This document shows, one piece after another, positions 1 through 64,000 of a DNA stretch of 64,000 bases. How positions within the stretch are numbered: the stretch's first letter is position 1; the number at the start of each line of letters is the position of its first letter. This DNA is from an uncultured Acidobacteriota bacterium (GTDB taxonomy: Bacteria; Acidobacteriota; UBA6911): positions 1 to 64,000 of the forward strand of contig CAWHCF010000029.1 in the NCBI GenBank assembly GCA_963827655.1, read 5' to 3'. Made by a program: the position numbers and the translations under genes. Below the pieces are notes generated by a model. That model worked only from the letters and a program-made list of their open reading frames with translations. It was not told the origin of the DNA and did no database searches.

Positions 1-3000
1 CGCTCTTACGCTTACCTTGGGAACCTGCCGCTTTCGAAACAGTCCGCGCAAAGTGGGTTGTCTTCGATGAAAGAGGTATTCGAACTCTCTTGAAAAGGGA
101 AATATTCAGGCGGGATTACTTCTAGTGTTGGCTCTCTGCGCAATGATTGAATCATGCCCGGAAAAGGGCCTCAAGCTTCGTAACCAAGCCCTGAGGGGTC
201 GGGAGCGAGAAGAAAACGGCATTCTCGCTGGCCACGTACAGGTCATGACTTCGGCTCTCCGCTGGCTAGGCGGCGATCCTGCGGGGGGTGTAGTGGCAAG
301 TACTACAGCGATACAGATCCTAAATCGTGTCAGGCAGCACATTTACTGTCAGTAGCCTATTCACATCTAGGTATTTGCCTTTATGCCCTCGGGCCGCTGG
401 TCTGGCATTCGAGAAACATATGCGCGCCGCGATGATAAGTGAGCAAACCCGATTCGTTTCCAGCGGGCCCAAGCTTTGTCGAATTTAGCCGATGTCTCTG
501 CCGCTCGGGTCGATTTAAAGACGCACTTGAAATAGCCGAGAAGGCAATAAAGCTGGCTAGCGAGACTGAAAATAGAGACTGGGTCCACGTCTGTACAGGC
601 ACCGTAATTGGTATTTACATAAGCGTCGGTCACTATTCGAAGGCTCATCAAGCTTTGTCTGATCTAGCCTCGGCTGCCAGCCAGTTCTTTCCAAGGTACG
701 CAAAGATTCAGGCCCATTTCTGTGCCGCTTGGCTTAGCCTCGAACTGGGTGATTGGAAGGCCGCTAGCCAGGAGTTGGATAGGTTAGAGCGAACCAGATC
801 TCTAAGGTACCACCTTATGAATCTGAAATGGGTGAGGTCCTAAAGCTGAATTTGCTATCAGAGCGGAAGAACTCGAATCAGCCTCCAAAAACTGAGACAT
901 TTGTATTCCAAGCTAGTCAAGAAACGTCGGCCGTTTCAAATGTGTGTAGTGAAGCTACTTCTTGCCGAGGTACTTCTAGCGGAGGGCCAATTGGAATGTG
1001 GTCGGAAGTGTGCTCGAGATGGGCTTCGGCTTGCGAGGGTTTTGCCATCTGTCAATCTTCAAGCACAGGCACACTTGATTATGGGGAGATTTCACTTTCT
1101 AGCCGTAAGCGAGATCTTGAGTGCCACTGGAGTTCCTGAGGAGAGCGTGAAACGAGATGCTGTATCTGGAATAGCTCAAGCTCGCACTGAGTTAGAGGTA
1201 GCGCACGCATTGGCTCAGGAGGCCGACGCCGAAGAGATCCTGTGGCGGGTTGATGTTGAATTTGCCAGAGTTGCAGATTTGGATAGAAGCGCCGAAAGCT
1301 GTGTACTTCATGTAGAAAGGCACTGGATCGTCTCCCTTCAATCGAAGCTCGAGTTCCCATGAAGATGTTAGAAGTGTTTCGGCAGCTTCCAGAGCGTGAC
1401 AAAGGTCGTAGGGATTGTGAAGAGTTCATCCGTAAATATGAGGCAACCGACAAGAGTACAGAGACGTTGCAGATTGGTATGATAGGGGAAGATCATCTCC
1501 GGATCCTGTGCCGCGTTAGTCACGTCCTAAATGGGATCCGTGAATTGGATCGCCTTCTCGAAGCGCAATTATCGATCTGATTCAAGGAATCCACATTGAA
1601 AGGGCAATGGTATTTCTAAAAGATGATGACACTGGAAGGCTTGGACTGGTCAAAGCTCGAAACACTAAAGGCGAGTCCCTAGATCGAGCGGACCACATCA
1701 GTCAGAGTATTTTGAATGAGGCACATAAGCGTGGAAATCCTTTTTTAAGTGCGAATGTAATGACGGATCCGCGCGTCCGTGCTAGGAGTCGTGCTTCCGG
1801 TCAATCGGGCACACTTTTGTGCTCCTTCTTTGAAAGCGCGAGGAAGGACACTTGGGGTGCTCTATGCAGATCATCCGGATGCTGTAGGTTCTTTGAATGA
1901 GTCTGTAATTAACCTTTTCGCGGCGTCTGTAATCTGGCAGCCCTGGCAATAGATAATGCGTTGGTACATCGGGGCTTGAGCGAGGAAAATGCGGAACTTG
2001 AGTCGTCATCTTCGTCAGGCTCGTGAAGGATACACGGAGATTATCGGTAAGAGTGCTGCGATCGAAGACTACGGGAACGCATCGCACGGGCGGCTTGGTC
2101 TCCCCTGGATATCCTCATACAGGAGAAAGCGGTACTGGCAAGGAGCTAGTAGCTCTGGCGCTGCACAGGACAGGCCGTAGATCAGGGGGAAAGATTGTAC
2201 CCTTGGATTGTGGCTCTCTCTCTGAAAGTTTGATCGAAAGCGAGCTCTTTGGATACCGCAAAGGAGCGTTTACGGGCGCAATCGATAACCGTCCTGGGCT
2301 TCTGGAAATCGCGAACGGTGGCGTGGTCTTTTTGGATGAGATCTCCAACCTCTCGACTAAGCTGCAAGCAAGCTACTAAGAGCGCTGCAGGAGCGAGAAA
2401 TTCGTCGGTTAGGTGAAGCCCGTACCCGCAAGGTCGACATCCAAGTCATCGCAGCCACTAACCAAGACCTAAGGGAGGCTGTAAGGCACGGTAGATTTCG
2501 AAAAGATCTCTATTACAGGCTCAATCCTCTAGAGATTCGTGTGCCTCCAATCCGTGAACGCATGGAAGATATTCCTGTTCTGGTTCATTGGTTCCTGAAG
2601 AAAACTGCAGAGGCTGAGGATGGCAAGTGAAGTCATTCTCCGAAAGAGGCTTTTGAACTTCTGAAAGAATATAAGTTTCCAGGCAATGTTCGTCAGCTCA
2701 AGAATATGGTGCAGGGCGCGTATTATCTTTCTCCCGGTAAGATCATCGGGCTTGGTCAGCTTCCTCTAGAAATTCGTGGCGGTGTTAGCAACAGGAATTC
2801 AACTCATGGCGTCGCAATGAGCAGTCATCAGCTATATCAGCAAGATTTAAAAGGGAGGGGAACCTTCAAGGACTTGGTTAAGGAGCCGTTCCTACGACGG
2901 CAGCTTCCTTCCAGCATGGTCAGGCGAATTATTCACCGTGCTCTGACGAGACGCGGGGAAAGTATCGGGATGCGTTTCGAATCCTCGGAATCAGCGATCA

Positions 3001-3118
3001 GGAATATTCTGTTACGCTGGTCTTTCTTAAGCGACATGGGTGCTACCTAAACTTTCGCCGCTACCGGCGTACACACGGAGTGCGCGAGACAAATCCACGT
3101 CTTGATGGCATTGGCTGA
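1..3118 (+). pseudogene. Sigma-54-dependent enhancer-binding protein (TPR-like helical region + GAF + AAA+ + C-terminal domain), 5'-truncated by the window edge and split by many frameshifts
   Basis: Consecutive + strand ORF pieces: TPR-like helices (439-1362), GAF-like segment (~1480-1970), Walker A GESGTGKE, GAFTGA loop and Walker B VFLDEI (2023-2379), then LLRALQEREIRRLG, LYYRLN and FPGNVRQL in shifted frames; last frame ends at TGA 3116-3118. The frameshifts may be sequencing errors. Confidence 0.85.
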
Positions 3119-3128
3119 AGGGAATTTC

Positions 3129-5574
3129 TCAGTAGCGAGGCGGAAACTCAAGGATATTCCTGACCGTATCGTCGAGGCCAGTCTTTTCCTTAGCTAGGTC
3201 ATCTTGCTCTACGATCACCTTCTGGGCAGACTCCAGTAGAGCAAAAACTGTGGATCCGTCTTCAGGGTAAGACGCCACGCCAATCCGACACGTCACCACA
3301 ACGTTGAACCCTGGAATAGTGCCAATAATTGCGTCGCGGATCTGTTTATTCCAACGCTCGCAATAACGTGCTGCCATCTCCCTACGGGCCCCAGCCATCA
3401 GGGCAACAAACCCCTCATAACCGGACCTTACCAAGATATCTGTTTCTCTGAGTTCCTTTTTCAAAATCTCAGCTATCTCACGTAAGATAGCGTCGCTAGA
3501 GTGAATTCCGTACAATCTAAGAATTTGGGGAGATTTCGCACCTCTACGCAGAGAAGTGACAGAGGCGACCTGTTCCTAGCCGCGAAATCCATCATATGGG
3601 AACCCGCTACTGAAAGATATGTGATCCGGTGTGTTTGAGTTACGGGATCGACTATGTTTTCATGTTCCTCGGATGAGATGGTGCTGCGTTTGAGCGCCTC
3701 CGCTATGCAAGGCGACACTTGGTCAGCGAGCAATTGCAACAGGCTGAGATTTGCCTGGGAGTAGAAGACCGGCGCCTGCGCATAGAGGGATACTGTACCA
3801 AGGCAGTTTCCATCAAAGATCAAAGGTACAACCAGAGTGTCGGTCAGCGAAGTGAAATCACCTTCGACCTCCTGAAACTCCAAGGCCGGTCCTGTATTCA
3901 TAATCGGCCGGCGGTACGCAGCAACCCAGCCGCTGATTCCCTTACCCAGCCCGATACTCAGATTCTGTAGCACATCAGAGAATTTTCCGAGGACATGCGC
4001 AGCCTTTAGCGTTCCTTCTCCATTATCCAGAAAGAAAATGCACGTACTGAATGGAAGAAGCCGCTGGAGTCGGCGACCTAAGATAGGCAGGATATCCGAA
4101 AGTTCGAGATGCTTTCCGAGACTGTTGCAGAACTCGTAAAGAGCCACGAGTTCCGCTGATACTGCTGTTGGAAGAGTGGGAAGGGTAGCAGGAGAGTTGG
4201 CGGAGGAAAGGGCGCGATCGACCTTCTCAAAATAGTCTCGAAACGAGAGTTGGGGGATATTCTTCACAGCCTCTTCTGCTAGCACTTCTAATTCGTCGAT
4301 GTGTTGAACAAACAATTCTACAAGCTCAGGATCGTAGATAGCTTCCCGACTGGCTTCTGAGCAACTCAACAGAATCTTCCATGCTGAAGGGTAGCTTGTA
4401 TGGTCGAGTTGATCGAATCGCGTCAAAGGCGTCTGCAATGGAGAGTATGCGGGCCCCAAGGGGAATCTCAAGTCCTTTAAGCCCATCCGGGTAACCCGTT
4501 CCATCCCATCTCTCGTGATGAGAGCGTACGTATTTTGCCACAGGGAATGGAAACTGGATTTGCTGGAGGATCTCATGACCCGCGGGAGCATGCATCTTCA
4601 TTTTTTCGAACTCTTGCTTGCTCAAGCGGTCCAGGCTTGTTCAGGATGTAGTCATCGATTGCCAACTTTCCAATATCGTGAAGAAGAGACCCGGTTTCAA
4701 TGGCCATCAACTCCTTGGTATCAGTGACTCCACAAACCTTAGCCAAGCCCAAGGCGTATGCTCTGACTCGCCTAATGTGGCCGTAGGTAGTTTGGTCTTT
4801 TGCGTCGACCGCAAGGGCGAGGGATTCGACCGTCCTTAGATACAATTGCTCCTGCTCCTTGAGATGCTTCTCAGCTTCAATAGCTTTAGCTCGGTTTACT
4901 TTGTTAATGCCCCAAACAGCGCCAACGAACGGAGCCATCAGTAGAGGAGCGTACTCGTGGAACGCGCGAAAGAGCAAAAGGAAGGCTCCTGCACACGACG
5001 AGACCAAGAAATCGAGAAAGAGAAGGCGGTAGTTGTTATACCAAACTTGAAAGATTGTTCCTCCAAGTGAAAGTGAGATGGCAGTGGCAACAAGCAACGA
5101 ATTTGACAAGAAAAACGTTAGCGCTAAGCCAAAGGTCGGAAGCAATACGTCTTCTAGATGGTATGAGCCTGAAGGATTCAGCTTATAATACACAAGTCCA
5201 TACAGCCACACGTTAAGAGTTGCAGTGGCGATGTTAAACACGATGCGATGAACGGCTGTTTGGAGGTTTTTCTTCAGCAGCAGTGTCAGGAACGCCATGA
5301 AAAACGTATTAGCCACTATTGCTGGTGGAGTTCCATACATCATGCAGATGCTGATTACAAAAGCATCCCCGATCGTAACCAATGACCTGACGCTTGGAAG
5401 AAAAACAAAGACCGGAACGGTTACCAGCGTAATCCCTGCAAGGACTAACCAGTCATTGCCATAGCTTCCCCTAACGACGTCGACCAATGCCCGCAGGAAT
5501 AATGGAGTGGCGAGCACTACGACTGTGGAAATATAGATCCGGGCTTTTAGCGGAAGAGACCTCCAAGTAGTCAT
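3129..5574 (-). CDS. Membrane-anchored HD-GYP phosphodiesterase with GAF and degenerate GGDEF domains (frameshifted at ~4615, ~4330, ~3510)
   Basis: N-terminal multi-TM region (4573-5574), DAKD..TYGHIRRV, LLHDIGK, HHERWDGTGYPDGL (4326-4625), GAF (GKGISGWVAAYRRP), C-terminal GGDEF-like domain with RSGYEGF in place of RxGGDEF. Confidence 0.85.
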
Positions 5575-5618
5575 ATGTCGCCTGAAACCTCGAATCTGAG
5601 TCTTGCACTAATAGTCAT
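5571..5618 (-). CDS. 15-aa ORF MTISARLRFEVSGDI whose stop overlaps the HD-GYP start (ATGA), or the true N-terminus of that gene separated by a frameshift
   Basis: AAGGAGAAAC immediately precedes ATG at 5618; TGA overlaps ATG at 5574. Confidence 0.4.
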   Translation of the reverse strand: MTISARLRFEVSGDI

Positions 5619-5651
5619 GTTTCTCCTTGCCGGCTATTACTCTTTTACTAA

Positions 5652-5700
5652 CTACCACACTATACCCGAGCGTCGGGGATTTCAATTTCAGAGCGTTCAT
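5652..5700 (-). pseudogene. Degenerate copy of the 19-aa peptide gene (MN..EIEIPDAR..GIVW*)
   Basis: Same CGGAGAAACA-ATG context as the 5795 copy; GAA ATT GAA ATC and GGT ATA GTG TGG TAG are present but in different frames. Confidence 0.55.
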
Positions 5701-5735
5701 TGTTTCTCCGTGATGGTTGAGTTGCCCATTTCGCC

Positions 5736-5795
5736 TTAGTACCAGACTATGGACGGGCTTTCGCGAGTTTCAAGAATTTCGATTTCAGCATTCAT
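5736..5795 (-). CDS. Micropeptide MNAEIEILETRESPSIVWY (19 aa)
   Basis: Translated by hand; RBS GGAGAG upstream; differs from sister copies mainly by synonymous or conservative changes. Confidence 0.8.
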   Translation of the reverse strand: MNAEIEILETRESPSIVWY

Positions 5796-5835
5796 TGTTT
5801 CTCTCCGTTAAATTGACTCGTTAAGGATTCGGTTT

Positions 5836-5895
5836 CTAGTACCAGACTATCGTTGGCGTTTCGCGGGTTTCGAGGATTTCGATTTCGGTCTGCAT
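5836..5895 (-). CDS. Micropeptide MQTEIEILETRETPTIVWY (19 aa; possible upstream start at 5910 adding MEKKE)
   Basis: Translated by hand; GGAG RBS upstream; paralog of 5736-5795. Confidence 0.8.
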   Translation of the reverse strand: MQTEIEILETRETPTIVWY

Positions 5896-5964
5896 CTCTT
5901 TTTTCTCCATCTTTCGTCAGTTTTTGCGTCTTGTTGTTTTCCTTCACCTTGAATCATCACTCCG

Positions 5965-5997
5965 TCACAACCAAAGAATCGCGCTGGGATTCGACAT
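5965..5997 (-). CDS. Micropeptide MSNPSAILWL (10 aa)
   Basis: Strong RBS AAAGGAGG 4 nt upstream of ATG; C-terminal AILWL parallels TIVWY. Confidence 0.7.
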   Translation of the reverse strand: MSNPSAILWL

Positions 5998-6085
5998 GAT
6001 GCCTCCTTTCCAGATTGAGGTTGATTCGATAAGCTCCACGGACCAAGTTTCTCTCCGTTAAATTGACTCGTTAAGGATTCGGTTT

Positions 6086-6145
6086 CTAGTACCAGACTAT
6101 CGTTGGCGTTTCGCGGGTTTCGAGGATTTCGATTTCGGTATGCAT
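6086..6145 (-). CDS. Micropeptide MHTEIEILETRETPTIVWY (19 aa)
   Basis: Duplicate-unit copy of 5836-5895 with Q>H. Confidence 0.8.
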   Translation of the reverse strand: MHTEIEILETRETPTIVWY

Positions 6146-6214
6146 CTCTTTTTTCTCCATGTTTCGTCAGTTTTTACGTCTTGTTGTTTTCCTTCACCTT
6201 GAATCATCACTCCG

Positions 6215-6247
6215 TCACAACCAAAGAATCGCGCTGGGATTCGACAT
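6215..6247 (-). CDS. Micropeptide MSNPSAILWL (10 aa), second copy
   Basis: Identical to 5965-5997 with the same AAAGGAGG RBS. Confidence 0.7.
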   Translation of the reverse strand: MSNPSAILWL

Positions 6248-6325
6248 GATGCCTCCTTTCCAGATTGAGGTTGATTCGATAAGCTCCACGGACCAACTCC
6301 CTCGCGTGAGCCGCCCGAAATCGCA

Positions 6326-6358
6326 TTAAAGCCAAAGAATTGCACCTAGGTTTCTCAT
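6326..6358 (-). CDS. Micropeptide MRNLGAILWL (10 aa)
   Basis: RBS AAAGGAGAG upstream; lies outside the duplication yet keeps AILWL through different codons (GCA ATT CTT TGG CTT TAA vs GCG ATT CTT TGG TTG TGA). Confidence 0.7.
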   Translation of the reverse strand: MRNLGAILWL

Positions 6359-6755
6359 GAGTTCTCTCCTTTCAATGAGTTCTACCCTCAATTGCTTTCG
6401 TCCTGCCGGCCAAGCCTGTCCGGACTCCTCCGCGCAAAGGTACACCACTACCACCTCGGCTTGAGCAAACTTCCCAACCTAAGTTCTACTTTGTTACGAG
6501 AGTTGAGCCTTGCAGCCTCGGCGGCGCTCGTCCGCAGATCGAAGGTCATTAGTGCCAACCAACCGAGAACACCTGGCCGGTCGCCAGAAGGCAGTGGGGG
6601 AAGCTATACAAGAAGTGCTGATAAAGCACGGGTGCTACGCCTCCGGCTCTTGAGCTGTCTGGTTCGCGCTAGCAAAAAAACTGTTGAGCTCGGGTCTGGC
6701 CGTTAAGGTAACCCTTTGCCCGATAATACTTTCTTCATCAACCGCTAAAAATAGA

Positions 6756-6784
6756 AAAATACATTGGCGCCTGGTTACTGTCAA
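6756..6784 (-). promoter_or_regulatory. Candidate sigma70 promoter for the peptide array
   Basis: TTGACA-N17-TATTTT on the minus strand, in an AT-rich intergenic stretch. Confidence 0.4.
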
Positions 6785-6842
6785 ACTTAATCTAATGCCT
6801 TCTTAGAGTTCCATGGCTCGGTCGTGGGATTAGACGGGCGGG

Positions 6843-9230
6843 CTAGGGCAAATACTCCCAGAATTCCGTCCTGAGCCAACGGACCAGTCGGCGCGTAAGA
6901 AGATACGCAATCGTCCTTTTGCCGCAGCGAATTTTCCCCACTCCGGTCATTCCGCCCTTTAGTTTTCCGTCCTGGTTGGCCAGCTCGCTCTTGATCAGCA
7001 CCTTCCGTTCCGTTCCGCTCTCTACAGCCACAGGCGCGATGGTCGTTACACGAGACTCAAAAGAATCGCTCGGAAACCCGCGAACTTTCAGCGTGATCGG
7101 ATACCCAATCTGGACATCCGCAATTTCCTTCTCCGGAATCGGCATGTCGATCACAACCACTCCAAGATTCACTATTTCACAGAACGCGTCTCCTTTCTCG
7201 ATGTAGTCGCCGAGCTTGTTTTTCAGGTACGGCGTGGTGACGACACCCTCAATCGGGCTTCGCAACTTCAGGAGTTCGAGCTGCCGGCCCAGGATGCTCA
7301 GCTTCTCCTCAAGTTTTTTCACATCGGCTGCAGCCGCTTCGATCGATTCCTTGCGTGTCCCGGCCTTCAGAAGGTTGAGCTCGCTCTGGCTGGCTTCTAA
7401 CTCCTTCCGCTTGATCTGCAAGGTGCGGTCAGTATTCTCCTTCAGTACCTGCAACTCCCTCTGAGACTCCGAGAGCTCCTTCGTGCGGACCTCGTACAAC
7501 GTGCTGTCGCGGTCCAGATCGTTCCTTGAGATCAACTCGCCGTCAAATAGTTTCTGACTGCGCTCGTAAGTCTCTTTGGCATTCCGGAGCTCGGCTTCCT
7601 TCTTCGCTATCCGTTCTTGAAGCAGCTTTTCCACCTCTTCGACCCGCGCCGCATTAACGAGTTCCGTCTCCTTCGTATCGATGTTTCTTCTGGCTCGGTC
7701 CAATTCCTCGGGCCGAGCTCCGGCATTTAACAGTTTTAGAACTGCTCTTTTCGATGCGAGCTCCCCCTTGGTTTCTTCGAAGTCATCCACAAGTTGGAGA
7801 TTCTCGATCACCGCCAGAACGTCGCCGCGGTGCACTGGACTTCCTTCATCAACATTTATCTCCTTCAGGGTACCGTCGACCTGCGCGCCAATCACCAGCT
7901 GATCCTGGGAACGAATGGTGAAATCACCAGGAATTTTGAGTTCCCAGGGAAGAAAACTCCCTCCTCCGGCAATCGCCAGTATCAGGAGGAATCGCGGGGC
8001 TTTCCCTAGTCGTGCCGCTAGCGCACCCAGGAACCGTCCCTGTGCCCTGAAGGTCTCTCGACTCGCGGTTTGAACCGAGATCACGCCTACGGCCGAAATA
8101 AGAAGGATCCCCCACATCTGATAATTCTCGATCAACCACCCTCCTATACGACTGATCATCACCGCAAGGAGACCTGCCGAAAAAACGAACGAAGCGATGC
8201 CGTATCTCCAGTAAATCCTCTTTTCCCGTCCGGTCGGCTCCGGCCCGACTGACGGTTCCGTTATCGCCAACAGCCATCGTTTCAATGTGCGCTTCAGGAA
8301 ACTAAACGCTCTCGGCCTCAGATTCGGAACTTCGAGGTAATCGCTCAGGAAGTAATAACCATCGAGCCGGATTAGAGGATTAAAGTTGAACAGCGTCTGA
8401 ATGCCGGAAAAGGCAATCACGGCGAGGCATACCCGGCCGGGAAATGTCTCCGGTGACACAAGTCTCCACGCAACAACTGCTAGCGACCAGATAAAGAGCT
8501 GAACAAATCCTCCGGCAAAAGTGACCCAAAGTCGCTCCCTCTTTCTCAAAAGCCACGCATCACTCACGTTACAATAGAAGGCAGGCATGAAATAGAGCAG
8601 CAGGAACCCCATTTCATCAACCCTGCCGCCAAAATGCTTCAAGGTAAGACCGTGAGCAAACTCATGAACCGTGAGCACGGCAAAAGCACAGACCATGACA
8701 AGCGGAAGAGAGCGCAACTCCAGCAAGCTTCCGACCGATAGCACCAGAGATTCCCAGTTGAGGATCGAGATACACACGGCAACGATTATCGAGATGGAAA
8801 CGAGGGTGACGAAAGAGCCACTGAAGCAAAATCGCAATTTGCGCTCGAGTCTTGTGAGCAAGGCATCCGGGTTGACGGCCCGAATCTTGATCGAGAGAAT
8901 GCTGCCTAGAAATCCGCTTCTCTTTCTCCCAAAACTCTCCAATCTTGACCAGGCCGCCGGCTCATCCAGAAGGAGCAGCTTGCGCAGCTTGTCCACGAAG
9001 TCCTGGACTTGTGCGGCAGTGACGTCGGTTTTCTCTTCCTCTGAAACGCCCTTTGCGAGAGAGACAGAATCTTGTTTTCCGTCGAGCCGGCGCAATACCG
9101 CCGCCTGGATAGGCGCAAAGCGATAGAATTGGCGAAGGATTGGATCTTTAACGATAAGGGGAGAACCCGGTTCCGAGGACTCCGCACGAATCTCCAGATC
9201 CGACCGCAGCTTTGGAAAAGCCCGCTCCAT
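6843..9230 (-). CDS. PqqD/RRE-like domain + M50 (site-2) zinc metalloprotease + HlyD-type membrane-fusion protein fusion
   Basis: GGAGG RBS before ATG 9230; N-terminal KDP..FYRF..VLRRLDGK..FVDKLRKLLLL; HEFAH zinc motif; NFNPLIRLDGY; TM helices; lipoyl-like halves (VDEGSPVHRGDVL; LRSPIEGVV) flanking a long coiled coil. Confidence 0.85.
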   Translation of the reverse strand: MERAFPKLRSDLEIRAESSEPGSPLIVKDPILRQFYRFAPIQAAVLRRLDGKQDSVSLAKGVSEEEKTDVTAAQVQDFVDKLRKLLLLDEPAAWSRLESFGRKRSGFLGSILSIKIRAVNPDALLTRLERKLRFCFSGSFVTLVSISIIVAVCISILNWESLVLSVGSLLELRSLPLVMVCAFAVLTVHEFAHGLTLKHFGGRVDEMGFLLLYFMPAFYCNVSDAWLLRKRERLWVTFAGGFVQLFIWSLAVVAWRLVSPETFPGRVCLAVIAFSGIQTLFNFNPLIRLDGYYFLSDYLEVPNLRPRAFSFLKRTLKRWLLAITEPSVGPEPTGREKRIYWRYGIASFVFSAGLLAVMISRIGGWLIENYQMWGILLISAVGVISVQTASRETFRAQGRFLGALAARLGKAPRFLLILAIAGGGSFLPWELKIPGDFTIRSQDQLVIGAQVDGTLKEINVDEGSPVHRGDVLAVIENLQLVDDFEETKGELASKRAVLKLLNAGARPEELDRARRNIDTKETELVNAARVEEVEKLLQERIAKKEAELRNAKETYERSQKLFDGELISRNDLDRDSTLYEVRTKELSESQRELQVLKENTDRTLQIKRKELEASQSELNLLKAGTRKESIEAAAADVKKLEEKLSILGRQLELLKLRSPIEGVVTTPYLKNKLGDYIEKGDAFCEIVNLGVVVIDMPIPEKEIADVQIGYPITLKVRGFPSDSFESRVTTIAPVAVESGTERKVLIKSELANQDGKLKGGMTGVGKIRCGKRTIAYLLTRRLVRWLRTEFWEYLP

Positions 9231-9442
9231 CCCAGGCCTCCATTGCGGGGGAAACTTACGACCCGGCGGGAATAGAGTTTTGAACGATGGAATGATATCG
9301 ACAGCCTCATAGAATTGCAATAGCGAGAGTTAGCGCAATAATCGCCACCAGCGGAGTTTCTTCAATTGACGGAGTTTTCAGCCCTCGCTATAATCGCCTG
9401 TCCAAATCGTAACGTGGAGCTAAGCGCAAGAACTCAAAGGAG

Positions 9443-10277
9443 ATGGGCATGTTTTCAAAAAAGGCTTTTGCACTTCCGCTGATCGCAATGTTGCTTGGCC
9501 TGTCCGCTTGCAGCAAGAAAGCAGAGGATGCGCCGGCGCCTGATTCGGCCCCAGCTGCCTCAAAGCCCGTCTTCAAACCCGGAGAAATGGTTTTGATTCC
9601 CGCCGGCGAGTTCATTTTCGGCGCAAATGACAAGGATGCGCCGGCCGTGGGCCCGGAGCAGAAAATCACGCTGCCCGCTTACTGGATCGACAAATACGAA
9701 GTTACCAACGGCGAGTATCTGGATTTCTCCATCAAGGGCGGCTATGCGAGTGAAGGCAAGAATTGGCGACTTTTCTTCACGCCCCAAAAGGTCAACTACC
9801 CGGTTGTGAATATCACCTGGAACGATTGTCTTGAGTATTGCAAATGGGCGGGAAAGAGGCTTGCCACAGAAGAAGAGTGGGAAAAAGCGGCTCGCGGTTC
9901 CGATGGGAAACGTTATCCGTGGGGAGACAAGTGGGAAGGGGGTCGCAGCAACACTTTCGAAGCCGGCGCTACGCGCGCCCGCCGAGGTAAATCAGTTTGA
10001 TGACGTCAGTCAATACGGGGTGCATGATCTGTTGGGTAACGTCCAGGAATGGACTGGAAGTTGGTATAAGGCCTACAAGGGAAACACCAAACCCAATCCC
10101 GACTTTGGCGAAAAGTATCGTGTCCTGCGGGGTTTGTCTTCAAATTTTTATGGCAGCCGAGGACATGTCTGGGACCGGTCGGCCTATCTGCCCAAGGCTC
10201 TTTATGGCTACGGCTGTCGCTGCGCGAAAGATGCTACCGCGGAAGAAGCCGCGAAAGCAGGCAGATCGGGTAGCTGA
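9443..10277 (+). CDS. Formylglycine-generating enzyme (SUMF1/FGE-sulfatase) family lipoprotein, one frameshift near 9970
   Basis: Lipobox LSAC; IDKYEVTN, PVVNITW, RLATEEEWEKAARG, YGVHDLLGNVQEW, GCRCAKD. Confidence 0.85.
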
Positions 10278-10358
10278 AAGATCCTCCGGCTTGCCGGTCA
10301 GTATCCGCGATGACAAGATTCCGCCGAGAATTTCGCATTGTCCATTTCGACGCGTGCC

Positions 10359-11537
10359 CTATAGAACGCGCGCTATGAAGCACTTCAGGTAATGAGTTTC
10401 AGGCATCGCGGCCAGGACGGGATGATCGAACGCCTGTGACCGGCGTTCAAGGACCTGAATATAACGATGGGCGTCACGCGCGGCTTCGCGGATCACTTCG
10501 AGAAAGGCGTCCTCGCTCAAATGGTATGAACAGCTCGAGGTGACCAGAATTCCCTCCGGATTGAGCAGCTTCATCGCCCGCAGATTGATTTCCTTGTAGC
10601 CTCCGATTGCGCCGGGAAGCGCGCCACGATTCTTGGCGAACGCCGGCGGATCAAGGCAGACGGCACCGAACTTTTCTCCACTTCGATCCAGCTCCTTCAG
10701 TATGTCGAAGGCATTTCCTTCTCGGAATTCGATATTGTCGATCTTGTTTAGTTCCGCATTTCGCCGCCCCTGTTCCAACGAATCGCGCGCCAGGTCCACG
10801 GCCAGGATCGATTCACAATGCGCAGCAAAATGGAGCGCAAAGGCGCCGGTGTTGGTGAACATGTCCAGCGCTCTTCCCGAAACGTAGCCCCGCGCCGCTA
10901 GTCGATTCTCACTCTGATCCAGAAAGAAGCCCGTCTTCTGGCCGGCGTTGAGGTCGACAATAAAAGAGATGCCATTCTCCTCGATCTGGACGTTATCCGG
11001 CACTGTTCCGAACAAGATTCCACGTTTCTCTTCCAGACCTTCGAGTCGACGGGCTTTGACATCGTTACGTTCCAGAATGCCACAAGGTTCAATCAACTCC
11101 CGCAAGATGTCGACCAGGAGCGTCTTGAGATTTTCCGACCCCCTCGAGAGCGTCTGGAGAACGAGGAAATCTCCATAACGATCGACGATGATCGAAGGGA
11201 GCAGATCGGCTTCAGCAAAGACCAGGCGACACGCCCTGCCTGCCTTCAACAACGGAATCCGACGGTTGATCGAGTCCTTGAGTCGGTCGCGCAATAGAGC
11301 CAGACCGGGTGGTTCCGAGCCTCGGCTGAAAAGGCGCAGCCGTATCTGAGAGAGCGGGCTATGAAAGGCATGCCCGAGAATATTGTGTGCGGCATCCGTG
11401 ACTCTTACAAACGTCGCCTCCGGTCGCTCCACATCGCGCGTTACGTCTCCCGCATAAACCCAGAGATGCCCCTGGCGCAACCGCCGCACGCCTGCGGGTG
11501 AGATCTCAACCTCCTGACCTGTGTCAAACGGATTCAC
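10359..11537 (-). CDS. rlmI: 23S rRNA m5C1962 methyltransferase RlmI-like (PUA + SAM-dependent MTase)
   Basis: GHLWVY, EADLLPSIIVDRY, GQKTGFFLDQ, LDPPAFAK, DHPV...PETHYLK. Confidence 0.8.
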   Translation of the reverse strand: MNPFDTGQEVEISPAGVRRLRQGHLWVYAGDVTRDVERPEATFVRVTDAAHNILGHAFHSPLSQIRLRLFSRGSEPPGLALLRDRLKDSINRRIPLLKAGRACRLVFAEADLLPSIIVDRYGDFLVLQTLSRGSENLKTLLVDILRELIEPCGILERNDVKARRLEGLEEKRGILFGTVPDNVQIEENGISFIVDLNAGQKTGFFLDQSENRLAARGYVSGRALDMFTNTGAFALHFAAHCESILAVDLARDSLEQGRRNAELNKIDNIEFREGNAFDILKELDRSGEKFGAVCLDPPAFAKNRGALPGAIGGYKEINLRAMKLLNPEGILVTSSCSYHLSEDAFLEVIREAARDAHRYIQVLERRSQAFDHPVLAAMPETHYLKCFIARVL

Positions 11538-11553
11538 GATGACTTCTCTTCGA

Positions 11554-12870
11554 CTACGGTTTGGTCTGCTCTTGCAGCGGGAAGGCTTCCTGCACGTACC
11601 TGAGTGCGTCCTCGCGTGATGCAACGGCTCGCTCCAATTGCAAGTCCTCAACCGCGCCCAGGATTTTCTTGAACACGGGACCAGGCTGGTAACCCATTGC
11701 GATGAGATCGTGGCCGGTTATGAGAGGCGGCTGCGGCGGCGGCTCCATTCGCATCGACTCGAGCTTGGCTTCGCAAAACCGGTAGCTTTCCAGGTCGCCG
11801 TGACTGCTCAAGCAGTCGAGGCGATGAAGCTCCAGGTGGTCTGCAAAATTAACTTTGCTCAGAAACCTTCTCAGAGTGCTCTCACGCATTTCCTTGACAT
11901 GCATGAATCGGAGATGATTGAGGACGAGATCCACTACCTGTTGGGTCTGGTCGTTGGAGATCCGGAGGCGCTTGCAGACCTCTTCCGCCATTCTGGCCCC
12001 AATCTCCACGTGCCCGTCAAAACGGATTCGCTCCTTCACCGCGAAAGTCGGGGGTTTTCCAACATCGTGCAGAAGAACGCCCAGGGCAAGCACGGCACTG
12101 GGATTCCGAAGCATTCCCAGCATCATCCGGGTATGGACAAATACGTCTCCCTCGGGATGATACTCGGGGGGCTGGTCGACGCCGCGCATCGACTCGACTT
12201 CCGGTAGTATCTGCAACAGAAGACCACTTTCATGAAGCAGGTCCAGCCCTCGCACCGGATCTCGCCCAGTCAGAATCTTCAGCAGTTCGTCGCGAATCCT
12301 CTCCCAGCTTACGAGCCGAATTTCAGCGGCTGAGTCTCGAATGGCCTGCCACGTTTCCGGCGCGATCTCGAAATTGAGGCTGCAGGCGAAGCGGACCGCC
12401 CGCAGCATTCGTAATTTATCCTCGGCAAACCTTTCGTTCGGTTTGCCAATCGTTCTAATGATTCGGCGCTGCAAGTCTCCTCGACCGTGGATGTAATCGA
12501 TGACCCTCGCGGCGAGCGGGTCATAGAAGAGGCCGTTTACCGTGAAATCTCGGCGCTGCGCATCCTGTCTTGGACCGACAAAGCTGACTTGCGAGGGATG
12601 CCTGCCATCGAGGTAAGGTCCTTCGCTGCGGAATGTGGCTACTTCATATGCGCGCCCGTACATGCGAACCTGAACGACTCCAAACTGGGCGCCGATTGGG
12701 GTGGAGTTTGGGAAGATTCGAAGTACTTCGTCCGGGAGAGCGCTGGTGGCAATGTCGACATCGAGCGGTTTTCTCCTCAGAAGAGAGTCCCGGACCCAGC
12801 CGCCGGCGAAGAAAGCCTCATGACCCTTCGCGCGCAGTTTTTCCACGATTCGCTGGGCGGCTCTTCGCAT
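11554..12870 (-). CDS. cca: CCA tRNA nucleotidyltransferase / poly(A) polymerase family with HD domain
   Basis: GGWVRD, DVDIAT, RRDFTVN, EDKLRMLRAVRF, HPEGDV, LLHDVGK. Confidence 0.85.
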   Translation of the reverse strand: MRRAAQRIVEKLRAKGHEAFFAGGWVRDSLLRRKPLDVDIATSALPDEVLRIFPNSTPIGAQFGVVQVRMYGRAYEVATFRSEGPYLDGRHPSQVSFVGPRQDAQRRDFTVNGLFYDPLAARVIDYIHGRGDLQRRIIRTIGKPNERFAEDKLRMLRAVRFACSLNFEIAPETWQAIRDSAAEIRLVSWERIRDELLKILTGRDPVRGLDLLHESGLLLQILPEVESMRGVDQPPEYHPEGDVFVHTRMMLGMLRNPSAVLALGVLLHDVGKPPTFAVKERIRFDGHVEIGARMAEEVCKRLRISNDQTQQVVDLVLNHLRFMHVKEMRESTLRRFLSKVNFADHLELHRLDCLSSHGDLESYRFCEAKLESMRMEPPPQPPLITGHDLIAMGYQPGPVFKKILGAVEDLQLERAVASREDALRYVQEAFPLQEQTKP

Positions 12871-12983
12871 GGTAGTTTCTGTGGAAAGACAACCGTCGTG
12901 TTCAGGATGCTCCCTCGGGTCCTAGCGGGCCGCTACCTGCCGAGAGTATGAAGGCTAGCCGAGGAGATTCACCAGGCCGGGGG

Positions 12984-14102
12984 CTACATTAGTTTTTCCA
13001 GAAATTTGTTCCAGTTGTCGTCAGGGAACATCTTCTGGCAAACAGAACGGTACTTAACAAATTTCTTCTTATCACCCAATTTGAAATAGCTGAGCGCCAT
13101 GCGGAAATAGAAAAGGTGATCGTTGGGAAAGCGGTTGGCGAGCTTCAGCGTTTTCTCCCCTTCCAGCGCGGCATCCCGGTAGCGACCGAGCTCGTAGTAG
13201 TTGTCGGTCAGGTAGCCTCGGAGTTCAGCCTTCTCCACTTTGTTTCTTTGCGGGCGCCGAAGGGCCTCCAGGATCAACAGCAACGATTTCTCATACTGCT
13301 CAAGGCGAAAATGGCAACGCGCAATTTTGGCGTGCAACCAGGTCAGGTTCTCCCTCTTCCCCGTGATCTGTTTCAGTTCGAGGATCTTCTGGTACGTATC
13401 AAGCGCCATCTGATCATTCGTCAGGTTGTAATGACAGTCGGCCACCTTGAGATAAATCTCGTCACGGCGCTCGAATTCGGGTTCCAGCTCGAGAACCTTG
13501 GAAAAGTACTTCAAGGCCTCCGGATATTGCTTGAGACTCAGATGATTGTTCGCCATGCTTTCGTACAGGTAGGCAAGGCCGGGATCATTGTCACTGAGCA
13601 CTTCGATCGCTTTCTGAGAGTACTGGATAGCCTGATCGTGTTTGCCCAGAGCTTCGTAGTTCCGGCTGATTCCCGCATACAGCATCCACCGGGTATCTTT
13701 CTCCTGACTTTCGATGTACTGCTCGCATACTCTTCTCGCTTCGAGAGACTTCGCTGTTTTCCCGTGATATTCCAAGAGCGATCCGAGATGAAAGTAAACA
13801 AAGCCGTACATGTCCGCCATGAATTCGGGCTTGTCGGGCTCGAATAGCTGAGCGGATTTCAGCAACTGCCGCAGGGCCTCGCGGTCATTTCCCAGGTTGA
13901 ACTGGCAAATCCCGATCCGCCCGGCGAAATAGGCCTGCACATTCGGCTGCTTCTCAAGCTTCAGCGCTCGAGCATAGTGCTCGCTGGCGCCGCTGTAGTT
14001 TTCCTTTTCAAAGAGCGACTCTGCGTAAGAATCAAGAAGAACAATCTTTTCTTGGTTGGAGCCGGAGCGCGCTAGCCTGCTGTTGAATTCTCGCTGGTCC
14101 AT
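12984..14102 (-). CDS. Tetratricopeptide repeat protein
   Basis: Multiple TPR-like repeats (e.g. ALKYFSKVLELEP). Confidence 0.8.
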   Translation of the reverse strand: MDQREFNSRLARSGSNQEKIVLLDSYAESLFEKENYSGASEHYARALKLEKQPNVQAYFAGRIGICQFNLGNDREALRQLLKSAQLFEPDKPEFMADMYGFVYFHLGSLLEYHGKTAKSLEARRVCEQYIESQEKDTRWMLYAGISRNYEALGKHDQAIQYSQKAIEVLSDNDPGLAYLYESMANNHLSLKQYPEALKYFSKVLELEPEFERRDEIYLKVADCHYNLTNDQMALDTYQKILELKQITGKRENLTWLHAKIARCHFRLEQYEKSLLLILEALRRPQRNKVEKAELRGYLTDNYYELGRYRDAALEGEKTLKLANRFPNDHLFYFRMALSYFKLGDKKKFVKYRSVCQKMFPDDNWNKFLEKLM

Positions 14103-14257
14103 CGTTAGGAGTGCCTCAGGAGGTTTTCAAGGGAGGGAGCATATTAGCATATCTCAACGACAGCTCAAATACGGCCTGCGCCTCTTCTTCGCGTCTCGGA
14201 ACTGGCATGGCCTCGCGCGATGCCTGGCGAACAGATGATATTTCAAGTACTGCGATT

Positions 14258-14887
14258 CTACTGATGGACCAGCGCGCGCCCGGGATGCAGCTCCACAGTC
14301 TGGATACCGTAAGGGAGCTTCGAAGGCTGCATTGGATCGAAGGGCGGTTTCTGCTTGCGCCCTACGGCTGAAATGATCTCCTCAACCAGAAAGTTAGGCA
14401 GTGCAGAGTCATCGAAATGAGCTTCTTCTAACTCGAATCGGGCCTTACCCTCCGCTGTGACGAGCTTGCCCCGAACTGCCAGCGTGTGGACTCCGGAAAA
14501 CATTTTGGTCATGAGCTTGGTAAGAACAGACTTGGAATTCATAGCGAGCGAGTCGAAATCAATACTGGCTACCCCCTGTAATTTGGATTCCTCGACTACG
14601 ATCACGAGACTCTTCAGGCTGGGATGGTAGTTCTTGCTCAACTCCAGGGCAAGATAGGAGTTAATTTCGTTTTCCGAAAACTCGATGGTTTGTTTCTTCG
14701 AGCGTGAGGAGCCGGCGGCGAACTCCTCGAGTCGCTTCAGCTTTACACCGCAACTCTCGGCGGCGGCCTTCGAAATCTGCTTTGAATCGGGAAGGGGGGG
14801 ACGGATCGGTGATGCCATGAGCGCGAAAGACAGTAGGGCAATCGACGTAAGCATCGTCAATCGTTTGGGTGCCAGTGAGAAAATCAT
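14258..14887 (-). CDS. Hypothetical exported/membrane-anchored protein
   Basis: N-terminal hydrophobic signal; 209-aa ORF directly downstream of lepB on the same strand. Confidence 0.7.
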   Translation of the reverse strand: MIFSLAPKRLTMLTSIALLSFALMASPIRPPLPDSKQISKAAAESCGVKLKRLEEFAAGSSRSKKQTIEFSENEINSYLALELSKNYHPSLKSLVIVVEESKLQGVASIDFDSLAMNSKSVLTKLMTKMFSGVHTLAVRGKLVTAEGKARFELEEAHFDDSALPNFLVEEIISAVGRKQKPPFDPMQPSKLPYGIQTVELHPGRALVHQ

Positions 14888-14902
14888 CCGGTTTTACTCC
14901 GC

Positions 14903-15562
14903 TTACCGAATGATTTTGAGGGTCCGGTTCCAGCGGGTCTTGGTAAAGAAGTTCAGAATCACGTCACCGAATTGCTTCAAACGCTCGGGGATGCTCGTCT
15001 GAAGGTACTCATCACGTGGTGTCTCGAATGACCAGTAGATAGCCAGCGCCTTGCCGATAATATGGTCTCTGGGGACATAACCCCAGAATCTGCTGTCCTG
15101 GCTATTATCTCGATTGTCTCCCATGGCGAAATACTTGCCCTCCGGAACCTGGAAGGGGCCGTATCGCTCATAGATGCTCCCCGCATCTATGTACTGAGTG
15201 TAGTCCTCTTTGAGGGGCTGGCCGTTTATGTAGACCGTGCGGCCGACCATTTCTACCTTTTCTCCCGGCAAGCCGATCAACCTTTTCACGTACGCCACTT
15301 CGGGGCTTTGGGGATACTTGAAGACGATGACGTCTCCACGTTTCAGTTCCTTGAACGGAAGAATTCGTGCGAGAGGTCCCGAGTGGAGGCCATAGACAAA
15401 CTTGTTGACCAGAAGGTGATCACCGATCAGGAGGTTTGATTCCATCGATCCCGTCGGGATCTTGAAGGCCTGCACCACAAATGTGGTGGCGAAAAGAGCT
15501 ATGATGGCGGTGATGACAATGGATTCAAAATACTCGCGGATGGTCGATTTCTTGAATTCCAA
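14903..15562 (-). CDS. lepB: Signal peptidase I
   Basis: AGGAGG RBS + TTG start; IPTGSME (catalytic Ser), YVKRLIG (Lys), GDNRDNSQDSRFWG. Confidence 0.92.
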   Translation of the reverse strand: MEFKKSTIREYFESIVITAIIALFATTFVVQAFKIPTGSMESNLLIGDHLLVNKFVYGLHSGPLARILPFKELKRGDVIVFKYPQSPEVAYVKRLIGLPGEKVEMVGRTVYINGQPLKEDYTQYIDAGSIYERYGPFQVPEGKYFAMGDNRDNSQDSRFWGYVPRDHIIGKALAIYWSFETPRDEYLQTSIPERLKQFGDVILNFFTKTRWNRTLKIIR

Positions 15563-16346
15563 CTCGCATCCTCCTGGAGAGAGCTTCCGGCGCCCGGATG
15601 ACAAAGATTAGCACATGGCCGGCGCTGGTGTCAGGCCTTGAAAATTCAAGATTCGTAACCACAACGCGAAGACGCGACCCGGTTGCGGTTTCGCGGTTCA
15701 CCGCCGATCACCGTGCACCTGGTCAGTAGCCGCAATCCGTCCGCGAAAGCGCTACCTCGCGAAACACCCGTGCCACGCGATTCGTCGCGGTCCGCCGGGT
15801 TTTCCTGCCGTTGTGGAAGATCAAGGCGGTTCTTACTCGGTTCAGACACAAGCGATCTCCATACGGCTTGCGGCTGGCGCCCCCACCACCTGTACCCGCG
15901 CCTTCGTCCACGCCTTCGTCCACGATGCCCACCGCCGTTTCGACTCAAGGGAGAGGCCCGGATCGTGACACGGTGCAATCTGGTCCGAGCCAATTTAGAG
16001 GATACACCGCAGATCCGAGCGGCATCCTCTTGCGAGCCAACGCAGACGTGACACCCATGTCCGCGGTGCGAGCCAACGCAGCATTGACGAACAGGATTAA
16101 CCGTAATTGCGAAATGCTAAGTTAAGACGAATTTTTGGACAGGTGTCGGAATTCTCGCCATCGTCACGGTAGACAGTCAATTCCTCCTCCGGGGGCTTTT
16201 CAGGATGTAAGTCCAATCCTCTTGAGGCGCTGGGGCTCCTCTTCTTCGCTCAGCTCGATGTTCTTATTTGCGGCACACGGCTTGCTACCAATGGGTCGCT
16301 GCTTGGATGCAATCCGCAAGACGCTGAGGGCAGTCCGGAGGAAATC

Positions 16347-16568
16347 ATGATAGACAAACCGACTGCCTTGGACATTCTTACCCGCCTCATGATGATCCTC
16401 AATGAATACGAATGGCATCCAGAGGATCGAACGGGGGCGCTCGAATTCGAGCAGGCGAAGCAGAATGCTCGCCAGTTCATCTGGGAAGCAAAGCAAGAAG
16501 CTGTTCGGCAACAAGCAATGAAGCGGCTCATGCAGCCCAAGCAAACCTTAACCTTTCGAAAGGCATAA
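16347..16568 (+). CDS. Small hypothetical protein (phage-like)
   Basis: GGAGGA RBS; 73 aa; in a mobile-debris region. Confidence 0.5.
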   Translation: MIDKPTALDILTRLMMILNEYEWHPEDRTGALEFEQAKQNARQFIWEAKQEAVRQQAMKRLMQPKQTLTFRKA

Positions 16569-16590
16569 CGATTAGAAACGAAACGAGAGA

Positions 16591-16755
16591 ATGATGACCG
16601 AACAAATGGAGAAAATGATGACTGAACAAATGACGAAAATGACGTGTTGGGATTGCGGCTGGGAATGGGTCCGGATGCCTGTTGATCCGGTTCCGGAGAC
16701 TTGTCCTCACTGCAAGAGCCAAAACATCATGGAACCTAAGAAAAATCTCTGCTGA
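16591..16755 (+). CDS. Small zinc-ribbon protein (CWDC...CPHC)
   Basis: Translated by hand: MMTEQMEKMMTEQMTKMTCWDCGWEWVRMPVDPVPETCPHCKSQNIMEPKKNLC; internal GGAG suggests a start at 16615. Confidence 0.55.
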   Translation: MMTEQMEKMMTEQMTKMTCWDCGWEWVRMPVDPVPETCPHCKSQNIMEPKKNLC

Positions 16756-16998
16756 ACGAAGACTGTCCTATCCGGAGCGAAACCGGAAGCAAAGTCGGGA
16801 AATCAGGGATCCCGCCCTACAAAGATATCTTGCGGGGGCTCGCGTAACGCTCCTAACGCGAAGGGTGTTCCCCGCTCCGCATGATCTTTAACGAGAGTGA
16901 GCGAGTACAAACTGAGACGCGAAGAACAAGAAACCCACGTCTCGACCTGGCGACATAGCTCCCGCGTGAGAAGCCGGTCGGGAGAGCCCTTGAATCGA

Positions 16999-17259
16999 TC
17001 ACTTGCGAAGCTTGGCAAACGTCGTCACGTGAGCAATCAGCGACGTGGCGAAAATTCTGAAGGAGAGTTGCGAGTCAGGTTCTCGGTAGTTGCCGCCCGG
17101 ACCCGTCTCCCGCGCCGAGAGCTGGCCGAAGAACGCGAGCTCCATCTCCGTCATCGCGATCCCGAAGACCGCCTTGAGCACGACAACCAAGGCCGACCAA
17201 CTCGGACCGAAGAAGCGGCCGAACAGGACCGGATCCCGCATCGCGGCGACGATAGTCAC
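16999..17259 (-). pseudogene. Truncated N-terminus resembling a phage terminase large-subunit family
   Basis: GGAGGTGGAG RBS + GTG; TIVAAMRDPVLFGRFFGPSWSAL..LKAVFGIAM..ELAFFGQLSARE resembles, from recall, the segment preceding the GRRxGKS Walker A, which is missing here. Confidence 0.45.
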
Positions 17260-17433
17260 GACTCCACCTCCGCCTCTGGATTGCGCCGGGTCATGGCGCC
17301 GAAATCCGCATTGCTTACTCGTAAGCTGAGTGGTATATTCCGGACCGTACGCGAGCGTTCCCCCAAAAGGCCCACGGCAACTCTCTGACACAAGCTTTAA
17401 ACGACTGACACCAGCCCCCAGAAGAAGAGCAGC

Positions 17434-17667
17434 ATGCAAAGCCACAACAAGATACCGGGCGTGTCGTTTGCGTCCATAGTCATCTTCGCCTGGGTGACGG
17501 CGGTAATCCTTGCAGTGACGGCGCGTCTCGTGACACCCTCCGCTTATCCCGTATATGAGCCGTACGTTCCGCCAGGCGGCTGCCTCACGATCCAAGAGCA
17601 CCGGATGTACTGCGATGACACAAATATTCGTCTCGCAAGGACAGAACCCGCAGGACGCAGCGAATGA
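17434..17667 (+). CDS. Small hypothetical membrane protein
   Basis: 77 aa with one hydrophobic helix. Confidence 0.35.
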   Translation: MQSHNKIPGVSFASIVIFAWVTAVILAVTARLVTPSAYPVYEPYVPPGGCLTIQEHRMYCDDTNIRLARTEPAGRSE

Positions 17668-17754
17668 CCAAGCTCGGCCTCTTTGACGCGCTCCACCAGC
17701 CAGTCCGGGAATAGAAGCTCAAACAGTTCGTTCATTCAATTCACGCCTCATCGA

Positions 17755-17988
17755 GTCTCACGCGGCGCCGCCTCGATCGGCAAGCTCCGCTGGCACGACC
17801 TGCGCCACACGTTCGGGTCGATGAAGCTCGAGCAGGGAGAGAACATTTACTACGTTCAGCGGCAGATGGGACACAGCTCCATCCAGGTCACGGTCGATAT
17901 CTACGGGCACCTGCTCGAGACGCGCAAACCTCAGGCCGCAGCGAAGACCGATGAGCTGGTTTTCGGGAAAGGAGAAAGTCGTTGTTAG
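17755..17988 (+). pseudogene. Tyrosine recombinase/integrase, C-terminal fragment
   Basis: HDLRHT, MGHSSIQVTVDIY (H-x-x-R, H and Y catalytic residues); N-terminal part absent. Confidence 0.85.
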
Positions 17989-18004
17989 ATGGGTGTTAGA
18001 TGGG
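17983..18004. repeat. Tandem 11-bp direct repeat TGTTAGATGGG x2 (candidate integrase arm-type site)
   Basis: Seen directly at the integrase stop, 54 bp before the tRNA. Confidence 0.55.
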
Positions 18005-18057
18005 AGCCGATTTCGGCTTTTGGCCAAAATCGTAACTCTTGTATAATCTGGGACAAA

Positions 18058-18132
18058 GGGCGGTTAGCTCAGCGGAAGAGCATCGGTTTTACACACCGGG
18101 GGTCACAGGTTCAAATCCTGTACCGCCCACCA
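18058..18132 (+). tRNA. tRNA-Val (anticodon TAC)
   Basis: GGGCGGT acceptor stem, TAGCTCAG D arm, anticodon loop TTTACAC, GGTTCAAATCC T arm, ends ACCGCCC-A-CCA; 75 nt; TATAAT at 18042-18047. Confidence 0.95.
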
Positions 18133-18136
18133 ATAA

Positions 18137-18201
18137 AATCAATGATTTACGGGATCGGTGGTAGGCTCAAAAGTGGCGACTTTGGCCATGACTTTGGCCA
18201 T
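18137..18201. promoter_or_regulatory. att-flank signature: IHF-consensus site and tandem 12-bp repeat GACTTTGGCCAT x2
   Basis: AATCAATGATTTA (18137-18149) matches WATCAANNNNTTR; repeat at 18178-18201. Confidence 0.5.
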
Positions 18202-18718
18202 AGATCCGGATTCGGCGCCGGAATATTCCTCAAGCCGGCGCGCGGCATCGAAGAGATCCCCTTCGTCGACGATGTTGTAGCGCTCGAAGACGGCGCCCCT
18301 TGCTATGGGCAAAGGCTTGGAACCCTTACCCCCAGTCCACGCGGCCTCCGCCCCGCTTCCGACGTCCTGACTTCTTCGCCGTTTCTCGCAGGCGCGCCGG
18401 GATTCTCGGTTGTTTGATACAGTCTTCCTCCGCGTAGTTTCTCATTCTCGGCAGAACTCTTGTGCTAGACTGCAAGTCTTGGCGCGGTCGGCGGTCCCCC
18501 ACGTTGCCGGCGTCCGACAATCACAAACACGAACCGGACAATTTGCACACCTTAAACCTCAGTTCTGTGACTCTGACAGAATCACGGGGTTCCCCCTGGG
18601 CAGGCCCGGGGTCCCTTAAGAAGCCGATGAAGGATCGCCTTTGCGTCGCTCCCAGCTTCTCAGGGATCCGTTATATGCACCAACGACGCTTGGACGCGAT
18701 CATTGAATGAGGAAATCC

Positions 18719-24942
<6,224 letters not shown>

Positions 24943-25065
24943 ATGGCGCGTCTAACAGGAACAGAGTTTCGGGTTGTAATCGAGGGCGAGAAGGAAAGCA
25001 ACCCCAATCAGTGAACGGCCGCCTCGTCGTCTAGCTCACCTCCGTCCTGGAGGATCTGGCGGATA

Positions 25066-25267
25066 TCATCGATCGACAGCTTCCTCGCGCACCTGCGGGG
25101 AAGCATCGCGATTGGATTTGACCTGGATGAGGCGCACCCCCTGGGCATTGATCGCGATGACGTCGAACATGCCGAAGGATCCCGCGGCGCGGGTCACGTG
25201 GTAGCCGGCGGCCTGAAGGATGCGCATGGCCTTGTGTTCATTCCAGGGATCCCTTGCGCTTGCTCAC
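25066..25267 (-). pseudogene. Hjc-like (archaeal/phage-type Holliday-junction resolvase, PD-(D/E)xK) remnant
   Basis: Translated by hand: SKRKGS/NEHKAMRILQAAGYHVTRAAGSFGMFDVIAINAQGVRLIQVKSN; one frameshift near the start and an early stop. Confidence 0.6.
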
Positions 25268-25313
25268 ATCAATTCCTCACCAAGATGCCGGAAGGTAATC
25301 TTGAATTCGCTCA

Positions 25314-25327
25314 TGTTTCATGTAACA
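25314..25327. promoter_or_regulatory. Palindromic operator candidate for the TA operon
   Basis: TGTTTCATGTAACA imperfect palindrome ending 8 nt before the antitoxin ATG. Confidence 0.5.
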
Positions 25328-25335
25328 ATCATCGC

Positions 25336-25548
25336 ATGAGAACAAGCGTTTCAAGCCGAGTACGGAAGCATCGCGCCGGATTGCGCCGGGCAGGAATGCG
25401 GCCGGTACAGATCTGGGTGCCCGATACGCGCAATCCCGAGTTTGCCGCTGAATGCCGGCGGCAGTCCCTGCTTGTTAAAAAATCCGAGAAGAACAAGAAA
25501 CTAATCGAGGCCTGGGAAAAGACCGCGGACCGCACCGGATGGGTATGA
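25336..25548 (+). CDS. Antitoxin, MazE-like (DUF3018-type)
   Basis: RVRKHRAGLRRAGMRPVQIWVPDTRNPEFAAECRRQS; ATGA overlap with the toxin. Confidence 0.85.
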   Translation: MRTSVSSRVRKHRAGLRRAGMRPVQIWVPDTRNPEFAAECRRQSLLVKKSEKNKKLIEAWEKTADRTGWV

Positions 25549-25868
25549 AGCGCGGCGATCTTGTCACTATTGCGCTGACCGGTGACTTCGGAAAACCGCG
25601 GCCTGCTCTGATTGTTCGATCCGATCTTTTTGCCGAGCATTTCCTGGTGACCGTGTTGCCCATCACGAGCGATCTTGAAAAGGCGCCTCTTTTTCGCATT
25701 CCGATTGACCCCACTCCTGCGAACGGCCTGCGAAAACCATCTCACGTTATGATCGATGCGATTCAGACCGTGCGCCGCGAAAAGATCGGAAAGGTCATCG
25801 GCCACGTCGAGCACGAAACGATGCTCGCCATCAATCGCGCCCTGGCGGTGTTCCTGGGTTTCGCATGA
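25545..25868 (+). CDS. mazF: PemK/MazF family endoribonuclease toxin
   Basis: MKRGDLV...GKPRPALIV...PITS...NGLRKPS.VMID. Confidence 0.9.
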   Translation: MKRGDLVTIALTGDFGKPRPALIVRSDLFAEHFLVTVLPITSDLEKAPLFRIPIDPTPANGLRKPSHVMIDAIQTVRREKIGKVIGHVEHETMLAINRALAVFLGFA

Positions 25869-26051
25869 ACGATCTTCCGGAGTGTGGGCCGGGAAAGACC
25901 CACTGCATAGGCGCCCTTGTCCATCGCGTTTCCTTTGATCGCCTCTGAAAACTTTACATCTACCAAAGAAATTGTGGATTGGGATCGAAATTAGAAAAAC
26001 ATCGACGCTTCACTTGCCTCGAAAGAGAAATTCCCCGTTACGGTTACGCCA

Positions 26052-27164
26052 ATGACCTCCGATACTGCTCCAATGCGTCCCGGCGAAGAACTCAACAGCG
26101 AGAGGCTGGGAAACTACCTGAGAGAACACCTCGCGGCAGATTGCTTGTCCGAGCACGAACGCAGCGGCGCCCCAATGCAGGTAGAACAGTTTCCCGGCGG
26201 GCACTCGAATCTTACTTACCTGATTCGCTTCGGGGAGCGAGAGTTCGTTCTGCGACGCCCGCCTTTCGGACCGGTTGCGCCCACGGCCCACGATATGTCG
26301 AGAGAATGCCGGGTGCTGTCGCTGGTGAATCCGTTCTTCCCGCTCGCGCCCCGCCCCTATTTCATGTGCGAGGACCCGAGCGTCATCGGAGCACCCTTCT
26401 ACCTGATGGAACGCAGACGAGGGCTGATCATCCGTCGCGAGGTTCCACCTGAGCTGGGCGATAGTCTCCCGTTGCGACGTCGAGTGAGCGAAGCGATGAT
26501 CGATACCCTGGCGGAGCTCCACGCCGTCGACATCCATGCGAGCGGCATGGACCAGATCGGCAAGCCGGCCGGGTTTGTCGAACGGCAGATCCGAGGGTGG
26601 GCCGGAAGGTGGGAGCGCGCGAAAACCAGCGAAGTCCCCGAATTGAAAAGCGTTGTCCAATGGCTGCTCGATCGGATCCCCGAGCCCCCGTCGCCTACCA
26701 TAGTCCACAATGACTTCAAGCTCGACAATGTGATGCTCGACAGAGAGGATCCGTCGCGCGTTGTTGCGGTTTTCGACTGGGAGATGTGCACTGTCGGCGA
26801 CCCTCTGGTCGACCTCGGCCTGCTCCTTTGCTATTGGCCGCAGGCGGATGACCCCGAAGCCCGGCGGGAATCGATAAGCGCCGTCACGACGCAACCCGGG
26901 TGGCTTACCCGCAGCCAATTGGTTGAACGCTACGCGGCCAGGACTGGCCGGGACGTTTCTTTCATTCACTTCTACGAGGCTTTCGCGATTTTCAAAGTTG
27001 CGGTTGTGGTCCAGCAGATCTATTTCCGCTACCGGCAAGGTCAGACACAGGATGCCCGTTTTGCCGAATTTGGCCGAAGAGCGGTCGAACTCATTCAGGC
27101 CGCATGGCAGGCCGCTCAAACGACCGGCGAAACTCTTCCTCGAAAGGACTCCTCTCAGACGTGA
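26052..27164 (+). CDS. Aminoglycoside-phosphotransferase-like kinase (ACAD10/11-type)
   Basis: [35 protein letters not shown]. Confidence 0.9.
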
Positions 27165-27880
27165 GCTTCCTTTACCTGATCCGTCATGCCCAGGCCGGCC
27201 CACGGCACAACTACGACACTCTCTCCGAAATCGGACAGCAACAGGCTCGGCTGTTAGGAACCTATCTCGCCAACCGCCTCACCTCTCTGTCTGCCATCGT
27301 AACCGGAACCCTCGAGCGGCACCGGCGAACCGCGGAACTCGTCACCCGGGAAATCTGCCGCCACGGTAAACTCGTAGCTCCACCAACCGTGGATTGCCGC
27401 TGGAACGAGTTCATCCTTGCCGAACTCTACCAGCATTACGGTCCCCGGATGGCGAAGGAAAATCCGGACTATGCCGGCGACTACCTGGCGATGGAACGAG
27501 AGCTGGAGCAAGACCCGCACAATACGCGCGGCGCCACAGGACGGTGCGACGCGGCTATGGTGCGGGCCTGGATCGAGAACCGCTATCCGGAGTGCTCGGT
27601 CCAGACGTGGGCCGATTTTCGCGAGACCGTTCAATCCGGTCTTGCGGCTCTCTGCCATTTTGGAAAAAGGGAGCAGCTAGCCGTCTTCACGTCCGCCGGT
27701 CCGGTCAGTGTCGCTGCCGCGGCAGCTCTCGGGCTTACGAATGACAAGATCCTCGGATTGCTCGCGGCCCAGTACAACTGCAGTCTCTCCACCTTCAGGA
27801 TCACCGGCTCATCTCTTTCGATGTATTCATTCAATGAGATTGCTTACCTCACGGAGCCCGAGCTCAGAACCTATCGTTGA
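27161..27880 (+). CDS. Histidine phosphatase family protein
   Basis: LYLIRHAQ motif; GTGA overlap with the upstream kinase. Confidence 0.85.
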
Positions 27881-28011
27881 CCTCGAAGTTCTTCAAGAAT
27901 CCGTGTTCTGGCGCACTCACCAGGAAGCCGCGAAGACGCCGGGAGGGGTCACCAGCGGTCCCGTCCCCCTGTTCAGGAGGAATTCATTGAGTTAAAATTC
28001 ATTCCGTCACT

Positions 28012-29121
28012 ATGGCTAGCTTGGCTGAACTAATTCATGAGCGAACGGTTGAAGGCGAGCTGTACGAGAAGCTCGAAGGGAACCGTGTTCGATGCTTCGC
28101 TTGCGGGCATTGTTGTCCGATACCAGACGGGGCTCTCGGAGTCTGCAAGGTCCGCTTTAATCGCGGCGGCAAACTCATGGTCCCCTTTGGCTACGTCGGG
28201 GGAACTCAATGCGATCCGGTAGAGAAGAAACCATTCTTTCACGCCCGGCCGGGAGCGCTGGCATTCAGCTTTGGAATGCTCGGATGCGATCTGCACTGCA
28301 GTTACTGTCAGAACTGGGTAACCTCCCAGGCGCTGCGCGATCCGGAGGCGATTTCTCCGCCGCTGCGGACGACCCCGCAACAGCTGGTCGAGATGGCGCT
28401 CTCGTTAGGAGGAGAAATTGTCGTAAGCACGTACAACGAGCCCCTGATCACGAGCGAGTGGTCCGTCGCCGTGTTCAAGGAGGCCAAGGCCGCAGGACTC
28501 ATGACCGGGTTTGTTTCCAACGGGAACGGCACACCCCAGGTTCTGGAATTCATCAAACCCTGGGTCGATCTTTACAAAGTCGACCTGAAGAGCTTCGATG
28601 ATCGCCATTACCGGCAGCTCGGGGGGCGGCTTGAGCCGATTCTCGACACAATCCGGCGCCTGTACCACATGGGCTTCTGGTTGGAGATCGTGACCCTCTT
28701 GATTCCCGGTTTCAATGATTCGAACGAGGAACTCAAGCGGCTCACTGGGTTTCTTGCGGCAATCTCCGGCGACATTCCCTGGCACGTCACCGCCTTTCAT
28801 AGGGACTACAAGATGACCGATCCGGCCAACACCACCGCCGACGATCTCATGCGGGCCGCCGAAATCGGCCGGCAAGCCGGACTGCGGTTTATTTATGCCG
28901 GCAACTTGCCCGGACAGGTGGGAGATTTGGAAAATACCTACTGTCCCGATTGTCATGAGATTCTGGTGGAGCGCTATGGATATCATATTCGGGGTTATCA
29001 TCTGACCAGCGATGGATGCTGCCCTTCTTGCTTCCGCGAAGTTCCCGGGAGATGGGCTGAAGCCTATCGCCCGCAGATCACCAGCCGGCCGTTTATTCCG
29101 CGATTTCAGATCTTGAGCTAG
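28012..29121 (+). CDS. amrS: AmmeMemoRadiSam system radical SAM enzyme
   Basis: DPVEKKP, CDLHCSYCQNW, TYNEP, YAGNLPG..ENTYCP.C. Confidence 0.88.
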   Translation: MASLAELIHERTVEGELYEKLEGNRVRCFACGHCCPIPDGALGVCKVRFNRGGKLMVPFGYVGGTQCDPVEKKPFFHARPGALAFSFGMLGCDLHCSYCQNWVTSQALRDPEAISPPLRTTPQQLVEMALSLGGEIVVSTYNEPLITSEWSVAVFKEAKAAGLMTGFVSNGNGTPQVLEFIKPWVDLYKVDLKSFDDRHYRQLGGRLEPILDTIRRLYHMGFWLEIVTLLIPGFNDSNEELKRLTGFLAAISGDIPWHVTAFHRDYKMTDPANTTADDLMRAAEIGRQAGLRFIYAGNLPGQVGDLENTYCPDCHEILVERYGYHIRGYHLTSDGCCPSCFREVPGRWAEAYRPQITSRPFIPRFQILS

Positions 29122-29188
29122 TTTCTTCCTGTCTTCGTGCCTTTGTGGTTAGCGCTGCGAGAACACCCAAAGAAACGAAGAAAGACGA

Positions 29189-30643
29189 TTAACGGGCGGC
29201 GTCTCGAATGCGGTTCTTGATCGCTTTCAACTCTGCAGCCGCCGGAAGATCCTGATACAGCGGATCAAAGGGGAAACACCCAGAGACCAGGCCGTTTCGT
29301 GGCGCCGTCGTGCAGTCGCTGAAAGTCCGGCAAAGCTGAGAAGACTTCAGCGGCCGATTCTCCAGTACGTCCGCCGGCAGGTCATGGTAGGCGAGAACCA
29401 TCCTCCCCAGCCCCACAAAATCGGTCCAGGCTTCGCGCACGGCAGCCTGGGCCACATGAGGCAGATAGTCTTGAAGATAGGTGTATCCGGACCCCACAAG
29501 GAGCAGGTCGGGAAACTTTCGCTTCAAGCGGGCAGTTACTTCCAGCTGGCGGGCCACGCCGACCAGAGGATCCTCGGGAGGGGAGTAGCCATCGGAAGGC
29601 GGGAACAGAGCCGGTCGTTGAATGTGCGGCACGTAGTAAGGACTACCGCCAGTGATGCAGACCAGGTCGATGTCAAGATCGCGCAGTAGCTCCAGAAATT
29701 TCTCCGCCTCGTTCAGGGCCGGATGGATGGGCTCGTGGGGGTCGCAGCCGAAGGCGTGGCGATACTCGCCGTTGATCGTCTCGGGCACGCCGCGCCCGGT
29801 CTCCGTCTTTCGAAAAGGAATCATATCGAAAGCGCTCAGCCGAACCACAAGATCAAGACCGCGGACGGTGGACCGAATTTCCTCAACCACTTCTCTCAAG
29901 AACCGCGTGCGATTCTCGAGAGTTCCTCCATAGGGTCCAGGGCGGTCCACCGCACTCAGGAATTCGTGTCCCAGGTAGCCGTGGCAATGCTTGATATCTA
30001 CGAAGCTGTAACCACACTCAGAAGCCAGGCGCGCCGCCGTGACGAAATCGCTGACGAGATCGCGGACCTCGTCGTCATTCAAGACCGGGTATTCCCGCGG
30101 AATGCCGAACCTGGAGTCCAGAATTGGATGATGGTAGAGAATCTTCGGCTCCATGCGGTCCTTCCGGTTTGGCCGGCAGAAACGGCCCGAATGCGTCAGC
30201 TGCAGGCCGACCAAAAGATCATCGTCACGCCCAAAGCGCTCCTTGTGTGCCCGAACCAGCCCTTCGCGCAGAGCGGCAAAATCCGCCTTGGTTTCCTCTC
30301 GAATCCAGAGCTGGTTCGGGTTGGCACGACCTTCGTGCCGAACCGCGACCGCTTCTCCGCCCCAGATCAGTTTGGCTCCGCTTTGACCGAATCGGACCCA
30401 TCGGCGATGCGTCAAGTCGCTCGGCCTGCCATCCTCGAGCCCATCCCAACCTTCCATCGGCAGAATGCACCATCGGTTGCCGATGGGATGGTGTTTCCAA
30501 ACCGCTTTTTTCGAAAGGGGAGAGGAGGCCCCGGCCTCAAGTTTTGTATCGATGGGCAGGTGAATACCGAGTTTTGCCGCGTAATTCTGAAAAGCTTCCA
30601 CAGTCTTCAGGGAAGCTATGCGCTGAAAACGCATCTCGCTCAC
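29189..30643 (-). CDS. NADH:flavin oxidoreductase (old yellow enzyme family)
   Basis: [36 protein letters not shown]. Confidence 0.88.
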
Positions 30644-30684
30644 GCTAGCGGCTCCCGCCTTATCAAGAAAGTTCGCATGTCACT

Positions 30685-31461
30685 TCAATGGAAAACACCG
30701 TGTGCGTGAAAGATGGTGCGGACTCGGTTGCTGTACTCGGCAATCCGGGGCGTCGTGCATTGGTCGAGTCGGCGAGGCCGCGGCAGTTCGATCGGCACAA
30801 TCTCCAGCACCTGGCCGCAGCCCTGCGACAGCGCGGCTACGCGATCCGAAAGCTGAACCGCCTCGGCAATGTTCTGGGTGGCGATCACCACGGTGGGTGA
30901 AACGTTCTTCCATAAGCGCTGCAATTCCATGATAGCCTGTTCCCGAGCCAGCGGATCTAGAACCGCGAAAGGCTCGTCCATGAGCACGAGCGGAGGATCA
31001 TGAACGAGGGCTCGGCAAATGGACACCAGCTGCTGATCGCCGCGCGAAATCTGCCGAGGTCTTAAATTCTCACAACCCGCGAGTCCCAGGGAAGCCAGCA
31101 GCCGTCGCGCCCGAACCTCGCTTTCACCGATGTCGAGTCGCCGAACTTCGGCCTGAAGCAGGACATTCTGCATCACAGTGCGCCAATCGAGCAAGAAAGG
31201 TTCTTGCAGCACGAGGCCGATGTCGGTCCGCGGGGCTTCGACCTTGCTTTCGAAGATTCGGATCTCGCCGGAGGTTGGCGGAATCAAGCCGGCGAGCATC
31301 TTCAAAAGGGTAGTTTTTCCACATTTGCCGGGACCCACCAGCGACACGATCTCGCTCTGGCCGACTTCGAAACAGAATGGGCCGACGCTGACCTCTCCGT
31401 CTTTAGAGGCGTAAGTCTTCACCGCATGGTTGATTTGAATGTGGGTCCTGCGTGAACTCAT
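30685..31461 (-). CDS. ABC transporter ATP-binding protein (NitT/TauT type), degenerate motifs
   Basis: GPGKCGKTT, LMDEPF; signature ISRGD and H-loop TQN are atypical. Confidence 0.85.
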   Translation of the reverse strand: MSSRRTHIQINHAVKTYASKDGEVSVGPFCFEVGQSEIVSLVGPGKCGKTTLLKMLAGLIPPTSGEIRIFESKVEAPRTDIGLVLQEPFLLDWRTVMQNVLLQAEVRRLDIGESEVRARRLLASLGLAGCENLRPRQISRGDQQLVSICRALVHDPPLVLMDEPFAVLDPLAREQAIMELQRLWKNVSPTVVIATQNIAEAVQLSDRVAALSQGCGQVLEIVPIELPRPRRLDQCTTPRIAEYSNRVRTIFHAHGVFH

Positions 31462-31586
31462 GATATGGATTTCATTTTGAAGCCGCTGTGCGGAGCATAT
31501 ATCATCTGCCGAAGCCGCGACACGGTGAAAAAATCTTTCCGTTTCCGCTGCGAGCCCGTAAACATCATTAGAAGGCTATTCGCCCT

Positions 31587-32825
31587 ATGAATACCATGCG
31601 AAATGAAGTCGAGTCGCAACCTGCGATTGCAGGTATCGCGACCCACGAGCGATCGGCTCAGATTCATGTCGCCGCCACGGCCTTTCTGGCGCTGTTCTCG
31701 ATCGTCGGTTTTGCTCTGTACGGTCTTCCGTTTTTCTACGACTTCATGGTGCAGGAATTTGGTTGGACCCGGACGCAGGTTACGTCCGGAAACGCCTATA
31801 GCAAATTACTCGTCGGTCCGCTATTTGGCTTCATCGCCGGCTGGATCGTCGATCGTTTCGGACCGCGACGTTTGATGCTGGCGGGAATTCTGATGGCCGG
31901 CGCAGCCCTGGTCGGATTGAGCGCGATTTCGACCCTGGGAATGTTCTATTTTTTCTATCTCTTCAATGCCCTTGGTTACGTGTGCGGCGGGCCCCTCCCG
32001 AATCAGGTACTGCTCTCGCGCTGGTTCGATAAATCGCGCGGAAAAGCCATGGGGTTTGCGTATCTGGGAATAGGGATCGGAGGCGCCATCGTTCCGCTCC
32101 TGGCTCACTGGCTCACCGGAGAACTCGGATGGCAGGGAGCGTTGAGGGCTCTTGGAATCTTGATGATTGCGATAGCCTTTCCGGTAGCCTTCTTTGTCAA
32201 AGAGTCTCCGGGTGAGCCGCAATCTCGAAAACAGGCCATGGAACCCGTTCCAGTCGGAGACATTTTCAAGAGAGGATCCTTCTACCTGCTTGCAATCGGG
32301 AGCATGTGTTCCATCGCGGCAGTCGGGGGGACGATGCAGAATCTCAAGCTCTTTCTCAGCCTGGACCAGAAGTACGCCCAGGGTGAAATCGCAAGGGTCC
32401 TGTCGCTCGTCCTGGTCGGCAGCATCGCAGGCCGGTTGCTCATGGGATGGATGGCAGACCACTTTCCCAAGAAGTATGTCATGCTGTTGATATACTCGAT
32501 CGTGGCCTGCGCCATACCGCTTCTCTTCTACGCCTCTTCTCCGGCCGTCCTCTACCTTTTCGCCATCACCTTCGGCATCGGGTTGGGAGGGGACTACATG
32601 ATCATTCCGCTCATGGCGGCTGAGCTATTCGGCATTCGAGTGCTCGGCCGCCTTATGGGCGTGATTCTCACTGCAGACGGGGTGGCTGAGGCACTGGCGC
32701 CCATGCTCGTGGCCTCGGTCCGAGATTCGACCCGGAGTTATGCGGGCGGGTTCGCGATACTGGTGGTTCTGGCGGCCATCGGCGCTGTGGCCGTCGCTTT
32801 CTTGCCCAAGGCAAGATCCGATTGA
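31587..32825 (+). CDS. MFS transporter
   Basis: About 12 TM segments; GWIVDRFGPRR motif A. Confidence 0.9.
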   Translation: MNTMRNEVESQPAIAGIATHERSAQIHVAATAFLALFSIVGFALYGLPFFYDFMVQEFGWTRTQVTSGNAYSKLLVGPLFGFIAGWIVDRFGPRRLMLAGILMAGAALVGLSAISTLGMFYFFYLFNALGYVCGGPLPNQVLLSRWFDKSRGKAMGFAYLGIGIGGAIVPLLAHWLTGELGWQGALRALGILMIAIAFPVAFFVKESPGEPQSRKQAMEPVPVGDIFKRGSFYLLAIGSMCSIAAVGGTMQNLKLFLSLDQKYAQGEIARVLSLVLVGSIAGRLLMGWMADHFPKKYVMLLIYSIVACAIPLLFYASSPAVLYLFAITFGIGLGGDYMIIPLMAAELFGIRVLGRLMGVILTADGVAEALAPMLVASVRDSTRSYAGGFAILVVLAAIGAVAVAFLPKARSD

Positions 32826-33001
32826 CGATTGACGATTGACGATTGCAGCTTGGCAGCTGACGTTCGTATTATCGTCAATCGTCAGATGGTTATCGCATAG
32901 AAGCTTCGCAATCGGCGCAAGTGTGACCAGCTACCATCGACGATAAGGCAAACGCGGTCTGCCAACGCAATCGTCAATCGTCAATCGTAAATCGTCAATC
33001 G
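32820..33001. repeat. Inverted heptamer arrays (ATTGACG)n ... (CAATCGT)n between convergent genes
   Basis: Seen directly; both flanking stop codons fall inside the arrays. Confidence 0.85.
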
Positions 33002-33784
33002 AAGGATTCGCTCCAGCGCGGTGATCGAGTAATAAAGAACGGTCGCGATCAGCGCAAGTACAGTCAGCGCCGCAAAGAGTAGGGCCGTGTTCACGCTGGA
33101 ACCGGCCACAAGAAGCAGGTACCCCAGCCCGCGATCCGCTCCGGCGAACTCTGCCGCCGTCACCCCGGCCACAGCAAGTGCAACCGCCATTCTGAGACCT
33201 TTGAAAATGTGTGGAAGACTGGCTGGAACCTTCACCTTGAAAAATAGTTGAGCTTTCCTCGCGCCCATTGCTCGGGTGAGGTCAATCAGTCCTTTGGGGA
33301 TCGAAAGCAAACCGAACATGGTCTGGGTCACAATGGGGAAGAAGCTGACCAGCAGGGCCATCAAGACCTTGGGCATCGTGCCGAATCCAAACCAGGCTAG
33401 TAACAACGGGGCCGTGGCGATGAGAGGAACAACCTGGCCGAACTGCAGCAAGGGCGCAAGCGCGCGATTCAGCGAATAAAACGAAGCCATGAGAAACCCG
33501 AGCGGAATAGCAAGCACAACAGCGCACAGGAAGCCGCCGGCAGCCTCACTGGCGGTAACCGAGGCGTGCTCGTACAACTTGGGTCCCTCTTTCCACATTT
33601 CCAGTAAGATCCTGGACGGCGTGGGCAACAGATCCGTTCGCAGCTGAAGAGCCCTTCCGAGAACCTCCCAACCCGACAGAGTCGATGCCACAATGACGGC
33701 GACCAGAACTCTACCCATCCAGGGCTGACCGGCGCGAGTCGTATCCGCACGATCTGCCGAGGGTGATTCAGACATTCGATTCAT
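32981..33784 (-). CDS. ABC transporter permease (NitT/TauT type)
   Basis: LLPTPS, VPLIATAPLL, EAA-like LTRAMGA, AEFAGADRGLGYL. Confidence 0.88.
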   Translation of the reverse strand: MNRMSESPSADRADTTRAGQPWMGRVLVAVIVASTLSGWEVLGRALQLRTDLLPTPSRILLEMWKEGPKLYEHASVTASEAAGGFLCAVVLAIPLGFLMASFYSLNRALAPLLQFGQVVPLIATAPLLLAWFGFGTMPKVLMALLVSFFPIVTQTMFGLLSIPKGLIDLTRAMGARKAQLFFKVKVPASLPHIFKGLRMAVALAVAGVTAAEFAGADRGLGYLLLVAGSSVNTALLFAALTVLALIATVLYYSITALERILRLTIYD

Positions 33785-34060
33785 GGTCGAGAGGTACCTT
33801 GTAAGACCGAGCAGTTAGCGCAGGAGTTTTCGGAAGGTCATGTGTGACGGAGACGGGAATTCCAACCAACTCCCGGAGCCCCCTGCACATTGATTTCATT
33901 TTCTTCTTTACAGCCAGAGTTTTCCCGGTCATAAATCATGTTCAGGCCGGATGTATTATAGCGCGCTTGACTTCTTGGCCGCTTTACTCATAATGGCTCT
34001 AGATCTTCGTACCCATTCGTAGAAGCAGCCGTAGTCCCCCCAACGTGCGAGGAGGTTAGG

Positions 34061-37000
34061 GTGTTTAGAAGCGCACGTGGAGCCGGTGAATTCTTCCGAA
34101 TAGGGGCCCTGTGTATTGTAGCGTGTGGGTCTCTCACTGGCTTCGCTGCTTTCCAATCCAGCGAGAACGCAAACAAGCTTAGCCTTTCCGTCTACGTTGA
34201 TGGCGCCCCGCCGGGGCTTGGCGCCTCCGATTTTGCGGTCTCTGCCGGCGATTCCACTTTAAAAGTAGATTCCTCAGTTCCACTCGGTAAATCCCGTCCA
34301 ATTCTGATTATTGTCGATCCAGGTTCTTACAGTCGAACCGAACTCCGGCGCCGGCTTTCCTTGTTGAGCGCTGCCTTGGCCGAACCGACGGCGAGCGGCC
34401 AGGAGCCAGTCCCGCTTCGTTTGGGCTTTCCAATCCTGGATGGGGTCCTGACGGACACGATCACGGATCGAAAATTCCTTGGGAAGAGACTGGATTCAGC
34501 CATCGAGAGTTTCCTTCCAGCCGGACCCGAGTCAGAGACGGGGAATCTCGGGCGGTTCCTCGACCTGGTCGTGGAACTGGTGCGCCGGGCTGAAGAAGCC
34601 GGCGGCCCCGTGGATTGCCTGATTCTCGCGCGCGATCGAGGTTTTCCACCAGAGGAGGCGGATTATTTGAATTGGGGATCTGAGCGTCAGATTCTGAACG
34701 CCTCTACCAGAAAAGGAAGCACTTTTTACGGGTATCTGGACGAGTCGGGAATCATTCAAGACGTCTGCGTCGCCAGTGGCGGGCTGGTTTTTCGCGCGAA
34801 TGAGCCTGCGGACGCGGTGGTGCGCAAGATCATGTCGCGGCGGGCCAGAGGATACACGCTCGCGGTTGAGCGACCCGCGAAATCTGATCGCGAGGGACGA
34901 GTTGGGCTGGGCTTAAAGCTCGAAGGACGCACCGGGGCGGTGCAGGGCCCGCGTGCCTTGTGGCAAAACCCTGGCGGCGGTGCCGTTCCGGATCATTACC
35001 GAATGCGTCAGGCGCTTGATTGGATACGCCGCGCAAAGGAAGCTGAAAAGGACGAAAACCTGACCATCGCCCTCCGGTTCATTGAGATGTGCCTTCAGGA
35101 AGATTCCTGGAATCCTCAGGCTTTCTACCTCGGCGGCAAGATCGCGGCTGATAGCGGAGACCTCAACCTGGCTGCCTCCTACCTGACACGTGCGGTAACC
35201 TCCGGGGTTCCCAGTGAGCCTGCTCTCCTGCTCTACGGTCGCGTATTGGATAGACTCGGCCGACCACGCGAGGCTCTGGGAGCCTTTCAGGCCTCGCTGA
35301 GCTCGGGGCTCAGCGCCTCACCTGCGATCAATCTCCAAATGGCCCGGTTGCTGGCATCCAATCGCCAGCATGACGAGGCGCGGCAGGCGTTCGAATCGGT
35401 GCTTGGCAGCGAAGTCGATGATGATGCGACACGGGCGGACTACGGGAAAACCCTCTGGCTTTCCGGTAACAAGACTGCGGCCGCCGAGCAATACCGCCTG
35501 GCGCTTTCGAAAAACCCTGTGAATGCCGCCGCACTCATACATTTTTCCGCAGTCGCGTCGTCTGAGGGGGATGAGAAGGAAGCCTTGGATCTGGGGCTGC
35601 GTGCCCTGAAGGCCCATCCGAAAAACCCCGACACGCACGCGCACATGGGAGAGCTGTATGGCGAACGCGAGAAATGGGGCCCTGCGGTTGATTACTATCG
35701 AGCGGCCCTTGCGCTCGCACCAGGCCGGCGTGACATCACGGCTCGGCTCGTCGATGTACTGGTCCGAGCCGGACGGCCCGGCGAGTCGCTGGATTTATTG
35801 CGCAAGGAGCTGGAGTCTAATCCCTCCGACATCGATGCCTACCGCGCTCTAGCGGGGATTCAGGCAAAGAGCGGCCAACTCACCGAGGCTGTCGCTACCC
35901 TCGAGGGTGGAGCCGCACAGGCGTCGAAGGAAGCTCACGTTCTCTACCGCGATGCAGCGGTGCTGCGGGAGCGGCGCGGAGAGTATGGACAGGCCTTGCT
36001 GGACTATCGTGCCATGCTGAAATCCGTAGGATCCGAAGCTGCTCGCACGGTCGAGAATTCCCTGTCTCAACACCTCGCTTTTCTCTCGCTTTCCGTCAAC
36101 AGTGGAAGTTCCGCGGACAAGGAGCTGGGACCGGGCGCCGAGTTTCTGCCCAAGTTAGAGCCGACGCCGGCGGCTGCTGAAGAAAGTCGTAGTGAAGGAG
36201 AATTGGTCGTTCCGGGAGGCCTCACGCTCCTGGCGAGCACTCTGGGAGTAGAGGTCGGCTGGTTGCGAGAGCCCGAGGCGACCGAGCGTGTTTTTTCGTT
36301 CATGTTGGAGGTGAGCCCCAGTCACAGCGAGCGCCTGCAGGATAACCCGTTGCGCCGCGACCTGATTGCCTACCTTCGCAACTATGATGATCTGATCAAC
36401 CACATGCGCAAGCGCGGGTTATTACCCGCAGAGTTCGATCCCTTCAAGGGACATGAGTTTGTTTTTCCTTTGATAGGACCAGAGCCCGAGCTCAAGAAAA
36501 CCCAGCAGTTTCTCTCATTCTTTGGCGTGGGCCTGAAGGTCAAGCGATCCGGAGACGACTTTTCCGTCAACCTGACGCTCAAGGAGAACCGAGGCGCGAC
36601 GGAACGGCAACAGCTTTTGCGGAACCTGGGGATCAATCTGCTGGATCGAAATCTTCGGGAGCTTCGAGTAAGGCTCCGCAATGACAAGCTCCCGCTCCTT
36701 TACGATGAGCAGACGTGGTCCGGTAAAATCCTTGCCAATGAAAAAGCAAAATCAAAACAGTTGCTTGGGCGTCTGGTTCTGAGCGCCCGCGCAATGAACC
36801 TCTATGTCGCCCTGGCTGGGTGTTCAGACGCCACCCGGGATGGCTTGATTAAATCCACCGGTCCCGGGGAGCTGTTGAGCATGTCGGAGGCATTATCCAC
36901 CTTCGGGCGCCATCTCGATTTCAAAGATGGTCAGCTGGTCGTGCCCGGGCGACGGGAGACCTGGGAGGAGTTCCTGAGTGCGAAGGGGGGTGCGCAGGGA

Positions 37001-39424
37001 AGCATGGTGTCCAGCTTGCTCCGGCGGGATCAAGGAAAGGGACTACTCCTCTACTACTCTCTGTCGGTTGCTCCGAAACCCGTCCAGGATTTTTTCACAG
37101 CCTCGCCCCAGCGACTGAACGACATTTACCAGACCGTGGCGCTGGGCGCGTCGATTCGCCCGGCGTCCAGCGCCTCTGGCGCAGGGAAGCAGGACCCGGG
37201 GCGCATTCTGCGCCAGTTCTCAGCCGACAGCCAGGGACTTCTTCTTTCGTTAGACCAGCGTTTCGGGAAGTTTCTAACGCCTGGTCCTGTCACTGACGAC
37301 GCCTCCAAGGCGGCCGACACCGCAGGCATGCTGCGTGTCAGTCCAAAGCAGTTGCCCAAGCTGCTGGACCAGGGAACCTCTCCCAGTCCAGCTTTGTATC
37401 TTTCGGTCGTGGACACGGTGGAGTTTCTTAAATATGTCCAGTCGGAGAATCCGGCAATTTTAACCGAGGCCTCGATCGCAGCGATCATGCTTGATCCGGC
37501 GCTGACGCCGTCGTTGCTGGATCTGGTTTGGGATCTCAATCCTTCGCCAGAGCTATCGGTCAAATATCTGGCCTATTGCCGTGAGCTCGCGCAATCAGCC
37601 AAATCGACCTGGAACGCCAACAAGAATCGTACCTCTCAGTCGTTATTTTATCTTCTCTCACTCCTGTACCGTGAAGGGACCCTCTCGGCGGAGAACGCGA
37701 GAAAACTTCTTGAAGCGGCTCTCGAACGGCTTTCCTCGCCTGACGAGGGAACTTTTGCCATGGAAGTATCGCGTTTTCTAACCGAGCAATTTCTGCCTGC
37801 AGTAAAGCAGTCTCTCCCCGCGGGCCGTGAAGGCGCAGAGCTGGTTCTGCAAGGTCTCGCCGGCACGAATCAACCTCGGGAGTTCATATTTGAAGGAAAG
37901 CAGCTCCAGCTCGATCTGACCGGGTACAAGCTCCAGCGGATGAAAACCGCGATCCAGCAGCAAGTCTATACGCCGCTCGAGCAGCTCCTTGAGATTTACG
38001 CCGCTTTACTGGAGTTGCAGTCAGGCAAGCCTGCAGCCAGCGCTCTTCAAAGTCTGGAAAAAGGCTTAAGGGAAACCAAGGGCGCGGAGTTTTCAATTCG
38101 ATCCAAAGGGCTGACAGTTCCGGAGAACACGAAGGCTCTGAAACAGTCGGTTGCGCACGTGGAAATCGAGCCGCTGCGACAGAAAGTGGTTCTTCTATCG
38201 CAGGGGAACCAGGGCCAGGGAAGTACGTCGAAGCTGGCCTCGGAAATCGCCGCGGCGCTCCATACCGAGCTGGGGATCACTCTTTTGAGCTACTGCTACG
38301 CTTACCATGGATCTCCTGAAACCGACGCTCTGGCCTTCGATCCGAACTTCGTTCGGAAGCATGACTTCTCCGGCCAGGGTTTGCGTGCGGATACCGCATG
38401 GGGAGCAACTCGCCTGGAGCAGAAAGAAGGAGTGGGTACCTCCTTTGCGGGATCGGTCTCCGGTCTCGGCTTTGAGCTGAGTCGTCTGGAGACTGCCCAG
38501 TCGGTCCAGAGTTTCGGAAGGAGAGAGGGAAGGGGCTTGGTGCCGACGCTCCTCACCGGGATGCGAATAATCCGGCCCTCGCTGCGAAGCGACCGGGCGC
38601 AGGAGTATGTCGCCCTTTCCGTGAGGCTGGGACGCGAGGTTCTGGCTTTGTCGGCTGTGAACGCGAATCTCCGCCTCTGGTGTGAGAACTTTCTCCGGAC
38701 CCTGGTGTCACCGCGGCGGCGGGAGCGCGCGCTGCAGCTGGTACAGGAGGGGAATGCCCGGGCTGCCAGCGCGATTCTTTCGGCGTCCGAACTGTTCTTT
38801 ATCGGAGAAGCTTATCTGACTTCCTCCCAGGGACTGCCGCCTCGCTCGCCTTCGTCTGACATCGCAGGCGTCGAGGCGGGAAACAGCGGTTCGGCCGACG
38901 GGATTTCGGGGAACAGCCCCAATGGAAATGGCTCCGCTCATGGGTTGCCGTCAATCGAATCCTCGCTCGACGTCGATTGCCCGGTACTGGTCCGCATCAA
39001 AGAGATCATTCCAGCCCAAGGGAGCAGCGAGGCTCGCCAGTTTCGTCGTGAAGTCGAACAGTATGGCATCCTGCTGCGACGGCGCTTGGGTTTAAGCCAG
39101 CTCTCGTTCTCGCTGGCAGACTCGTACGAGCAGCTGGAAAGGAACTCCAGAGAGGAGCTCCTTTACGAGCGCATTTGCGATCTGAAGATCAAGATTGCCG
39201 AACTCAGCTACTCGCTCGGCCTTCCCGCGTACCTGGGTGAAGTCCTGGGAGAGCTGGCAGTCCGGGATATCCTTCCTCAATCGGCTGCGGTTCGCACGAA
39301 TAGCTGGAAGCTCGCCCTGGAGCAGATTGGGCGACTCGAGCCGGAGAATGCGCGCAATTGGGTTGAAGAACTACTGAACCGGGGAATCCTCGCCATACTA
39401 ACAAAGACTGCTGCTGAAAAATAA
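34061..39424 (+). CDS. Very large (about 1790 aa) exported TPR-containing protein
   Basis: Uninterrupted ORF; hydrophobic N-terminus; TPR block at about aa 320-660; long C-terminal region not recognised. Confidence 0.85.
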   Translation: MFRSARGAGEFFRIGALCIVACGSLTGFAAFQSSENANKLSLSVYVDGAPPGLGASDFAVSAGDSTLKVDSSVPLGKSRPILIIVDPGSYSRTELRRRLSLLSAALAEPTASGQEPVPLRLGFPILDGVLTDTITDRKFLGKRLDSAIESFLPAGPESETGNLGRFLDLVVELVRRAEEAGGPVDCLILARDRGFPPEEADYLNWGSERQILNASTRKGSTFYGYLDESGIIQDVCVASGGLVFRANEPADAVVRKIMSRRARGYTLAVERPAKSDREGRVGLGLKLEGRTGAVQGPRALWQNPGGGAVPDHYRMRQALDWIRRAKEAEKDENLTIALRFIEMCLQEDSWNPQAFYLGGKIAADSGDLNLAASYLTRAVTSGVPSEPALLLYGRVLDRLGRPREALGAFQASLSSGLSASPAINLQMARLLASNRQHDEARQAFESVLGSEVDDDATRADYGKTLWLSGNKTAAAEQYRLALSKNPVNAAALIHFSAVASSEGDEKEALDLGLRALKAHPKNPDTHAHMGELYGEREKWGPAVDYYRAALALAPGRRDITARLVDVLVRAGRPGESLDLLRKELESNPSDIDAYRALAGIQAKSGQLTEAVATLEGGAAQASKEAHVLYRDAAVLRERRGEYGQALLDYRAMLKSVGSEAARTVENSLSQHLAFLSLSVNSGSSADKELGPGAEFLPKLEPTPAAAEESRSEGELVVPGGLTLLASTLGVEVGWLREPEATERVFSFMLEVSPSHSERLQDNPLRRDLIAYLRNYDDLINHMRKRGLLPAEFDPFKGHEFVFPLIGPEPELKKTQQFLSFFGVGLKVKRSGDDFSVNLTLKENRGATERQQLLRNLGINLLDRNLRELRVRLRNDKLPLLYDEQTWSGKILANEKAKSKQLLGRLVLSARAMNLYVALAGCSDATRDGLIKSTGPGELLSMSEALSTFGRHLDFKDGQLVVPGRRETWEEFLSAKGGAQGSMVSSLLRRDQGKGLLLYYSLSVAPKPVQDFFTASPQRLNDIYQTVALGASIRPASSASGAGKQDPGRILRQFSADSQGLLLSLDQRFGKFLTPGPVTDDASKAADTAGMLRVSPKQLPKLLDQGTSPSPALYLSVVDTVEFLKYVQSENPAILTEASIAAIMLDPALTPSLLDLVWDLNPSPELSVKYLAYCRELAQSAKSTWNANKNRTSQSLFYLLSLLYREGTLSAENARKLLEAALERLSSPDEGTFAMEVSRFLTEQFLPAVKQSLPAGREGAELVLQGLAGTNQPREFIFEGKQLQLDLTGYKLQRMKTAIQQQVYTPLEQLLEIYAALLELQSGKPAASALQSLEKGLRETKGAEFSIRSKGLTVPENTKALKQSVAHVEIEPLRQKVVLLSQGNQGQGSTSKLASEIAAALHTELGITLLSYCYAYHGSPETDALAFDPNFVRKHDFSGQGLRADTAWGATRLEQKEGVGTSFAGSVSGLGFELSRLETAQSVQSFGRREGRGLVPTLLTGMRIIRPSLRSDRAQEYVALSVRLGREVLALSAVNANLRLWCENFLRTLVSPRRRERALQLVQEGNARAASAILSASELFFIGEAYLTSSQGLPPRSPSSDIAGVEAGNSGSADGISGNSPNGNGSAHGLPSIESSLDVDCPVLVRIKEIIPAQGSSEARQFRREVEQYGILLRRRLGLSQLSFSLADSYEQLERNSREELLYERICDLKIKIAELSYSLGLPAYLGEVLGELAVRDILPQSAAVRTNSWKLALEQIGRLEPENARNWVEELLNRGILAILTKTAAEK

Positions 39425-39433
39425 GGAGCTGTC

Positions 39434-42388
39434 ATGACCTGTCGCAATGCTCTTATCCTTTTCTTGATGGCCCTCACTTGTTTGGCGAATCCGGCTGTTT
39501 CCCAGGATCCAAAACCCGAAGCGGAACCTCAGGATCTCACCTATCGCGTACAGTCGCAGCTCGTCCAGATTTACTTGACAGTAACCGAAGGAACCCAGCG
39601 GATAAGCGACCTGAAGCAGTCAGATTTTTCGGTTTCGGAGGACGGTGTTGCAAAAGACATAGATCGCCTCGACAGCGGGACGGTTCCGCTTCAGGTAGCG
39701 CTCCTGCTCGATACCAGCGAAAGCATGCGCGAAGCCCTGCCCAGCACGCAAGAAGCCGCAGCCTACTTCGTCGAGTCGTTGAGCGTCCGCGATCGCGTTA
39801 CGTTGGTTCCGTTCAATTCCGACATTCGGAGCATTCATCAACTCTCCGACGATCGCGCGCCGATCCTGCACGCGATCCGGAGTACTCAAGCGGTTGGCGG
39901 AACGAAACTTTATGACGCGCTCCTTTTTGCCATGAAGCATCTGAGCGGCAAGGAGGGGCGAAAGGCGATCGTGGCATTCTCGGACGGAGAGGACACGGCG
40001 CGAAGCTCATCGCTCAATATCGTGATGGCTGCTGCCGCGCGCTATGGTTTCCCGATCTATACCATCGGGGCCGGCGCGGGTCTACGCCGGGATTCTCTCA
40101 AACGGGTGATGCGCCAGCTCGCCGACATCAACAGCGGCAAGATGTATGTGGTTGAAGACCCGCGTGACTTGCGCGAAGCATTTACCGAGGTCTCCTCCGA
40201 GCTGAGCTCCGCCTACGTGCTGAATTACTACACACAGGTTCCCTTCGATGGGCGCTGGCACGACGTCAAAATCTCGCTTTCGAACCCGAAATATCGTGTG
40301 CATTGTCGCAGGGGTTTTTATGCCAAGGCCGGCGGCTCAAGCGCTCTGTTGACGGATCTGGGAGAAAATGACCGAAAACGCACCTTCAACGTGCGCGATT
40401 ATGCGGATGCTCCCGAGGGAGCCGCCAAGGTTGCAGCCACCGAGGTTCTCAAGACCCCGGTTTCGATGCGCGAGCTTGAGGCGAGTCCGCTCCGTAGTTC
40501 AGCTCCGGCCGCCGGACAGAGTGGGACTCAATCAAAGACTCCGGTCTTCAAGGTAGAGTCCCGCTTCGTGGAGGTTCCCGTCATCGTCGAAAGTCCGACT
40601 GGACGGGAATTGCCATTGCTCACGGAGAAAGACTTCCGCGTCTACGAAGACGATTCCCTGAGGGAGATTGCCTTCTTCAGCCGGGACATCGCCACGCAAA
40701 ACCTGTCGCAGCTGAGAGACAAGGCGATGAAAAAAGTGGGCGCGCCGGAAAGCTCTGTGACTTTGTCCAGCGACGGCGACAACGTACTCCTGGGTCGCTA
40801 CTACCTGGTGCTGGATGACATGATGTCGGATGTCTCCTCCTTTCTCCAGACCAAGACAGCCGCCGAGAAAATTGTCCGGGAGTTTCATAGTCCTCTGCGC
40901 CCGGTTTCCCTCCATTTCACGAGTCAGGCTCAAGCGGATATCCTGGCTCAAGACAGCCTGGAGATCATGCTCCAGAAGATTCGCAAGTCGCTTCCGCGCG
41001 CGAGCCGAGAGCTGACCACGAGCGACAATATCATGAGCGTCTATGAGGCATACCTGATCGAACGCGGGGACACGCAGGCGACCCAGTTGGCGGAGCTGCG
41101 CTATGCCTCCAGCCTTTTGCTGCGATACAAGAATGACCTTGGGGAAGTGGAGGGACAGGAAGTAGCCAGCCCGGAGATGGTCATCAATTCGGTTCAGAAC
41201 ACCAGCCGCCAGCTGGTCGCGTCAAATTTCGCGCAGCTTACACGCGCCCTCGATGGTCTGCGCGCCGTGGTGGCGGCAGCCACATCCGATCCGGGGACTC
41301 ATCCCAAAACCGCCATCTTCCTCTCCTCCGGTTTCTCTCTAGGCCGCACGAGCGCGCGGGGCGACATGGCCGGGATGCTCGACAACATTATTGCCGCAGC
41401 GAAGCGAAGCACTGTGAAGGTCAATGCCATTGACGCGGCCGGTCTTACGGTCGATGAATCTCTGGGGATCGGGGCCAATGGCGCCTTCCTGGTGCGCAAT
41501 CCTCACCTGAGTTCAATCCTGGCCGAACATGCCCGAAGCTGGCACAGCGATAAGCAGTCCCCGCTGTTTCAGATGGCCTCCGAAACAGGAGGCAAATTCG
41601 TTCATTCGAACAACGACCTGGCTTCCGCCGCTTCCACGGTGATGCGGTCTTCCGGGCAGCTCTACTACCTCGGGTACCTTTCCAAGCAGCCTGCCGACGG
41701 TCGTTTCCACCGAATTCGCGTCACCAGCTCATTGAGCACGGCAAAGATCCACGCGCGCAAAGGGTATATTGCCGGGCGACAAAACGCGCCCGAGACGCTG
41801 GCTGCTACCAGTCCCGAGGGAGAGGACTGGGAAGGACTTCTGGTTCGAGCCAATGAGGCTCGCAAGAACGGGGACATGAAGGAACTCGCTGCCAGCCTGG
41901 AGGCCCTGGTGCGCCGATTTCCGAACGAGTCGAACTTCTGGTTCAACCTGGGCGCGGCTCATTTGAAGCTCGGGAATCCCCTGCGCGCGGTCGAGGTGTT
42001 GCAAAAGGCGTTTGCGCTTTCGCCGGATGACAAAACCATTGCGCTGACTCTTTCGCAGGCATTCATGGCTTCAGGTTCTCCTGACGCGGCTAGCGAGACC
42101 CTGGAGATCATGGCTCGCCGCCATCCGCGCGATGTGGACCTGCTTATGCTGCTTGGGCGAGTCTACGAATCGGATTCCCGGGTCGAACAGGCCTACGAAA
42201 CATACCGCAGAATCCTTGATCTTTCGCTGGCGCCTCCCCTCGACCTCTATGTTCTTTTGACACGCACGTCTATGCGCTTGGGACGGCGCGTGGAAGCGGG
42301 GCTGTTTATTGATGATTTCCTGAGACGGGGTGGATCGGCCGGGCAGATCGAAGCCTGGCGCCAGGTCCTCGGTCCGGCTTCGCAATAG
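39434..42388 (+). CDS. VWA domain protein (two VWFA-Acidobacterial-type modules + C-terminal TPR)
   Basis: Signal peptide; MIDAS LLDTSESM, GTKLYDA, FSDGED; DGRWHDVKI and DGRFHRIRV, each followed by R.G.Y. Confidence 0.88.
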   Translation: MTCRNALILFLMALTCLANPAVSQDPKPEAEPQDLTYRVQSQLVQIYLTVTEGTQRISDLKQSDFSVSEDGVAKDIDRLDSGTVPLQVALLLDTSESMREALPSTQEAAAYFVESLSVRDRVTLVPFNSDIRSIHQLSDDRAPILHAIRSTQAVGGTKLYDALLFAMKHLSGKEGRKAIVAFSDGEDTARSSSLNIVMAAAARYGFPIYTIGAGAGLRRDSLKRVMRQLADINSGKMYVVEDPRDLREAFTEVSSELSSAYVLNYYTQVPFDGRWHDVKISLSNPKYRVHCRRGFYAKAGGSSALLTDLGENDRKRTFNVRDYADAPEGAAKVAATEVLKTPVSMRELEASPLRSSAPAAGQSGTQSKTPVFKVESRFVEVPVIVESPTGRELPLLTEKDFRVYEDDSLREIAFFSRDIATQNLSQLRDKAMKKVGAPESSVTLSSDGDNVLLGRYYLVLDDMMSDVSSFLQTKTAAEKIVREFHSPLRPVSLHFTSQAQADILAQDSLEIMLQKIRKSLPRASRELTTSDNIMSVYEAYLIERGDTQATQLAELRYASSLLLRYKNDLGEVEGQEVASPEMVINSVQNTSRQLVASNFAQLTRALDGLRAVVAAATSDPGTHPKTAIFLSSGFSLGRTSARGDMAGMLDNIIAAAKRSTVKVNAIDAAGLTVDESLGIGANGAFLVRNPHLSSILAEHARSWHSDKQSPLFQMASETGGKFVHSNNDLASAASTVMRSSGQLYYLGYLSKQPADGRFHRIRVTSSLSTAKIHARKGYIAGRQNAPETLAATSPEGEDWEGLLVRANEARKNGDMKELAASLEALVRRFPNESNFWFNLGAAHLKLGNPLRAVEVLQKAFALSPDDKTIALTLSQAFMASGSPDAASETLEIMARRHPRDVDLLMLLGRVYESDSRVEQAYETYRRILDLSLAPPLDLYVLLTRTSMRLGRRVEAGLFIDDFLRRGGSAGQIEAWRQVLGPASQ

Positions 42389-42417
42389 GACAGGGCGGGC
42401 CGTCCCAGAGAAGGAAC

Positions 42418-42446
42418 TTGACACAATCCATGATACACGGTACAAA
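42418..42446 (+). promoter_or_regulatory. Sigma70 promoter of the siroheme operon
   Basis: TTGACA-N17-TACAAA. Confidence 0.7.
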
Positions 42447-42468
42447 ACTTGAGTCAGGTTATAAGGAT

Positions 42469-42543
42469 ATGACGAGATTCTGCCACATTCTTACTTGTTG
42501 TTGTAGCGGGCGCCATGCGTCGGTGGCAGATGGCGTAACTTAA
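42469..42543 (+). CDS. Cys-rich attenuator leader peptide MTRFCHILTCCCSGRHASVADGVT
   Basis: 24 codons with TGC and three consecutive TGT; lies between promoter and terminator. Confidence 0.7.
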   Translation: MTRFCHILTCCCSGRHASVADGVT

Positions 42544-42567
42544 TCCCTGGGAAATGCAGCACTCTTG

Positions 42568-42603
42568 AGCCCGCCACCGGCAATTGCTGGTGGCGGGCTT
42601 TTT
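42568..42603 (+). terminator. Intrinsic terminator (attenuator) upstream of the siroheme genes
   Basis: 14-bp stem AGCCCGCCACCGGC-AATT-GCTGGTGGCGGGCT (one G-U pair) followed by a U-rich tract. Confidence 0.85.
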
Positions 42604-42608
42604 ATTTT

Positions 42609-43244
42609 ATGAAGCTTTATCCGGTTCATCTCAAGCTCGAAGGCAAGCAGGCGCTCGTGGTTGGCGGCGGGGAAGTGGCTTCTGTCAAAGCCCGCGCACT
42701 ACTCGAAGGGGGCGCGGTCGTGAAAATCGTTGCGCCGCATTGTTCGGACGAGATGCGTACCCTGATCGAGACTTTTCACCTTTCCTGCGAGCTGCGGCCG
42801 TTCGTGGCCGCGGATTTGAACGATGTCTGGATTGTGGTAGCGGCGACCGGCGATCCGGAATTGCATGAACTGATTTTTCGAGAGGCGACCGCGAGAAACT
42901 TGCTGCTGTGCGTCGCGGATGATCCCGCGCACTCGAACTTCATTGTGCCGGCCGTGCTTCGAAGAGACGAGCTGGTGGTAACGGTTTCGACGTCGGGAAA
43001 GGCTCCGGCGCTGGCAGCAAGGATCCGGGACTACCTGGGAGAGATTCTGGGCGAACAGTACGGGCAGGTTCTGAAACGGCTGGGCACTACACGCGAGCGA
43101 CTTAAAGCGCAATACCCGGATTTTGCGCGCCGCCGGGAAGCGTGGTATCGACTTCTGGATACAGAGGTCATGCCGCAACTTCGGCGCGGAGAACTGCCCA
43201 GCCTGGAGGCGAGAGGGCAGGACTCCAGGGAGAGCGCAGGATGA
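42609..43244 (+). CDS. Precorrin-2 dehydrogenase / sirohydrochlorin ferrochelatase (SirC / CysG N-terminal type)
   Basis: YPVHLKLEGKQALVVGGGEVA, VAATGD, DDP..SNFIVPA, STSGKAPALA. Confidence 0.9.
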   Translation: MKLYPVHLKLEGKQALVVGGGEVASVKARALLEGGAVVKIVAPHCSDEMRTLIETFHLSCELRPFVAADLNDVWIVVAATGDPELHELIFREATARNLLLCVADDPAHSNFIVPAVLRRDELVVTVSTSGKAPALAARIRDYLGEILGEQYGQVLKRLGTTRERLKAQYPDFARRREAWYRLLDTEVMPQLRRGELPSLEARGQDSRESAG

Positions 43245-43999
43245 ACGGGAAGGTATTTATCGTCGGCGCGGGACCTGGTGACCCAGGGCTGATCACAATG
43301 CGAGGCTTGCAGTGCATCCGCGCGGCCGACGTGCTCGTGTATGACCGGCTGGTCCATCCCTCGTTGTTGAAGGAAGCTCCCGCTCATGCCGAGCATGTCT
43401 ATGTCGGGAAGGAGGCGGACCACCATACCCTGGATCAAGAGAGCATCAATGAGCTTCTGGCGATGCACGCAATGCTGGGACGGAACGTGGTTCGGCTCAA
43501 GGGGGGAGATCCCTTCGTTTTCGGCAGGGGGGGAGAGGAAGCAGTCTTTCTAGCCGAGAGAGGAATATGCTTCGAAGTAGTTCCCGGCATCAGTAGCGCC
43601 ATCGCAGTACCCGCTTTTGCGGGCATCCCGATCACGCAACGGGGCGTCTCGAGCAGCTTTGCCGTGGTTACGGGTCATCTGTGCGGGAAAGAACTTCCGG
43701 TTGATTATGCTGCCATGCTTCGGAGCGTCGGTACCCTCGTGATTCTGATGGGGGTTCGCAGTTTTCCTACGATTGCCAGGCAGCTCCTGGACGGCGCGAT
43801 CGACAAATCAACTCCGGTCGCATTCATCGAGCAGGGAACACACGAATCGCAGCGTACCCTGGTGACGACACTCGAGAACGCGATCCGGGACAGTCGCGAG
43901 GTGCAGCCGCCTGCTGTCATAGTCATCGGCCACGTCGTATCGTTGCGTGAACAGATCGAATGGTTTCACGAAGCAGCGCGCGCTTCCACTTGCCGCTGA
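43241..43999 (+). CDS. cobA: Uroporphyrinogen-III C-methyltransferase
   Basis: VGAGPGDPGLIT, YDRLV, RLKGGDPFVFGRGGEE, VPGISS. Confidence 0.93.
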   Translation: MNGKVFIVGAGPGDPGLITMRGLQCIRAADVLVYDRLVHPSLLKEAPAHAEHVYVGKEADHHTLDQESINELLAMHAMLGRNVVRLKGGDPFVFGRGGEEAVFLAERGICFEVVPGISSAIAVPAFAGIPITQRGVSSSFAVVTGHLCGKELPVDYAAMLRSVGTLVILMGVRSFPTIARQLLDGAIDKSTPVAFIEQGTHESQRTLVTTLENAIRDSREVQPPAVIVIGHVVSLREQIEWFHEAARASTCR

Positions 44000-44004
44000 G
44001 ACCC

Positions 44005-44040
44005 CAATCGTCAATCGTCAATCGTCAATCGTAAATCGTC
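44005..44040. repeat. (CAATCGT)x5 heptamer array between convergent genes
   Basis: Seen directly; same unit as 32968-33001, including the AAATCGT variant. Confidence 0.85.
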
Positions 44041-44439
44041 TCACCCCATCGTGTTGGTGCGCTCCGGAATGATCTTGTAGAGGACCCGCACCTCATCGGG
44101 CTGGCGAAAGGGGTATTTGTCCACGTTCAGGTACTTCTTAGCCATCTTGTTGATGTGGGCGTCAGCCCCTTGCTCGGTGATCTCGGCGACCTTGCCGCGC
44201 ACGCCGAGGTAGCGGTAAGGATTCTGCGGGTCCATGATCGAAAGAGCGACCCTGGGATTCTTCCTCATGTTGCGGTCCTTTACTCTTCCCTTGGCTGAAT
44301 TGACCAGGATGTGTTTGCCGTCGAAGTCAATCCAGACCGGCGTTACTTGTGGACTCCCGTCGGGCATGACGGTCGCAAGACTGGCGAAGACAGGCTGCTC
44401 AAAGAGTTTCTCGAAACCTTCTGGAATTCCATTCGACAT
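44041..44439 (-). CDS. PPOX-class (putatively F420-dependent) oxidoreductase
   Basis: LATVMPDGSPQVTPVW, GRVKDRNMRKNPRVAL; downstream of cofE. Confidence 0.88.
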   Translation of the reverse strand: MSNGIPEGFEKLFEQPVFASLATVMPDGSPQVTPVWIDFDGKHILVNSAKGRVKDRNMRKNPRVALSIMDPQNPYRYLGVRGKVAEITEQGADAHINKMAKKYLNVDKYPFRQPDEVRVLYKIIPERTNTMG

Positions 44440-44451
44440 AGTTCCTCCTCT

Positions 44452-45255
44452 TTATCGAAAGAGATCGTCTTCCTGGGAACGGATCAGTTCCCGGCCGGAA
44501 CCTGATCCGGGTTGATACTGAAATCCTTCGATTACCACGACCGGGATGCCGAGCGTTTTTCCCATGACAAGTTCCGCAGCCGCGGCCAGCTCGTCAGCCA
44601 CGGCAAGCACCGTAGCGCGCAAAGGCCGCCCGTAGAAATCGACCTTGCCCCTGTAGTCGACCAGAGGGGCAAGTCCTGCTACGCCCAGCGCCACGTTCGT
44701 TAAACCCTGTCGCCAGGGTCTTCCGAAGGTATCGGATATTATCACGGCCAGCTCGACCTTCAGCGCTTCTTCCAGGTCCGAACGCAGTTCCTGTGCCGAT
44801 CGGTCTGGATCTTCCGGCAGCAGGACCACGGTTCCCTTCGGGGCATTCGAGGCATCGACCCCGGCATTGGCGCATACAAATCCGTGGTGAGTTTCAGAGA
44901 TGAGCACGCCCCGATCCATGCGGACTACGCGCTTCGTCTCTCGAAGAACGGCCTCCACCATCCTCGGGTCCTTATCGTGCCGGCTGGCCCATTCCTGCGC
45001 CTGGACCGAGGGCCTTACCGTTTCGAGGTCGACGAGCCGCCCCTCCGCTTTACTCACGACCTTCTGAGCCACGACCAGGATACTGCCGGGCCGGACCCAT
45101 GCATCGGAGGAGTCAACCTGGCGGCGGGGCGCTTCCGTATCGGTCGTTCCGGAGCGTTGACGGAGGGCCGCGAGAATTGTTTCGCACAGGTTATCTCCTG
45201 GGTTGATCTCGGGCATTCCTTCGAGACCCCAGATTCGCACCTCGCTAGGTGGCAT
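44452..45255 (-). CDS. cofE: Coenzyme F420-0:L-glutamate ligase
   Basis: QKVVSKAEGR, CANAGVDASN, LLPEDPD.SA, DTFGRPWR.G, ADELAAAA. Confidence 0.92.
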   Translation of the reverse strand: MPPSEVRIWGLEGMPEINPGDNLCETILAALRQRSGTTDTEAPRRQVDSSDAWVRPGSILVVAQKVVSKAEGRLVDLETVRPSVQAQEWASRHDKDPRMVEAVLRETKRVVRMDRGVLISETHHGFVCANAGVDASNAPKGTVVLLPEDPDRSAQELRSDLEEALKVELAVIISDTFGRPWRQGLTNVALGVAGLAPLVDYRGKVDFYGRPLRATVLAVADELAAAAELVMGKTLGIPVVVIEGFQYQPGSGSGRELIRSQEDDLFR

Positions 45256-45910
45256 GCTCCATGAGCCTTTCTTCAATCCTGAGATCGCGCAGGAGGCGAT
45301 AACTTTCGGTTTGAGACGCATCTTTCATGAACCAGAGAATGTCGGAAGGGGTATCAAGGTCGAGGGCGATGCGGTTGTTCTCCAGGATCGTGAATGAGGC
45401 CTGGACGCGCATGGCTTCCTGCGTGTGGAGGACCAGGCTATTGTGGCCGAAGCGTGAAGCGAAAAGATTTGGAGGCATGCGGATCAGGGCGTTCGTTCCC
45501 AAGAAGTCGCGTGAAGGCACAAGGATGGAAGAGCCGTTTTCGAGGGTTTGGTTCATGAGCGCATGGATGTCTTCCGGCTGCACCAGCGGAATGTCGGCCG
45601 GCAGCCTGAGCACGGCCTCCGTGCCTTGCATTGCGAGTAGATTCGACGCGCGATCGACCGACGCGCTCTCTGATATTTGCTCGCTTTCCCAGAATATCCG
45701 CCATCCCAATTCGCGAGCCGCATTCGCGGCTCTGGTCGAGCCGGTCACAACGGCTATCTGCGATGCCGGCGAAATCGAGCGCAGCGCGCGCGCCACATCC
45801 TGAAACATAGCCCAGGCGAGCCTGGAACGTTCTTCCGAGGCTAACGCCGGAGCCATCCTCAGCTTGGCCTGCTCCGGATCTTTCACCGGTATCAGAATCA
45901 CGGGCGGCAT
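45245..45910 (-). CDS. cofC: PEP/2-phospho-L-lactate guanylyltransferase
   Basis: LIPVK..AK.R, PADIPL, GTNAL, RFGHNS..H, LDLDTPSD. Confidence 0.88.
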   Translation of the reverse strand: MPPVILIPVKDPEQAKLRMAPALASEERSRLAWAMFQDVARALRSISPASQIAVVTGSTRAANAARELGWRIFWESEQISESASVDRASNLLAMQGTEAVLRLPADIPLVQPEDIHALMNQTLENGSSILVPSRDFLGTNALIRMPPNLFASRFGHNSLVLHTQEAMRVQASFTILENNRIALDLDTPSDILWFMKDASQTESYRLLRDLRIEERLMEHAT

Positions 45911-45983
45911 GCGACTCACTACCTCGGCCGGGGTGGCGGCGAGTACTTGAAACCAACGCCGCCGCCAGGACGAACAGACGCGA

Positions 45984-46907
45984 TCACACCATCTCGACCA
46001 CCTTCCGGGCCAGATCAATCTTGGATTGGTGATCATCCATGAGGGTGTCAGCCAGGCGTACCTGCAGCCCCAGGCTGGCAACACGAGGTAACAGGCCGGC
46101 ATCCCGCTCGTCCAGCACGAAAAGATCGACGAAATCACTATACATGCGGGCGACCGAAAGGGCCGAGACGTCTTGCCCCATTTCGCGCAGCATGCGCGCC
46201 GTGGGGCCTTTGATAGCCCGTCCGGCAATGATCGGGGTAATGGCCACGATTCGGGCATCAGTCTCATGAAGCGCTTCCCGAATCCCGGGCACGGCAAGGA
46301 TTGGACCGATGCTAATGTAAGGGTTACTGGGACAGATAAAGACCACCTCGGCCGCGCCTATGGCCTCGAGCACACCAGGGGCCGGACTGGCATCTTCGAT
46401 CGCCCGGAACAGGAAATCCTTTACGCGCGGCTCGCATCTTCTCCGCACGAAGTAATCCTGAAAAGCCAGTGTCCCCTCGTCGGTTTGAATCTCCGTGGGA
46501 ACATAGCTGTTGGTCATGGGCAGGATCACTGAACGAATGCCGCTCTTGCGAGAAATGTCACCGGTGACTTGGCCGAGGGTGTTTCCCTCGCGGATCTTTT
46601 GCGAACGATAAATGTGGGTGGCGAGATCGCGGTCTCCAAGTTTGAACCAGGTGTCGCACCCCAGCGTTTGCAAGCGCTCGAGGGCATGGAAGCTGTCGCC
46701 GAGTATACCCCATCCAGTCTCAGGATTAGCCAGCCCGGCCAGAGTGTACGTGACCGTGTCCAAATCCGGACAGATGTAAAGACCCATCCACTGAAAGTCG
46801 TCGCCCGTGTTGACGATGATGGTGACCTGCTCCGGCGGAAGAACCGCCATCAACCCGGCGAGGAATTTCGAAGCCCCGATGCCTCCGGCTAGTGCGACGG
46901 CCTTCAC
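45984..46907 (-). CDS. cofD: 2-phospho-L-lactate transferase
   Basis: [55 protein letters not shown]. Confidence 0.93.
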
Positions 46908-46990
46908 TGACTAGATCCTCGAAGCGTTTCGACTGTTCATGATCCGCAAGCGGGAACAAGCGCCAACGCCAAGACGCGAAGGACCCCTTA

Positions 46991-47114
46991 GGGTTCGCGC
47001 AGAAATAAGTTCGCCCGAAGGGGCGCGATCCTCAGCGTGCTTAGCGAACAGAAACGGTTCATGATTGACCACCGACTCTCGCGCCAGAATGTGAAGTTAT
47101 TTCTGCGCGAGCCC
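46991..47114. mobile_element. 124-bp MITE with about 24-bp terminal inverted repeats and a TTA target duplication
   Basis: TTA|GGGTTCGCGCAGAAATAAGTTCGC ... GTGAAGTTATTTCTGCGCGAGCCC|TTA. Confidence 0.8.
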
Positions 47115-47777
47115 TTAGAGTCCCTCGATTCGGTAGCGGGCGCCCTTCTTCTTGTAATGACGATTGAGGTGAATGGCGAGTACCGTCATGCGTTCGAGGG
47201 TTCGAGCGGTTTTCAACGGCCCGGCATCAAGAGGTCGAAGAGTAGGAATCAGTCCCGCAGCCGCCATGACTTTCTTTCTGGCATCCTGGGAGTCGCTGCA
47301 TACCAGGACGTCGCACTGGAGCGGAACATCGGTTTCTGCAAGGATGTGCGCCGGGATGGTCTTGAAGGCCGCAACGACCTGGACACTTTCGGGTACAAGA
47401 CTGGCGATCAGTTCCGCATTGGAGCCTTCGGACGGTTCCAGATACTCGACCTGTCCGGCTTTGAATTGCATCGGAACCGTTACGTCAACCAGAACCAGAT
47501 TCGCGGGAAAATCGGCTCGCAACCCCTCGAGCGCGGCTTTCGCGTGATCGAACGGGACCGTGAGGAAGACTATTTCCGATGAAGCCAGCATTTCGGAATT
47601 AGTCATTCCACGGATGAGGGCGTTACCTATTTCATTGTTGTACTCCTGGGCCGCCGACTGGGCGCGTTCAGCCGACCGCGAGCCAACAATGACCCGAACA
47701 CCCGCAAGTGCAAAACGTAGTGCGAGCCCTTTACCCTCGATGCCTGTGCCGCCCAAGAAACCGATCTGTCCAATCAT
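47115..47777 (-). CDS. npdG: F420-dependent NADP oxidoreductase
   Basis: GGTGIEGKGLA.R..GSRS.ERA, EGSNAE, DAGPL..AR.LE.MT. Confidence 0.88.
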   Translation of the reverse strand: MIGQIGFLGGTGIEGKGLALRFALAGVRVIVGSRSAERAQSAAQEYNNEIGNALIRGMTNSEMLASSEIVFLTVPFDHAKAALEGLRADFPANLVLVDVTVPMQFKAGQVEYLEPSEGSNAELIASLVPESVQVVAAFKTIPAHILAETDVPLQCDVLVCSDSQDARKKVMAAAGLIPTLRPLDAGPLKTARTLERMTVLAIHLNRHYKKKGARYRIEGL

Positions 47778-48114
47778 CTGGTGCCACCTCTTCTACGCCG
47801 TTAACTAAACCAGGCAAGGGCTGCGCCCCCTTGGTCTCCGCCAAAAGCAGCAGATATGGGAGCAGAAAGTCAGGAGCCAGAATGGCTCGTGCAGTCGGAC
47901 TCGAGCCGGCTTGAGGTGCCGATGAAAATTCTGGCTTCTGACGCCTTGCTTCTAACGCGAACAGAATTCTAATAAAGTTTCGTATGACGGCCTAAACTAA
48001 CCGCAAAGACGCGAAGACAACCAATGCTATTCATTCCTGGTCCCTGGAGTCTTTGTGGTTATCTTCACCGGACGATGTGACATAATGCCGGACATTTCAA
48101 GCCGGAGCAACGCA

Positions 48115-49206
48115 ATGTATTCATTCGAACCATCCGACGAACAGAGAATGCTGATAGACGCTGCCAGAAAGTTCGCTGCCAGGGAGCTTCAGAGCCAGCT
48201 TCGTGAGGGGGACCAGACATGCCAGCTGCCGCCCGAAATGACACAGGCGGGCTGGGAACTGGGTCTTCTGCCCGCGAGCATTCCAGAGACCTACGGCGGG
48301 TTTGGAGAACGTTCAGCGGTCACGGGCGTGCTTGCGGCAGAGGAGCTGGCGTGGGGAGATCTCGCGGGCGCGCTGGCCTTGATGGCACCCAACCTCATCG
48401 CATTTCCTGTGCTTCTGTGCGGGAGTCCGGAACAGAAAGAGACGATTCTTCCCAGGTTCTGTTCCGAATCCTACATTCCCGGATCGGCGGCGCTCATGGA
48501 GCCCCGTTACAACTTCGACCCAAACGCGCTTGCGACGACCGCTATCCGATCGAATGGAAACTACGTCTTGTCGGGAGCAAAGTGCAACGTTCTGTACGCT
48601 GCCGAGGCCGAGTGGATGCTGGTATACGCCGGCCTGGATGGCAAGACTGAAGGGTTTCTCGCGCGTCGCGATACTCCCGGGCTGGCGGTCAAGGAGCGGG
48701 AGCAGAATATGGGCATGAAGGCACTTCCTCTCTATTTCGTGGAGTTTAAAGAGTGCGCAATTCCTGCTTCACAGCGTTTGGGTGGCTCTGCGGGATGCGA
48801 TTTCGACCTGCTCTTGAATTCATTCCGTGTGGCGCTCAGCGCGATGGCGCTGGGAGTCGCGCGCGCCGCTTACGAGTACGGCCTCCAGTACGCCAAGAAT
48901 AGAAAGGCATTCGGCGAAGCTATCGCCCAGCGGCAGGCAATCGCATTCATGCTCGCGGAAATGATCACGGATCTCGAGGCCGCCCGCATGATGGTGTGGG
49001 AGGCAGCCTGGTTTCTCGACCAAGGCAGGCCAGCGACTCGCGAAGCCTATCTGGCGAAGAACTTTGCGGATGACATGGTCCTCATGGTGACCGACCGCAC
49101 CGTGCAGATCCTGGGAGGACACGGCTATATCCGGGACTACCCGGCCGAGCTCTGGCTGCGCAATGCGCGCGGATTCGCCGTCATGGAAGGCATTGCGATG
49201 GTCTGA
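48115..49206 (+). CDS. Acyl-CoA dehydrogenase
   Basis: EELAWGD, ALMEP, R.AFGEAIAQRQAIAF.LA, VQILGGHGYIRDYP. Confidence 0.9.
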   Translation: MYSFEPSDEQRMLIDAARKFAARELQSQLREGDQTCQLPPEMTQAGWELGLLPASIPETYGGFGERSAVTGVLAAEELAWGDLAGALALMAPNLIAFPVLLCGSPEQKETILPRFCSESYIPGSAALMEPRYNFDPNALATTAIRSNGNYVLSGAKCNVLYAAEAEWMLVYAGLDGKTEGFLARRDTPGLAVKEREQNMGMKALPLYFVEFKECAIPASQRLGGSAGCDFDLLLNSFRVALSAMALGVARAAYEYGLQYAKNRKAFGEAIAQRQAIAFMLAEMITDLEAARMMVWEAAWFLDQGRPATREAYLAKNFADDMVLMVTDRTVQILGGHGYIRDYPAELWLRNARGFAVMEGIAMV

Positions 49207-49297
49207 CGATGAGTGTTGCCTGAGAACAATTTCTTTCTGCCGACTCCTGAGGCCGATGGCTGACAGCTGATAGCTGAGTCTGGCAGTGAGGTAATCC

Positions 49298-50518
49298 ATG
49301 ATCAGCTTTGAAATGCCGGACGAAATCAAACAGCAGGTCGATTTCACTCAGTCCGTCGCGCGCAAGATGATGCGTTCAAGCGCTCGTTATTACGATGAGA
49401 ACGAACATCAGATTCCCTGGGACTACGTCAACCTCATGTGGGAGGCTTCCCTCAAAACGGGCAGAAGTTTTCGCTCCGGGGCGACGCGGACGGGGGACGG
49501 TCCCAGTCTGGTCTCGACCATGCTGATTCACACCATCGAATCTCTTTCCTGGGGGGATGCAGGAATCTATCTTTGCACACCGGGCGCAGGACTTGGCGGC
49601 GCGGCGGTCGAAGCCACCGGGACCAAGGAGCAGAAAGAGCGGTTCCTGGCCAAGTATCGCGAGGGAAAACCTAAATGGGCCAGCATGGCGATGACCGAGC
49701 CGCACTGCGGGTCCGATACGGCGGCCATCAAGACGACCGCGGTGCGCAGTGGAGACTTCTGGGTATTGAACGGCGAGAAGATTTTTGTCACCGGCGGCCA
49801 CAAATCGATGATCGATTCCGACGGCTTCATGGTGGTTTGGGCTACCGTCGATCCTTCGGCAGGGAGAGCCGGGATGAAACCCTTTGTGGTGGAGGCCGGA
49901 ACTCCGGGGGTCACGATTACGAAGCTCGAGCACAAGTTGGGAATCAGGGCCAGCGACACCGCCGCGGTATTACTCGAAAACTGCCGGCTGCCACTGGACA
50001 GTCTGCTCGGCAGCCCGGAAGTCGTCGACCGGACCAAAGGATTCAAGGGCGCGATGGCAACCTTCGACGCCACCCGTCCCTCGGTCGCCGCGAGCGCGCT
50101 CGGGATCGCGCGCGCCACCATCGAACATCTAAAGGAACTGCTGGCGCAGGAGGGCATTGTTATTCGTTACCACACGCCGCGAAATCTACTGTCTGCGATC
50201 GAAAGGGATGTCGTGGAGATGGAAGCTCAACTTCGAGCGGGTTGGCTGCTCACGTTGAAAGCGGCCTGGCTGATGGACCAGCGATTGCCGAATACAATCG
50301 AGGCCTCCATGTGCAAGGTGAAGGCAGGAGAAGTCGTGACCCGCGTGACTCAGAAAGCCGTAGAGCTGATGGGACCGCTGGGATACTCCCGAAAGCTGCT
50401 CTTCGAAAAGTGGATGCGCGATGCCAAGATTAATGACCTTTTCGAAGGAACGGGGCAGATAAATCGGCTGATCGTCGCTCGCAGAATCCTGGGATATTCG
50501 AGCAAGGAACTCAAGTAG
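49298..50518 (+). CDS. Acyl-CoA dehydrogenase
   Basis: MAMTEPHCGSD, LNGEKIFVT, KLGIRASDT, RDAKINDLFEGTGQI. Confidence 0.92.
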   Translation: MISFEMPDEIKQQVDFTQSVARKMMRSSARYYDENEHQIPWDYVNLMWEASLKTGRSFRSGATRTGDGPSLVSTMLIHTIESLSWGDAGIYLCTPGAGLGGAAVEATGTKEQKERFLAKYREGKPKWASMAMTEPHCGSDTAAIKTTAVRSGDFWVLNGEKIFVTGGHKSMIDSDGFMVVWATVDPSAGRAGMKPFVVEAGTPGVTITKLEHKLGIRASDTAAVLLENCRLPLDSLLGSPEVVDRTKGFKGAMATFDATRPSVAASALGIARATIEHLKELLAQEGIVIRYHTPRNLLSAIERDVVEMEAQLRAGWLLTLKAAWLMDQRLPNTIEASMCKVKAGEVVTRVTQKAVELMGPLGYSRKLLFEKWMRDAKINDLFEGTGQINRLIVARRILGYSSKELK

Positions 50519-50630
50519 ATTGCGGATTGTCGGATTGCGGATTGCGGATTTCGGATTGCGGATTGTGGATTGGATCTGTCGATACTCAGGTCAAAAAATC
50601 CGCAACTCCGAAATCCGCAATCGGCACAAT
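50518..50630. repeat. Inverted heptamer arrays (GATTGCG)n ... (AATCCGC)n between convergent genes
   Basis: Seen directly. Confidence 0.85.
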
Positions 50631-51937
50631 CACTGCATGACCCAGGCCTCATTGAAGCGCGCGTGTTTGATCGACTTTGACGCGGCTCTTCCCTCGGCAT
50701 CTCGCGGGAGATCCTTCCTCCCAAGATGATAGCTGTAACTGGCATGCAAGGTCCCGTCCCTGGCCTCGATGATCGACGGGTAGTGATACGATCCCGCTTC
50801 CGGACCGGGCGGATCGTATTCCAGATGCCTCTTCCATTTCCAACTTTTTCCTTCGTCTTCTGAGATCTGCACCGCCAGGCTATTCCTTCCCCGCTCCGTG
50901 TCATTGCCAATCAGCACCCAGTGGCCGTTTCTCAGCGAGATGATTTCGGCGCCCGATCCGGGATTGGGCATGTCGCTGTCAGTGACGGCACTCCACGTTT
51001 CGCCGCGGTCGCGTGATTCGCTCTGGTGCAGCCTTTTGGGAGGTGACCCGTTGTCCCGCATCAATGTGAACAGCGACCCGTCTTTCCGGCGGACGATGCT
51101 CGGTTGAATGTTGCCGCCACCCACAAGGGGCGTGCTCGTATGCCAGGTCTTACCCCAGTCATCGCTGATGGCCATCAGTGAAAAGGAGAACCCGTCGGAG
51201 TACAAGGGGACGATCAGCCGTGATCCATCGAGAACGAAGGGATGCGCGCGTGTCATCCAGCCCAGCCGGCGTTGGAGCTTGTCGGACGCGCGCTTCCGCA
51301 CGGCGTCAAAGTGAGCGCGGATTCGTCCTTGCTCCGGATGCTGCGAAGTCTGCAAAGCGGTTTCCAGACGAGGGAGTTCTCTGAGAACCGTATCCTCAAA
51401 TTCCTTTCCCGGGGTTATGTGAAGGACTTCGCTGATTTCCCACTGGGGCGGACCCGGTCCTTCGTAACTGGAGGCGATGCGATATTTCATCAGAGCGCTC
51501 GCCCATTCATTGGCCAGGATAGTGGGCCAGAGGAGCCACAGGCGGCGCCGCGGGTCGATGAACATCGCGCAATTTGTATCGGGGTATCCGGGCGTGTCGG
51601 CCATCGTGAAACGGGGACTCCAGCTCTCGGCTCCTTTTTGCTTGCGCGCGCCTTCGATCTTGACGTCGTCTGCCGTTCGCTCTCCAGACCCGTGAAACCA
51701 GCACACCAGCAGATCGCCGCCTGGCGTCTCGACAATACACGAGCCGTGGTTATGCCAGTGCTCGAGCGGAAAGATCAGCTCGGACTCGAGAAAGGGCGCG
51801 CCTTTAGCGCTTCTTTGCGTCGTCGCGTTTCCGCGGTTAATGGGGTTCGGCAACATTAACCACAAGGACGCCAGGAGGCTCAGACAGGCGAAGCTTTTTG
51901 CTCCTGCCGTGGTGATCATGCCCAATCGGGGTTTCAT
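50630..51937 (-). CDS. Sialidase/BNR-repeat family protein, exported
   Basis: Asp-boxes SDDWGKTW, SRDRGETW, SEDEGKSW; YHYPSII. Confidence 0.85.
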   Translation of the reverse strand: MKPRLGMITTAGAKSFACLSLLASLWLMLPNPINRGNATTQRSAKGAPFLESELIFPLEHWHNHGSCIVETPGGDLLVCWFHGSGERTADDVKIEGARKQKGAESWSPRFTMADTPGYPDTNCAMFIDPRRRLWLLWPTILANEWASALMKYRIASSYEGPGPPQWEISEVLHITPGKEFEDTVLRELPRLETALQTSQHPEQGRIRAHFDAVRKRASDKLQRRLGWMTRAHPFVLDGSRLIVPLYSDGFSFSLMAISDDWGKTWHTSTPLVGGGNIQPSIVRRKDGSLFTLMRDNGSPPKRLHQSESRDRGETWSAVTDSDMPNPGSGAEIISLRNGHWVLIGNDTERGRNSLAVQISEDEGKSWKWKRHLEYDPPGPEAGSYHYPSIIEARDGTLHASYSYHLGRKDLPRDAEGRAASKSIKHARFNEAWVMQ

Positions 51938-51941
51938 CTTA

Positions 51942-52173
51942 GGGCTCGCGCAGAAATAACTTCACATTCTGGCGCGAGTGTCGGTTGTCAGTCATGAGCC
52001 GGTTTCTCTTAGCTAAGCACGCTTGGGATCGCGCCCCTTGGGCTGCGGCCCGCAGGCCCGCTGGCTTTGTTGCTCGCTCCTCACGTACCGCGCCGGGTAC
52101 GCATCGTCGCTCGCGCCTCGCCAGCGGGCCTGGGGGCCTGCAGCAGAATGCGAACCTATTTCTGCGCGAACCC
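51942..52173. mobile_element. 232-bp MITE, longer relative of 46991-47114 in inverted orientation
   Basis: TTA|GGGCTCGCGCAGAAATAACTTCAC ... GCGAACCTATTTCTGCGCGAACCC|TGA; about 100 bp of shared sequence plus an extra hairpin-rich core. Confidence 0.8.
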
Positions 52174-52335
52174 TGAGATTTGGCGTGTCTTCGCGTCTTT
52201 CCCGTGGATGCTGCTTTCACGAGTTCGAAGAGGTTTACACGCGTGACAGACAATGCTATGTATGTCCGATCCATGTCAAGTCTCGATCCGGCTATCCTCG
52301 TCGTAAAGAAGCGTCCACGCAAATGGGGAACCTAT

Positions 52336-54030
52336 ATGAAGATCATGAATCGTCGTGCGCTTGGCGTAGCGGCTCTCTCCTGGCTCCTGGTTCTGAAGAT
52401 TCCGGGAGGGGCCCAGCAAGCTGAATTCAAGGGCACTTTTCAGGAAGTAATGGTTGGAATGCGCGACGGGGTGAAACTCGCCACCAATGTGTTTGTGCCT
52501 GAAGGTCAGGGGGGCTGGCCTGCCGTCTTGATGCGCACTCCGTACGGAAAGGACGGGAGAGGCAAAGATGTGGAGCCCGGATCCAACCGAATGCAGGCGG
52601 CCGCGTATGCTGCCCGTGGCTACGCGCTTGTGGTTCAGGATTGCCGGGGGACGGGAAGGTCCGAAGGTGAAAATGTTCCGTTTCGATTGGACCAGCCGGA
52701 CGGCTATGACACGGTGGAATGGATTGCCAAGCAGTCCTGGAGTAATCGCAAGGTCGGCATGGTTGGCGGTTCCGCGCTCGGCATAACGTCTACCTTGGCC
52801 GCGACCTATGCTCCGCCTCATCTGGTATGCGCCTTTGTCGCGGTAACTCCGGCGAATATTCGCACCGATACCCTCTACATGGGTGGCGTGTATCGCAAGG
52901 AGATGAACGACGGATGGCTGAAAACTCAGGGAAAGGAAAACCAGATTGCAGAGACAGTGGCGCGGCCGATTTCGGACCGCTACTGGGACTGGCGCGACAT
53001 CGTCAGCCAGCACGGCAAGATACGGATTCCCATCTACAACGTAGGGGGCTGGTACGACATTTTCGCGCAAGGCAACATCGACAATTTCGTGGGGCTGCAA
53101 GCTAATGGGGGAGGGGTTGCGGCCGGGAACCAGAAGCTGCTCATGGCCCCGATCGGACATGGCGGCCTGTCCGGACGCCTCAAATATCCTGAGAACTCCC
53201 GTTTCAACCAGCAGGAGATTCAGTTCCGCTGGCTCGACTATTGGCTGAAAGGCGCGCGCAACGGCATTATGGATGAACCCGCCGTGCGGTATTACGCGAT
53301 GGGCGATCCGTCGGATCCACAGGCTCCCGGCAATGAATGGCGAACCTCTGATTCATGGCCTCCGCCATCCAGGATCACGCCCTACTACCTGGGGCCGAAG
53401 GGAAGTCTCGCCGTTGACTACCCCGCCGAAGGGGAAAGCGCCGGTGAGTACCGCTACGATCCGAAAAACCCGGTGCCTACGGTGGGCGGCCAGAATCTCA
53501 TGATTCCGGGGAAGGGTCCGATGGACCAGCGGGCGATCAAGGAACGAGACGACTACCTTCGCTTCGAAACACCGGCCCTCACCCAACCCGTCGAAGTCAC
53601 GGGCCGCGTTTATGTCGATCTTTGGGTAGAAACGGATGCTCCCGATACGGACTTCGTGGCCAAACTCGTGGACGTATATCCGGACGGGTATGAGGCGCTG
53701 GTCCTCGATGCGCCGCTTCGCCTCAGATACCGCGAGGGGCTGGACCGGGAGGTTTTCATGAAGCCCGGTGAAGTTGTGAAGATCAGGCTGGACCTCTGGT
53801 CGACCAGTCTTGTGTTCAACAAAGGTCACAAGATTGCGGTCCACGTCACGAGCAGCAATGATCCGCGATTTGATCCAAATCCGAATACCGGGAAACGCCT
53901 CAGGCAGGATGACGAGACGCGCGTCGCCGTAAACCGCGTGCACCACGACGCCGCCCACCCTTCGCGAATTCTGCTTCCCCTGGTCCGCCCCGACGCTAAA
54001 CAAGGGAGCATGGCCGGAAAAGGGAACTGA
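52336..54030 (+). CDS. CocE/NonD family serine hydrolase
   Basis: MRDGVKLAT, RTPYGK, QDCRGTGRSEG, VGMVGGSALG, GGWYD, YDPKNPVPTVGG. Confidence 0.9.
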   Translation: MKIMNRRALGVAALSWLLVLKIPGGAQQAEFKGTFQEVMVGMRDGVKLATNVFVPEGQGGWPAVLMRTPYGKDGRGKDVEPGSNRMQAAAYAARGYALVVQDCRGTGRSEGENVPFRLDQPDGYDTVEWIAKQSWSNRKVGMVGGSALGITSTLAATYAPPHLVCAFVAVTPANIRTDTLYMGGVYRKEMNDGWLKTQGKENQIAETVARPISDRYWDWRDIVSQHGKIRIPIYNVGGWYDIFAQGNIDNFVGLQANGGGVAAGNQKLLMAPIGHGGLSGRLKYPENSRFNQQEIQFRWLDYWLKGARNGIMDEPAVRYYAMGDPSDPQAPGNEWRTSDSWPPPSRITPYYLGPKGSLAVDYPAEGESAGEYRYDPKNPVPTVGGQNLMIPGKGPMDQRAIKERDDYLRFETPALTQPVEVTGRVYVDLWVETDAPDTDFVAKLVDVYPDGYEALVLDAPLRLRYREGLDREVFMKPGEVVKIRLDLWSTSLVFNKGHKIAVHVTSSNDPRFDPNPNTGKRLRQDDETRVAVNRVHHDAAHPSRILLPLVRPDAKQGSMAGKGN

Positions 54031-54071
54031 ACCGGATCGGCGAGACCCTCGCCACCCTGACAGGAGGAAAT

Positions 54072-56270
54072 ATGCCGAATCGACGCGCTCGCGTTGCCTT
54101 CACATTCTTGATGATACTCGCCAGCGTTTCTGGCCGCGGGCAGAACGCTGTCGGGAGAAGGGATCCCGACGCCGGCAAGGTTGTTGTCTATCGCGACGAG
54201 TATGGTGTTCCCCACATCTTTGCCCCGACGGTTGAAGGTGGGGGATATGCGGTCGGATATGCTCAGGCCGAGGATCGGCTGGAGGAGTTATTGAAGAATA
54301 TTCTGCGGGGCACGGGAGAAATGGCGGCCGCGTTCGGAGCCGAGGAACTCAACAGCGACCTTCAGAACCGGATGTGGCGGCACTACGAGATTGCGCGGAA
54401 AAACTTCAATCGCATCCGCCCTGAGGTGCGCCGATACATGGCAGCCTACGTTCAGGGAGTAAACGACTACCTGACTTCGCACACGAGCGAGATTCCGGCC
54501 TGGTGGGGAGACCGGAAACTGGACGTGTACATGTCGGTGGCCCACGGCCGGCAGTTCATGTGGGGTTGGCCATCGGGCCAGGCGCTGGGAGAATTGCGCG
54601 CCGCCGGTATCAATCCGAACTTTGGCGCCGATTTCCGCAGTTCGAATCAAATGGCGATTGCTCCCGGGCGAACATCGGTCAAGGCTCCGATTCTGATCAT
54701 CGATCCACACCTTTCCTGGTGGGGCGCGACGCGGTTCTGGGAATTCCGGATCCACGCGGGAGAGCTCAATGGATCCGGATTCACCATTCCCGGTAATCCG
54801 TATGTCGGCCTGGGTCACACCGACCACACCGCCTGGGCGATGACCACCGGGGGGCCTGATACGGCAGATATATACGTCTTGACCTTGAATCCCGAAAACC
54901 CTCTTCAGTACAGGTACGATGATAGCTGGAAGACGCTGACGCCCCGTACCGTCCGAATCGCAGTGAAAGGGGAAGAGAAGCCACGCGAGGTAACGTTCCA
55001 CGACTCCCACAATGGGCCGGTTGTCGCCAAGGTCGGGAATAAAGCTTATGTCGCAAAACTGGCCTATGCGGATGAGGTGCAGTACGGCGAATCGTTCTGG
55101 CTCTTCAACCTGGCCAGGAATGTTGAGGACTTTCGCAAAGCGCTCGATCTCAACCAGATCATGCCCCAGAACGTTATGGTGGCCGACACCAGCGGCGACA
55201 TTTACTATCAGCGAACGGGGCGGGTCCCGATCCGCCCCGACGGATATGATTTTTCGAAACCGGTGGACGGTTCCACCAGCAAGACCGAATGGCTCGGGAT
55301 TCATCGCGCGCGCGACTTGATCTCGATCGAAAACCCGGCTCAGGGCTACATGCAGAACTGCAACATCCCTCCGGACGTGATGATGGTGAATTCCACTCTG
55401 ACTCCCGATCAGAAGAAGATCTACATGTTCAATCAGCCGGCGGGCCGGACGCACCAGCGAGCCGCCCAGGCGGTGCAAGTTCTTCACAAGGATAACTCTG
55501 TGACTCCCGAAGAGGCGATTGCTCTTGCCCTGGACAGCTACTGTTACCAGTACGATCGATGGACCGAAGCCCTGAAAAAGGCCGATGAAAAATACGGCGC
55601 CGCGTACAAGAACGACTCCGACTATCAGCAAGGGTTGCGAGAAATACTTTCGTGGAACGGGCGGTCCGATCCGGATTCTAAAAATGCTCTGAAGTACTAT
55701 TACTGGCGCCAGGGAATGAAACAGATCCTCGGCCCTGGATATCGGGACTTGATTGAAAAGCTGGCCGATTACATGGAGGCGTTGGGGAAACCCAAGCAGG
55801 CTACGGATGTCGTATCCGACGCGGAGTTCAAGGCGATGGCCGCGGGACTGGCACTGGCGATGAAGACCATGCGCCAGAATCACAACTCGCTGGACGCGGT
55901 TTACGGGCAGGTCTTTCGCGTCGGGCGGGAGGACAAGTCTTGGCCCGTCGGCGGTGGATCTCTTCAGGAGGAAGGAATGGCAACCCTTCGCGCGATTGGT
56001 TTTGGCAACCCGCGAGGCGACCACACGCGCTGGGGCGGGAGCGGCCAGACTTCAACCCAGGTTGTGCTCCTTACCCGTCCGGTCCGAAGCTGGACGCAAC
56101 CTCCAATTGGCCAGAGCGACCGGAGCGACTCGCCGTTCTTCCGGGATCAAGCGGAGAAACTCTTCAGTCCCGGCAAGATGAAGCCCACATGGTACGAGAA
56201 GAGCGAGCTATTGAAGCACGTCCATAGCCGAACCGAACTCAAGTATGTTCCGCCGGCGCCTGCCAATTGA
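54072..56270 (+). CDS. Penicillin/AHL acylase family (Ntn hydrolase)
   Basis: RDEYGVPHI, GYAQAEDR, beta-subunit start SNQMAI, DPHL.W, QNCN. Confidence 0.9.
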   Translation: MPNRRARVAFTFLMILASVSGRGQNAVGRRDPDAGKVVVYRDEYGVPHIFAPTVEGGGYAVGYAQAEDRLEELLKNILRGTGEMAAAFGAEELNSDLQNRMWRHYEIARKNFNRIRPEVRRYMAAYVQGVNDYLTSHTSEIPAWWGDRKLDVYMSVAHGRQFMWGWPSGQALGELRAAGINPNFGADFRSSNQMAIAPGRTSVKAPILIIDPHLSWWGATRFWEFRIHAGELNGSGFTIPGNPYVGLGHTDHTAWAMTTGGPDTADIYVLTLNPENPLQYRYDDSWKTLTPRTVRIAVKGEEKPREVTFHDSHNGPVVAKVGNKAYVAKLAYADEVQYGESFWLFNLARNVEDFRKALDLNQIMPQNVMVADTSGDIYYQRTGRVPIRPDGYDFSKPVDGSTSKTEWLGIHRARDLISIENPAQGYMQNCNIPPDVMMVNSTLTPDQKKIYMFNQPAGRTHQRAAQAVQVLHKDNSVTPEEAIALALDSYCYQYDRWTEALKKADEKYGAAYKNDSDYQQGLREILSWNGRSDPDSKNALKYYYWRQGMKQILGPGYRDLIEKLADYMEALGKPKQATDVVSDAEFKAMAAGLALAMKTMRQNHNSLDAVYGQVFRVGREDKSWPVGGGSLQEEGMATLRAIGFGNPRGDHTRWGGSGQTSTQVVLLTRPVRSWTQPPIGQSDRSDSPFFRDQAEKLFSPGKMKPTWYEKSELLKHVHSRTELKYVPPAPAN

Positions 56271-56313
56271 GGAAGTGTCCTGGAAGTCCTCGCGTCTTCG
56301 TGGTTGATTCTGG

Positions 56314-57516
56314 TTATGGTTCCCGAATGGTAAAGGAATCTGCCACAGTCCTGTCCAGGGTTCGGACCGCTTCGACTTGAAGTTCTTTTTTTGTTACTCG
56401 GACTCGCAGATAGTGCGGGGAACTCTCGCGGTAGGCTGTGATCGCGGGCTGTTCCTTGACGAATTCATAGAGTGACTTCCCGCCGCCTCCGCTTATGGCG
56501 AACACTACTCCGCTCGATTTACGATAAGGACCGGGACCGCTTTCGGTAACCGTTGCGCCTCTCAAGGGGTAGCTTCGTTCATAGTTGTGATTGTGCCCTG
56601 CAAACACCAGGTCGACCTGATAAGTATCCAGTACCGAGCGCATGGCGTCGATCAGCGGCTGATTGTTTAGCCTGCGGACATTGGAGCTGTACAGGGGATG
56701 ATGCTGGAATACGATCAACCAGCGGACCTTCTTATCCAGCCGCGCGCTCTTGAGAGTGCTGGTAAACCAATCCATCTGCTCCGGGTCGCTGAACTGATGC
56801 GAATTGAAGGCAACGAAGCGCGCTTCGCCATAGTCGAAACTGTACCGGCTCTCTGGAGGCGGAAGAGCGAGGCGGGTAAGGTAAGCCACGTATCCGATCG
56901 GCTTTCCGTCTACTTGCTCGTTTTCGTGGTTACCCAGCGTCGGCATCACCGGGATTCTTCGCGACAAGGGTTCCAACTGATCGAACCAGCGGTCCCATAC
57001 CGGTTGGTTTCCATTGGCGTAAGATAAATCGCCCAGGATTAGATGGAATGCCGGGTTTTCACTCAGGACCAGGTCGACATTGGTTTTGCTGGTCTCTCCG
57101 ACGCCGTGATCCCCGAACGCGGTGAACAAGAAGTCTTTGTCATCGGATGGAGCGGTTTCAAAGGAGGAAGGCGCGCTGAATCCGCCTTTCGGGTCGCCTA
57201 CTCGGTATGAGTAGCGCCGGCCCGGTTCGAGACCTTCGAGTACTGCTTCATGAATGATCCCGGTCTCGTAAGGATAGGAGACGCGCCGTCCCTCCGCCCT
57301 CTGGTCCAGTCTGTCCGACGCCCCATACTCGACGACAGATTTTTCCGTGGGTAGAGCGGTCTGCCACACCACGGTCATTGTAGTCTTGGGCGGGCCGCTC
57401 CAGGATAGACGTAACTGCGTCGGTAGCGTGCCATCCGGCGCAAGCGGAGACCCCGCCCATGCGAGCAGGGAGAAGACCGCGATGACGATTAAGGGCTGAA
57501 AGCGAACCGGTTTCAT
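56314..57516 (-). CDS. Purple acid phosphatase-like metallophosphoesterase with FN3-type N-domain
   Basis: FGDHG, GDLSY, GNHE, HHPLY, GHNHNYER. Confidence 0.9.
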   Translation of the reverse strand: MKPVRFQPLIVIAVFSLLAWAGSPLAPDGTLPTQLRLSWSGPPKTTMTVVWQTALPTEKSVVEYGASDRLDQRAEGRRVSYPYETGIIHEAVLEGLEPGRRYSYRVGDPKGGFSAPSSFETAPSDDKDFLFTAFGDHGVGETSKTNVDLVLSENPAFHLILGDLSYANGNQPVWDRWFDQLEPLSRRIPVMPTLGNHENEQVDGKPIGYVAYLTRLALPPPESRYSFDYGEARFVAFNSHQFSDPEQMDWFTSTLKSARLDKKVRWLIVFQHHPLYSSNVRRLNNQPLIDAMRSVLDTYQVDLVFAGHNHNYERSYPLRGATVTESGPGPYRKSSGVVFAISGGGGKSLYEFVKEQPAITAYRESSPHYLRVRVTKKELQVEAVRTLDRTVADSFTIREP

Positions 57517-57776
57517 CTGGCTGTTTCCGCGATGGCGGTACAGGGTACCACGATTCTTGGTGTTTCTTCGTGTCTTTGTAATCCTGGTGTTATTTGTTTG
57601 GCAGCTGTAACCACGAAGACACGCTAAAAGCGCTTCTTTGCGGCCGCAGGGCAGGTCAGGCCTTCGCGCTTGATGCTCTCCTGGTGGTAAATGTTGCCGA
57701 ACGGTCGCCTCTTCTCTTATAATGCGCCGTTCTTACGGTCCGCTAAAACATTCTTTCTCATGGGCCTTTAAGCTCC

Positions 57777-58421
57777 ATGCACCTAAGGACCAATCGTCTC
57801 TTTCTTGAGTCAGCCGCAAAGGACTTCAAGCGCACCGGTGCCGTGGTTCCCAGCTCCAGGACCCTGGCTAACGCGATGTCGCGCGAACTCGCCTGGCGTT
57901 ACAAGAGTCCGGTCCGGGTTCTCGAAGTCGGAGCAGGAACCGGACGAATCACGGAAGAGATCGTCCGCCATGTCTCGCTCGTGGATCACGTCGATATTTA
58001 TGAGATCGAGCCCACGCTGGCGAACCTGATCCGGCTGCGCATTCGAGAGGACAAGGCTTTCCGACATGTCGACGCCGCGCTTCGCGTGCACAATAAGCCG
58101 ATCGAAAAAATCGAGCGGCGCCCCCGCTACGACTTCGTGATTTCGTGTCTCCCATTCACAAATTTTCACCCAGGCTCGGTGCGGGACATCTTCGAAATTT
58201 TTCGGGGAATCCTCAAGCCGGGAGGTACCTGCAGCTTCTATGAATACATCTTCGTACGGAAGGCTGCCCGAATTATGAGCGGCAAGCCCGCGGAACGCGA
58301 ACGCATGCAAAAGGTGGGGCAAATCGTCCGCGAATATATCAATCGCTACGAATACAGTCATGAGGTCGTACTGCGAAATCTGCCTCCCGCGATGGTACAC
58401 CACATTCGCTTTACCGATTAG
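57777..58421 (+). CDS. SAM-dependent methyltransferase (phospholipid N-methyltransferase-like)
   Basis: GAVVPSSRTLA, VLEVGAGTG, SCLPF, RNLPPA. Confidence 0.8.
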   Translation: MHLRTNRLFLESAAKDFKRTGAVVPSSRTLANAMSRELAWRYKSPVRVLEVGAGTGRITEEIVRHVSLVDHVDIYEIEPTLANLIRLRIREDKAFRHVDAALRVHNKPIEKIERRPRYDFVISCLPFTNFHPGSVRDIFEIFRGILKPGGTCSFYEYIFVRKAARIMSGKPAERERMQKVGQIVREYINRYEYSHEVVLRNLPPAMVHHIRFTD

Positions 58422-58579
58422 CCCCCAGCGCAGTCGAAGTGTTCCTGGTGCCGGCGGGACTTGACGGCTATTTGGCTCCTGGGCATGCGCACCGGTTTCC
58501 GAGCTGCTGTGAGCGGCGTCATACGATCTTTGCTTGGCGAGTCGAGACGCCGGCGTTTCGATTACGTTCGGATCTTGTC

Positions 58580-59849
58580 ATGACTACCGACGTTGTAAAG
58601 AGCTGGCTCGAAACCGAGGCAGCCCATCTGTCCACGCTGGAGCCATCCGCTCCGCTCGAAGATCTTGACTTCCTCGCCGAGGTGGTTGGAGACGCGCGCA
58701 TTGTCGGGGTGGGAGAAAGCGCTCATGGAATCCACGAGTTCTATCTGGCGCGCCACCGCATCCTTCGTTTCCTGGTTGAGAAGCTGGGATTTCGTGCCTA
58801 CGTCCTGGAGTCAGGCTGGTGCGAGGGTGTTGCCGTCAATGACTGGGTACATGGCGGTACGGGTAATCTTGTCGATCTTCAACGAAGCGGCTTCACCTAT
58901 GGAATGGGGGCATGCAAGGAGATGACCGCCCAGCTCGAGTGGATGCGCGCGCACAATCGGGCGGGCGGCCCCGGCGTCGATTTCTCCGGCATGGACATGA
59001 TCGCAGCCCTGGCAACGCCGGAGCCCGGTCTTCGGCCTGCCCTTGCCTACCTCGAGCGGGTCGACCCGCCGGCAGCGGAGTACTTCCGGAGAGAAGTTAT
59101 CCCGCTGGTCGAGCGATTCGCATCTGACGAGCCGGACATGGCACGGTACCTCGCTATTCCGGCGGCCGACCGCGACCGGCTTACTGCGCTGCTGACAGAC
59201 ATCGCCCTGTTGTTTGACGACCGCAGGATCCAGTACATCTCGGCGACCAGTCTTGAGGACTACACAATTGCCCGCCAGCACGTCGCGCTGGTGAAGCAGT
59301 TCGACGATTTCATTCGCCATTTTCCTACGACCCCCGAGGCCGACGACGTGCATCCGCTTTGCGGACGGCCGCATGCGCGACCGTTACATGGCGGAGAACG
59401 TGGCGTGGATCCTCGATCATCTGGGTTCTGACGCCCGGATCGTCGTCGCGGCGCACAACGGCCATCTGCAGCGCAAGCCGTTGACCGTGACCATGGGAGG
59501 ACAGGAGGTGACCGCAATACCGACCACGCTTGGACAATACCTGGACGCTGACTGGTCCGACGATTACCGGCCCATCCTTCTTACCCATCGTGCTGGACAG
59601 ATCAGCGCGTCGCCTCCTGTCGTTCTGAGTGCTCCGGATGAGGACTCGCTCGCTGCGCTTCTGGCACGTGGCGGCGTGGAGCGGCTTCTCGTCGACCTCC
59701 GGTCCTGGCCCACCGATGGGCTGGTAGGAGAGGAGCTGGATAGCGTGACGATCATGCGCTTGAACGAAGACTACGCCTCCGTCGACCCGCGCCGTGGGTT
59801 CGACGCAGCCCTGTATGTCGACACAACGAGCCCCTACGAGAAGATTTGA
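58580..59849 (+). CDS. Erythromycin esterase family protein, one frameshift near 59360
   Basis: VGVGESAHGIHEF, RDRYMAENV, AHNGH, FDAALY. Confidence 0.8.
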
Positions 59850-59910
59850 TCGTGCCTTACCGTTCGTTGTGGTTACACGATCCGAGTCGACTTTGGCAAG
59901 GAGCAATTCT

Positions 59911-60897
59911 ATGAGGATTCTGGTCCTGTTGTTGGCAGCCCTGCACCTCGCTCAGGCAACGCCGGACGAACGGCCGGCGCTGGCGGTAGTTGAGAAGATT
60001 TCGGGGTCGGTCGGGTTTTATACAGCCGAGGGCAAACGCATCGGCGGCGTACAGGTGGGAGTCCACCCGCACGAGATCATCCTCTCACCTGACCGGCGCT
60101 ACGCCTACGTGTCTGACAACGGGATTCTGTGGATGACGAACCCGGGTGAGGGAGGCAATACGATCTCGATCATCGACCTGAAAAGCATGAAGAAGGCCGG
60201 TGTAATCTCGCTGGGCAACTATCGCCGTCCTCACGGGATGGACGTGGACCCCAAAACAGGCCGGCTCGTGGTGACAATCGAGAACCCTGACGGCCTGCTC
60301 CTCGTCGATCTGTCGGAGCGCAAGGTGCTGCGAAAGTACGATGTCCAGGGGGGCGATCCTCACATGGTGACGCTGAGCCGGGACGGCCAACACGCGTTCG
60401 TGAGCAACACCACGACCAACACCATCGCCGCAGTCCATCTCGATACCGGTAAGGTGACGCTGATTCCGACCGACGCTCGACCCCAGGGAGGTACCCTTTC
60501 GCGCGATGGCAAGCGCTACTACATCGCCAATGCCGAGGGCAATTCCATTGCGATCATCGACACCGAGAAGAAACAACGCATCGGGACGATCAAGTGCGGA
60601 CGGGGCGCCGCCCGGGTCGCGCTGACGCCTGATGGCAAGACGCTGGTCTACAACCTGGGCGAAGGCGGCAACGCGGTCGGGTTCGCGGACGTCGCGTCGC
60701 TGAAGGAAACAACAGTTCTGCCTATCGGCGGCCGCCCGCTCTCGCTGACTCTCTCAAGCGACGGTCGATTCGCCTACCTCGGCGTTCAGGACCAGGACAG
60801 GATCGTAGTCGTCTCGGTACCCGAACGGAAGATTGTCCGGGTAATCGAGACTCCGAAGGGGGCCGGCCCGGATCCCGCGCTGCCGCTGAATTGGTGA
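59911..60897 (+). CDS. YncE/YVTN-type beta-propeller protein, exported
   Basis: AAGGAG RBS; signal peptide; repeats PHE..LSPD, PHG, LSRDG, LTPDG. Confidence 0.85.
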   Translation: MRILVLLLAALHLAQATPDERPALAVVEKISGSVGFYTAEGKRIGGVQVGVHPHEIILSPDRRYAYVSDNGILWMTNPGEGGNTISIIDLKSMKKAGVISLGNYRRPHGMDVDPKTGRLVVTIENPDGLLLVDLSERKVLRKYDVQGGDPHMVTLSRDGQHAFVSNTTTNTIAAVHLDTGKVTLIPTDARPQGGTLSRDGKRYYIANAEGNSIAIIDTEKKQRIGTIKCGRGAARVALTPDGKTLVYNLGEGGNAVGFADVASLKETTVLPIGGRPLSLTLSSDGRFAYLGVQDQDRIVVVSVPERKIVRVIETPKGAGPDPALPLNW

Positions 60898-61014
60898 GGG
60901 CTACGCCTTTCACCAATTTCAGATGAATGGTTGGCTAAACTAACTGCGTACGCTCGTCGCCCAATCCTTCTGTGCATAATCTGAAATTGGGAAAAGCGTA
61001 GCCTGTCACCAGTT
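60889..61014. repeat. Long intergenic inverted repeat (REP/MITE-like)
   Basis: GGCTACGCCTTTCACCAATTTCAGAT (60899-60924) vs ATCTGAAATTGGGAAAAGCGTAGCC (60979-61003). Confidence 0.7.
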
Positions 61015-61015
61015 T

Positions 61016-62566
61016 TCACAGCGGCGGTGTGCGGGCAACCCAGGGCCTGGCTTTTTCGAGCTGCGCGGCCAGTCGTAAGAGAGTCGCCTCGTCGCCAAAA
61101 CGCGCGGAAAACATAACCCCGACCGGCAGTCCGTCCGGCGTCCAGTGCAGCGGGACAGATGCCGAAGGCTGGCCGGTGACGTTATACAGCGCCGTGAACG
61201 GACTGAATTCCACGACCTCTTTCATGAAGACCTGCATGTTCTCCGGCGAGAGGCTCAAGACTCCCAGGTTCACCGGCGGCTTGGCCAGCGTGGGGTTCAG
61301 GATGACATCGTACTTCTCGTGGAATCTCGCCATCAGCAGGCCCACCTGATGAAGCGTACCGATGGCTCGGGAATAAGCCACGCTGCTGACCGCGCGCCCC
61401 ATCTTCGCCATTTCCCAGGTGACCGGCTCGACGTCTTTCTCGGTGACCGCGCGGCCCAGTGAGCTGGCCGCGTCTTCCAGCGTGCGAGCGAGTGAAACCG
61501 TGATGATGTTGAGGAAGGATTCGCGCATCGCGGCGAAATTGATCCCAGGTTCGTACGGTTCGACCCGATGACCCAGGCTCTCGCAAAGCTTCGCCGCCTC
61601 GGTCGCGGCGTTCCGGCATTCGGCGTCCACCGGAGTTCCGGTCGGAGCGGCAAGCGCCAGGGCGATGCGCAGCTTGCCCGGATCGGCCCCGACTTCTTTC
61701 AAGTAAGGCCGCGGCGGTGGAGGAGAAAAATAGGGTGAGCCTGCTTCAGCGCCGCCGGTGGCGTCGAGCAACGCGGCGCTATCCCGCACCGTCATCGTGA
61801 GAGCGTGATGCGCGGATAGCCCATTCCATCCTTCGAACTGGGTCGGGCCCATGGGCACTCGGCCGCGCGTAGGCTTGAGACCGAACACACCGCAGCAGGA
61901 GGCCGGGATCCGGATAGAGCCGCCGCCATCACTGCCGTGCGCCATCGGGATGATGCGGCCGGCCACGGCGGCCCCGGCGCCGCCCGAGGAGCCGCCTGGG
62001 GTGCGCTCGAGATTCCAGGGATTGCGCGTCTTGCCGTAGAGCACCGATTCCGTGGTCGTGGTGAGACCGACCTCGGGCGTCGTCGTCTTGCCGAAGATCA
62101 CCAGACCCGCATGCTTGTAGCGCGCTACCAGAGTGCTGTCAAAGTCGGGCGTGTAGTCCTTGAAGACACGGCTGCCGGCCGACGTCACGGTTCCGGCCAG
62201 GTGCTGTCCCAGGTCTTTGAGCGCGAAGGGCACGCCCCGGAACGGACCCTGCGGAAGACCTTGCTTTATCTGAAGCTCGGCCTTTTCGAAGAAGAGCTGG
62301 CAGAACGCGTTCACCTTCGGGTTGAGCCTCTCGACCCGGGCGCGGACGGCCTGGAGGAGTTCGAGCGGGCTGATCTGTTTTTTCGCGATCAGCTCCGCCA
62401 GGCCAAGCCCGTCGTGCCGATCGTATTCGGCGGCCAGCCCGGAGAAGGGAAGGGGCGCGCCGACGGCGCTTCTGACACCGCGTTCAAGGGACATCAAGGG
62501 CGCTAACGCGCCTGCAGCCGCGAGCCGCGCCAGCAGCTCGCGACGGCTGATCCGTTTGGAATCCAT
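61016..62566 (-). CDS. Amidase signature family protein with Tat signal
   Basis: SRRELL twin-arginine motif; GVPFALKD, GGSSGG, GSDGGGSIRIPAS. Confidence 0.92.
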   Translation of the reverse strand: MDSKRISRRELLARLAAAGALAPLMSLERGVRSAVGAPLPFSGLAAEYDRHDGLGLAELIAKKQISPLELLQAVRARVERLNPKVNAFCQLFFEKAELQIKQGLPQGPFRGVPFALKDLGQHLAGTVTSAGSRVFKDYTPDFDSTLVARYKHAGLVIFGKTTTPEVGLTTTTESVLYGKTRNPWNLERTPGGSSGGAGAAVAGRIIPMAHGSDGGGSIRIPASCCGVFGLKPTRGRVPMGPTQFEGWNGLSAHHALTMTVRDSAALLDATGGAEAGSPYFSPPPPRPYLKEVGADPGKLRIALALAAPTGTPVDAECRNAATEAAKLCESLGHRVEPYEPGINFAAMRESFLNIITVSLARTLEDAASSLGRAVTEKDVEPVTWEMAKMGRAVSSVAYSRAIGTLHQVGLLMARFHEKYDVILNPTLAKPPVNLGVLSLSPENMQVFMKEVVEFSPFTALYNVTGQPSASVPLHWTPDGLPVGVMFSARFGDEATLLRLAAQLEKARPWVARTPPL

Positions 62567-62792
62567 GGTTGAAGCTCCTCGCGCCATCCAGCGCCGCAAA
62601 CGGGAGGCGACGGCAGGAGGCGCTTGCACGATTTTCTCGAGGGGAACAGTTATAAGCGCTGATCCGAGGGATTTCCAAGGCCAATCTGCAGTGGGGGAAA
62701 GCGCCCTTCACATAAAGCTGAAAACTCGGCGGCGGCACTATTGTGCTGAAATCCGAGCGGCGCAGTGGTGAGGTTTGTTATACTGCGGGATT

Positions 62793-64000
62793 ATGCGACT
62801 ATCACGACTTCTCTTAGTGCGTCAGAATTTTCCGGATCGCGCCATACGCGACATTCCGGCCGAAGTACACGGGCAGCTTTCCCGATCGCCATTCGCCGCC
62901 GGGCTGAAGCCCGGATCCCGGGTTGCCATCGGAGTCGGGAGTCGGGGCATTGTCAATATCGCCGTGATCGCAAGGTCGGCCGTAGAGTACTGGAAGTCGG
63001 CGGGTATGCGGCCCTTCATCTTTCCGGCGATGGGCAGCCACGGCGCCGCCACTGCGGAAGGTCAGGCCGACGTGCTGGCGCATTACGGGATCGTCGAGGG
63101 CACGATGGGCTGTCCGATTGTCAGTTCGCTCGACGTCGTTCCGCTGGGGAAAACTCCGGAAGGCATCGACACCTTCATGGATCGCAGCGCTTTCGAAAGC
63201 GATGGCGTGATGCTCCTGGCCCGGGTGAAATGGCACACGGATTTTGCGGGCAAGATCGAAAGCGGCCTGCACAAGATGATGGCGATCGGCCTGGGGAAAT
63301 TCGCCGGGGCTCAACGCTACCACACCTTTGCCCACAGGCTCGGACTGGAGCCCGTGATTCGGAGCATCGGCCGGCAGGTGCTTCGCTCCGGAAAGATTCT
63401 CGGGGGACTGGCCATCCTCGAAGATGCCCATCACAATACGGCGAAACTTGCCGCCGTCCCGGTCGACGACATGGAACGGGGCGAAGAGGAACTGCTGGCG
63501 CTGGTCAAATCCTGGATGGGCCGCATCCCAACCGATCTCGACATCCTGATTCTGGACGAAATCGGCAAGAACATCAGCGGAGCGGGAATGGATACCAAGG
63601 TGGTCAACCGCAGCGTCTATGGCGCCTATAACCCCTGGCCCGACACGCCGCGCATCGAGCGCATCTTTGTGCGGGATCTGAGCGAGCTGACCTATAACAA
63701 TGCGACGGGCCTGGGAATGGCCGATGTGGTTACAGATCGCCTGGTCGATCGCGTCGACTGGAAGCCCACCCACATCAATGCGCTGACGGCTTCCACGCCG
63801 GCGGCAATCCGCACTCCGATCCATTTCCCGAGCGACCGTGAGTGCCTGGAACGTATCGCGCCGACAGTGGGGAAGGTGGATATGGGTGAGGTCACAATCG
63901 GCTGGATTCGCAATACCATGGAACTCAGCCTGCTGGCGCTCTCCGAAAACCTGCGGCCTCAGATCGAAAACAATCCGCAACTAGAAATCCTGGGCGATCC
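62793..64000 (+). CDS. Lactate racemase domain (LarA-like/DUF2088) protein, runs off the window end
   Basis: Translated by hand: VAIGVGSRGI.NI, PAMGSHGAATAEGQ, RVKWHTDF, IGKNISGAGMD; no stop seen before 64000. Confidence 0.8.
   Translation, partial: MRLSRLLLVRQNFPDRAIRDIPAEVHGQLSRSPFAAGLKPGSRVAIGVGSRGIVNIAVIARSAVEYWKSAGMRPFIFPAMGSHGAATAEGQADVLAHYGIVEGTMGCPIVSSLDVVPLGKTPEGIDTFMDRSAFESDGVMLLARVKWHTDFAGKIESGLHKMMAIGLGKFAGAQRYHTFAHRLGLEPVIRSIGRQVLRSGKILGGLAILEDAHHNTAKLAAVPVDDMERGEEELLALVKSWMGRIPTDLDILILDEIGKNISGAGMDTKVVNRSVYGAYNPWPDTPRIERIFVRDLSELTYNNATGLGMADVVTDRLVDRVDWKPTHINALTASTPAAIRTPIHFPSDRECLERIAPTVGKVDMGEVTIGWIRNTMELSLLALSENLRPQIENNPQLEILGD

Follow-up and report, generated by a model that had tools for sequence, protein, structure and literature searches.

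What is a bacterium doing with a locus in which a protease-adaptor fusion gene, an array of minute reading frames, a membrane enzyme of c-di-GMP metabolism and a sigma54 activator lie side by side? Ribosomal peptide signals are textbook knowledge for Gram-positive bacteria and almost unknown in diderms, and to our knowledge nothing is known about cell-cell signalling in the Acidobacteria, a dominant soil phylum. The locus analysed here occupies one end of a 64,000-nt stretch of DNA from an uncultured soil bacterium of the Acidobacteriota (contig CAWHCF010000029.1, positions 1 to 64,000; hereafter the window), in the order fusion, array, sensor, then convergent activator (Table 1). A sequence-only reading of the window had proposed an undescribed peptide-signalling system, and predicted from its genes alone the locus looks like one. 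It is a compact candidate for peptide signalling in a diderm, with genes of 8-19 codons and one protein that may recognise, cut and export their products.

Table 1. Features of the locus, with positions in the window
Feature	Position	Strand	Basis or remark
TPR(MalT-like)-GAF-sigma54 AAA+ activator	98-3073	plus	Pfam TPR_19 and Sigma54_activat on fragments
Membrane sensor enzyme: ~8 TM helices, HD-GYP, GAF, degenerate GGDEF	3129-5574	minus	Pfam, orthologue comparison
Seventh peptide copy, B type, decayed, frameshifted	~5652-5700	minus	read directly from sequence
B peptide MNAEIEILETRESPSIVWY	5736-5795	minus	
B peptide MQTEIEILETRETPTIVWY	5836-5895	minus	in-frame upstream ATG at 5910 would give 24 aa
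A peptide MSNPSAILWL, copy inside duplicated unit	5965-5997	minus	
B peptide MHTEIEILETRETPTIVWY	6086-6145	minus	
A peptide MSNPSAILWL	6215-6247	minus	
A peptide MRNLGAILWL	6326-6358	minus	
Structured leader RNA, diverged copy	6512-6625	minus	covariance model R1, 39.8 bits
Sigma70-type promoter TTGACA-17-TATTTT for leader and peptide array	6756-6784	minus	10/12 matches
RRE - site-2 (M50) protease - HlyD-type adaptor fusion, 795 aa	6843-9230	minus	intact
FGE-sulfatase-family lipoprotein gene, divergent from fusion	9443-10268	plus	one frameshift near 9966

The array consists of six intact micro-ORFs with ribosome-binding sites (window 5736-6358, minus strand) and one decayed copy. A GGAG-type ribosome-binding site precedes each of the six intact micro-ORFs, and Shine-Dalgarno sites were present in all copies. 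Family A peptides (M-x-[AG]ILW[LF], 8-10 aa) have no leader; their one Trp codon is invariant and lies beside the stop codon. Family B peptides (MQTEIEILExRExP followed by x-I-[ILV]-W-x, 19-22 aa) share with A the I-L-W end; those at 6086-6145 and 5836-5895 have the common form M[H/Q]TEIEILETRETPTIVWY. The B leader is nearly invariant, the B core differs between species, its final residue being Y, T, A, L, M or G, among others, and up to five tandem B copies occur per locus. Two of the six intact micro-ORFs are accounted for by a 250-bp tandem duplication (99% identity). Stop-to-stop frames ending in [IL][VL]W[YL] number 14 in the whole 8.18-Mb genome, and 6 of these 14 lie in this array.

When 23 distinct B genes are compared over codons 1-14, 3 first, 3 second and 13 third codon positions vary. 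Pairwise comparison of the five final codons of A gave 772 synonymous and 239 non-synonymous codon differences, and each of the three stop codons is in use (TAG 10, TAA 8, TGA 10). By these comparisons the micro-ORFs are real genes under clear purifying selection, which bears out their initial recognition as genes: six are intact and preceded by ribosome-binding sites, they are conserved in related genomes, and their changes are concentrated at third codon positions. The central genes of the locus are far below the sizes that gene callers report, a warning for annotation.

The fusion gene begins with the ATG at 9230, giving 795 aa; an 825-aa frame from a TTG was rejected as over-extended. The top matches of its AF2 model (pLDDT 82.9) were the site-2 proteases 3b4r and 8vjl. 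The first ~88 residues resemble PqqD (5sxy) and the lasso-peptide RREs 5v1u and 6jx3 (target-normalised TM 0.62-0.75), so that PqqD and TbiB1 are among the fold matches. The C-terminus resembles the EmrA/MacA/HlyD adaptors (PF16576 at 3.7e-23; EmrA 4tko at 2.2e-23), and the lipoyl, alpha-hairpin and beta-barrel set of HlyD-adaptor-type domains is present. The motifs HExxH and NxxPxxxxDG were unchanged in 20 of 20 aligned fusion homologues, and the site-2 protease catalytic residues (H219, E220, H223, N312, P315, D320 and G321) were invariant in all 20 sequences. Fold matches, Pfam and invariant motifs therefore back the three domains, RRE, M50 and HlyD, that had been called from the letters. 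Pfam PF02163 gave no match to the window's fusion protein itself and is precomputed for some of its homologues. The best NCBIfam match was the daptide intramembrane protease NF041824 (217 bits over residues 47-410; family cut-off 300); NF058609 (YydH/LiaK) matched weakly (55 bits against a cut-off of 225). Adaptors of the HlyD type partner an inner-membrane pump and an outer-membrane factor; within the conserved block we found no gene for either.

The closest characterised relative of the fusion is MpaP, the RRE-dependent leader peptidase of the daptide pathway (Ren et al. 2023, PMC10036551). MpaP/DapP resembles the fusion in that an RRE at the N-terminus precedes its M50/site-2 protease core, and in having small precursor genes nearby whose conserved leader has a Pro next to the core. 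The fusion differs in its C-terminal HlyD-type adaptor, in an NF041824 score below the cut-off and in its diderm host. Unlike in daptide pathways, Pfam detects in the conserved block no gene for an oxidative decarboxylase, an aminotransferase, a dehydrogenase or a methyltransferase, the C-terminal residue of the peptides is not a conserved Thr, and the cores have about five residues. YydH/LiaK, which matures epipeptides, is comparable as an HExxH protease of the membrane with a small peptide as its substrate; here there is neither a radical-SAM epimerase nor an ABC exporter. A literature search found no publication on this system, and the daptide paper's supplementary RRE-family tables could list the fusion family.

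Beside distant fusion homologues lie ORFs in which a [LV]E.EELEERIAP leader precedes varied cores; in one of these cargo sets the ORFs are repeated in tandem and the core has 8 residues. A profile-profile comparison (hhalign) placed the B leader in register with [LV]E.EELEERIAP, with the prolines aligned (P 4.7e-4, probability 33%). By contrast, an HMM of the distant leaders, run over all six frames of the genome that holds the window, did not recover B (2.5 bits, E 3.9e3). The proposal that the peptides are protease substrates gains from the likeness of the B leader to distant cargo leaders; given the failure of the HMM on B, homology of the leaders is argued from one modest profile comparison and gene context. 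Because of this likeness, B looks like a substrate whose core shrank to five residues, and would show how far the cargo of a leader-guided protease can shrink. Neither NCBIfam nor Pfam assigned a family to the one B peptide of the window searched or to seven of the distant cargo ORFs. Compared with the leader-tagged cargo of the distant homologues, the present locus has a core of about five residues, leaderless A ORFs, a leader RNA and a fixed HD-GYP neighbour, and its block contains no additional HlyD or STAS genes. We favour the reading that it is a lineage-specific, stripped-down form of a widespread module of leader-guided protease and export adaptor, with the peptides used as a signal, and give this only just short of an even chance.

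The sequence-only reading had proposed co-occurrence of the genes as a check, and the array keeps its company. Of 34 loci, 33 of them related and one the window, for which 700 nt or more were available past the fusion, 33 have A or B. Where at least 2500 nt were available, array and sensor both followed the fusion in 23 of 24 loci (23 related plus the window), and neither did in the remaining one; in that genome, array and sensor sit together on another contig. A degenerate DNA pattern for EIE[IV]LExR[DE] matched in 31 of 51 genomes of the family, with none for a reversed-pattern control, and among the matches listed, multiple matches in one genome were always tandem at one place. Of its two neighbours, the sensor is the one to which the array is the more tightly tied. 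Every orthologous locus belongs to a single Acidobacteriota family, so the synteny is partly shared descent.

These neighbours also bear on an alternative that we consider unlikely, though it deserves weight: that the peptides are a secreted or membrane-targeted minimal RiPP-like product, perhaps modified by an unlinked enzyme or by the periplasmic FGE-family lipoprotein, and that the HD-GYP protein and the activator regulate its production. RiPPs typically have tandem precursor arrays in which the leader is invariant and the core varies, and it is from a RiPP pathway that the pairing of an RRE with a site-2 protease is otherwise known. Genes that may serve in tailoring (for aminotransferases, a 2OG oxygenase, a lysyl oxidase and a methyltransferase) occur beside distant fusion homologues, whose neighbourhoods have no partner gene common to all, and the FGE gene, just outside the range first described (1-9230), is kept next to the fusion in 35 loci. 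The claim that no modifying enzyme is present holds only within that range, which the conserved lipoprotein gene adjoins. Against a RiPP-like product, no modifying enzyme travels with the array: by Pfam, the conserved block contains neither a modifying enzyme nor a peptide importer (no Opp genes). Where the array moves, the FGE gene remains with the fusion and the housekeeping side, and it has no counterpart beside distant fusion homologues. An unmodified five-residue core would also be very small for an antibiotic or structural role, and the closer tie of the array to the sensor than to the protease likewise counts against such a product.

Upstream of the array, the TTGACA of the promoter is kept in 31 of 32 related intergenic regions. 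A scan of 37 related loci and the window for the -24/-12 sigma54 consensus gave five scattered single matches, none at a conserved position, and a looser scan of the array-to-sensor spacers found nothing conserved. The leader RNA of about 115 nt is conserved among related loci and is laid out as a helix P0, a UUCUCGAAUA loop, helices P1 and P2, and a variable hairpin P3. Its covariance model, R1, whose consensus structure was drawn by hand from single-sequence folds, matched 31 related loci, 29 of them at 49-104 bits and two at about 21, and scored 39.8 in the window. The window's copy is the weakest of the clear matches, and its own fold has a z of +0.35. RNAalifold on plain MAFFT alignments of the leader returned almost no structure. 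A search of Rfam 15 gave no match in the window at E up to 1 and only chance-level matches for two well-conserved leader copies; the locus thus adds a candidate RNA motif without an Rfam match. Contigs of an RNA library span 6225-6494 and 6549-6726, in a library that may contain DNA, so that transcription is not implied.

With short ORFs downstream of such an RNA, some or all of them, above all A, might be cis-acting leader peptides, with ribosome stalling at I-L-W-x-stop or the supply of Trp-tRNA controlling expression of the peptides and sensor encoded further on. The A ORFs are the size of arrest peptides, have a conserved C-terminal end and lie inside a long structured 5' leader ahead of the other genes, and the lone invariant Trp codon beside the stop would suit such control. 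We nevertheless find it improbable: the A stop codon varies freely, the distance from A to the next gene is variable, B has the same I-L-W end together with a leader like that of protease cargo, and attenuation would hardly account for as many as five B copies in tandem.

The multi-TM HD-GYP-GAF protein of the first description kept its domains on analysis; its gene turned out to be frameshifted, and a degenerate C-terminal GGDEF domain had been overlooked. The gene is split over four frame segments by at least three frameshifts, near 4625, 4340 and 3525, whereas its orthologues are single ORFs of 803-828 aa that start 75-442 nt after the array. The motifs HDIGK and HHERWDGxGYP are kept in the window frames and in 6 of 6 sensor orthologues, which match HD_5 at 3.5e-36. 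A GGDEF domain is recognised, but the GG[DE]EF-type motif of its active site is absent in all 6 orthologues and the window reads SGYEGF; judged by these residues, the domain is degenerate and lacks the active site of a diguanylate cyclase. The sensor's output, c-di-GMP, is easy to measure.

An AF2 model of sensor residues 1-260 (pLDDT 85.5) has almost no loops in the membrane domain, for which Pfam gave only a weak MASE9 match in one orthologue. The top 15 VIA-align matches of this domain were all ECF S-components, which are ligand-binding proteins (Z 9.1-12.8, unrelated rows at most 7.7; rmsd 3.2-4.1 A over 150-186 aligned residues), and a Z below about 13 between helical bundles may reflect a common arrangement only. 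The domain thus superposes on S-components such as CbiM, RibU, FolT, BioY and ThiT; it differs from ECF transporters in having no detected sequence similarity and no T or A components, and in being fused to signalling domains.

The TPR-GAF-AAA+ activator likewise stood as to its domains and its convergence on the sensor gene; what the first description missed is that it has at least six frame changes and that its N-terminus is cut off by the contig start. A tblastn comparison with intact orthologues (1124-1274 aa) ran through frames 2/1/3/2/1/3/2, with orthologue residue 141 at window position 98. GAFTGA and the AAA+ sigma54-interaction domain are present in the activator fragment and intact in the orthologues; its TPR matches were generic and MalT-like only.

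Either the sensing arm is broken in this genome or it is mis-assembled. That the system is decaying, with sensor, activator and FGE gene as true pseudogenes and the intact parts on their way out, is quite possible, though we would sooner expect the contrary. These three genes hold at least ten frame changes, the 2.4-kb fusion gene and the adjoining housekeeping genes (3.7 kb) none; ranked by long open frames, the contig's initial 10 kb come 18th from the bottom among 790 windows of the genome (median 0.80), and the weakness of the leader RNA copy points the same way. Against decay, a metagenome contig 96.9% identical to the window has the FGE gene intact, at two of three frameshift sites inspected the change is one additional base within a run of C, the region lies at a contig end, and broken sensors in several other assemblies of orthologous loci point to assembly error. 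The metagenome scan yielded short near-identical contigs only, which resolved the FGE frameshift and not those of the sensor; public contigs over the region come from relatives and, at 90-99% alike, are too divergent to decide the frameshifts. If the frameshifts are real, the peptides are retained without their proposed reader.

How might a working copy operate if the peptides are a signal? Transcription would start at the dedicated sigma70-type promoter and pass through the structured leader RNA, which probably tunes expression. The 14-residue B leader (MQTEIEILExRExP) would bind the fusion's cytoplasmic RRE in the form of a beta-strand. A cut by the site-2 protease, at the conserved Pro or close to it, would set free a hydrophobic pentapeptide x-I-[ILV]-W-x (TIVWY and SIVWY in this locus), which the HlyD-type adaptor of the fusion might then move from the cytoplasm across the periplasm. 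The leaderless A peptides (...[AG]ILWL) could give the same kind of peptide without the RRE, by a route that is guesswork. The released peptides would be the signal, with the S-component-like membrane domain as first candidate reader, altering c-di-GMP hydrolysis, and the TPR-GAF-sigma54 activator as a second candidate reader or a regulator. We infer the sensing step from gene adjacency only, and the adjacency of array and sensor could equally mean regulation. The boldest form of this scheme strikes us as doubtful: a self-contained diderm pheromone system in which unmodified Trp pentapeptides are cut from 19-residue precursors and exported by one leader-reading protein and read by an ECF-S-like-HD-GYP enzyme that sets c-di-GMP turnover, the new operon-leader RNA closes the loop, and species-specific B cores form a private and the family-wide A a public channel.

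Parts of this scheme have counterparts elsewhere. In the Eep/PptAB pathways of Firmicutes (short hydrophobic peptides, ComS, sex pheromones), peptides are exported by an ABC transporter and, after import by Opp, bind cytosolic RRNPP receptors, TPR proteins of the Rap/Rgg/NprR/PlcR/PrgX family; we know of no RRE or leader recognition there. Compared by features, the proposed system would share with them tiny hydrophobic C-terminal peptides of short precursors, maturation by an M50 protease, dedicated export and a TPR regulator nearby, whereas in this locus protease and periplasmic adaptor form one protein and a membrane enzyme of c-di-GMP metabolism is encoded alongside. In DSF-RpfG signalling a separate histidine kinase senses a fatty acid and an HD-GYP protein hydrolyses c-di-GMP. 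The likeness lies in a diffusible hydrophobic signal coupled to HD-GYP hydrolysis, a peptide ligand being our proposal, and the difference in an HD-GYP domain fused directly to the membrane domain. The window's own genome also carries a second, classical copy of the fusion module, on contig C38.

The window is the beginning of contig C29 of an 8.18-Mb genome in 53 contigs, and carries an intact gene for a protein joining an RRE, a site-2 (M50) protease and a HlyD-type adaptor (the fusion), whose homologues place its start at the ATG at 9230 and not at a TTG at 9320. This domain composition, first proposed from the sequence alone, was borne out. The C-terminal half matched HlyD/EmrA/MacA-type periplasmic adaptors (PF16576 at 3.7e-23; EmrA 4tko at 2.2e-23), and the top family match of the N-terminal half, across residues 47-410, was the daptide intramembrane metalloprotease NF041824 (217 bits, short of the cut-off of 300). 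Structure comparison paired an AF2 model of residues 31-465 (pLDDT 82.9) with 3b4r and 8vjl, both site-2 proteases, and paired the N-terminal ~88 residues of the model with PqqD (5sxy) and two lasso-peptide RREs (5v1u, 6jx3) at target-normalised TM of 0.62-0.75, with weak Foldseek E-values (4.6e-3 to 0.3) when the whole model was the query. The catalytic motifs HExxH and NxxPxxxxDG were unchanged in 20 of 20 aligned homologues.

Six very short intact ORFs follow downstream of the fusion gene; every one is preceded by a GGAG-type ribosome-binding site, and they fall into two families, A and B. One A and one B are each found twice because of a 250-bp tandem duplication (99% identity). Stop-to-stop frames ending in [IL][VL]W[YL] number 14 genome-wide in all six frames, and six of them sit in this array. 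Across loci, the A consensus is M-x(0-4)-[AG]-I-L-W-[LF] (shortest example, MASAILWL); that of B is MQTEIEILE-x-RE-x-P followed by x-[IV]-[ILV]-W and 1-6 more residues, in 1-5 tandem copies. Among 23 distinct B genes, variable sites within the initial 14 codons numbered 3, 3 and 13 at codon positions 1, 2 and 3, respectively, and the last five codons of A genes differed pairwise by 772 synonymous and 239 non-synonymous changes, with TAG, TAA and TGA all in use as A stop codons. These substitutions follow the pattern of genes that are translated. The B leader is nearly invariant and its core species-specific, against an A ending that is nearly family-wide. This combination is what would be expected of signals, and equally of diversifying natural products. 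In a rival reading the peptides would be a secreted product, with the sensor and activator described below as its regulators.

Features of the peptide locus and of related loci
Feature	Position	Strand	Detail
Fusion	6843-9230	minus	795 aa, intact
Promoter, window copy	6784-6756	minus	TTGACA-17-TATTTT
Leader RNA, window copy	6512-6625	minus	diverged, 39.8 bits
Type A peptides	three ORFs within 6358-5736	minus	MRNLGAILWL once, MSNPSAILWL twice
Type B peptides	three ORFs within 6358-5736	minus	M[H/Q]TEIEILETRETPTIVWY twice, MNAEIEILETRESPSIVWY once
Seventh copy, type B	about 5652-5700	minus	frameshifted
15-codon ORF	5571-5618	minus	MTISARLRFEVSGDI; stop overlaps sensor ATG (ATATGA)
Second fusion copy	C38:16857-18971		own genome, distant homologue
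Repeated leader-like units	C38, about 21020-21470		frames with EIELSIEELEEVIAPG..., near second fusion copy
Leader RNA elsewhere	L002:9616-9732; L028:9531-9650		also in 29 further loci
Palindromic hairpin	L002:10165-10233		near-perfect, between B gene and sensor
Aminicenantes cargo ORFs	L044:9446-9667	minus	RIAP-type leader
Aminotransferase locus	L036:9300-12145		Verrucomicrobiota

The database holds more than 1651 relatives of the fusion; the best 120 were full-length at 53-96% identity, and all of these with a source name were labelled Acidobacteria. At 50% identity or more, only the window's taxonomic family yielded full-length orthologues, present in 6/6 sampled genomes besides the window's own. 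More distant matches occurred in 65/401 genomes of a phylum sample, a count that takes in the window's genome plus two flagged as unpublished (G024 and G152). From species-representative genomes we collected 62 loci, 39 with a close orthologue (at least 48% identity), and scanned downstream of the fusion by script in these 39 and the window. With at least 700 nt available (n=34), A was present in 32 and A or B in 33; with at least 1300 nt (n=25), A and B were each present in 23 and both in 22. With at least 2500 nt (n=24), the array and the HD-GYP sensor gene occurred together in 23 and neither occurred in one (L050); this was the co-occurrence test put forward with the sequence-only reading. 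In the genome of that exception (G210), a B gene adjoins the sensor on a different contig, and in L034/L077 (G404:C15) several unrelated extra ORFs part the N-terminal from the C-terminal portion of the fusion gene, with the array still immediately upstream of the sensor. Hence it is with the sensor that the array travels. In the 23 loci with both, the last peptide lies 75-442 nt ahead of the sensor start. Alternatively, the micro-ORFs could be regulatory uORFs.

A degenerate DNA pattern for EIE[IV]LExR[DE] matched in 31 of 51 genomes of the family; wherever a listed genome had several matches, these formed a tandem run at a single site, and a reversed-pattern control gave none. Numerous short-read contigs stop ~700 nt past the fusion gene, as though assembly failed at the array. 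On the upstream side of the fusion are genes for a TPR protein, a CCA/poly(A) polymerase and an RlmI-like methyltransferase; these are housekeeping genes, and their conserved order therefore reflects shared descent. A divergently transcribed gene for an FGE-sulfatase-family lipoprotein (the FGE gene) is kept in 35 loci. One short contig labelled Deltaproteobacteria (L029) bears a fusion of 56% identity together with the leader RNA and two peptides of each type, A and B, and given this full acidobacterial set of signatures is probably mis-binned.

In orthologous loci the sensor is a single protein of 803-828 aa on the same strand, downstream of the array, with about eight membrane helices, HD_5/HD-GYP, GAF and GGDEF domains. 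The motifs HDIGK and HHERWDGxGYP are retained, and the GGDEF site is degenerate (SGYEGF in the window). In an AF2 model, residues 1-260 (pLDDT 85.5) form a compact bundle whose loops are very short. Compared with 48,161 representative chains, its best 15 matches were all ECF-transporter S-components (CbiM, RibU, FolT, BioY, ThiT, PanT and BtuM) at Z 9.1-12.8, rmsd 3.2-4.1 A and 150-186 aligned residues, the next unrelated rows reaching Z of 7.7 at most; Foldseek E-values were weak (0.2-0.9), and arrangement by itself can bring helical bundles to such Z values. S-components sit in the membrane and bind small ligands, and a domain of this kind would fit a ligand-sensing role for the sensor, without proving one. 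The activator, a MalT-like TPR-GAF-sigma54 AAA+ protein, comes after the sensor in convergent orientation, with complete open frames of 1124-1274 aa.

Both proteins had been recognized in the window from sequence alone; their domains and placement recur in the orthologues, but the window copies are frameshifted in this assembly. The sensor is scattered across frames -2, -3, -1 and -3, and the activator falls into seven aligned frame segments with its beginning past the contig end. One frameshift, near 9966, interrupts the FGE gene. The locus may be dying in this genome: open-frame coverage (frames of at least 250 aa) is 0.46 in the first 10 kb of C29, 18th lowest of 790 windows, against a median of 0.80 in a genome not fragmented overall. 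The fusion gene, peptides and housekeeping genes are intact. Two of three sensor shift sites are one extra base within a C run, a metagenome contig with 96.9% identity to the window has the FGE gene without the shift, and several further assemblies likewise have broken sensors, which points to assembly error. The shifts may thus be either recent decay or local mis-assembly, the overlapping public contigs being too divergent to decide.

The block of array, sensor and activator (1-6842 in the window) has lower G+C than the adjoining fusion and housekeeping genes in 6/6 other loci (L023, L012, L062, L014, L039 and L002; 0.48-0.54 versus 0.68-0.71 in L023), which suggests exchange between family members or a compositional constraint of its own. 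At least 12 loci (e.g. L039, L012, L062) have a conserved TTGCCGATA box 30-45 nt upstream of the sensor start, diverged in the window near 5625-5640, that could be the -10 region of an internal promoter or a regulatory site. The L002 hairpin, scored as a chance 'microRNA' match, could be a terminator or attenuator parting peptide from sensor expression.

In 31 of 32 related intergenic regions TTGACA stands about 60-330 nt past the end of the fusion gene, with a (TG)nTAnnnT box 17-18 nt beyond; no sigma54 promoter consensus was conserved anywhere in 38 loci. Downstream of this promoter, in the 5' leader of the array, is a conserved stretch, about 115 nt long, built as a P0 helix of variable sequence, unpaired UUCUCGAAUA, P1 (GCUCUCUCA/UGAGCAAGAGC), P2 (UUG/CAA) and P3, a long hairpin whose sequence differs wholly between species. 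Most of 20 copies folded singly share this architecture (z-scores +0.35, in the window, to -4.4). In a 32-copy alignment, which leans towards the model it was fitted to, 81.5% of cells pair versus 30-43% with partners slid; ten pairs change on both sides (reached by 1/500 shuffles), with a covariation score of 0.132 (0/500). A covariance model found exactly one copy in each of 33 of the 51 family genomes, directly beside the fusion gene in the three where its position is known. It found none beside distant fusion homologues or in four other close array-bearing loci (L004, L014, L024, L034), and Rfam gave no match.

Distant fusion homologues (24-45% identity, several phyla) adjoin short ORFs in which a leader, ...[LV]E[IV]EELEERIAP, precedes varied cores: GYEGQPGNQG-type repeats, GSK repeats and 8-residue cores. 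Those tested matched no Pfam or NCBIfam family. In two Aminicenantes contigs (L044, L045), 3-4 tandem cargo ORFs have a hydrophobic core of only 8 residues, an example of extreme shortness independent of B. The pattern E-I-E-x-L-E-x-R-x-x-P is common to the B leader and the distant leaders, and profile-profile comparison aligned the two in that register with prolines paired (16 columns, 44% identity, P 4.7e-4, probability 33%); an HMM built from the distant leaders alone failed to pick up B (2.5 bits). The best matches to that HMM in the window's own genome adjoin the second fusion copy, a classical form of the protease-adaptor module, of which the window locus is a distinct, derived variant. 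We propose with moderate confidence that B is a cargo reduced to a core of about five residues.

Gene order, domains, conservation and selection are observed properties of the locus; how it works can be proposed. The RRE would bind the B leader, the protease would cut at or near the conserved Pro, and the pentapeptide would exit via the fused adaptor, with A peptides joining the same pool without a leader. The peptides might then modulate the HD-GYP enzyme and perhaps the activator. Maturation of small hydrophobic C-terminal peptides by an M50 protease is known in Firmicutes, in the Eep/PptAB pathway with SHP, ComS and sex pheromones; papers on these systems include PMC7564271, PMC5167397 and PMC4173765. 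The RRE-site-2 protease pairing is already known from daptides, whose related enzyme MpaP is described in PMC10036551 as an intramembrane peptidase that depends on its RRE and cleaves off the leader. Full-text searches of main articles, which turned up the daptide paper alone, gave nothing in print on such a pair joined to a HlyD adaptor, nor on five-residue cores, leaderless companion ORFs of 8 codons, a structured leader RNA dedicated to such genes or an HD-GYP gene as constant neighbour. In the Verrucomicrobiota locus L036, aminotransferase genes of class I/II and of class III come after a distant fusion homologue, recalling the aminotransferase step of daptide clusters.

Follow-up and report, generated by a model that had tools for sequence, protein, structure and literature searches.

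Do the three 19-aa open reading frames of the form M..EIEILETRE[ST]P[ST]IVWY, picked out in a sequence-only reading of this DNA, encode real peptides, and what would process and perceive them? We addressed this question in the window, meaning the whole 64,000-nt stretch of DNA analysed here, and in the corresponding loci of related genomes.

Two families of mini-genes in one array

All three frames were present on the minus strand, exactly where the sequence-only reading had placed them, and each has the claimed ribosome-binding site, a GGAG that sits 7–9 nt 5' of the ATG when the sequence is read directly. Interleaved with these genes (family B) we found three 10-aa genes with the pattern M...[GS]AILWL (family A), and Shine-Dalgarno (SD) sites occur at all six mini-genes.

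6326..6358, minus strand: family A gene 1, MRNLGAILWL, 10 aa; SD AAAGGAGAG
6215..6247, minus strand: family A gene 2, MSNPSAILWL, 10 aa, within the 250-nt duplication; SD AAAGGAGG
6086..6145, minus strand: family B gene 1, 19 aa; 6145 to 6086 reads MHTEIEILETRETPTIVWY and a stop
5965..5997, minus strand: family A gene 3, MSNPSAILWL, duplicate of gene 2
5836..5895, minus strand: family B gene 2; 5895 to 5836 reads MQTEIEILETRETPTIVWY and a stop
5736..5795, minus strand: family B gene 3, outside the duplication; 5795 to 5736 reads MNAEIEILETRESPSIVWY and a stop
about 5650..5700, minus strand: decayed fourth family B copy recognised by alignment, with SD and ATG kept and the frame broken by a 2-nt insertion and a 10-nt deletion

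Besides the three 10-aa genes and the decayed fourth copy, the earlier reading had passed over the array promoter, the leader RNA and the downstream gene for a c-di-GMP enzyme. A repeat search delimited the tandem duplication to 250 nt (5797-6046 and 6047-6296, 99% identical), which contains family B copies 1 and 2; copy 3 does lie outside it and shares 80–81% DNA identity with the other copies. Codon-by-codon reading of copy 3 against copy 2 reproduced the reported pattern of change, with four synonymous differences (ATC/ATT, CTC/CTT, ACC/ACT and CCA/CCG), a TAG/TAA exchange of the stop codon and four replacements (Q>N, T>A and T>S twice).

The suggestion that such a pattern reflects selection on a peptide gained support from related loci. 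In the first 14 codons of family B (35 distinct DNA versions of 42), entropy was 0.27, 0.17 and 0.97 at codon positions 1, 2 and 3, respectively. The last five codons of family A (34 distinct versions of 46) gave 0.19, 0.32 and 1.08, and the family A stop codon, at one fixed place, was TAA in 12, TAG in 10 and TGA in 12. Variation at third codon positions, combined with the use of all three stop codons at one fixed place, indicates that the DNA is selected as coding sequence, and this codon-level evidence shows such selection for both peptide families. In the related loci, an SD lies 5–10 nt upstream of every copy of either family, and the peptides are very probably translated.

These data also bear on the alternative that the frames are not genes. 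Their conservation would then stem from RNA structure or an overlapping frame, as considered in the sequence-only reading, or from a repeated element at the RNA or DNA level. The region does contain a real structured RNA, although this lies upstream of the peptides, and the near-identity of two window copies is due to the recent 250-nt duplication. Against this explanation, third-position wobble, interchangeable stops at a fixed place and synonymous swaps of Leu, Ile, Pro and Arg codons were seen across 26–30 loci, with the ATG and SD spacing fixed. Moreover, the RNA has no Rfam match, and the sole window ORF of at least 90 aa within the leader and array region (6392..6706, plus strand) had 0 homologues in 44 loci. 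We therefore regard this alternative as extremely improbable.

An exact-sequence lookup of 10 peptides among about 15 billion proteins returned a single record, an artificially extended 36-aa ORF named 'hypothetical protein', and a 24-aa window ORF that includes the peptide was without an NCBIfam match at E ≤ 1. Genes of 8–23 codons escape gene callers. RNA-library contigs from two studies cover the array and its leader at 90–99% identity; the runs were picked with the array as query, their contigs do not allow expression level, strand or transcript ends to be read, and window parts that they leave uncovered count as no evidence, so that they are compatible with transcription without proving it. 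We conclude that the two mini-gene families, of 8–10 and 19–23 codons, are real, unannotated genes within a larger system than was first noted.

The array was found at the same position in related genomes. Among 37 loci with an upstream fusion protein (described below) at least 48% identical to that of the window, 1300 nt or more of DNA is available downstream in 23, and in these 23 loci family A was found in 21, family B in 21 and both in 20; one locus counted as A-only, L049, carries a B-like peptide that the search pattern missed. All peptide copies lie on the protease strand. A strict back-translated B pattern, the kind of search proposed in the sequence-only reading, matched 36 of the 51 genomes of the window's GTDB family, in 7 of 11 genera, and 0 of 394 genomes outside that family in a phylum-wide sample, while a reversed control pattern gave 0 matches in both sets. 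Inspection of nine pattern-negative genomes of the family revealed a variant leader in two, a contig end in six and a true lack of the array in one. The part of the fusion gene encoding its RRE and M50 domains is present in 48 of the 51 genomes; in locus L046 (genome G210) the protease gene is kept, and both the array and the candidate receptor gene are absent at that place.

More distant protease homologues (31–37% identity, seven loci from Vicinamibacteria, Marinacidobacterales and Gemmataceae records) have no such peptides or leader-like small ORFs, and their neighbours are unrelated (for example, a class-V aminotransferase, CorA and DUF1501), which makes them uninformative on the peptides. 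Likewise, the 16 kb scanned at a paralogous M50-HlyD gene on contig C38 of the window's genome contain none of these small ORFs. By these searches, the occurrence of the peptides is far beyond chance and the cassette is specific to one family of Acidobacteriota.

Leader, core and upstream RNA

The proposed division into a leader and a short core was confirmed in the alignments, with 14 conserved N-terminal residues followed, after an invariant Pro, by a short variable C-terminal part. The family B leader has the consensus M-Q-T-E-I-E-I-L-E-x-R-E-x-P (as in MQTEIEILETRETP), and M1, I5, E6, L8, E9, R11, E12 and P14 are invariant in 25 B peptides. The hydrophobic core is 5–9 residues long and centres on an invariant Trp (x-[IV]-[ILVF]-W-x...). 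Comparison of 42 B peptides from 26 loci yielded 23 distinct cores, which vary from genome to genome and are shared by the copies in one genome even where their leaders differ (L011 and L024). Family A, at 8–10 aa, amounts essentially to family B stripped of its leader, and its core, [AG]-I-L-W-[LF], hardly varies, its endings being AILWL in 32, GILWL in 8, GILWF in 2 and IILWL in 1.

Upstream of the array, two further elements were located.

6756..6784, minus strand: sigma-70-like array promoter found by scan, TTGACA, 17 nt, TATTTT, with 10 of 12 consensus matches
6506..6628, minus strand: structured leader RNA, a divergent copy of about 125 nt, between the promoter and the first peptide gene

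An A/T-rich stretch, the TTGACA and a TAnnnT -10 element are conserved across 31 aligned spacers. A covariance model (R1) built from a seed of seven sequences gave 24 strong matches, one per locus, in 41 sources, with covariation observed, and detected the window copy at 11.6 bits (E 0.038, filters off). RNAalifold found no pairs in a 29-sequence MAFFT alignment because the variable hairpin was misaligned there, and the model had no match in genomes G210, G063 or G405, from which absence is not to be inferred. Searches of Rfam gave 0 matches in window positions 4500-7500 (E ≤ 1), in six loci at the gathering score and in positions 8380-9100 of locus L017 (E ≤ 10). The leader of about 125 nt is a conserved, undescribed structured RNA with good covariation support.

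This layout also raises the possibility that the mini-genes are cis-regulatory upstream ORFs, whose arrest or attenuation peptides, acting with the leader RNA, would control expression of the c-di-GMP enzyme gene downstream and yield no released product. A dedicated promoter with its structured leader RNA does precede the mini-ORFs and the candidate receptor gene follows them, a family A ORF is the last gene before that gene in L011, L028 and L042, and the size range of known regulatory leader peptides includes eight-codon ORFs such as those seen here. On the other hand, copy number ranges from 1 to 5 per locus with no fixed order of A and B, each ORF has a strong SD of its own, and the runs of codons for a single amino acid that mark classical attenuators are missing. 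Variable cores that are identical within a genome are unlike an arrest motif fitting the ribosome tunnel, and the B leader resembles an RRE-recognition motif, the conserved neighbour being an RRE protease. Weighing these points, we consider control by upstream ORFs improbable.

A predicted leader-guided protease and a downstream HD-GYP protein

The array is flanked by two large genes on the same strand.

6843..9230, minus strand: RRE / M50 (site-2) protease / HlyD adaptor fusion gene, 795 aa from an ATG at 9230
8960..9230, minus strand: its N-terminal RRE, a PqqD-like winged-helix domain spanning roughly residues 1-90 of the 795-aa protein
3129..5574, minus strand: membrane sensor / HD-GYP / GAF / degenerate-GGDEF gene, in three frames (5574..4573, 4591..3473 and 3515..3129)

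The mechanical ORF of the fusion gene begins at a TTG at 9320 (825 aa), and relatives align only from about residue 31. More than 1651 relatives were found in the database, and the best 120 cover 77–100% of the query (most 96%) at 53–96% identity. The neighbouring RRE-like domain claimed in the sequence-only reading was recovered by profile search: of 24 N-terminal domains, 17 gave a PF05402 (PqqD) match at E ≤ 1, the lowest E being 3.1e-5, and the window's own domain scored 15.3 bits (E 0.025), below the cutoff of 23.4. In the AlphaFold model, this domain comprises strands 13-16, 25-29 and 34-38 followed by helices 40-48, 55-66 and 72-84, at pLDDT 73–90. Foldseek matched it to TbiB1 with its leader (5v1u/5v1v, TMt 0.68-0.71), lasso B1 (6jx3, 0.76) and PqqD (5sxy, 0.62), with TM normalised to the target, at probabilities of 0.99-1.00 but E values of 0.15-0.3 and rmsd of 2.8-3.5 over 87-91 columns. 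The alignment profile of the domain, searched against PDB sequences, gave only a chance ribosomal protein match (E 1).

For the protease part, the motifs HEFAHG (HExxH) and NFNPLIRLDG (NxxPxxxxDG) are intact in the window, and H189, E190, H193, N282, P285, D290 and G291 are invariant in alignments of 20 and of 28 sequences. Its best NCBIfam match was daptide_HExxH (NF041824; 217.4 bits, E 3.2e-64, residues 47-410), below the cutoff of 300, followed by the YydH/LiaK epipeptide maturation metalloprotease (55.1 bits, E 8.4e-15), far below its cutoff of 225. PF02163 is not among the Pfam matches of the window protein and is precomputed for several relatives. With the whole model as query, Foldseek returned the site-2 proteases MjS2P (3b4r; E 4.5e-3, probability 1.00, TMt 0.45) and SpoIVFB (8vjl; E 0.047); these E values are weak, no match reaching E ≤ 0.001. 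The adaptor part matched HlyD_D23, HlyD_3 and Biotin_lipoyl_2 in Pfam, with scores above the family cutoffs for TIGR01730 RND_mfp (100.4 bits, cutoff 94.9), PF16576 (82.4, cutoff 30) and PF13437 (48.8, cutoff 22.2). Neither transporter nor outer-membrane partners of HlyD were found in the conserved neighbourhood. We also predicted a complex of the RRE-M50 part of the L049 protein (430 aa, 28-row alignment) with the 39-aa family-B-like ORF of that locus (25-row alignment), a stand-in for the 19-aa peptides, and obtained a score of 0.19 against a mark of 0.32, which counts neither for nor against binding.

Most of the relatives listed carry the downstream gene as one uninterrupted ORF of 796–827 aa, and the three pieces in the window match its consecutive parts. 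Pfam identified HD_5, GAF and GGDEF in the L022 and L024 orthologues (HD_5 at E 1.6e-33 in L022); the L022 protein keeps an intact HDIGK...HHERWDGKGYP, with GHHGF replacing GGDEF. The reading frame of the window copy is lost after about residue 324, past HDIGK and before the GYP motif, which may reflect either assembly errors or a dispensable receptor. For the N-terminal membrane part, MASE9 is a lead only. In exploratory partial Mantel tests over 15 loci, of which one of three was nominally significant, the similarity of B cores followed the identity of the receptor membrane domain (r 0.27, permutation p 0.024), a weak hint of a link between B core and membrane domain. No correlation was obtained with the identity of the HD-GYP (r 0.08, p 0.28) or GAF-GGDEF (r -0.08, p 0.72) portions.

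The conserved neighbours comprise an FGE-sulfatase-like protein, a PUA-SAM methyltransferase of the rRNA/tRNA type, a CCA-adding enzyme and a TPR protein (12984..14102, about 7 kb from the array in the generally syntenic region) in addition to the HD-GYP protein. Considering that the whole region is syntenic in the bacterial family, unrelated housekeeping genes included, adjacency alone is weak evidence of a functional link.

Taken together, we favour leader-guided cleavage and export of very short Trp-containing peptides, probably extracellular signals, and give this reading a probability of about 0.5. The array would be transcribed from its own promoter through the structured leader RNA and would encode two related kinds of very short peptide. 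By analogy with the daptide protease MpaP and its ELExMEAP leader, the cytoplasmic RRE of the upstream fusion protein may bind the family B leader, after which the fused M50 intramembrane metalloprotease would cut near the conserved Pro and the HlyD-type periplasmic adaptor would link their release to transport out through the envelope, relying on partners whose genes lie elsewhere. Penta- to nonapeptides, unmodified or lightly modified, would result. Family B is probably a substrate of the RRE-M50 protein, and the RRE model leaves the handling of the leaderless family A unexplained. The membrane sensor domain of the neighbouring HD-GYP c-di-GMP phosphodiesterase could then recognise the genome-specific B core, and the conserved A peptide could act as a common co-signal or antagonist; signalling via the HD-GYP protein is a tentative proposal. 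How the leader is bound, where the peptide is cut, how the product is exported and which protein receives it are steps that we infer.

Extending this reading, we can envisage a pheromone circuit in a Gram-negative soil phylum, in which each genome has its own B core, freed by an RRE-guided protease fused to an export adaptor, together with a family-wide, leaderless, heptapeptide-like A partner; the HD-GYP sensor would turn kin or quorum information into c-di-GMP turnover, and a riboswitch-like leader RNA would gate the operon. The circuit as a whole is doubtful.

A different outcome of the same processing would be secreted antimicrobial or bioactive RiPPs rather than signals, with the Trp core modified by an enzyme encoded elsewhere or by the FGE-sulfatase-like protein and the HD-GYP protein as a mere syntenic neighbour. 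An RRE, a leader and a hypervariable core are hallmarks of RiPPs, multiple precursor copies per locus, here 1–5, are typical of them, the diversity of cores between genomes also fits an arms race, and the closest relatives of protease and leader are the daptides, described in the 2023 daptide text and in PMC12749797 as hemolysins and bacteriocins. The FGE-sulfatase-domain gene, divergently transcribed, lies upstream in 34 of 44 loci, but it forms part of the generally syntenic stretch and in L049 lies at a distance of about 1.9 kb, and only a few cores contain Cys, so that formylglycine-type chemistry would lack a common target. Furthermore, no recognised tailoring enzyme adjoins the array, nor was any modification enzyme found in the conserved neighbourhood; no immunity or ABC transporter gene was seen, and five-residue cores are very short for a membrane-active antimicrobial. 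We consider such a RiPP function unlikely.

It could also be that the peptides stay inside the cell as unprocessed micro-proteins, as ligands of the GAF or membrane domain of the HD-GYP protein or of the protease, with M50-HlyD acting on another substrate. Family A, being leaderless, would leave a protease almost nothing to cut, L046 retains the protease gene with no array beside it, and the weak covariation of B core and receptor membrane domain fits direct binding from either side of the membrane. Such a role would, however, leave the conserved acidic, Pro-ending leader of family B without a function, and the RRE domain and daptide-like leader suggest processing. We rate intracellular action as rather improbable.

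The host group consists of abundant, mostly uncultured soil Acidobacteriota, in which cell-cell signalling and small natural products are little known. The locus offers a concrete, testable candidate for c-di-GMP-coupled peptide signalling in a diderm bacterium and adds an undescribed structured RNA, and since synthetic peptides of this size are trivial to make, the hypothesis can be tested directly.

Comparison with known systems

Among the papers listed by full-text literature searches, none contained the motifs EIEILE, AILWL or IVWY, and the listed matches to ILWL were lentil accession codes. Searches of the literature on RRE/site-2 proteases, on M50, HlyD and PqqD, and on precursor peptides or quorum sensing in Acidobacteriota turned up no account of this system. 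In PMC8939145, HlyD and PqqD appear only in other contexts.

The YydH/LiaK proteins are likewise M50-type RiPP leader proteases, but the window protein scores far below their cutoff and no radical-SAM epimerase gene was seen nearby. Biarylitide genes, minimal RiPP precursors of five codons whose peptide is crosslinked by an adjoining P450, show that a precursor gene can function with fewer than 10 codons, although no tailoring enzyme is evident here.

A second parallel is the M50 protease Eep of streptococci and enterococci, which matures short hydrophobic pheromones and inhibitor peptides from short genes, with an interplay of Eep and exporter proposed in the accessible text of PMC7564271. 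As far as that text describes them, the Eep pheromones (SHP/Rgg, ComS/ComR and sex pheromones) resemble the present system in their very short genes, hydrophobic peptides with an active C-terminal part, a site-2 protease of the M50 type as the maturing enzyme, the possible coexistence of related activator and inhibitor peptides and the proposed coupling of protease and exporter. In contrast to the window protein, Eep has neither an RRE nor an HlyD fusion, and its hosts are Gram-positive. The receptors of those pheromones are cytoplasmic RRNPP regulators reached after Opp/Ami import, whereas the sole candidate here is a membrane HD-GYP enzyme; no gene for an RRNPP-type cytoplasmic TPR receptor was found adjoining the peptides, whose neighbour encodes the membrane HD-GYP/GAF/GGDEF protein.

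The closest counterparts are the daptides of Actinomycetota and Bacillota. Their protease (MpaP/DapP) also has an N-terminal RRE fused to an M50 intramembrane metalloprotease, several short precursor genes (DapA/MpaA) adjoin it, and the acidic N-terminal leader ends in Pro. The resemblance to 'IEELEERIAP-type' leaders suggested in the sequence-only reading has its documented counterpart in the daptide leader motif ELExMEAP, which, as given in the accessible daptide text, aligns with ILExRExP here with L, E, E and P in register. Several features differ: the window protease is no equivalog of the daptide enzyme (217.4 against a cutoff of 300 bits) and is also fused to an HlyD adaptor, the term 'HlyD' being absent from the accessible 2023 daptide text. 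The locus and its conserved neighbours have none of the DapB/C/D(/M) tailoring genes (oxidative decarboxylase pair, aminotransferase and methyltransferase), the cores are 5–9 aa and not a long aliphatic stretch, and a second, leaderless peptide family is present. The C-terminal Thr, invariant in daptide precursors according to the same text, occurs in only 10 of 42 B peptides, all three window copies ending in Tyr. The phylum differs too, 'Acidobacteria' being absent from the accessible 2023 text, whose supplementary fusion lists might include such members. If the proposed processing is correct, the RRE/site-2-protease logic of daptides would also operate in a new phylum, in a protease fused to an adaptor and, with no tailoring genes, on cores down to five residues.

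Two families of mini-genes in the window and their relatives

All features of the array region lie on the minus strand, between a gene for a fusion protein and a gene for a membrane protein:

9230..6843 (-), fusion protein gene (mechanical ORF begins at TTG 9320)
484 nt (-), spacer from the fusion gene to the first mini-gene
6784..6756 (-), predicted array promoter, 10/12 consensus matches
6628..6506 (-), divergent leader-RNA copy (11.6 bits, E 0.038, filters off)
6358..6326 (-), family A gene 1, MRNLGAILWL, own Shine-Dalgarno
6247..6215 (-), family A gene 2, MSNPSAILWL, own Shine-Dalgarno
6145..6086 (-), family B gene 1, MHTEIEILETRETPTIVWY, own Shine-Dalgarno
5997..5965 (-), family A gene 3, MSNPSAILWL, own Shine-Dalgarno
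5895..5836 (-), family B gene 2, MQTEIEILETRETPTIVWY, own Shine-Dalgarno
5795..5736 (-), family B gene 3, MNAEIEILETRESPSIVWY, own Shine-Dalgarno
~5700..5650 (-), decayed fourth 19-aa gene copy; Shine-Dalgarno and ATG kept, frame broken by a 2-nt insertion and a 10-nt deletion
5574 (-), start of the membrane protein gene, next after the array

The sequence-only reading had placed the three 19-aa genes correctly, each with a ribosome-binding site, as a Shine-Dalgarno sequence before every mini-gene confirmed, and had overlooked the 10-aa family. A repeat search revealed a tandem duplication of 250 nt (5797-6046 and 6047-6296, 99% identical), which accounts for two of the mini-gene pairs. The third family B copy lies outside it, as also read, and its DNA is just 80-81% identical, with the pattern of synonymous differences noted at that stage. 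A six-frame scan confined both peptide motifs to this locus in the whole 8.18-Mb genome. G+C of the leader and array region (window 5560-6842; 0.38-0.58 in the spacers of 31 loci) was below the genome's 0.59.

We then compared 44 loci encoding fusion-protein relatives, drawn from a collection in which a single genome represents each species and titled nearly all Acidobacteria/Acidobacteriota (exceptions: one Terriglobia, one Deltaproteobacteria, two Vicinamibacteria, two Marinacidobacterales and two Gemmataceae-type). Both families recurred 3' of the fusion gene on the same strand, each gene with a Shine-Dalgarno, family A as 8 or 10 aa with C-terminal [AG]ILW[LF] and family B as 19-23 aa, in which a short core comes after MQTEIEILExRExP. 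The fusion protein was at least 48% identical at 37 loci, 23 of them with at least 1300 nt downstream; of these 23, 21 carried A and 21 carried B, the two occurring together in 20. The exceptions were L046 without either family, L033 with B alone, and L049 with A plus a B-like peptide missed by the search pattern. Neither family occurred at the seven loci with a fusion-protein homologue 31-37% identical.

Entropy at codon positions 1/2/3 was 0.27/0.17/0.97 for family B (first 14 codons, 35 distinct DNA versions) and 0.19/0.32/1.08 for family A (last five codons, 34 versions), and the family A stop, at one fixed position, was TAA in 12, TAG in 10 and TGA in 12. Codon-position entropy and interchangeable stops thus argue for selection on the translated product, as first suspected, and against conservation of an RNA structure or an overlapping frame, the alternatives raised at that time; no Rfam family matched the array region or the leader RNA. 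These codon statistics settle the matter in favour of coding sequence. An exact look-up in a 15-billion-protein collection found nine of the ten peptides tested (at least 20 aa) absent, the sole recorded one being an artificially extended 36-aa ORF named 'hypothetical protein'. No NCBIfam model matched the 24-aa window ORF holding a family B peptide.

The upstream RRE, site-2 protease and HlyD fusion

The C-terminal half of the upstream protein matched HlyD-type membrane fusion proteins (Pfam, NCBIfam; TIGR01730 100.4 bits vs cutoff 94.9). Residues 47-410 best matched NF041824, the daptide biosynthesis intramembrane metalloprotease (NCBIfam, E 3.2e-64), scoring 217 bits where the equivalog cutoff is 300, with a weaker NCBIfam match to the YydH/LiaK epipeptide protease; HExxH and NxxPxxxxDG were invariant in aligned relatives. 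PqqD (PF05402) was matched by the N-terminal 100 residues in 17 of 24 relatives (best E 3.1e-5; window's own match E 0.025). In an AlphaFold model of residues 1-430 (mean pLDDT 81.5), the best Foldseek matches of the membrane part were the site-2 protease of M. jannaschii and SpoIVFB, and the N-terminal beta-beta-beta-alpha-alpha-alpha domain superposed on leader-bound RREs (TbiB1, lasso B1) and PqqD (TM 0.62-0.76, target-normalised), none of the whole-model Foldseek E-values reaching 0.001. Because of these profile matches, invariant motifs and superpositions, the protein is assigned as a predicted RRE / site-2 protease / HlyD fusion, and the RRE-like domain first seen beside the peptides is borne out.

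More than 1651 database proteins matched the fusion protein; the best 120 of these aligned over 77-100% of the query (96% for most), with 53-96% identity. Where a source was named, it was mostly an Acidobacteria MAG or a JGI metagenome.

Several M50-HlyD genes had other surroundings. A second paralogue in the window genome (G000:C38:16857-18971 (-); loci L002, L003 and L005) was 45% identical in the M50 core, and a frameshift may interrupt it; scanning 16 kb revealed no leader-like small ORFs nearby. Two Vicinamibacteria loci (L044:4616-4717 and L051:1692-1793) share a 33-aa ORF with a strong Shine-Dalgarno (MPDDTQALQAYHHK...), ~230-460 nt downstream of a distant homologue, which may encode a different small partner peptide. 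A class-V aminotransferase replaces the array after a distant homologue at L041:8501-10330, L043:8945-10351 and L047:8322-9626, two titled Marinacidobacterales and one uncultured Acidobacteriota. At L038:6001-7377 the protease match goes no further than residue 464, and ~4.4 kb separate it from the peptide genes (11836-12089), which suggests that the HlyD half has been rearranged or has taken up an insertion.

Leader RNA and the downstream HD-GYP gene

At 31 loci, the 243-843 nt that separate the first peptide gene from the fusion gene carry a conserved, A/T-rich predicted promoter, TTGACA-N17-TAnnnT, and a conserved structured element of ~125 nt. A 7-sequence seed yielded a consensus of 33 pairs and a covariance model, which matched exactly once per locus in 24 of the 41 sources, in every case between fusion gene and peptides (L017:8651-8777 and 23 more loci besides the window), and once per genome in 27 of the 51 members of the window's GTDB family. 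In the 24-sequence alignment, itself fitted to the model, 93.0% of cells pair vs 83.9% when shuffled (reached by 0/500), both sides change in 18 of 33 pairs vs a shuffled mean of 11.1 (81 cells vs 24.9), and 11 of 12 pairs of the long hairpin covary; slid controls gave 28-49% pairing. An unpaired UUCUCGAAUAG is conserved between two helices. Judged by this strong covariation, the leader is an undescribed structured RNA.

Contigs from soil and rhizosphere RNA libraries of two studies align to array and leader at 90-99% identity (for example 5630-5780, 5791-5942, 6158-6306 and 6596-6811 in one, 6120-6270 and 6507-6721 in the other). The runs were found with the window's stretch as query and DNA may occur in RNA libraries, so these contigs are compatible with transcription and prove nothing.

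In relatives the next gene is a single ORF of ~800 aa with a multi-pass membrane N-terminus followed by HD-GYP (HD_5 E 1.6e-33; HDIGK...HHERWDGKGYP intact), GAF and GGDEF domains (signature GHHGF in the L022 orthologue). The membrane N-terminus (L022:9167-9900; P0121 residues 1-245) resembles MASE9 by language-model features (score 0.95), and hmmscan against Pfam reported no MASE9. In the window this gene (3129-5574 (-)) is split over three frames, and an FGE-sulfatase-like gene (9443-10277 (+)), a single ORF of ~280 aa in relatives, over two, which suggests indel errors in the assembly or gene decay. A cis-regulatory uORF role of the mini-genes is possible.

In an exploratory partial Mantel analysis of 15 related loci, controlling for protease identity, B-core similarity was correlated with sequence identity in the membrane domain of the putative receptor (r 0.27, permutation p 0.024). 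No correlation appeared with the HD-GYP part (r 0.08, p 0.28), nor with the part comprising GAF and GGDEF (r -0.08, p 0.72). Since this is one nominal result of three tests on related genomes, we take it as a hint only of a core-receptor link.

Range, possible function and comparison with daptides

A strict back-translated pattern of the B leader matched 36 of the 51 genomes in the window's GTDB family (7/11 genera; 21/28 high-quality genomes), its reversed control none of the 51. In an even phylum-wide sample of 401 genomes, matches fell inside this family only (3/6 plus the window genome; 0/394 outside). The RRE-M50 part was present in 48/51 family genomes. Inspection of nine pattern-negative ones revealed a variant leader (EIEV) in two, a locus cut by a contig end in six, and a truly absent array in one (G210, the source of L046).

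An alignment of 25 B peptides shows no variation at M1, I5, E6, L8, E9, R11, E12 and P14. The 42 B peptides of 26 loci carry 23 different cores, all with Trp and 36 with one residue after it. Paralogous copies of one genome share a core even with different leaders (L011, L024, L042). Family A endings are nearly constant (AILWL 32, GILWL 8, GILWF 2, IILWL 1), and in several of the 10-aa A peptides a Pro lies four residues ahead of ILW, where B has one too, so that A looks like B that lost its leader.

The reading best supported by these sequences is that the cassette processes very short Trp-containing peptides under the guidance of a leader and exports them; the B leader would be bound, and the peptide cleaved and exported. 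Signalling, in which the product would be sensed, is favoured because cores specific to each genome follow a leader that is conserved, because another peptide, without a leader, is conserved too, and because a membrane c-di-GMP enzyme is encoded next to the array. Whatever is argued from adjacency is weakened, since the whole region is syntenic within the bacterial family, and the peptides may instead be antimicrobial, serve as some other secreted product or act as ligands inside the cell. PMC7564271 describes a Gram-positive precedent, the M50 protease Eep, which matures short hydrophobic pheromones and their inhibitors encoded by short genes.

Full-text literature searches, daptide supplements aside, turned up no account of these peptides, the RRE-M50-HlyD fusion or the cassette, and there is a genuine, though unproven, chance that the circuit as a whole is new. 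According to a preprint (bioRxiv 10.1101/2023.03.08.531785), daptide loci have on average 2.3 short ORFs near RRE/site-2 protease genes, and leaders are removed by the RRE-dependent protease MpaP. Because ILExRExP matches the daptide ELExMEAP of that text in register at L, E, E and P, the window protease and B leader seem to be related to the daptide pair. The leader-motif likeness noted in the sequence-only reading has a counterpart there. Other features depart from daptides: just 10/42 B peptides have a C-terminal Thr, B cores have 5-9 residues, and no daptide tailoring enzymes occur among the array's conserved neighbours (FGE-sulfatase-like protein, PUA-SAM methyltransferase, CCA-adding enzyme, TPR protein, HD-GYP protein). 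The cassette is thus best read, from sequence comparison, as a relative of the daptide protease-leader pair stripped of tailoring enzymes and joined to an export adaptor; we rate the known kind behind it as RRE/site-2-protease-processed leader-core peptides, of which the system described here would be a variant.

Follow-up and report, generated by a model that had tools for sequence, protein, structure and literature searches.

What, if anything, do open reading frames (ORFs) of ten codons encode when three of them stand close together, each behind a strong SD sequence and each ending in the same five residues? The question is raised by a 64 000-nt stretch of DNA from an uncultured Acidobacteriota bacterium, the whole of which we term the window. 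A preliminary description had singled out these ORFs, and all three are present, on the reverse strand. S1 (6326..6358) encodes MRNLGAILWL followed by TAA, with the SD sequence AAAGGAGAG and its ATG 5 nt further on. S2 (6215..6247) encodes MSNPSAILWL followed by TGA, with the SD sequence AAAGGAGG and its ATG 4 nt further on, and S2′ (5965..5997) is an identical duplicate of S2, again with AAAGGAGG 4 nt from the start codon. Genes of 8–10 codons such as these are, to our knowledge, overlooked by every gene caller, and few features of the locus are better conserved.

RESULTS

Two peptide classes share a C-terminal core

S2 and S2′ belong to a tandem duplication of 2 × 250 nt (5797..6296), the two units of which (5797–6046 and 6047–6296) are 99% identical and each carry one short and one long ORF. 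The two copies of MSNPSAILWL are for this reason one observation and not two independent ones. S1 and S2 differ by three synonymous codons, three replacements and a different stop codon, and their flanks cannot be aligned. Thus the earlier claim that AILWL has been kept through other codons and stops while the flanks diverged is borne out. A loose form of the motif, [ASTGP]I[LVI]W[LYFW]-stop, has eight matches in the six-frame translation of the 8.18-Mb genome, of which six lie within 5736–6478.

The long ORFs of the same strand are L1 (6086..6145; MHTEIEILETRETPTIVWY), formed by a leader MxTEIEILETRETP and a core TIVWY, its duplicate L1′ (5836..5895; MQTEIEILETRETPTIVWY), which carries one replacement, and L2 (5736..5795; MNAEIEILETRESPSIVWY), an older diverged copy in the repeat family D2 with 80–81% identity. 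A decayed fourth copy at 5650..5700, recognized by pairwise alignment to L2, departs from it by 2 extra nt following codon 3 and by an internal deletion, and ends with IVW-stop in another frame. The long class had been described as 24 residues in length; it is in fact 19 (M[HQ]TEIEILETRETPTIVWY, starting at 6145 and 5895), because all the orthologues begin at MQTEIEILE, each with an SD site of its own. In relatives the long peptides have 19–23 residues with a leader MQTEIEILExRE[TN]P, and there are one to five per cassette. The strand-like EIEILE of the leader is conserved and the cores vary among genera, so that the long class has the conserved leader and variable tryptophan-containing core that are the hallmark of a precursor, whereas the short class has no leader. 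Among the substitutions listed inside long ORFs in contigs of other runs, three of four are synonymous and the fourth is T15S.

Both classes end in a core x-[IV]-[ILV]-W-x, and AILWL does align with [ST]IVWY, as had been proposed. That this is one motif in two classes is upheld by the cores of other genera, where SVLWL, CILWA and AIIWT bridge TIVWY and AILWL. The likeness extends upstream, where x-P-[GS]-AILWL of the short peptides parallels E-[TN]-P-x-[IV][ILV]W-x of the long; at one locus, for example, MSHPGAILWL stands beside ...RENPSVLWL. The two classes had also been described as interleaved. This is so in the window, where it results from the 250-nt duplication, but it is not general, since most relatives have the short ORF or ORFs and then the long ones, with exceptions.

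The short ORFs are part of a conserved cassette

How general are the short ORFs? In relatives they occur in a cassette comprising, in order, a gene for a fusion of RRE, protease and HlyD, the short ORFs, the long ORFs (19 residues), and a gene for a protein with MASE9-like, HD-GYP, GAF and degenerate GGDEF domains. Absence from homologous loci had been set beforehand as the outcome that would count against the short ORFs, and among the 15 loci with both flanking genes 14 carry them, while all 15 carry long ORFs. The DNA pattern of the long leader finds 27 Acidobacteriota loci, 25 with a short ORF. The other two (L035 and L066) are cut by contig ends. Within the order, an ORF of 8 or 10 codons ending [AG]ILW[LF] occurs in 37 of 51 genomes, at this locus only. 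The exact 10-codon DNA pattern gives 22 matches in 13 of the 51 genomes, all at the locus (reversed control, 0), and the 8-codon pattern 26 matches in 25 (control, 0). In a phylum sample of 401 genomes the 10-codon pattern matched two alone (G000 and G005), both of the family of the window; in the 394 Acidobacteriota genomes outside that family there was no match to it, nor any to the control.

By strict patterns both classes are found in 28 of the 51 order genomes, the short class alone in 9, the long class alone in 3 and neither in 11. Six of the nine short-only genomes have long ORFs of the MQTDIEILE type and the other three are interrupted at contig ends. Two of the three long-only genomes likewise end at contig ends; the third, G001, has an intact locus lacking the short ORF, which must therefore be dispensable there. 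Exact look-up of the peptides of the window in a collection of 15 billion proteins gave no match, the named queries being the two 24-residue versions of the long ORF and the 825-residue fusion protein.

Selection was analyzed in 37 unique short ORFs, 18 of 8 codons and 19 of 10, which are the only lengths that occur. Within the core there is not a single replacement of the isoleucine, the following leucine or the tryptophan, yet three codons are used for the isoleucine and three for that leucine, and five for the last leucine (which is once phenylalanine), tryptophan having the one. The stop codon is TAA in 12, TGA in 12 and TAG in 13. An SD-like site (AGGAGG, AGGAG, GGAGG, AAGGA or GAGG) lies 4–11 nt 5′ of the ATG in 36 of 37, at 4–8 nt in 34. 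Start codon and length are kept in at least eight genera, conservation in the alignment of the loci ends at the stop codon, and the peptides, one to three per cassette, are nearly invariant from genus to genus. Since these three residues never change although their codons and the stops (all three of which occur) do, this comparison shows selection on the peptide. In keeping SD site, ATG and length, and in varying synonymously at conserved residues, the short ORFs appear to behave like translated genes, as anticipated, and on this comparative evidence we take the three 10-codon ORFs of the window to be genuine translated genes of a conserved cassette. There is no sign, in an Rfam scan or the spacer alignment, of an overlapping RNA or antisense feature that would constrain their codons.

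Variants in the wider population can be followed in contigs of other runs, where among the indels listed all eight within 6086–6358 fall in spacers; there are four further indels over the whole stretch beyond these eight. Contigs from RNA libraries cover the short ORFs, although as DNA carry-over is possible they are no proof of transcription. The RNA-library runs X16–X19 consist of scattered pieces of 113–376 nt with 90–99% identity, so that their depth cannot rank genes and gaps in them are uninformative.

A protease with a predicted RRE fold and a putative membrane sensor flank the peptides

Upstream of the peptides on the same strand lies the fusion gene (6843..9320), assigned using Pfam, NCBIfam, an AF2 model and Foldseek. 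The ORF has 825 codons from a TTG at 9320, and the true start of the protein is likely to be Met31 at 9230. The HlyD part, a periplasmic adaptor, is matched by Pfam HlyD_D23 (E = 3.7e-23), while Pfam PqqD (E = 0.0096–0.021) and Peptidase_M50 (E = 0.0043) match below their cut-offs. The AF2 model (pLDDT 92.7) has an N-terminal β3-α3 domain (residues 13–84, with three helices and three strands), which Foldseek matches with a probability of 1.00 to lasso B1 proteins in their leader-bound state, 5v1u_B (TM 0.71) and 6jx3_B (TM 0.69) and to PqqD 5sxy (E = 0.07–0.13). Thus the domain has, as modelled, the fold of an RRE. For the protease the corresponding matches are the site-2 protease 3b4r_A (probability 1.00) and SpoIVFB 8vjl_A (0.99; E = 0.007–0.016). 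Across 122 homologues H189, E190, H193, P285 and D290 do not vary, and N282, N284 and G291 hardly do. With HExxH, N..P....DG and a predicted S2P fold, the protease is in the model an intramembrane metalloprotease of the site-2 or M50 type. The NCBIfam model daptide_HExxH (NF041824) scores 217.4 bits, which is under its curated cut-off of 300 and leaves the protein outside that family, and the YydH/LiaK model scores 55 bits against the protease half. A literature search combining daptide and metalloprotease found no papers. The preliminary description had suggested an exported or processed form and a cytoplasmic or antagonist form; the idea of processed and unprocessed peptides gains a putative structural basis in a modelled RRE (PqqD) fold on an upstream site-2-type protease and a leader confined to the long class.

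At the other end of the array, again on the reverse strand, lies the putative receptor gene (3129..5574), assigned by Pfam, motifs and orthologues as a seven-TM MASE9-like sensor with HD-GYP, GAF and degenerate GGDEF domains. In this assembly it is split over three frames. Its orthologues are intact, with 796–823 residues, and at the frame-shift site, 4343, the contigs from two other runs are shorter by one base. HD_5 is matched at E = 1e-38 in all 17 orthologues, in which LLHDIGK and HHExxDGxGYPDGL are invariant; in the window both are present but split by the frame breaks. The c-di-GMP phosphodiesterase domain of HD-GYP type is thus predicted to be intact in the orthologues. At the position of the GGDEF motif the consensus has RYGxQGF and the window RSGYEGF, neither being the active GG[DE]EF. 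Assignment of the membrane domain to MASE9 is weak, as judged by profile matches: PF20972 is found in 5 of 17 orthologues at E ≤ 0.1 (best, 4.5e-5), the L021 receptor reaches 22.5 bits (cut-off, 24.3) and the fragment in the window has no match.

The conserved block comprises genes for an RlmI-like protein, an FGE-sulfatase-like protein, the protease-HlyD fusion, the receptor and a sigma-54 activator. It contains no modification enzyme, ABC transporter, outer-membrane partner or immunity gene, although the FGE-sulfatase-like gene is a possible candidate for a modifier. Gene order is kept throughout the family, housekeeping neighbours included, and adjacency alone is therefore weak evidence for a functional link. 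More distant homologues are informative here. The fusion family is very large, a search at E ≤ 0.001 yielding 11 257 cluster representatives, and distant protease-HlyD paralogues match at E ≤ 1e-20 in 56 of 301 genomes of the phylum. No ORFs of the AILWL or EIEILE type were seen at 24 distant protease-HlyD loci (L103–L126), and in other Acidobacteriota families the distant paralogues have neither these peptides nor this receptor. Distant receptor homologues at five loci (L028–L032; 31–36% identity) similarly have neither peptides nor protease. As each distant homologue is found without its partners, the three parts travel together here only. The receptor and distant-protease tallies take in the unpublished genomes G034, G089 and G211, and L122 (from G089) is one of the 24 distant loci; none of these supports a positive claim.

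RNA structure and promoters

In most orthologous loci a conserved hairpin element separates the protease-HlyD gene from the first short ORF. Sequences were folded one by one, as MAFFT misaligns the variable stem and makes an RNAalifold consensus unusable. The 24 unique elements of relatives have a mean z of −3.6; a diverged copy in the window (6500..6617, reverse strand) folds poorly (z = −0.31). Scanning 5000–7200 against Rfam at E ≤ 1 gave no match. A search of 15 intergenic regions for a sigma-54 promoter revealed no consistent site, and a sigma-70-like site at 6784–6756 was no better than those of shuffled sequences.

DISCUSSION

A candidate signalling cassette

The cassette has the look of a peptide-signalling system of a new kind. 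The explanation that we favour, and hold to be somewhat probable, is that the long ORFs encode signals that are guided by a leader, cleaved and exported, and that the short ORFs encode ready-made paralogues of the core acting on the same membrane sensor. The RRE would capture the long precursors by their leader, the site-2-type protease would cut near the RE[TN]P junction, and the HlyD part would pass the hydrophobic core outward. The MASE9-like domain might then sense the core inside the membrane and so change c-di-GMP hydrolysis. The short peptides, as core paralogues devoid of a leader, would be made 'ready-cut' and be unable to use the RRE route; they may settle in the membrane and provide the sensor (or the protease) with a second ligand, common to the whole lineage, be it agonist or antagonist. 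Against this explanation stands the near-invariance of the short peptide beside variable long cores, which is not what a simple receptor-matched pair of ligands predicts. The absence of a modification enzyme, ABC transporter or outer-membrane partner from the conserved block, the weak match to MASE9, the low weight of adjacency and the dispensability of the short ORF in G001 count against it as well. More tentatively still, one can imagine a c-di-GMP enzyme that reads a peptide language of two channels, the long peptides being a genus-specific 'private' signal and xAILWL a lineage-wide 'public' signal or built-in antagonist, both binding the MASE9-type sensor in the membrane and setting HD-GYP activity. 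This we regard as possible but doubtful.

Could the short ORFs instead regulate the peptide and receptor genes downstream of them, in the manner of erm, cat or tnaC leader peptides, with nascent AILWL, or a ribosome at the stop codon, controlling transcription, RNA stability or translation, and with a product that has no role of its own? Arrest peptides are likewise very short, and a fixed length of 8 or 10 codons with a conserved C-terminus, a usual place 5′ of the long ORFs with 45–69 nt to the next ATG, and the conserved structured element further upstream, which suggests control at the level of RNA, are all in keeping with such a role. At many 8-codon loci there is also a hairpin 1–5 nt 3′ of the stop (spacer z down to −2.7), which would fit regulation too and leaves some doubt. 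Yet an attenuator or arrest leader has a fixed position and a conserved overlapping RNA structure, and neither is found. In L082 the sole long ORF comes first and the short one after it, in L079 the short one has long ORFs on either side, and in L089/L052 and L026/L034 a further short ORF comes after the long ones; two copies are present at many loci, and three in the window. The spacer between short and long ORFs is not conserved in structure, its consensus fold over 22 sequences being worth −1.1 kcal/mol, effectively nothing, with a mean z of −0.50, and the hairpins have no U tail. Moreover, regulation leaves the C-terminal likeness to the long class unexplained, and overall we consider it unlikely, although it is the main rival.

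A distinctly less probable alternative is that the peptides are antimicrobial or membrane-active products of a bacteriocin-like protease-HlyD cassette, to which the HD-GYP protein is merely syntenic. The relatives of the protease half noted above are RiPP maturation proteases, bacteriocin and RiPP loci typically have precursors in several tandem copies, and the family-wide synteny weakens the case from adjacency to the receptor. Set against this, the conserved block provides neither immunity, modification nor an ABC transporter, the predicted products of 5–10 residues would be very small if unmodified, and distant proteases and distant receptors each occur apart and without peptides, so that the three parts are found together here only. 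It might finally be asked if the short ORFs are non-functional relics of long ORFs truncated at the 5′ end, given that the 10-codon class keeps x-P-[GS] ahead of the core, that a clearly decayed long copy persists in the window and that one genome has lost the short ORF. Relics would hardly retain their start and length across genera, an SD site in nearly every unique copy and I-L-W in all of them while synonymous changes run free and all three stop codons are used, and we give this reading very little credence.

If the favoured explanation is close to the truth, the cassette offers a testable ligand for orphan membrane sensors on c-di-GMP enzymes and a first handle on cell–cell signalling in the Acidobacteriota, a dominant and poorly cultured phylum of the soil. 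Worked substrates of the RRE/protease/HlyD fusion would inform thousands of unannotated loci. Should the two-channel reading prove correct, the Acidobacteriota would have their first described circuit of peptide quorum sensing and MASE9-type domains their first ligand, and ribosomal peptides would be linked directly to c-di-GMP turnover.

Comparison with known systems

A literature search found neither the cassette nor its motifs, and we know of no description of a leaderless paralogue beside leader-bearing precursors. Several known systems nevertheless resemble parts of it. The 7-codon gene of microcin C, MccA, shows that an ORF of 7–10 codons, if preceded by a strong SD site, can be a genuine gene with a functional peptide as its product. 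The MccA peptide is adenylated by MccB to become a Trojan-horse antibiotic, whereas here there is no MccB-like gene among the five neighbour proteins compared. The leader peptides ErmCL, CatA86L, CmlAL and TnaC are also very short translated ORFs, conserved in sequence owing to the action of the nascent chain within the ribosome; they occupy a fixed site before the regulated gene and overlap alternative RNA structures, while here both the position and the number of copies differ among loci and the spacer showed no conserved structure.

The receptor has the same domain order as those MASE9-HD-GYP-GAF-GGDEF proteins for which ligand binding within the membrane has been proposed, with no ligand named in the available part of the report (Galperin and Chou, bioRxiv 10.1101/2021.11.05.467447). 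The same part of the report makes no mention of associated peptides, and of the orthologues of the receptor here 5 of 17 match the Pfam MASE9 model at E ≤ 0.1.

With the RRE-dependent RiPP systems (lasso B1, PqqD/PqqA, daptide and YydF) the cassette shares an RRE fold like that of leader-bound TbiB1, as modelled, and in the long class a leader that is conserved ahead of a core that varies; its membrane HExxH protease is nearest to the daptide and YydH families. It differs in having no modifying enzyme, in a daptide score of 217 against the 300 needed, in the fusion of the RRE to protease and HlyD, and in a leaderless paralogue within the same array.

A functional parallel may lie in the sex pheromones and inhibitor peptides of enterococci and in the streptococcal SHP/Rgg and ComS/XIP systems. 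There too the active part is the hydrophobic C-terminal 5–8 residues of a tiny precursor, processing is by a membrane protease of M50 or site-2 type, Eep, to which the protease here is related in type, and agonist and antagonist classes can compete for one receptor, as two related classes might here. Those systems are Gram-positive, with cytoplasmic RRNPP receptors, import by Opp and export by PptAB, whereas in this cassette the candidate receptor is a seven-TM HD-GYP protein, the protease carries an RRE and HlyD, and one of the peptide classes is leaderless.

The peptide array of the window

All features of the cassette lie on the minus strand, and their order is given here 5′ to 3′ along it. 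The 825-codon gene of the upstream protease-HlyD protein (9320-6843) comes first, followed after a 485-nt spacer by small ORFs of two classes, whose translations we re-checked: the short ORFs MRNLGAILWL (6358-6326) and MSNPSAILWL (6247-6215), the long ORF MHTEIEILETRETPTIVWY (6145-6086), a second copy of MSNPSAILWL (5997-5965), and the long ORFs MQTEIEILETRETPTIVWY (5895-5836) and MNAEIEILETRESPSIVWY (5795-5736). Compared with the copy at 5736-5795, a fourth copy of the long class (5650-5700) is decayed, with 2 nt inserted and an internal stretch deleted. The gene of the downstream membrane protein, the candidate receptor, starts at 5574 and spans 3129-5574. A 15-codon ORF with an AAGGAG site, MTISARLRFEVSGDI (5571-5618), overlaps the receptor ATG with its TGA (ATGA), which could provide translational coupling; no similar ORF was seen at the other loci compared that hold both flanking genes.

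The Shine-Dalgarno (SD) sites quoted in the preliminary description are found in front of the short ORFs. Its claim that AILWL is kept through differing codons and stops is borne out by MRNLGAILWL and MSNPSAILWL, which are set apart by three replacements, synonymous changes in three codons and different stop codons, with unalignable flanks. The two MSNPSAILWL genes sit in a tandem duplication (2 × 250 nt, 5797-6046 and 6047-6296, 99% identical) and are not independent. Thus the former comparison is the only informative one within the window.

Distribution of the two classes

Loci in other genera were reached via orthologues of the downstream protein. Where both flanking genes are present (15 loci), long ORFs occur at all 15 and short ORFs at 14, so that the short ORFs do recur at homologous loci; the exception, genome G001, has a single long ORF and no short ORF in an intact spacer of 426 nt. 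Searching 185,579 species genomes for DNA that encodes TEIEILExR[ED] gave 44 loci, of which 27 (on 26 contigs) are in Acidobacteriota MAGs. A short ORF is present at 25 of these 27, and the remaining two are truncated by contig ends. The 17 loci in other phyla are chance matches inside genes, without such small ORFs.

Among 51 genomes of the window's order, all from one single family, strict patterns find both classes in 28, the short class only in nine (six with MQTDIEILE-type long ORFs, three at contig ends), the long class only in three (two at contig ends, and the intact G001) and neither in 11. The 10-codon short class, M-x3-[GSK]-[AV]-ILWL, occurs in 7 of the 11 genera of the order, and the 8-codon class (MAS[AG]ILWL, MANGILWL and similar) in its largest genus. 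Short ORFs typically come first and long ORFs after; the order is long-short-long at locus L079 and long-short at L082, and at L089/L052 and L026/L034 an additional short ORF lies 3′ of the long ORFs. All genomes compared are MAGs; the tallies of downstream orthologues and of distant protease-HlyD proteins include three unpublished ones (G034, G089 and G211), on which no positive claim depends. Contigs often stop in or just beside the array (G007:C5, G047:C200, G045:C236, G011:C53, G021:C71, G003:C15, G042:C520 and G065:C106). Since tandem ORFs this similar probably interrupt short-read assembly, copy numbers of the peptide ORFs are lower bounds.

In all six frames of the 8.18-Mb assembly, the loose motif [ASTGP]I[LVI]W[LYFW]-stop is found eight times, six of them inside the 750-nt peptide stretch. 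In the 51 order genomes the exact 10-codon DNA pattern has 22 matches (13 genomes) and the 8-codon pattern 26 (25 genomes); reversed control patterns of both have none. Among the matches listed, these patterns sit at one place per genome, between the same two flanking genes wherever the locus DNA was examined. Across a phylum sample of 401 genomes the 10-codon pattern is confined to two members of the window's family, the window's own genome and G005, and neither it nor its control matches in 394 genomes of other Acidobacteriota families.

Selection on the short peptide

In 37 unique short ORFs the Trp is unchanging, Ile is encoded by ATT (31), ATC (5) or ATA (1), and the first Leu by CTT (18), CTC (14) or CTG (5). 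The last Leu uses five codons, with one replacement by Phe, and the stops are TAA (12), TGA (12) and TAG (13). This codon pattern contradicts the idea that the short ORFs are relics. An SD-like site lies 4-11 nt 5′ of the ATG in 36 of the 37. In an alignment of 22 loci the SD site, ATG and codons are conserved and conservation drops sharply at the stop codon, a pattern that marks selection on the peptide and not on DNA or RNA. Soil metatranscriptomes from three studies (four libraries) have contigs that match the region at 90-99% and take in both kinds of short ORF, although such contigs are no proof of transcription. All eight indels listed between 6086 and 6358 fall in spacers (four further ones over the whole compared stretch are unlisted); four listed substitutions fall within long ORFs, T15S and three synonymous ones.

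The short ORFs could possibly be regulatory upstream ORFs. Their short, conserved length would suit that role, as would two RNA features, the post-stop hairpins of the 8-codon group and a structured element farther 5′. The variable position and copy number of the short ORFs speak against it, as does the lack of conserved structure in the spacer. The post-stop hairpins begin 1-5 nt past the stop (loci L024, L025, L027, L033, L040, L046, L048 and L055), differ in sequence and have no U tail (spacer z -0.7 to -2.7); they could lend stability to a short transcript, or a ribosome terminating at the stop could open them. A further rival, that the peptides are bacteriocin-like products, is opposed by the conserved block, which is without immunity, modification or transporter genes.

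The structured upstream element is a conserved hairpin that lies 3′ of the protease-HlyD gene and 5′ of the first small ORF (e.g. L055:3113-3272, L020:5950-6109 and L093:3579-3738). It reads TTCTCGAATA-GCUCUCUCACCUUGA-variable stem-CUCCCAAUCUGAGCAAGAGC, with stems of 7-17 bp and quite different sequence. Folding of 24 unique copies gave a mean z of -3.6, with 23 below -2, and the peptide strand is the better folder in 15; the window copy (6500-6617, minus strand) is diverged and folds poorly. Its 13-mer box is present in 42 of the 51 order genomes, mostly once per genome and at the peptide locus wherever DNA was examined. The element, which has no match in Rfam, may be a small RNA, or else a structure that acts as a leader or in processing.

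The flanking proteins

In the upstream protein, a member of a very large family (11,257 cluster representatives at E <= 0.001), the C-terminal half holds an HlyD adaptor. The N-terminal half is closest to RiPP maturation metalloproteases, scoring 217 bits with NCBIfam daptide_HExxH (under the cut-off of 300) and 55 bits with the YydH/LiaK model. An AlphaFold2 model of residues 31-460 (122 homologues, pLDDT 92.7) has no Foldseek match at E <= 0.001; beyond that threshold it matches site-2 protease 3b4r (probability 1.00, E 0.0072, target-normalized TM 0.46) and SpoIVFB 8vjl (0.99, 0.016, 0.33). Its N-terminal three-strand, three-helix domain matches the leader-bound lasso B1 proteins 5v1u_B (1.00, 0.11, 0.71) and 6jx3_B (1.00, 0.13, 0.69) and PqqD 5sxy (1.00, 0.070, 0.58), and the sole Pfam match there is PqqD (E 0.01-0.02, under its cut-off). 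By its predicted fold the protein is thus a leader-binding PqqD-fold domain (RRE) fused to a site-2-type protease and HlyD.

In genome G002 the gene is interrupted by ~3 kb (L014:5307-8254), and the window's genome has a second, distant paralogue (G000:C38:16857-19007). In other Acidobacteriota families two mutually similar Lys-rich ORFs of 42-44 aa, beginning MATKKHAKPIRKAKKLGNVKALTL (L119:34-168, plus strand) and MAKKTVRKQKGLRKKAGKKIRSAKTL (L121:721-849, plus strand), adjoin distant paralogues and may encode their substrates.

In relatives the downstream protein is unbroken (796-823 aa), with a 7-TM domain followed by HD-GYP, GAF and GGDEF. The HD-GYP motifs are invariant and the GGDEF motif is degenerate; among 17 orthologues, the TM domain matches Pfam MASE9 in just five. 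A preprint (bioRxiv 10.1101/2021.11.05.467447) covers proteins of this architecture and suggests that MASE9 binds its ligand within the membrane. The window copy (3129-5574, minus strand) is split into three frames. One base at 4343 is missing in contigs of two other runs, exactly at a frame break, so at least that break is probably an assembly error. An FGE-sulfatase-like gene (9443-10392, plus strand) and a TPR-GAF sigma-54 activator (439-3050, plus strand) are likewise split here and intact in relatives, which points to assembly indels rather than pseudogenes.

In most of the family's loci the FGE-sulfatase-family gene and the protease-HlyD gene are divergently transcribed. Of the enzymes encoded nearby, only the FGE-like one could act on a peptide as a modifier, and Cys is present in some long cores; synteny is equally kept, however, for the housekeeping RlmI gene.

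A model for the cassette

Gene order round the cassette is kept across the whole family, and since this includes housekeeping genes, adjacency is weak evidence of function. Functional linkage is argued instead because distant homologues of either flanking protein lack both the peptides and the other protein.

From sequence and fold we infer the following scheme. Long-class precursors combine a conserved leader of alternating, strand-like pattern (EIEILE) with a core that differs from genus to genus, and so resemble RRE-guided substrates. The protease would cut them near RE[TN]P, the HlyD part would pass the hydrophobic core outward, and the MASE9-like sensor would read the core within the membrane and thereby adjust c-di-GMP hydrolysis. 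Nearly invariant across genera, the short class resembles the last eight residues of the long class; at one locus MSHPGAILWL lies beside ...RENPSVLWL, in agreement with the single core motif proposed for both classes in the preliminary description. It looks like a core paralogue after leader loss. As such it would be barred from the RRE route, and we read it as a second, ready-made ligand of the same sensor or protease, either agonist or antagonist.

A literature search on the cassette and its motifs found nothing. As far as we have found, the leaderless paralogues, the RRE-protease-HlyD fusion as a processing machine and an HD-GYP enzyme as candidate receptor are undescribed; the kind of system to which they belong, in which a protease-exporter and a sensor accompany small ribosomal peptides, is already known.
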